NCBI GenBank assembly: GCA_030587475.2
Contig: JAUQYZ020000149.1
Span: 1-11,818, forward strand
Length of the DNA: 11,818 nt
Reading direction: 5' to 3'
Source of the DNA: Candidatus Sigynarchaeum calidifontis
GTDB lineage: Archaea > Asgardarchaeota > Lokiarchaeia > Sigyniarchaeales > Sigyniarchaeaceae
The position numbers were made by a program, and so were the translations under genes. The notes beneath the pieces were generated by a model, which searched no databases, was not told the origin of the DNA, and worked only from the letters and a program-made list of their open reading frames with translations. Every line of letters begins with the position of its first letter. Position 1 is the first letter of the stretch. Shown here one piece after another: positions 1-11,818 of this stretch.

Positions 1-195
1 CGGCTTTTTCTCGATGGGGTCGATGGCCTCGGCGCTGAGCTCGCCATAGATCAAGCTATAACATTTTCCGCCGAGATTCACGCGCGTCTCGCAGATGCCG
101 TGCTTCCCCTCGGCGATGACGCACTCGTGCGCGCACGCGTGGCACTGAACCTTGCCATCGTCCCGCGTGTCGTAAAGCATTGCTTCTTTCTTCAA
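1..195 (-). CDS. amrS: AmmeMemoRadiSam system radical SAM enzyme, 5' fragment (runs off the left edge)
   Basis: Not in the ORF track; translated by hand from TTG at 195: MKKEAMLYDTRDDGKVQCHACAHECVIAEGKHGICETRVNLGGKCYSLIYGELSAEAIDPIEKKP. The KEAMLY...KVxCxxCxHxC...G.C..R.N.GG..YSL.YG......DPIEKKP pattern is the characteristic AmrS N-terminus. SD-like GTGATG at 206-201. Confidence 0.9.
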   Translation of the reverse strand, partial: MKKEAMLYDTRDDGKVQCHACAHECVIAEGKHGICETRVNLGGKCYSLIYGELSAEAIDPIEKKP

Positions 196-241
196 AAGAA
201 CATCACGTTAAAAAAAGAGGGGAGGACGTTGTATAAGAGGC

Positions 242-913
242 TTACCACATCACCATGGAATACCCGAAAAGAACCATTATCGTCTGGACGAGGACGAATG
301 TTCCATAGATCGCCGCGAAAGGCGGCATGCTGACGATCTTCGAGAACTTCATAAGGAAACCGATGGATATCTTCGTCAGCGCGTACATCATAGCCAGCAC
401 GGCCAGAAACACGATGATGAGGATCCATTTCAAGTCGACCAGCGTGAGAATTGCCTGTCCGAACTTGTTTTCGGGGATGACGTTCATGCAAATGATCGTG
501 ACCCCGACCGCAACCCCCAAGCTTATTAGCGCCGCAAACGGGATGTCCTTGAGCGGCTTGAAGAACATGATCGCACCGGTAACGAAATAGATGATCACGG
601 TGAAATGGTTGACGGGCCCGAGATAATCAGGGTCGCCGGTTCCGAAATTCTTGTTGAAGGCCAGGCTCGGGGCATAGCCGCCGAGTTCCGCCATCACCGC
701 GCCGATCATCAAGAAGAACCCGTAGACCATGCCGATCCACGAGAACACCTTGACCATCGTGGACACGTTCACGCCGCGTTGCCATTCCTGGTCTTTGATG
801 TCTGGTCTTTTCTTGGCTTCGAAAATCCATAGGTAGATGATCGCGATCGCGGGTAACAATAACCACGCCGAATGGCGACCGAACCCTAGAAGCACGTCAT
901 AGAAGTCTGTCAT
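242..913 (-). CDS. Hypothetical polytopic membrane protein (223 aa, about 6-7 TM segments)
   Basis: Long ORF with repeated hydrophobic stretches (AWLLLPAIAIIYLWIF, VFSWIGMVYGFFLMIGAVMA, FAALISLGVAVGVTIICM, WILIIVFLAVLAMMYAL, FAAIYGTFVLVQTIMVLFGY). GAGGCTGAT lies upstream of the ATG. No family recognised. Confidence 0.8.
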   Translation of the reverse strand: MTDFYDVLLGFGRHSAWLLLPAIAIIYLWIFEAKKRPDIKDQEWQRGVNVSTMVKVFSWIGMVYGFFLMIGAVMAELGGYAPSLAFNKNFGTGDPDYLGPVNHFTVIIYFVTGAIMFFKPLKDIPFAALISLGVAVGVTIICMNVIPENKFGQAILTLVDLKWILIIVFLAVLAMMYALTKISIGFLMKFSKIVSMPPFAAIYGTFVLVQTIMVLFGYSMVMW

Positions 914-1098
914 GTCATGATCAGCCTCTGTATTCTCTTTTGCCGATTTTTATGAAGATTGTTTACGAGGAGTCAATGATACTATGAGCATTTAAAATTA
1001 GCATGCACCCGTTCTTGTCAAGATCCAGCCATCCACCTATTGCGATATTGCTAATCCTCGTGTCGTTGGTTGAAAAAAACGGGAGTCGTTTTTGTGTA

Positions 1099-1602
1099 TT
1101 ACCTCGTGGCATACCACATGAAGAGGAGCACCGCGAAGGAGCCGAACATGAAGATGCCGAAAGAGACCATGCCACCCCAGCCCGCGATGAAGAGCACCAC
1201 GACGAGTAAAAAGATGATATGCTTCCATTCGATCACGTTTCCCCTGATCTCGAGCGCATTCCCCCATGCGAACGCGAGGAACACGAAGAGGCCAAGGCAC
1301 AAGACCCCGGTGATGAGATCGAATACAAAGCCATATGACGCACCGATCGTGAGCGAGTTCACGTTGCCCGGATCGACCTTGATGTTGCGAAGGGCGTCGA
1401 ACGGCCAGAAGCTCCCGGCCGAGAGCACGGCGAGGATGAAAAACCCAACGGAAAGCAAGTATGAGCGCATCGCGGAGTTATACAAGTAATTGTCCCTCGC
1501 GCTCGCTTCAATAGCCGCGGCCGTTGGCCTCGGAACGGCGGGCCGCTTGGGTGCTTGTGATCTTTCCTGTTGTTTCACCACGCTTTTTCGCAGTTTTGAC
1601 AT
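1099..1602 (-). CDS. Hypothetical membrane protein (167 aa; basic N-terminal tail plus about 4 TM segments)
   Basis: Start re-assigned from 1701 to the ATG at 1602 (MSKLRKSVV), just downstream of the TGA (1610-1608) of the upstream gene and preceded by GAGG...TGAT. Hydrophobic segments include YLLSVGFFILAVLSAG, LITGVLCLGLFVFLAFAW and IIFLLVVVLFIAGWGGMVSFGIFMFGSFAVLLFMW. Confidence 0.75.
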   Translation of the reverse strand: MSKLRKSVVKQQERSQAPKRPAVPRPTAAAIEASARDNYLYNSAMRSYLLSVGFFILAVLSAGSFWPFDALRNIKVDPGNVNSLTIGASYGFVFDLITGVLCLGLFVFLAFAWGNALEIRGNVIEWKHIIFLLVVVLFIAGWGGMVSFGIFMFGSFAVLLFMWYATR

Positions 1603-1607
1603 AGTGA

Positions 1608-2471
1608 TCAAATCCTCTTGACGCGTGCCTTCGTCCGTACGATGTAAACGCCAACTAGAGCGATGGCGAAGCCAGCCATGATGAAAAAGGTGACCTTCCA
1701 CAACATTTCGTTGAGCTTGAGTTCACCGATATCCTCTCTCGTGGGATCGTTCGGCGCTGCGGGGATCGTCAGCGTGATCTTCTCCGTCGATGATGTCCAG
1801 TCGCCGAGCTTTGGCGCATAGAATTCAGAGAAATTCCCATACAGCGTGCCATAGAAGATCTTGATGAGGTAAGAGTTTTTTCGGACCCAATTCACGTCAC
1901 CTTCGCCATCATCTGGTCGCGGGAGCTGTCGTCCGAACCGCAGTTCATAAAACGTGAAGTTCGAGGTTGTAAAACCGATTTTAAAATGTTCGCCACTGAT
2001 GCTACTTCCCTTGGTCCAATTGCTGAACATGCGCGGGCTGTTGTAGATCTTCCAATCCCAGCTCTTGCCGTCGATGCGCACTATCTTGGCCACGCTATAG
2101 CTGTACACGCTATCGTTCACGGAACTACTACCAGGCGGCAGGTTCGAGCAAGCGATGGCGAAGCTCTCGTTTTTCGCGTGCACAGAGGTCCGGAGTTGCA
2201 AGCCGAAATAGATGAAATCGTTGAAGACACACGTGTATACGCGCAACAACTGATCCTCTCCGCCGATCTTGATGGGCATAACCGTCGAGTTGTAGGAATT
2301 CCACACGTTATCGACAACGCCGTCGATTATTGGCGCGGGATCGGCGTTTCCTGGTTTGAGATTGTATACGTTCAACGCGGGCTTGATGCTCGCAGCCGAC
2401 TGCGCTGCGATCGATAGGAGTGTCACACCAAGAATAACCGTGGTAATGACCATAGTTCGACGAATGTTCAT
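1608..2471 (-). CDS. Secreted, C-terminally membrane-anchored protein with a DOMON/CBM9-like beta-sandwich domain
   Basis: Signal-peptide-like N-terminus (MNIRRTMVITTVILGVTLLSIAAQSAA). The PIIDGVVDNVW...FIYFGLQ...FYELRF pattern resembles DOMON-like/CBM9 sugar-binding domains. C-terminal TM helix plus basic tail (VTFFIMAGFAIALVGVYIVRTKARVKRI). Several NxS/T sequons. Start could be TTG 2498; ATG 2471 preferred because GAGG precedes it and an AT-rich TATA-like element lies at ~2518-2510. Confidence 0.65.
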   Translation of the reverse strand: MNIRRTMVITTVILGVTLLSIAAQSAASIKPALNVYNLKPGNADPAPIIDGVVDNVWNSYNSTVMPIKIGGEDQLLRVYTCVFNDFIYFGLQLRTSVHAKNESFAIACSNLPPGSSSVNDSVYSYSVAKIVRIDGKSWDWKIYNSPRMFSNWTKGSSISGEHFKIGFTTSNFTFYELRFGRQLPRPDDGEGDVNWVRKNSYLIKIFYGTLYGNFSEFYAPKLGDWTSSTEKITLTIPAAPNDPTREDIGELKLNEMLWKVTFFIMAGFAIALVGVYIVRTKARVKRI

Positions 2472-2684
2472 CCGCCTCGCGTTGTGGTGTTGGGTCAAAA
2501 AATGCTTGGTTAATTTAATCGTTTATTGGTCGGCCAGCCATAAGGCATTTTGGTTCTTTCCTTTTGGGACGTGTGGCTTGCTTCGTTCTATTCGAGCGCA
2601 TCTGTTAAATTATAAGAAAACAAGTGTGGGAACCAGAATTATTACAAAGTGTTCCGAAAAAGATAAGGCATTCATGAGCACGCC

Positions 2685-3569
2685 TCATTCCCCGTCCTCT
2701 TTCGTCGCGGCCGTAAGATATATCTTGATCTGTTCTTTCATCTGGTTCACGTCTCGGGAAAGGCCGAACATGTCCGCAAACTTGTCAGTTGTCGTCAATT
2801 CCTTAGAACGGCCTTTCGGCACGGCTTTCACGAGTCCCATCTCGGTAAGCTCTTTCAAGTGCTCTCCCGCAGCTGAGCGAATCTTTGAAAGGTCGGACTG
2901 GAGGATTGGTTGCTTGGCCGCGATGATCGTTAGCGTCCGCATCACTGCTTCACGAATCAGCCCGCCGGTGGCGAATGACTTCACGGAGGACGTGAATTCG
3001 GGCTTGAGTTGCAAGATATACTTGTCCGCCACCTTGGCAATCTCCAAGGCGGTGGATCGTTCGAGGTACTCCATGGCCAATTTGTCAAGCAACTCCTCGA
3101 CGAGTTTTTTCCCGATGTTGAGCTTGACAGAGATTTCCTCGGCAGACACTGCTTGACCAGAAACGAAGAGCACGGCCTCGATCTGGTTTTTCGAGAAATC
3201 TTTCTTGTATTGTTCCGGGCTTGGTTTCTGGGGTTTCCCGGGTGCTTGCGGCTTGATCTCGTCCAGCACTTCGTCGTCATCGATGTCGTTGGGCATGCTG
3301 CCTTCCGCCAACTGCTGCTCCACAGACCCAACGGGGGCGGGTGCCATGTGGGCTTGGGCTTCACCAACTGGCACCCCGCTGGCGGGTGTGATGGGGATTT
3401 CATCAGTGGTTGCCCCGCTTTCAATGGCTGTACCGGCCAGCAAGGCCGCACCTGTTGGCGCCCCGCCTGCTTGTACTTTCTTGTCAGATGGGGGCTTCTT
3501 GCCATCGGGTATCGCGGGTTCCATTTGTTCTGGTTGACCTTCTATTGGTTTCCGTTCCTCGTCACTCAT
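2685..3569 (-). CDS. scpB: Segregation and condensation protein B (KITE subunit) with ~120-aa disordered N-terminal extension
   Basis: Tandem winged-helix ScpB motifs: IEAVLFVSGQAVS...LEIAKVADKYILQLKPEF...REAVMRTLTIIAAKQPILQSDLSKIR...HLKELTEMGLV...GRSKELTTTDKFADMFGL. Third gene after smc-scpA. Start re-assigned to ATG 3569 (MSDEERKP) because GTGATG precedes it and this removes the overlap with scpA. Confidence 0.93.
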   Translation of the reverse strand: MSDEERKPIEGQPEQMEPAIPDGKKPPSDKKVQAGGAPTGAALLAGTAIESGATTDEIPITPASGVPVGEAQAHMAPAPVGSVEQQLAEGSMPNDIDDDEVLDEIKPQAPGKPQKPSPEQYKKDFSKNQIEAVLFVSGQAVSAEEISVKLNIGKKLVEELLDKLAMEYLERSTALEIAKVADKYILQLKPEFTSSVKSFATGGLIREAVMRTLTIIAAKQPILQSDLSKIRSAAGEHLKELTEMGLVKAVPKGRSKELTTTDKFADMFGLSRDVNQMKEQIKIYLTAATKEDGE

Positions 3570-3597
3570 CGCGGCATCACGAGAAAGCATAGGTCTT

Positions 3598-4779
3598 TCA
3601 AGGTTTCCTGACATACATGTCTGCAAGCTCCTCTTCTTGCACCACGTCGATCTTGTCCCGGTTCCGCAAGAACATGAGAGTCATGAATAGGCGTGCTTGC
3701 TCGAACCGGTAGCCATATCGATCCTTTTTTTCGACGCGCGGTTTGAGGTCGTGGAAGTAGGAAACTTGCTTGTCCGGGCTCTTCTTTATACCCTCGTATA
3801 TGATATCAAGCCAGCGCTGGAAGGTGTCCTCAATGCGCTCCTTGCCGAGCAGTGCCTTCCGGATGCTCTCGGGGAGCATCTTTTTCATGCGGATTTTCTT
3901 GGCCTCCTCCGCTTTGGCAATGCCGGCAGCCTGTTGCTTGGCGAGTTTTTGGGCTTGTTTCTCGCGCTTGCGCATGACCTCGATGATCGCCGCCCGCATG
4001 GAGTTTATAAAATCCTCCTGGGTGGCGATGGCCCGGCCAGCGCGCAACGGCTGTGAAATGGTGCTCGGGATGTTCCGTCGCAGCGCCTCCTTCTTGCGCT
4101 CCTCTTCTTCCTTTGCTTGCTGCTCGAGCACTTGCGTTATCTTGTGCCGGTAGATCTTTGCAGCAGCATGCACGGCAATTCCCGAGACCTTGAAATCGAT
4201 GTATTCCTCCTTGAACATCTCGTTGAAGAATTCTGAAAGTAATTTCGCGAGATCGTACTTGGCAAAGTCGATCTTGTCGATCACGTCGGGATCGAGCAAA
4301 CTGCGGAAATAATCGTTTTTTTGCCAGAATTTGGCAGTGCCAGCTTCGCCCGACTCCAAGGCTCGCATGAGAGCTTCCTCGTCCTCCGATGCGCTCGCTT
4401 CTTGATCGCCGGCGGGAGCGGGAGGCTTGCTTTCACTTGCAAGAGGTGCGGCTACTGCACCAGTGTTTATATCCTTTCGGGATTCCACATTGAGAGGCGT
4501 TTCTGCCGGTTCGCTTTCGATTGAAGTGGGTGCTGGCATCTTATCGATAATCTGATCAGACGACGGGGTTGCGCTCTTCGTTTGCTTCACCGGCTTCGCT
4601 GGCTTCGCAATGGCAACAGGCGCTATGAATGGCACGGCGGTGTCGGTCGCTGCGGGGGAGACATCCACGGATCCGATATCGAGCGCTGCTTGCTTCGGTT
4701 CCTTTTTCTTGCGCTGCAGCGTGGCCTCGCCTCCCGCACCCGCAGGCGCGAGGTCCGGTTTGTCCTTTTTTTTACCCAC
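3598..4779 (-). CDS. scpA: Kleisin / segregation and condensation protein A with ~150-aa disordered N-terminal extension
   Basis: N-kleisin-like helical block YDLAKLLSEFFNEM...IDFKVSGIAVHAAAKIYRHK and C-terminal winged helix ARLFMTLMFLRNRDKIDVVQEEELADMYV, both matching archaeal ScpA. Located between smc and scpB. GTG start with a strong SD (AAGGTGAT) upstream. Confidence 0.88.
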   Translation of the reverse strand: MGKKKDKPDLAPAGAGGEATLQRKKKEPKQAALDIGSVDVSPAATDTAVPFIAPVAIAKPAKPVKQTKSATPSSDQIIDKMPAPTSIESEPAETPLNVESRKDINTGAVAAPLASESKPPAPAGDQEASASEDEEALMRALESGEAGTAKFWQKNDYFRSLLDPDVIDKIDFAKYDLAKLLSEFFNEMFKEEYIDFKVSGIAVHAAAKIYRHKITQVLEQQAKEEEERKKEALRRNIPSTISQPLRAGRAIATQEDFINSMRAAIIEVMRKREKQAQKLAKQQAAGIAKAEEAKKIRMKKMLPESIRKALLGKERIEDTFQRWLDIIYEGIKKSPDKQVSYFHDLKPRVEKKDRYGYRFEQARLFMTLMFLRNRDKIDVVQEEELADMYVRKP

Positions 4780-4794
4780 GCGCGATCACCTTGT

Positions 4795-7700
4795 TCAGGA
4801 AGCTGTACCCTTGTCCTCGTCCTTGAGCATGTCATCCATGGACTTGTCCCCGGGGGCGATTTCCATCTCGTCCATTTTTATGCTGAACACGTCGGTGATG
4901 GAATCCCGCATCGACACGCCGTAGATCTTGTCGGCGTTGACGATGTTCTCCTCGCGGTGGCTGATGACGATGAATTGGGACGACAAGGAGAATTCCTTGA
5001 TGACCATGGAGACACGATGCACGTTCGGGCCGTCCAGCGCCGCGTCGATCTCGTCCATGACGTAGAACGGCGAGGGCTGGAAGTGCTCCACGGCGAAGAT
5101 GAATGACAGCGCCACGAGCGTCTTCTCGCCACCCGACAAGGACTCGATGCTCGTGATTTTCTTGCCGCGTGGACGGGCCTCGATCACGATGCCGCCCTCG
5201 AAAGGCTTCGCGGGATTTTCCAGGATCATCTTGGCGATGCCCCCGGGCGAGAGTTTCGTGAAGACCTCGCTGAAGTGCAAGTTGATCTCGTTGAACGCCC
5301 GCATGAACTGCCGGGTCTTCTCGAGCTCGATCCGCTCGATATTTTCGAGGATCGCTTTTCGCTCGCGCTGCAATGATTGGCGGCGCAAGTCAATGTCATC
5401 AAACCGGTTCTTGACGGCGTCGTATTGCTCGATGCTCTTGAGGTTGACCGGCTCGAGTGCCTTCTTTTCCTCGGCGGCCTTGGCAATGTCGGTTTTGATG
5501 CCCGTGTCCGTCCATCCTTCCAGAACCTCGGGCAGGGCGCCGAATTGCTTGGATTGCTCGTAAAGCTCCTCGATCTTGGCCGTGATCTCCTTCTTGCGGT
5601 TTTCGAAATTGGATAGCTTGTTGGTGTTCGTGCCAAGGGTCGTGTTGAGCTTTGAAAGCTCGTCTTGCAGCTGTTTTTGCCGCTCCCAGACCGATTGTTT
5701 TTTAGCATTTAGGCCCGAGATCTCGTTGACGACGTCGTTTTTCTTGTCTTCGAGGCCCTTGATCGAGTTACCGAGCTCGGCGATCTTCTTGTCGCCCTCC
5801 TTGAGCTGGGCGTTTATTTTATCCATCTCGCCGTTGATCTCGCCGATCTCCTTTTCCCGTTGTATCATGGCCGTGAGATCGGCATGGCGGTTTTGCTTCT
5901 TTTGCAGCTCCTTGTTCTCCTCGTCCAGCCGTGTTCGTAGATCCTTCTGCACCTGGAGCATGTCATCCTTCTGGCGCTTCAAGTTCTGGATATCCTTTTC
6001 CTTTTCAGCTTTGCTTGCCTCGATTTTCTTTATCTCCTCATCGAGGATCGTGATTTTTTCATCGTTGTTCTTGATTGTTGTATTCGAAGCGGTGATTTCT
6101 GCCTCGTGCTCCTCGATGTCCTTGATGAGCTTTTGGACTGTCTGCAGGCCCCGGATCTTGTCCTGGATGCCTTGCAAGGTCTTGGTTTTCTCGTCGATCT
6201 CGGCGTTCAGCTTGTTCTGAATCTCCCAGAATTCGTCTTTCTGCTTGTTCTTCTCGTCGATCTTGGTCTGGATACTTGCTTTCTCTTTCGAGAGTGAATC
6301 GATCTTCTGCTGGTTATCAGCGATGACCTTGTTCTTTTCCTCGATGCTCTTTGTAAGATCCTCGATCTGTTGGTCAGTACTCTTGATCTTTGACTCGATG
6401 TTCTTGAATTCCAGCGTGGATTGCTTTAAATCTCCCTCTAACTTGGTCTTGTTCACGGAGACCGCGCTGATATCGTCCAGCATTTCCGACTTTTTCTTAT
6501 CGAGCTCATGCAGCGCGTTGATCTGCTCCGTATTCCGCGTCATGGACAGCTTTCGCAGCGACGTGTGCACTTGGCTCATGATATCCATGAGATCCTGGAT
6601 AAATGAATTGAAATTCGCGGCGTTGTCCTTGACGAGTTTGTCCATGTTCTTTTGTACCTCGTCCTTGAGGATCTTCATGGACTCGTCGTAGTTATCGAGG
6701 AACATGTCGAGATTCGCGAACGCGTGCTCGAGATCCTCGGTCTTGCCATCCTTCGCCAATGACTTTATGGTCTCGATGAGCGACACGATATCTTTAACGT
6801 AGAGGTTGAAGTCGTTCATCGAGTTTTCGACGGCGTCCGTTCCGCTGGCCTGGATATCCGCGCTGAGCTCGCTCACACCGGTCTTGTAATTCTCGGTGAG
6901 CATCTCCAGGTTGGTCACGACACCGACGATTTCTTGCTCGGCGCCATCATATTCCTTTTGCGAGTTTTCTATACTCTTTTCGATTTCCTCGCGCTCTTTC
7001 TTGATGTCGGCGAGGAGTTTATTCTTTGTATCAAGTAAATCTTTCGTCTTCTCTAGTTCCTTGGTGATGCGTTGGATTTCTTCGTTGAACTTGACCTTGT
7101 TGACCTCGAACGTCTTGGCATCGCGCTTGAGCGTGTTGATTTGCTTGTCGAAATAATCCTGCTCGGACTTGGCGACCTGGATCTTGGACTTGCTGTCGTT
7201 GATCTGTTGATCGTATTTGCTCAATTGGGAACGGAGCTGCTCGATCTCCGTCTCGAAGTTTTTTTGTTTCTGGGTCTCTTTCTTGATCTCGGTCTTGATC
7301 TTTTCTATCTCGCCCTGAAGATCCTTGGCCTCTTTATCAGCCGCAGCCATTGCTGCGTTGATGTCCTCGTTCTTGTCCTTGAGGAGCTTCGACAAGTCCT
7401 TTTCAAGATTGGCTTTCTTGGACTCGAGCTTCACTAGGCGATCCTTGGTCATCTTGAGCTCGGTCTCGAGCGACGATTTCTGCGACGACGACGTGTTGAG
7501 GCGCTTGTTGAATGCATTCAGCTCTTGCTGGAAGATCGTGATATCAGACTCCAGCTTGGCGACCTGGTTCTCTTTATCCTGGATCTCGGTCTTGGTCTTG
7601 GAGATCTGGATGTCGAGGGCCTCGACTTCCTCTTGAACCTTTGCAAGCAATGCATCGTAGGTATCGCCTTTCCCAAGTTTCTCTTGCTTTTCGACCAGCG

Positions 7701-8694
7701 CTTGCTTGCGTTCTTGCATCTTGTCAAGATTCTCGTTCAAGAAACTAAGCTCGGTCTTTTTCGAGGAGAGTTCCGATCGCTTGTTCGAAATCTGGGTTTC
7801 GAGATCGTTCCGGCTGGTTTCAAGACCCTCGATCTTGTGCGTGAGATCGGTCATCACGGCATTTTCTTTGTCGATATCATTTTGCGTGCGGGTGATGTCT
7901 TCCGTGATTTCCTCTATTTTTTTCTTCGTTTCGCTGATAAAGATGTTGACTTGTTCCTCCTCGTCCCGCAATTTCTTGATACCAAGGGCGATAAGCCGCG
8001 CGTTGAGTTCCTTGATCTTGTTATCGAGCTCGATCCATCGCAATGCATCGTTCTTTTCCTTCTCAACGGCCTTGAGCTGGCGGGCAACTTCTTGGAATAT
8101 AGCCTCGAACTTGACGAGATCTTGATCGGCTTTCTCGAGTTCTTTAAGTGCGGCGTTTTTTTCATCATCGAACTTTTGCAACCCGACGAGATCCTCGATG
8201 AATATGCGCCTGTCCTCGGGGCTCATGTGCGTGAGCTCGACGATCTTGCCTTGCAAGATGAAATTGAACCCGTCGGGATCGACGTTGGCCAGGGCTAGCT
8301 TGAGCAAGATCTCTTCCCTGGTGCAGCGCGTGCCGTTTATGCGGTACGTGCCCTTCCCCTTATCGTTCACCTCGCGCGAGATTATGAGGTCCTGACCCGT
8401 GTAGCCGGGGAACAAGTTCTGCGAGTTGTCGAAGACGACGGTCACTTCCGCAGAGGTCGCGGGCTTCTTGGTCTTGGTTCCGACGAAAATCAAATCCGTC
8501 AAGTTCTCGGCGCGCATGGTCTTTTTACTGAGCCGGCCAAGGGCGAAACACAAGCCATCGATGATGTTGCTCTTGCCCGAGCCGTTTGGCCCGATGATGG
8601 CTGTGAACCCTTTGTCGAGTTTAACTGATACGGTCTGGTCGCCGAAACTCTTGAAGCCTTTGAAGATGATTTCCTTGATATATGTCGATCCCAT
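4795..8694 (-). CDS. smc: Chromosome segregation SMC-family ATPase (1299 aa); canonical heads but no recognisable hinge domain
   Basis: GFKSF, Walker A GPNGSGKSN (aa 35-43), Q-loop FILQG, PVNLKSIEQY, signature LSGGEK (aa 1186-1191), Walker B/D-loop FYVMDEIDAALD, H-loop FIVISHR. About 950 aa of heptad-rich helix lie between the heads. Followed by scpA and scpB. Confidence 0.95.
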   Translation of the reverse strand: MGSTYIKEIIFKGFKSFGDQTVSVKLDKGFTAIIGPNGSGKSNIIDGLCFALGRLSKKTMRAENLTDLIFVGTKTKKPATSAEVTVVFDNSQNLFPGYTGQDLIISREVNDKGKGTYRINGTRCTREEILLKLALANVDPDGFNFILQGKIVELTHMSPEDRRIFIEDLVGLQKFDDEKNAALKELEKADQDLVKFEAIFQEVARQLKAVEKEKNDALRWIELDNKIKELNARLIALGIKKLRDEEEQVNIFISETKKKIEEITEDITRTQNDIDKENAVMTDLTHKIEGLETSRNDLETQISNKRSELSSKKTELSFLNENLDKMQERKQALVEKQEKLGKGDTYDALLAKVQEEVEALDIQISKTKTEIQDKENQVAKLESDITIFQQELNAFNKRLNTSSSQKSSLETELKMTKDRLVKLESKKANLEKDLSKLLKDKNEDINAAMAAADKEAKDLQGEIEKIKTEIKKETQKQKNFETEIEQLRSQLSKYDQQINDSKSKIQVAKSEQDYFDKQINTLKRDAKTFEVNKVKFNEEIQRITKELEKTKDLLDTKNKLLADIKKEREEIEKSIENSQKEYDGAEQEIVGVVTNLEMLTENYKTGVSELSADIQASGTDAVENSMNDFNLYVKDIVSLIETIKSLAKDGKTEDLEHAFANLDMFLDNYDESMKILKDEVQKNMDKLVKDNAANFNSFIQDLMDIMSQVHTSLRKLSMTRNTEQINALHELDKKKSEMLDDISAVSVNKTKLEGDLKQSTLEFKNIESKIKSTDQQIEDLTKSIEEKNKVIADNQQKIDSLSKEKASIQTKIDEKNKQKDEFWEIQNKLNAEIDEKTKTLQGIQDKIRGLQTVQKLIKDIEEHEAEITASNTTIKNNDEKITILDEEIKKIEASKAEKEKDIQNLKRQKDDMLQVQKDLRTRLDEENKELQKKQNRHADLTAMIQREKEIGEINGEMDKINAQLKEGDKKIAELGNSIKGLEDKKNDVVNEISGLNAKKQSVWERQKQLQDELSKLNTTLGTNTNKLSNFENRKKEITAKIEELYEQSKQFGALPEVLEGWTDTGIKTDIAKAAEEKKALEPVNLKSIEQYDAVKNRFDDIDLRRQSLQRERKAILENIERIELEKTRQFMRAFNEINLHFSEVFTKLSPGGIAKMILENPAKPFEGGIVIEARPRGKKITSIESLSGGEKTLVALSFIFAVEHFQPSPFYVMDEIDAALDGPNVHRVSMVIKEFSLSSQFIVISHREENIVNADKIYGVSMRDSITDVFSIKMDEMEIAPGDKSMDDMLKDEDKGTAS
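5605..6264 (-). repeat. Degenerate 90-aa-period internal repeats in the C-terminal Smc arm
   Basis: aa 811-850, 901-940 and 991-1030 align without gaps (KIDEKNKQKDEFWEIQNKLNAEIDEK / DIQNLKRQKDDMLQVQKDLRTRLDEE / EISGLNAKKQSVWERQKQLQDELSKL). Hand counts against the first unit: 13/40 and 11/40 identities. W823 and W1003 are exactly 180 aa apart. Confidence 0.6.
7243..7767 (-). repeat. Degenerate 97-99-aa-period internal repeats in the N-terminal Smc arm
   Basis: aa 310-340 vs 407-437 give 11/31 identities. aa 342-385 vs 441-484 contain ISKTKTEI / IEKIKTEI. Each unit includes a short coil break (LGKGDTY / LLKDKNEDI). Confidence 0.6.
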
Positions 8695-8722
8695 TATTCT
8701 CGCTGGAAATGTGGTCTGTGAG

Positions 8723-8732
8723 CATTTAAACG
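8723..8732 (-). promoter_or_regulatory. Putative TATA box of the smc-scpA-scpB operon
   Basis: TTTAAA at 8730-8725 on the minus strand, about 30 nt upstream of the smc ATG. This spacing fits an archaeal short-leader or leaderless transcript; no strong SD is present. Confidence 0.55.
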
Positions 8733-8755
8733 CATGACGGATTGGCTTTCGCTTG

Positions 8756-9142
8756 TCAGAAGATCTTCGAGCATTCCTCCATGACGAGCTTCCCCACCCG
8801 GGCGAATTCTGCCCACCATTCCTGCGACCGGTTTGATACCAAGATCAGGTCGAGGAAGTTCGTGTTAATACAATAGATTTCATCTTTCCGGGCCTTTACC
8901 TTCTCTTTCCAAATCTCTGACAGGATGGTCGTGGCCGGGATCTTCTTCTGTGCTGCTTTCTGGATATCGCCGCCTTCTTTTTGCACCTTGGTGACGTGCT
9001 GGAATTGGAGCTCCTCTGCCTTGTATTTCATGTCCTTGCATGACATGACGATTTCGAGAGGCTTGTCCTTTCCGAACTTGCAATTTCTTCGCCACGAGCA
9101 CGGTTGGCACCACTGCTCGAACGATATCGTGAATTCAGAAAG
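8756..9142 (-). CDS. Small hypothetical protein with an N-terminal C-x2-C-x5-C-x13-C putative metal (Zn or Fe-S) motif; start codon unresolved
   Basis: The track ORF starts at ATG 9046, but the frame is open upstream to a TAA at 9175-9173 and reads ...LSEFTISFEQWCQPCSWRRNCKFGKDKPLEIVMSCKDMKYK... There is no in-frame ATG/GTG/TTG in this extension. The 5' coordinate given (CTT at 9142) is approximate. Confidence 0.65.
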   Translation of the reverse strand, partial: LSEFTISFEQWCQPCSWRRNCKFGKDKPLEIVMSCKDMKYKAEELQFQHVTKVQKEGGDIQKAAQKKIPATTILSEIWKEKVKARKDEIYCINTNFLDLILVSNRSQEWWAEFARVGKLVMEECSKIF

Positions 9143-9509
9143 TCCAGAGAGAGCATAGGTGAGTTTTGGCGTTTATTTTCACCGATTTCACGCGAAAGTT
9201 GATGGCCTCGGAATGTCTTTCGGGAACGCTGGGCGCTCCCAGGCAACATCCCGCGCTATTTAACAATACCATTCGCGCGCCGATCGATATTAAACATTCC
9301 ACATGGCCTTCTTGCCGAGCTCGGGAATAGGGGAGCGTGTCGTGGGAGGATCTGGATGCAATGTTGTCCACCGGACACGAGACTATCGGGTGCCATTCAA
9401 TAGCCTCGGCCGCGCCGGTGCACGTGAGGCCCTCGATGCTGGTACATTTGGAGCGGCTTTCCCGCCCGCCATGCCTTGACATGATTGAATAGCGCGTTCG
9501 TCCCCCCAC

Positions 9510-9517
9510 TTATATAA
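9510..9517 (-). promoter_or_regulatory. Palindromic TATA box TTATATAA, probably driving leftward transcription
   Basis: Isolated AT island in a GC-rich intergenic region, back-to-back with the aIF1 promoter. It overlaps one arm of the inverted repeat AGCGCGTT (9491-9498) / AACGCGCT (9516-9523). Direction is inferred. Confidence 0.45.
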
Positions 9518-9549
9518 CGCGCTTGCGGAATGAGGTACGGCCGTGCCTT

Positions 9550-9568
9550 CGCAAAAAGGTATTTAAAG
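9550..9568 (+). promoter_or_regulatory. BRE plus TATA promoter for the aIF1 transcription unit
   Basis: CGCAAAAAGGTATTTAAAG: purine-rich BRE-like run followed by TTTAAA (9562-9567). Predicts a TSS near 9590 and therefore a ~150-nt leader before the aIF1 ATG at 9746. Confidence 0.65.
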
Positions 9569-9620
9569 TGATCTCACCATTGATCACCCGGAGCCTCGCT
9601 CCATACAACAGAAAAGTCAC

Positions 9621-9805
9621 GCAAGGCGAACCATGTCGACAAGCGAAAAATCGGTGTGTTGTACTCGTTCATTGCCGATCGAGCTTTGCGTGAGATTTTC
9701 ATCGATTTTTCCTTTCTAACGAAAAAAAACGAAGCAAGGCGCATCATGTCGTCAAGCAAAAAAGCGGTTTGTCCGGTATGCTCGCTGCCGCAAGAATTAT
9801 GTGTT
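9621..9805 (+). repeat. Degenerate direct repeat, 72-nt units at 9621-9692 and 9734-9805 (113-nt offset)
   Basis: Ungapped hand alignment: 48/72 nt identical, 33/39 over the first 39 nt. Confidence 0.85.
9633..9719 (+). CDS. 28-aa upstream ORF (MSTSEKSVCCTRSLPIELCVRFSSIFPF), a diverged copy of the aIF1 N-terminus; leader peptide or duplication remnant
   Basis: ATG 9633 to TAA 9717-9719. 13 of the first 20 residues are identical to aIF1 (MSSSKKAVCPVCSLPQELCV). Same upstream context, GCAAGGCG-N4-ATG. Confidence 0.5.
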   Translation: MSTSEKSVCCTRSLPIELCVRFSSIFPF

Positions 9806-10093
9806 TGCAAAGCCGTCAGCCAGGAAGAAAGCAAAATCAAGGTCAGGACCGACAAGCGGAAGTGGGGACGGCTCGTCACGCTCCTGGAATTCAGCGGCAT
9901 GGCCAACGTTAACCTCAACGACATCGCCCGCAAGCTCAAGACCAAGGCAGCTTGCGGCGGGACCATCGACGGGAACGTCATCGAGCTACAAGGCGACCAC
10001 ACGTTCAGCGTGCGGAACTGGCTCAAGGAAATGGGATTCGAGGATAGCAATATCCAAGTGACGAGAACCGTCCACACGGGCACCAAGCATTAG
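9746..10093 (+). CDS. sui1: Translation initiation factor 1 (aIF1 / SUI1 family), 115 aa
   Basis: Archaeal N-terminal CPVCSLPQELCVC motif and SUI1 core IKVRTDKRKWGRLVT...LKTKAACGGT...IELQGDH...LKEMGF. Start re-assigned from 9656 to ATG 9746. Confidence 0.95.
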   Translation: MSSSKKAVCPVCSLPQELCVCKAVSQEESKIKVRTDKRKWGRLVTLLEFSGMANVNLNDIARKLKTKAACGGTIDGNVIELQGDHTFSVRNWLKEMGFEDSNIQVTRTVHTGTKH

Positions 10094-10098
10094 TCACG

Positions 10099-10133
10099 TT
10101 TTTTTCCAAAACATTCATTCCCTTTTTTCCCTT
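10099..10133 (+). terminator. T-tract terminator candidate after aIF1
   Basis: TTTTTTT directly after the stop, then CCCTTTTTTCCCTTT; typical archaeal oligo-T termination signals between convergent genes. Confidence 0.5.
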
Positions 10134-10166
10134 TGCATCGGGGCCCGGATGTACGCTCGAATTGCG

Positions 10167-10206
10167 GGGAAAAGAAAGTAAAAGCACGACAGCGGGGGAT
10201 CGCTGC
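10167..10206 (-). terminator. Hairpin plus T-rich terminator candidate after alba
   Basis: On the minus strand CAGCG-ATCCCC-CGCTG forms a 5-bp GC-rich hairpin right after the stop, followed by CTTTTACTTTCTTTT. Confidence 0.45.
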
Positions 10207-10488
10207 CTATTTTTTCTTGTAGAGTGTTATCTCGATGGTACTCACGTTGCTCTCCTTGCCATCTGCCCCGGGGAGCTTCTCCGTGCCAATGACAATGCCC
10301 TTCACCTCGACGTTCTGCATGAACCGGTTCCTAATGACCTCGGCAACATCGACGGCATGGCTAATCGCCTTGCCTCTTGCCTTGATCACGCATTCTTTTC
10401 CCTCGTTCAAGAGCATCATCGCCGCGAGCACGTAATTGTTCGTGGGCCGCCGCCCGATGTACACGGACGTGTCATCCTTGCCTGGCAT
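10207..10488 (-). CDS. albA: DNA/RNA-binding chromatin protein Alba (93 aa)
   Basis: [14 protein letters not shown]...[23 protein letters not shown]...IVIGTE...[10 protein letters not shown] is the Alba signature. Start re-assigned to ATG 10488, with SD GGTGA at 10498-10494. Confidence 0.95.
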
Positions 10489-10579
10489 GCGCGTCACCAA
10501 CAGTTCATATGAAGGATGCGGGGTTGTTAAACACGAGCAAGATCAAGAATTCTTGTCCCTGGTATAAGTTACCGAAGCG

Positions 10580-10604
10580 AAAAAAGAAGGAAAGAGGAGA
10601 TAAA
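10580..10604 (-). terminator. Pyrimidine/T-tract terminator candidate after the surface-protein gene
   Basis: Minus strand reads TTTATCTCCTCTTTCCTTCTTTTTT starting about 14 nt after the stop codon. Confidence 0.4.
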
Positions 10605-10617
10605 TCGATAACGAGCA

Positions 10618-11817
10618 CTAGGAGGTGATCACGGCGGATATCGTCGCCTCGCCACCCTCCCACGTGTAGATGGTGACCTTGATCGTGTCCCCGATTGCCA
10701 GGGCCGTTCCTGGCCAGGCAAAGTCCACGATACCGCTGGAACTCTGGAGGGGCACCGTGCCACCGATATTGACTGGCTCGTTCCTATTATACGGAACTAC
10801 CCAGTACGTCTGGCCCAATGCCACGAGCTTGATGATATCGATGGTCATGTTGATGCTCTTGCCCACGGTACCCGCGTTGTAGGCGGATATCTGCAGAATG
10901 CCACCACTTTGCGCGCTGAGATATGGCAACGTGACCTCGAGCGCGGCCATCGGATTCTTGGTTACTTTCACCACGGTGCTATCGTTCACCGCCGCCGTCC
11001 CGACCCGCAAGAGCGCGTCGTCGGTGGAGTTGAAGTACCTGACCCCAGCGGACGCGTAGTGATACTTGAGGACGACCGTTTCCTGCACGCCGATCGTGCG
11101 GTTGTTCAAGCCAAGGTACACGTGCGAGTTGTTCAAGTTGATCTGGCTGCTCGAGTTGATCCAGAGCCTCGTGAGCGTCGTCGGCACGCTTCCCACGTTT
11201 TTAACACTCACGAGCACGGTCTCGTTCGTGAAGGCGTACGTGAGCTGGTTCTGCGGCAAGATCTTGATCCTCTCGCCGCTGGCGATGGTCTTGATCTGGG
11301 CACTGTCCGCGGCGACCACGTCGTTCTTGTTATCGATGGCGTACACGGATACCTGCTGTATAGCATCGAGCTTCAACGCGCCGCGGTTGATCCGGATCGT
11401 CCGGGTCTGGCCGGGGTCAAAAGAATAGCCCTGGCCACCCTCGATGACCCACCCGCTGTACGTGCTCCCGTTGACGCGCACCTCGCTCAACCACAGCTTC
11501 TTGATCCCCGTGTTCTTGACCTGCACGCGGATCGTGCCGTTGATCCACGCCACGCTCGACGCGAAGTTCACGGGCAAGAAAGAGCGGTATCGCGTCATCT
11601 CCGGCTTCGAGAAGTCGACCAAGGAGTGATTCTTGGCGAACACGTTGTCGTAGACGAGATCCGACTCGGGGAGCGTGATGAAATCCTCCGTGAATGTCAT
11701 GGCAGCCTTATCCTTGCAGAAGGTGACGGTGAACGAGTCGCTCACGCCCTCGACCGTGGTCGCGTTTACCTTGACGACGTCGCCGACGGCGAACGACTGG
11801 TTGGACGCGATAACGCT
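10618..11817 (-). CDS. 3' part of a large extracellular glycoprotein with tandem beta-sandwich (archaeal pilin/FlaG-like or Ig-like) domains; start lies beyond the window
   Basis: The frame is open from 11817 (SVIASNQSFAVGDVVKVNATTVEGVSDSFTVT...), so GTG 11745 is internal. Repeated motifs VQVKNTG / VSVKNVG / ISAYNAG and FAVGDVVKVNATTVEG / LAIGDTIKVTIYTWEG. Rich in V/T/N/S, with 12 NxS/T sequons counted. Confidence 0.75.
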   Translation of the reverse strand, partial: SVIASNQSFAVGDVVKVNATTVEGVSDSFTVTFCKDKAAMTFTEDFITLPESDLVYDNVFAKNHSLVDFSKPEMTRYRSFLPVNFASSVAWINGTIRVQVKNTGIKKLWLSEVRVNGSTYSGWVIEGGQGYSFDPGQTRTIRINRGALKLDAIQQVSVYAIDNKNDVVAADSAQIKTIASGERIKILPQNQLTYAFTNETVLVSVKNVGSVPTTLTRLWINSSSQINLNNSHVYLGLNNRTIGVQETVVLKYHYASAGVRYFNSTDDALLRVGTAAVNDSTVVKVTKNPMAALEVTLPYLSAQSGGILQISAYNAGTVGKSINMTIDIIKLVALGQTYWVVPYNRNEPVNIGGTVPLQSSSGIVDFAWPGTALAIGDTIKVTIYTWEGGEATISAVITS

Positions 11818-11818
11818 G

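Follow-up and report, generated by a model that had tools for sequence, protein, structure and literature searches.

The 11,818-nucleotide stretch of Candidatus Sigynarchaeum calidifontis DNA analysed here (GCA_030587475.2 JAUQYZ020000149.1:1-11818; "the window") carries a three-gene locus encoding an Smc protein (P0001) with no hinge, a putative ScpA-type kleisin and ScpB. Our preferred reading, to which we assign a probability of roughly 0.65, is that these genes form a functional Smc-ScpAB paralogue in which the Smc apices pair as a four-helix bundle. Apical dimerisation is inferred; no result shows a dimer. The lack of a hinge, the prediction of helix in its place, the duplication and conservation of this helical region, the operon, and the fact that the hinge-less protein coexists with canonical Smc or replaces it were all observed. 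Expression, localisation and biochemical function rest on no data for any member of the family, and function is likewise inferred. A preliminary description of the sequence had proposed an Smc lacking a hinge, accompanied by a kleisin and ScpB of its own, with a helical centre turning at G650, and the present analysis supports that proposal.

The smc gene, its heads and its arms were assigned as follows, with coordinates counted from the start of the window:

4795..8694, minus strand: smc, hinge-less short form, 1299 aa (P0001), from SMC_N, TIGR02168 and 5xei head matches
8185..8694, minus strand: N-terminal half of the ATPase head (aa 1-170), with Walker A and Q-loop; motifs invariant in 11 homologues
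6952..8184, minus strand: N-terminal arm helix (aa ~171-581), without Pro, from the continuous AF2 helix over 481-580
5455..6531, minus strand: C-terminal arm helix (aa 722-1080), from the AF2 helix 722-839
4795..5454, minus strand: C-terminal half of the ATPase head (aa 1081-1299), with signature motif, Walker B, D-loop and H-loop

Pfam SMC_N covers aa 5-1264 of P0001 (163 bits). TIGR02168 exceeded its cut-off (586 bits against 567), TIGR02169 fell short of its own (637 against 729), and the best match among solved structures was the Pyrococcus Smc head 5xei (E 2e-121). The heads had previously been described as looking like bona fide Smc on the strength of motifs that include GFKSF, LSGGEK and DEIDAALD; these three, the last spanning Walker B and the D-loop, are indeed present and, together with the Walker A sequence GPNGSGKSN, invariant in 11 homologues. 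The heads share 31–34% identity with those of the canonical Smc of the same genome (31% over aa 1-170). Of the features by which membership is judged, the SMC-type ABC head (Walker A, Q-loop, signature, Walker B, D-loop, H-loop) is present, and the long antiparallel intramolecular coiled-coil arm is met by prediction only, from AF2 (pLDDT about 95 for aa 481-580 and about 96 for 722-839), the absence of Pro and paired indels. Neither SMC_hinge (PF06470) nor Rad50_zn_hook matched P0001 in Pfam even at E ≤ 1, as had been anticipated. The only Cys residues of the 1299-aa translation are at 49 and 124, and Pro occurs at 36, 78, 96, 140 and 159 and next at 1055, leaving 160-1054 Pro-free; both counts are those given originally. 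P0001 is thus confirmed, from its sequence, as an Smc without a hinge and with an ABC head that is catalytically complete by its motifs.

Where the hinge would be expected lies a module of ~135 aa, the edges of which are conserved collar motifs, QKEY(E/D)G and MTRNTEQIN:

6532..6951, minus strand: helical apex module replacing the hinge (aa 582-721), from family alignments and the apex profile
6766..6936, minus strand: apex repeat unit A (aa 587-643), from hhalign of unit A against unit B
6736..6753, minus strand: tip loop (aa 648-653, AKDGKT) including G650 (codon at 6745-6747), from AF2 models 1 and 2
6568..6738, minus strand: apex repeat unit B (aa 653-709), from the same hhalign comparison

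Two AF2 models, both of monomers only, predict that the centre of P0001 folds back as a single long helical hairpin, the tip of which falls at aa 648-653. Model 1 is all-helical (mean pLDDT 87), with helices at 481-648, 652-718 and 722-839 separated by a turn (649-651) and a break (719-721). Model 2 (mean pLDDT 80) is also all-helical, consisting of helices 551-647 and 654-759, the loop at 648-653 being its sole non-helical stretch. Confidence in the apex itself was merely 63–80. The predicted tip at ~650 lies midway between residues 582 and 719, where the two most strongly conserved collar motifs are found. The models agree with each other, and with the all-helical centre and G650 turn read from the sequence beforehand, in placing a turn or loop within 648-653. 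The same reading had called the centre amphipathic helix throughout, and this is refined here: the apex is not plain amphipathic helix but a conserved, internally duplicated and acidic module. When aligned with hhalign, units A and B matched over 57 columns with a probability of 98.2% (E 3e-14), compared to no more than 5.6% for seven arm segments used as controls, and by this comparison the apex is an internal duplication of a ~57-aa unit. Its net charge is −13 in P0001 and between −12 and −21 in all 48 members. Conserved bulky hydrophobic columns make up 35–38% of the apex versus 22% of the arms, or about one more conserved hydrophobic position per heptad. The apex is also better conserved than the adjoining arm segments; across the family, the tip loop is acidic and its sequence varies.

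No relationship between the apex and the hinge was detected when the apex profile was aligned with a profile of 28 canonical hinges (hhalign probability 0.2%); the positive control for this test, the very divergent hinge of the Smc5/6-like SMC from the same genome, scored 96.5%. A hinge match or an alpha/beta fold in aa 500-800 would have refuted the preliminary description, and neither emerged from Pfam, hhalign or AF2. Fold searches with the AF2 models (Foldseek against the PDB for model 1, VIA-align for model 2) found no specific relative of the apex. The matches were generic long helical hairpins, namely the MukB elbow, Smc and Rad50 coiled-coil pieces, dynein stalks and PrgA, with a best Z of 11.3, under the meaningful level for helical folds. 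An ESM Atlas feature search with aa 575-725 gave top scores of 0.85, to unnamed clusters only.

We propose that the module arose by tandem duplication of a ~57-aa helix, the two copies forming the two strands of the hairpin, and that it took the place of the alpha/beta hinge at the end of arms of ~470 aa rather than the canonical ~330 aa. Judging from composition, two such hairpins would associate along the extra hydrophobic face to form a four-helix bundle, which would dimerise Smc at the apex and close the SMC-kleisin ring as the hinge does. On ATP-driven engagement, the heads would then act on DNA lying between the long arms, with no DNA-binding or gated hinge involved; the strong acidity of the apex makes DNA binding there unlikely. 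A B. subtilis Smc in which the hinge was swapped for the Pyrococcus Rad50 zinc hook has been described as functional (Burmann et al. 2017, PMC5344682), so another dimeriser can stand in for a hinge. A compact bundle formed within one chain at the apex is not excluded. Prediction of a homodimer from two copies of aa 560-760 gave a score of 0.14 against a mark of 0.42, which weighs neither for nor against binding.

The strongest competitor, which we regard as unlikely yet deserving of serious consideration, is that the apex does not dimerise, and that two Smc subunits are joined only by their ATP-engaged heads and the kleisin, with both long arms left free, or that the protein works as a single rod, with no closed lumen in either case. 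The apex is a simple hairpin in both AF2 monomer models, its tip loop is variable, and its acidity would cause two copies to repel each other unless hydrophobic contacts dominate. However, the apex is better conserved than the arm segments beside it, and the extra conserved hydrophobic position per heptad would be needless in a lone two-helix hairpin. To our knowledge, every well-studied SMC-like protein forms dimers, either at its apex or along its arms.

A less probable alternative again is that the apex serves as a docking module for another protein, instead of or besides homodimerising, with non-SMC proteins that contain the double unit as candidate partners. The module does occur in one such protein, P0040 (1179 aa, no Pfam domain), at aa 69-236 (probability 98.6%, E 1e-15); this protein ends in a long Lys-rich tail of a kind that might bind DNA. 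In several genomes of one family, frames of 925–1290 aa give a second apex match, which is weaker. In contrast, no second apex protein was found in the present genome at E ≤ 1e-5, and most genomes with a hinge-less Smc show one apex match only, with no adjacency seen.

Returning to the dimerising Smc-ScpAB paralogue, its proposed partners lie directly after smc:

3598..4779, minus strand: putative ScpA-type kleisin, 393 aa (P0002), from phmmer against solved structures and its conserved position
2685..3626, minus strand: ScpB (kite), at most 313 aa (P0003), from PF04079 and TIGR00281

This is the adjacency of scpA and scpB noted at the outset; ScpB is clear, and ScpA rests on matches to solved domains and on its conserved gene position. 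P0003 scored 115 bits against PF04079 and 90.7 bits against TIGR00281, exceeding the cut-off of 89.2. Its N-terminus carries a low-complexity extension of ~140 aa, and translation probably begins at an internal ATG near 3590 or 3614. In P0002, a low-complexity N-terminal extension of ~150 aa precedes a match to the ScpA N-domain 6ivh_A (aa 167-271, E 6e-5) and a weak one to the ScpA C-terminal winged helix 4i99_C/5xns_C (aa 320-389, E 0.04), both by phmmer against solved structures and in the correct order. Pfam SMC_ScpA (PF02616) did not match P0002, nor did any other Pfam family. Its identity as a ScpA-type kleisin is inconclusive by domain test and unsupported by binding data. In all five relatives examined, a kleisin homologue directly follows smc and scpB (47–55% identity) follows the kleisin, preserving the order smc-kleisin-scpB.

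The same genome encodes a canonical hinge-bearing Smc with ScpB, a second ScpA-like kleisin and a Smc5/6-like SMC (P0006), which answers the earlier question of whether a second, hinge-bearing smc exists. Because these proteins coexist with it, the hinge-less Smc is a paralogue. In a tree of the heads, the hinge-less proteins form one clade (support 100/100) nested within canonical archaeal Smc (96/98), and P0006, with which P0001 does not group, sits on a very long separate branch. The placement of the head by phylogeny that had been suggested earlier was therefore achieved with respect to canonical Smc and the Smc5/6-like protein; the tree included only one Smc5/6-like sequence and no eukaryotic SMCs.

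We consider it very improbable that the protein does not fold chromosomes as a condensin and is instead an ATPase for repair or defence, akin to Rad50/SbcC, RecN or Wadjet, with only a chance likeness to Smc. In favour of this, a hairpin apex without a hinge is the body plan of Rad50 and RecN, in which the arms likewise terminate in a hairpin and not in a globular hinge; dimerisation of RecN is by way of its coiled coil. However, P0001 scored far below cut-off with the Rad50 model (112 against 1087 bits), RecN TIGR00634 (62 against 408) and ASRP NF045487 (182 against 300). It has no zinc hook or CxxC (no Cys beyond residue 124), and no nuclease or Mre11/SbcD neighbour is found among the window ORFs. 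Its heads and partners are of the Smc type, including a kleisin and ScpB, and the gene is single-copy, near-universal in its order and kept where canonical Smc was lost. MukBEF and Wadjet II/III, together with Acetobacter Smc, lack a hinge channel and have unusually long arms (10.1101/2025.03.17.643644). The hinge-less Smc follows the same trend of longer arms with loss of hinge gating, but these proteins retain a hinge-type dimerisation domain and it has none.

The apex profile finds 33 representatives, and the apex is present in 130 of the 154 genomes of one Asgard order, within the Lokiarchaeia, compared to 2 of 246 outside it. Carriers include closed chromosomes and the cultured Ca. Lokiarchaeum ossiferum. 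The family includes a long form of about 1485 aa (more than 110 protein clusters without PF06470), from which the 1299-aa short form of the window differs by lacking matched ~90-aa segments in both arms: relative to P0001, the long form has insertions of 97 aa after residue 484 and 90 aa after residue 763. The midpoint of these indels is at residue ~624 rather than at the AF2 tip of 650, a mismatch that we treat as uncertain gap placement in the coiled coil. The short-form architecture was found in at least 10 independent assemblies (64–91% identity); a pattern scan of genome contigs yielded a single close relative. Many homologues are annotated with PF24161 (CCDC39), which was rejected as coiled-coil noise. 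In 118 of the 154 genomes the only hinge is a weak Smc5/6-like one, and in four 100%-complete genomes the hinge-less protein is the only Smc-type match. As far as these genomes reveal, canonical Smc is lost in most relatives, which leaves the hinge-less protein as their sole Smc of condensin type.

The MAG from which the window comes is fragmented (269 contigs, 5.2% contamination), and misassembly of the gene centre had been raised as a concern, but as far as sequence data can show an artefact is scarcely credible, whether through misassembly, gene decay or a hidden, highly divergent hinge: misassembly is excluded, not by read evidence but by the recurrence of the architecture in the independent short-form assemblies, the long-form clusters and closed chromosomes, the frame is open, the motifs are invariant, and the hinge-profile test was negative with a working control.

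Canonical Smc-ScpAB (Pyrococcus, B. subtilis; TIGR02168/TIGR02169; 5xei, 5xns, 4i99, 3zgx) shares with the present system the head motifs, the long antiparallel coiled coil and an ScpA-type kleisin and ScpB encoded alongside. The hinge-less system differs in having an acidic, duplicated helical hairpin instead of PF06470, arms of ~470 aa (short form) or ~550 aa (long form) that are about 1.4–1.7 times the canonical ~330 aa, and 140–150-aa low-complexity N-terminal extensions on its ScpA and ScpB. The engineered Smc(Zh) (PMC5344682) likewise has its hinge replaced by a small non-homologous apex element, but is man-made and relies on a Zn-CxxC, whereas the hinge-less family is natural, has no Cys in its apex and is conserved across an order. 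"Hinge-less" SMC homologues assigned to Actinobacteria, an abundant monophyletic group with heads and coiled coil, have been described from ocean metagenomes (Sussfeld et al. 2025, PMC12153180). That group is bacterial, and no link to a ScpAB operon is reported in the available part of the paper; in the archaeal family the apex domain is defined and the hosts are known. Asgard genomes that encode two or more SMC-kleisin-kite sets have been recorded before, with a hint of further whole-complex duplication (van Hooff et al. 10.1101/2024.01.07.573240; Yoshinaga and Inagaki PMC8665677); the accessible portions of these two reports do not mention hinge loss. No paper describing the long-form hinge-less Smc was found in the literature, and the short form, the coexistence with canonical Smc and the loss of the latter in most relatives are new in this analysis. 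Unlike archaeal Smc5/6-related SMC, the hinge-less Smc groups with canonical Smc, and its kite resembles ScpB rather than Nse1/3.

In current models of how SMC complexes extrude loops and entrap DNA, the hinge dimerises the protein constitutively, binds DNA and, in recent work, acts as a gate for bypassing obstacles. It is possible, and we suggest it only tentatively, that in most Lokiarchaeia chromosomes are organised by a single condensin-type complex that has no hinge and no DNA-binding apex. That a reversible, acidic zipper of four helices is all that closes its arms, or that nothing closes them, is a similarly speculative part of the same reading. If true, hinge-DNA contact and hinge gating would be dispensable for SMC function, and the archaeal relatives of eukaryotes would possess a second, structurally different condensin. 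The family provides a natural test of the requirement for a hinge in SMC proteins: in the present genome a hinge-bearing and a hinge-less complex occur together, each having a separate kleisin and ScpB, which allows side-by-side comparison in one organism, and the presence of the hinge-less Smc in cultured Ca. L. ossiferum makes direct purification and testing possible.

One further ORF of the window lies just upstream of smc and is co-directional with it:

8756..9046, minus strand: small Cys-cluster ORF, 96 aa

No Pfam family matches this ORF, which is possibly an accessory gene and was not found in four other loci. A 92% identical copy occurs at one related locus (L029), and a 41% identical copy lies directly upstream of the long-form smc of another genome (G149).

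The window corresponds to contig C112 of a 4.99-Mb MAG (269 contigs, 89% complete, 5.2% contamination). The best reading of the complex encoded in it is a paralogous Smc-ScpAB in which a duplicated, acidic helical hairpin replaced the hinge, and the preliminary description, which had proposed a hinge-less Smc with a helical apex, is upheld. The following features were identified:

2685-3626, minus strand: scpB (PF04079 at 115 bits; TIGR00281 above cut-off)
3598-4779, minus strand: ScpA-type kleisin gene, 15 nt downstream of smc, matching solved ScpA domains
4795-8694, minus strand: hinge-less smc, an ORF of 1299 aa
8756-9046, possibly to 9112, minus strand: small Cys-cluster ORF, immediately upstream of the hinge-less smc and in the same direction
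9656-10093, plus strand: aIF1/SUI1 translation initiation factor (PF01253, 58 bits)

Inspection of the 1299-aa protein sequence confirmed the Smc head motifs, the restriction of Cys to residues 49 and 124, the absence of Pro between residues 160 and 1054, and the position of the G650 codon (nt 6745-6747), all of which had been claimed earlier. In Pfam, SMC_N covered residues 5-1264, and neither SMC_hinge nor Rad50_zn_hook was matched even at E≤1, as the preliminary description had expected. Among the NCBIfam models, TIGR02168 scored above its cut-off (586 bits vs. 567) and the archaeal-type TIGR02169 below (637 vs. 729). The best match of the heads to a solved structure was the Pyrococcus Smc head 5xei (E 2e-121), and Pyrococcus Smc was followed in the ranking by bacterial Smc and then by eukaryotic SMC2/3/1/4. 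Identities as Rad50, RecN or ASRP were rejected, the corresponding model scores being far under their cut-offs.

A hinge too divergent for Pfam might still be hidden in the center of the protein. AlphaFold2 predicted an almost entirely helical hairpin for residues 480-840 (11 sequences), with helices at 481-648, 652-718 and 722-839 separated by a turn at 649-651 and a break at 719-721; the pLDDT was ≈95 in the arms, dropping to 72-80 from about residue 580 to 720. A second model, of residues 550-760 (48 sequences), consisted of helices 551-647 and 654-759 joined by a loop at 648-653, with a mean pLDDT of 80. When the apex profile was compared to a profile of 28 canonical hinges, no hinge similarity was detected (probability 0.2%), while the very divergent hinge of the Smc5/6-like SMC from the same genome, used as a positive control, scored 96.5%. 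Because of these models and the negative profile test with its working control, we conclude that the center of this Smc contains neither an α/β hinge nor a zinc hook.

In family alignments, nothing else in the central part is as conserved as the two motifs that flank the apex module (residues 582-721), QKEY(E/D)G and SLRKL..TRNTEQIN. The predicted tip lies at equal distance from each, in support of the register of the AlphaFold2 models. The module is internally repeated: residues 587-643 aligned with 653-709 at an hhalign probability of 98.2% (E 3e-14), compared to at most 5.6% for seven arm segments used as controls. Bulky hydrophobic residues make up 0.32-0.39 of the apex and 0.21-0.25 of the arms, and conserved bulky-hydrophobic columns 36-38% and 22%, respectively. 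This extra hydrophobic face suggests, by inference, that more than two helices pack together in a bundle. Each of the 48 family members examined has a net apex charge between -12 and -21, against a mean of about +2 for the canonical hinge region, and we infer that such acidity argues against DNA binding by the apex. The hairpin probably closes the Smc dimer as a four-helix bundle, although this has not been shown.

The hinge-less architecture is genuine and has been conserved. Used alone, the central 281 residues retrieved 11 proteins from independent Asgard assemblies (46-89% identity), and full-length short forms, those resembling the 1299-aa protein, are 64-91% identical. The apex profile found 33 representatives among 1.8 billion proteins, including proteins of ≈1470-1490 aa with SMC_N and no hinge. 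A full-length search listed >110 clusters of these longer hinge-less proteins, none with PF06470; the source names included Lokiarchaeia and Promethearchaeia, and one cluster was a Loki's Castle sediment protein. Exact look-up placed hinge-less Smcs on the closed chromosomes of Ca. Lokiarchaeum ossiferum (UYP46603.1; contig of 6,035,313 bp) and Ca. Harpocratesius repetitus. For the proteins of the genome studied here, the closest relatives with a name belong to Ca. Sigynarchaeum/Sigynarchaeota. Of 400 genomes surveyed across the phylum, 132 carry the apex. The order to which the window belongs accounts for 130 of these, out of its 154 genomes (13/14 in family f3 and 114/135 in family f4), and only two lay outside it.

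The double-unit apex module was also seen in four non-SMC proteins without any Pfam domain (P0039, P0040, P0043 and P0045). In P0040 (1179 aa), which has a long Lys-rich C-terminal tail, it occupies residues 69-236 (probability 98.6%), and a second copy is likely near residues 340-480. Second apex matches occurred in genomes G133, G135, G137-G139 and G141-G143. The non-SMC proteins could be partners of the SMC apex.

Two segments of the common long form (≈1485 aa), one per strand of the coiled coil, are missing from the short form in the window: 97 aa following residue 484 and 90 aa following residue 763. Arm lengths, estimated from head boundaries and total length, were ≈470 aa for the short form, ≈550 aa for the long form and ≈330 aa for canonical Smc. 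A head-domain phylogeny, a kind of check suggested in the preliminary description, placed the two forms as sister clades (100/99 and 99/96) within a single hinge-less clade (100/100). The hinge-less clade falls within the archaeal canonical Smcs (96/98 with Asgard and DPANN sequences), near those of Lokiarchaeia in an unresolved grouping (86/83), and far from the Smc5/6-like paralogue.

The second, hinge-bearing smc that had been left to be checked for is present in the same genome, on contig C182 (1192 aa; hinge at 101-105 bits). Canonical and hinge-less genes share one closed chromosome in three genomes (G135, G138 and G143), which rules out a binning artefact as the cause of their coexistence. 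A strong canonical hinge was found in only 26 of the 154 genomes of the order, and a further 118 had only the weak Smc5/6-like hinge. In four genomes estimated to be 100% complete, the canonical Smc matched nothing (E≤1e-10) except the hinge-less protein, through the two halves of its head. From this coexistence and the hinge survey, it follows that the hinge-less complex arose as a paralogue and is the sole remaining condensin-type Smc in most of the order.

On C182 (739-5080 of locus L015), the canonical smc has scpB immediately after it, without an intervening kleisin gene; a second ScpA-like kleisin, matching the same solved ScpA domains as that of the window, lies on contig C88 (895-1866 of locus L014). 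Just upstream of the canonical smc, L015 5569-7122 includes a 147-aa ORF copying the SMC N-terminus alone (SMC_N positions 1-50) and adjoining an AAA_14/DUF4143 ATPase gene, as if the 5' end of smc had been duplicated around a gene inserted there. The third SMC, Smc5/6-like (contig C49, 4563-8060 of locus L016; 1165 aa), scores only weakly for its hinge (28-32 bits), and its signature motif reads VSEGQKS and its Walker B DEA; no kleisin or kite Pfam match was present among its neighbors, and this paralogue was seen in nearly every genome of the order. In two genomes of genus g17 (G162, contig C72; G163, contig C96), open frames of just 238-247 aa matched the canonical hinge strongly (91-100 bits); these could be stand-alone hinge proteins or what is left of a lost canonical Smc.

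The kleisin of the window matched no Pfam family. Its matches to the ScpA N-terminal domain (6ivh_A, E 6e-5) and C-terminal winged helix (4i99_C/5xns_C, E 0.04) stand in the correct N-to-C order, and the smc-kleisin-scpB order was kept in all five relatives examined. Both ScpA and ScpB of the window carry low-complexity, Ala/Pro/Glu/Lys-rich N-terminal extensions of 140-150 aa, with which homologues from long-form operons do not align.

Full-text literature searches turned up no account of an Asgard Smc without a hinge, and the available portions of reports on extra Asgard SMC complexes (10.1101/2024.01.07.573240; PMC8665677) are silent on hinge loss. Another report (PMC12153180) describes “hinge-less” SMC homologues found in ocean metagenomes and assigned to Actinobacteria, and B. 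subtilis Smc is described as functional with a Rad50 zinc hook replacing its hinge (PMC5344682). For the SMC field the hinge-less Smc is highly interesting, and it is testable in a cultured relative.

The small Cys-cluster ORF, for which no Pfam family was found, has a counterpart of 92% identity in the near relative L029 and one of 41% identity right before the long-form smc in genome G149 (12501-12797 of locus L034); it was absent from four other loci compared. The aIF1/SUI1 gene overlaps a spurious ORF at 9574-10086 (minus strand). No Pfam family was matched by the minus-strand ORFs at 242-913, 1608-2498 and 10618-11745. The last of these is 70% identical in L029, and the product of 1608-2498 is probably a surface-anchored protein, since it has hydrophobic segments at both ends.

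Follow-up and report, generated by a model that had tools for sequence, protein, structure and literature searches.

The window, by which we mean the whole stretch of 11,818 nt analysed here from Candidatus Sigynarchaeum calidifontis, carries the gene for the archaeal initiation factor aIF1 behind a leader that contains a partial copy of the gene's own start (Table 1). The protein belongs to the SUI1 family (58.9 bits against PF01253, whose cut-off is 25.5) and is the single aIF1 match in its genome. It clusters with proteins labelled Candidatus Sigynarchaeum and Lokiarchaeota, in keeping with an Asgard archaeon. All four zinc-knuckle cysteines are present (C9, C12, C19 and C21), with serine at a position where the published motif has glycine (PMC6237735). 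The predicted promoter motif, GGTATTTAAA, is common to nearly all loci of the genus; the TATA box occupies 9560-9567 and the conserved motif starts 75 nt 5' of the upstream ATG. Given this placement of the TATA box, the start site deduced from it and the lack of any TATA-like word between 9570 and 9750, the upstream open reading frame (uORF) is very probably transcribed, in agreement with an earlier sequence-only reading that had put it inside the leader. The neighbours of aIF1 in congeners are a divergent RagA-like GTPase gene (PF04670) on its upstream side and, past alba, an STT3 gene; neither is adjacent here (positions 8700-9550), and a search with the L039 query found no RagA orthologue in this 89% complete assembly. 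Here aIF1 adjoins an smc-scpA-like-scpB operon.

Table 1. Features of the aIF1 locus, in coordinates of the window.
Feature	Position	Strand	Remarks
BRE-like purine run and TATA box, predicted aIF1 promoter	9550-9567	+	TSS inferred near 9590
5'-terminal hairpin of the native leader, 5 bp	9590-9602	+	96.7% of cells paired in the RNAalifold consensus; compensatory changes absent
P1 5' arm, overlapping the Shine-Dalgarno-like site of the upstream AUG	9612-9627	+	core 9618-9627; inverted repeat I2; site weak as judged against the 16S 3' end and the genome SD consensus
uORF	9633-9719	+	ATG 9633, TAA ends 9719, 28 aa; translation predicted
Copy of the aIF1 N-terminus (uORF codons 1-20)	9633-9692		uORF codons 21-28 are spacer-derived
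3' arms of P2 and P1	9676-9698	+	P2 pairs with the upstream AUG region; P1 9683-9692, and past a 2-nt bulge to 9698
U-rich spacer containing the uORF stop	9693-9724	+	the one stop codon within the spacer falls in the uORF frame; several indels between lineages
Second copy of the ribosome-binding region, before the aIF1 AUG, without P1	9725-9745	+	direct repeat D1
aIF1 (SUI1) gene, 115 aa, four-Cys knuckle intact	9746-10093	+	Pfam PF01253, E 7e-16
U-tracts 3' of the aIF1 stop, likely archaeal terminator, convergent with alba	10099-10135	+	T7 and T6 runs; function inferred

Positions 9621-9692 and 9734-9805 are identical at 48 of 72 nt without a gap. By the same measure the 7,328 long ORFs of this genome average 29.8 (sd 2.2), placing the aIF1 repeat about 8 sd above background; five of these ORFs reach at least 48, i.e. 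four besides aIF1. The duplicated unit comprises the ribosome-binding flank and codons 1-20 of aIF1; the two ATGs are 113 nt apart and so lie in different frames. That the uORF copies the aIF1 start, with 13 of 20 residues identical, a different frame and a gap of 26 nt between its stop and the aIF1 ATG, had been seen from the sequence and is borne out, as are the counts given with it: seven of the 13 identical residues are encoded by synonymous codons (codons 8, 13, 14, 17, 18, 19 and 20), and the 28-residue peptide has three cysteines (Cys9, 10 and 19). Presence of the copy in six independent assemblies excludes an assembly artefact. The duplication is real, is found in several species, and is constrained at the nucleotide level.

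Six lineages carry the upstream copy (this genome, G000, and G001, L031, L039, L054 and L056), the orthologous uORFs of the other five being 33-34 aa long. It is missing in eight single-copy congeners of similar aIF1 identity, which makes it dispensable, and in four more distant outgroup loci. A covariance model built from the upstream domain picked up the pair of aIF1 copies in this genome and in G001 and no other site there; 119 further genomes of the order, searched with it, gave no hit. In two genomes of the same family (63% and 78% complete) no aIF1 match was found. The element is confined to part of one genus. The TATA motif of carriers stands 75-76 nt 5' of the upstream AUG; in single-copy L047, L049 and L053, which have the same leader, it lies 76 nt 5' of the aIF1 AUG itself. 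These matching distances indicate that the upstream copy holds the native start and that it is the working gene which has been displaced. With carriers or non-carriers taken as a clade, a tree of aIF1 plus alba gave AU p values of 0.41 and 0.46, which favours neither order of gain and loss. Either a tandem duplication or the insertion of a related allele may have produced the copy. Gene conversion between the copies finds no support, the upstream copies being as close or closer to one another than to their own coding copies.

Three single-copy congeners, L048, L055 and L057, have longer or different leaders (TATA distance about 122 nt in L048 and L057) with short stretches resembling codons 14-17 or the spacer, possibly remnants of a lost upstream copy. 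Unrelated AUG uORFs occur in the aIF1 leaders of two single-copy outgroups, one of 54 aa ending 64 nt before the start (L032:1269-1433) and one of 22 aa ending 2 nt before it (L033:1430-1498); they may be independent leader ORFs or chance.

Synonymous divergence among the six carrier lineages is 0.3-0.57, and between this genome and G001 the median pS is 0.49 (35 orthologues). Between the same two genomes the uORF copy differs at 13 of 60 nt, three synonymous and ten non-synonymous (pS 0.22, pN 0.23), far fewer than this median would give (binomial P 1e-5); since it changes more slowly than synonymous sites, the copy is constrained. Averaged over the six lineages, pS and pN are 0.32 and 0.146 in the uORF, 0.60 and 0.071 in aIF1 codons 2-20, and 0.44 and 0.038 in the aIF1 body. 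A codon model applied to the six lineages gives the uORF a dN/dS of 0.47-0.53 (CI about 0.3-1, with upper limits of 0.8-1), below 1 at borderline significance (p 0.04-0.09), and aIF1 a value of 0.02-0.10; the dS of the uORF is below that of aIF1, which points to constraint at the nucleotide level. Judged from these comparisons, the DNA is constrained and the peptide relaxed, the constraint appearing to act mainly on the RNA.

All nine bases of codons 17-19 are invariant in the six uORFs and variable in the coding copies. This bears on the synonymous differences, which had been read as a sign of selection on the peptide: at codons 17-20 it is the aIF1 copy that deviates, while the uORF keeps the codon common to the other uORFs, and the argument for the peptide fails. 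The copy is not, on the other hand, the simple pseudogenised duplication that the sequence-only reading had entertained as a doubt, for six lineages have kept AUG and frame and the copy evolves more slowly than synonymous sites. No stop appears among 37 substitutions (simulated P 0.02-0.04 for retention of AUG and frame, calculated post hoc on a star tree). The proposed check of uORF conservation and dN/dS in relatives shows AUG and open frame intact in six of six carriers, the copy lacking in eight congeners, and a dN/dS of about 0.5.

Most of the conservation is explained by an RNA helix that the sequence-only reading had missed. This helix, P1, pairs the ribosome-binding arm of the upstream AUG with codons 17-19 of the uORF; its predicted probability is 0.78-0.99 in five of the six upstream copies and 0.31 in that of L054, as against 0.00-0.05 in the six coding copies; single-copy genes range from 0 to 0.75. 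In two of the latter, L047 and L053, codons 21-23 offer the 3' arm an alternative partner, a competitor missing from the truncated copy. The core of the 5' arm is invariant in all six lineages, and change per site per lineage is 0.02-0.03 in the stem arms versus 0.15 elsewhere in the uORF. Helix cells are paired in 95% of cases, versus 33-44% when the helix is slid; fold z-scores run from -1.1 to -3.3 for upstream copies and from +1.8 to -1.2 for coding copies. Invariance at synonymous sites of the P1 arm also supports a conserved structure. Covariation is weak because most helix pairs never vary: one pair of the P1 extension shows three pair types and two compensatory changes, and overall covariation is not significant, 42 of 500 shuffles scoring as high. 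In the minimum-energy fold of this genome's own leader P1 forms and P2 is arranged differently. The 5'-terminal hairpin is also found in single-copy congeners, and Rfam gave no match for the leader at E up to 5. The conservation of the copy follows the helix predicted to sequester its ribosome-binding site, with one remainder: the consensus fold gives no partner to the A and U of the AUG or to the three bases that follow the P1 arm, and these bases are invariant all the same.

Computed on the full transcript, opening costs 12.6-19.4 kcal/mol at the upstream AUG and 6.5-10.3 kcal/mol at the aIF1 start. The upstream AUG, once proposed as a decoy start, is thus predicted to be the less accessible of the two, and a pure decoy is unsupported. 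Until the 3' arm of P1 is transcribed, however, it would be about as accessible as the main start, its cost then rising from about 8 to about 16 kcal/mol. The predicted accessibility of the aIF1 start is much the same as that in single-copy congeners, or with the upstream copy cut off, so that this start need not depend on the uORF. An anti-RBS switch operated by a freed P1 arm is not supported by constrained folding: forcing the upstream site open shifts access to the aIF1 start by only -0.6 to +1.5 kcal/mol.

The uORF stop lies 7-8 nt before aIF1 in four lineages (L002, L039, L054 and L056), 26 nt before it in this genome and 25 nt in the sister lineage L031; the shift in the latter two is probably one event. 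A stop located from -8 to +10 nt from the next start has been taken as predictive of termination-reinitiation, and in Haloferax reinitiation is about halved at 13-14 nt and lost at 22-23 nt (PMC10666635). The four lineages fall within the predictive distance, this genome and L031 outside it. In the four, a ribosome placed at the uORF stop cuts the computed cost of opening the aIF1 start from 6.5-9.7 to 0.1-3.7 kcal/mol, a drop due largely to overlap of the ribosome footprint with the aIF1 site; in this genome the cost changes from 9.7 to 8.6, only 1.1 kcal/mol. Coupling is probably weakened in this genome and its sister while the helix persists.

Starts elsewhere in the order differ. Of 28 relatives outside the family (L003-L030), 20 lack any in-frame ATG, GTG or TTG on the 5' side of the knuckle; six codons ahead of the first cysteine they have ATT (18) or ATC (2), preceded at a distance of 9 nt by an SD-like GTGA, the TGA of which closes the frame. 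Seven of the 28 have GTG or TTG and one has ATG, the codon used by the family of Sigynarchaeum. The 20 relatives are likely, on their sequences, to begin aIF1 at a non-AUG codon in the manner of infC. Since aIF1 discriminates against AUU in vitro (PMC4705826), these near-cognate starts make feedback by aIF1 at its own gene plausible across the order. The main start is AUG at all loci of the genus, and near-cognate control of the eIF1 or IF3 type does not apply there; the SD-like site of aIF1, with one mismatch and about 3 nt closer than the genome consensus, is only suggestive of poor context.

We tentatively favour, at rather less than even confidence, a reading in which the structured leader gates aIF1 synthesis through presumed translation of the uORF and its coupling to aIF1. 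Duplication of the start region would have split two jobs between the copies. By comparison and folding, the upstream copy, at the native position behind the promoter, has kept and locked the predicted helix that pairs the ribosome-binding site with codons 17-20, and the downstream copy has kept protein coding and lost the helix. By the computed costs the upstream AUG would be open only until about 60 nt of the uORF had been transcribed, and buried afterwards. A ribosome loading in that open interval may read the short ORF, stop beside the aIF1 start, melt the small hairpin and re-initiate; part of aIF1 synthesis would thus hang on initiation at a weak, structured site, and the sequence of the peptide itself would be of no importance. 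The gating reading is weakened by the gap in this genome, which exceeds the distance that abolished reinitiation in Haloferax. An extension is more speculative: aIF1 favours well-positioned mRNAs, so that more aIF1 could reduce upstream initiation, a negative feedback that might stand in for the AUU, AUC and UUG starts of sister families. Feedback by aIF1 through this element we regard as distinctly unlikely, and to the same degree a fuller version, in which this lineage, back at AUG after a near-cognate start, rebuilt the feedback by turning a duplicate of the gene's start region into a structured, time-limited uORF whose aIF1-sensitive initiation is coupled to aIF1 synthesis, an archaeal counterpart, soon after its birth, of uORF and context control in eIF5 and eIF1.

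The leader might instead be a static RNA element with an idle uORF, its locked 5' domain stabilising the mRNA or fixing the level of expression and its buried, rarely used AUG surviving because it lies inside the fold. The tracking of base pairing by conservation speaks for this, as do the high cost of opening the upstream AUG, the unconserved position of the uORF stop and the slight effect on aIF1 of forcing the upstream site open. It leaves without explanation the invariance of the unpaired AUG bases and of the three bases after the P1 arm, the freedom of codons 1-20 from stop or indel across carriers, and the mild excess of synonymous change outside the stems (14/34, P 0.04-0.10), and we hold it to be somewhat unlikely. 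Less probable still is a slowly decaying relic with no selected role, a stub left either by duplication of the start region or by recombination that brought in, after codon 20, a related aIF1 allele together with its leader, the apparent conservation then being that of a slowly evolving aIF1 leader as a whole. Indeed the 5' UTR (75-81%) and spacer (63-81%) are conserved about as well as the uORF (73-83%), eight congeners do without the copy, the spacer bears a weak likeness to the L055 and L057 leaders, and the peptide differs from its own aIF1 at 7 of 20 residues. Such stubs also arise elsewhere: two more genes of this genome bear N-terminal stubs ending beside their start, one of 57 aa (G000 C74:19270-19461; L071:271-462) that ends 18 nt before an aldehyde:ferredoxin oxidoreductase gene and is absent in G001, the other of 46 aa (G000 C177, upstream of 802, minus strand; L072) that overlaps the start of a 122-aa ORF by 4 nt. 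They point to a general process and weaken arguments from geometry alone; the aIF1 copy, unlike them, persists across six lineages. A relic is also hard to reconcile with divergence so far under that of synonymous sites, with the absence of gaps where flanking intergenic DNA has 3-9 alignment gaps per 80-100 nt in three of four pairs, and with stem arms nearly invariant at codons that vary in the coding copies; a neutral 113-nt direct repeat would, moreover, be expected to collapse.

Bacterial leader-peptide attenuators of the trpL type combine a short ORF with a leader helix that it overlaps and a U-rich tract behind it. The present leader has the same layout, and P1 with the U-rich spacer could make termination conditional, whether intrinsic or aCPSF1/FttA-dependent, with read-through once a ribosome covers the uORF. 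A strong helix followed by a U-rich tract is present in all six lineages (U 0.32-0.50), and FttA/aCPSF1 is described as mediating archaeal termination (PMC11616081). The U runs are short, however (2-5; none above 2 in L039), compared with the U7 and U6 that follow the aIF1 gene; a run of control codons and a conserved antiterminator are missing, the consensus fold holds no conserved alternative helix, Rfam offers neither an attenuator nor a riboswitch match, and the computed switch is negligible. We consider attenuation improbable. A Cys-rich leader peptide under selection and sensing zinc or cysteine, as suggested earlier, has little left to commend it beyond retention of Cys9 and Cys19 in six of six lineages and of Cys12 in five of six, and the borderline dN/dS. 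The CX2C..CxC knuckle described for aIF1 (PMC6237735) has Cys21 as its fourth ligand, a residue that lies past the end of the duplicated stretch and that no copy includes, and in this genome CxxC is broken by a change of Cys12 to Arg; the pN of the uORF is twofold that of the same codons of aIF1, Cys19 sits in the invariant helix, and neither the spacing of the cysteines nor the tails are conserved. A peptide sensor is very improbable indeed.

Among known systems, bacterial IF3 and the eukaryotic factors eIF1 and eIF5 are established cases of autoregulated start-fidelity factors. In the eIF5 mRNA, autoregulation works through inhibitory uORFs whose context is poor (Loughran et al. 2012, PMC3326321), and the present case shares with it a leader uORF in the gene of a start-stringency factor and a peptide whose sequence is beside the point. 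It differs in that the starts are prokaryotic and of SD type, the two AUGs share their flanks and are set apart by RNA structure, the uORF duplicates the start of the very gene that it precedes, and feedback is speculative. The poor-context AUG of eIF1 (Ivanov et al. 2010, as cited in PMC6237735) and the AUU start of bacterial infC (Butler et al. 1987, as cited in PMC4705826) likewise belong to genes for fidelity factors, and the apparent AUU or AUC starts of 20 of the 28 order relatives recall them; with AUG as the main start, that mechanism as such is not used here. Haloferax and E. coli couple the translation of neighbouring ORFs by termination-reinitiation (Huber et al. 2023, PMC10666635), and for bacteria uORF coupling and RBS occlusion are also on record (PMC13285730). 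As in Haloferax and E. coli, a short upstream ORF ends by the downstream start in four lineages; unlike there, the distance in this genome is past the measured working range and the uORF start is locked in a long helix. The leader is probably a variant of uORF or structured-leader control, probably weakened in this genome.

In the literature searched we found no description of aIF1 autoregulation in archaea, and no paper on initiation factors of Sigynarchaeota or on partial duplication as a source of uORFs. Congeners that have the copy, congeners that lack it and the sister families that use AUU, AUC or UUG form a natural series for testing self-limitation of aIF1, and the same series bears on how the start of a gene can give rise to a uORF; if the leader is merely structural, or a relic, it is a genus-level curiosity.

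Some minor observations concern annotation and the translation apparatus. Several public aIF1 gene calls begin at Met16 or Val24 and so lose the zinc knuckle, and four of the proteins (P0002, P0016, P0019 and P0023) are publicly named YciH, after the bacterial homologue. The 3' end of the 16S rRNA gene, with the spacer that follows, has a second, 66-nt copy 7.3 kb from the real one (G000 C10:116-181 and C10:7437-7502; 82% identical), and in this second copy the anti-SD is altered.
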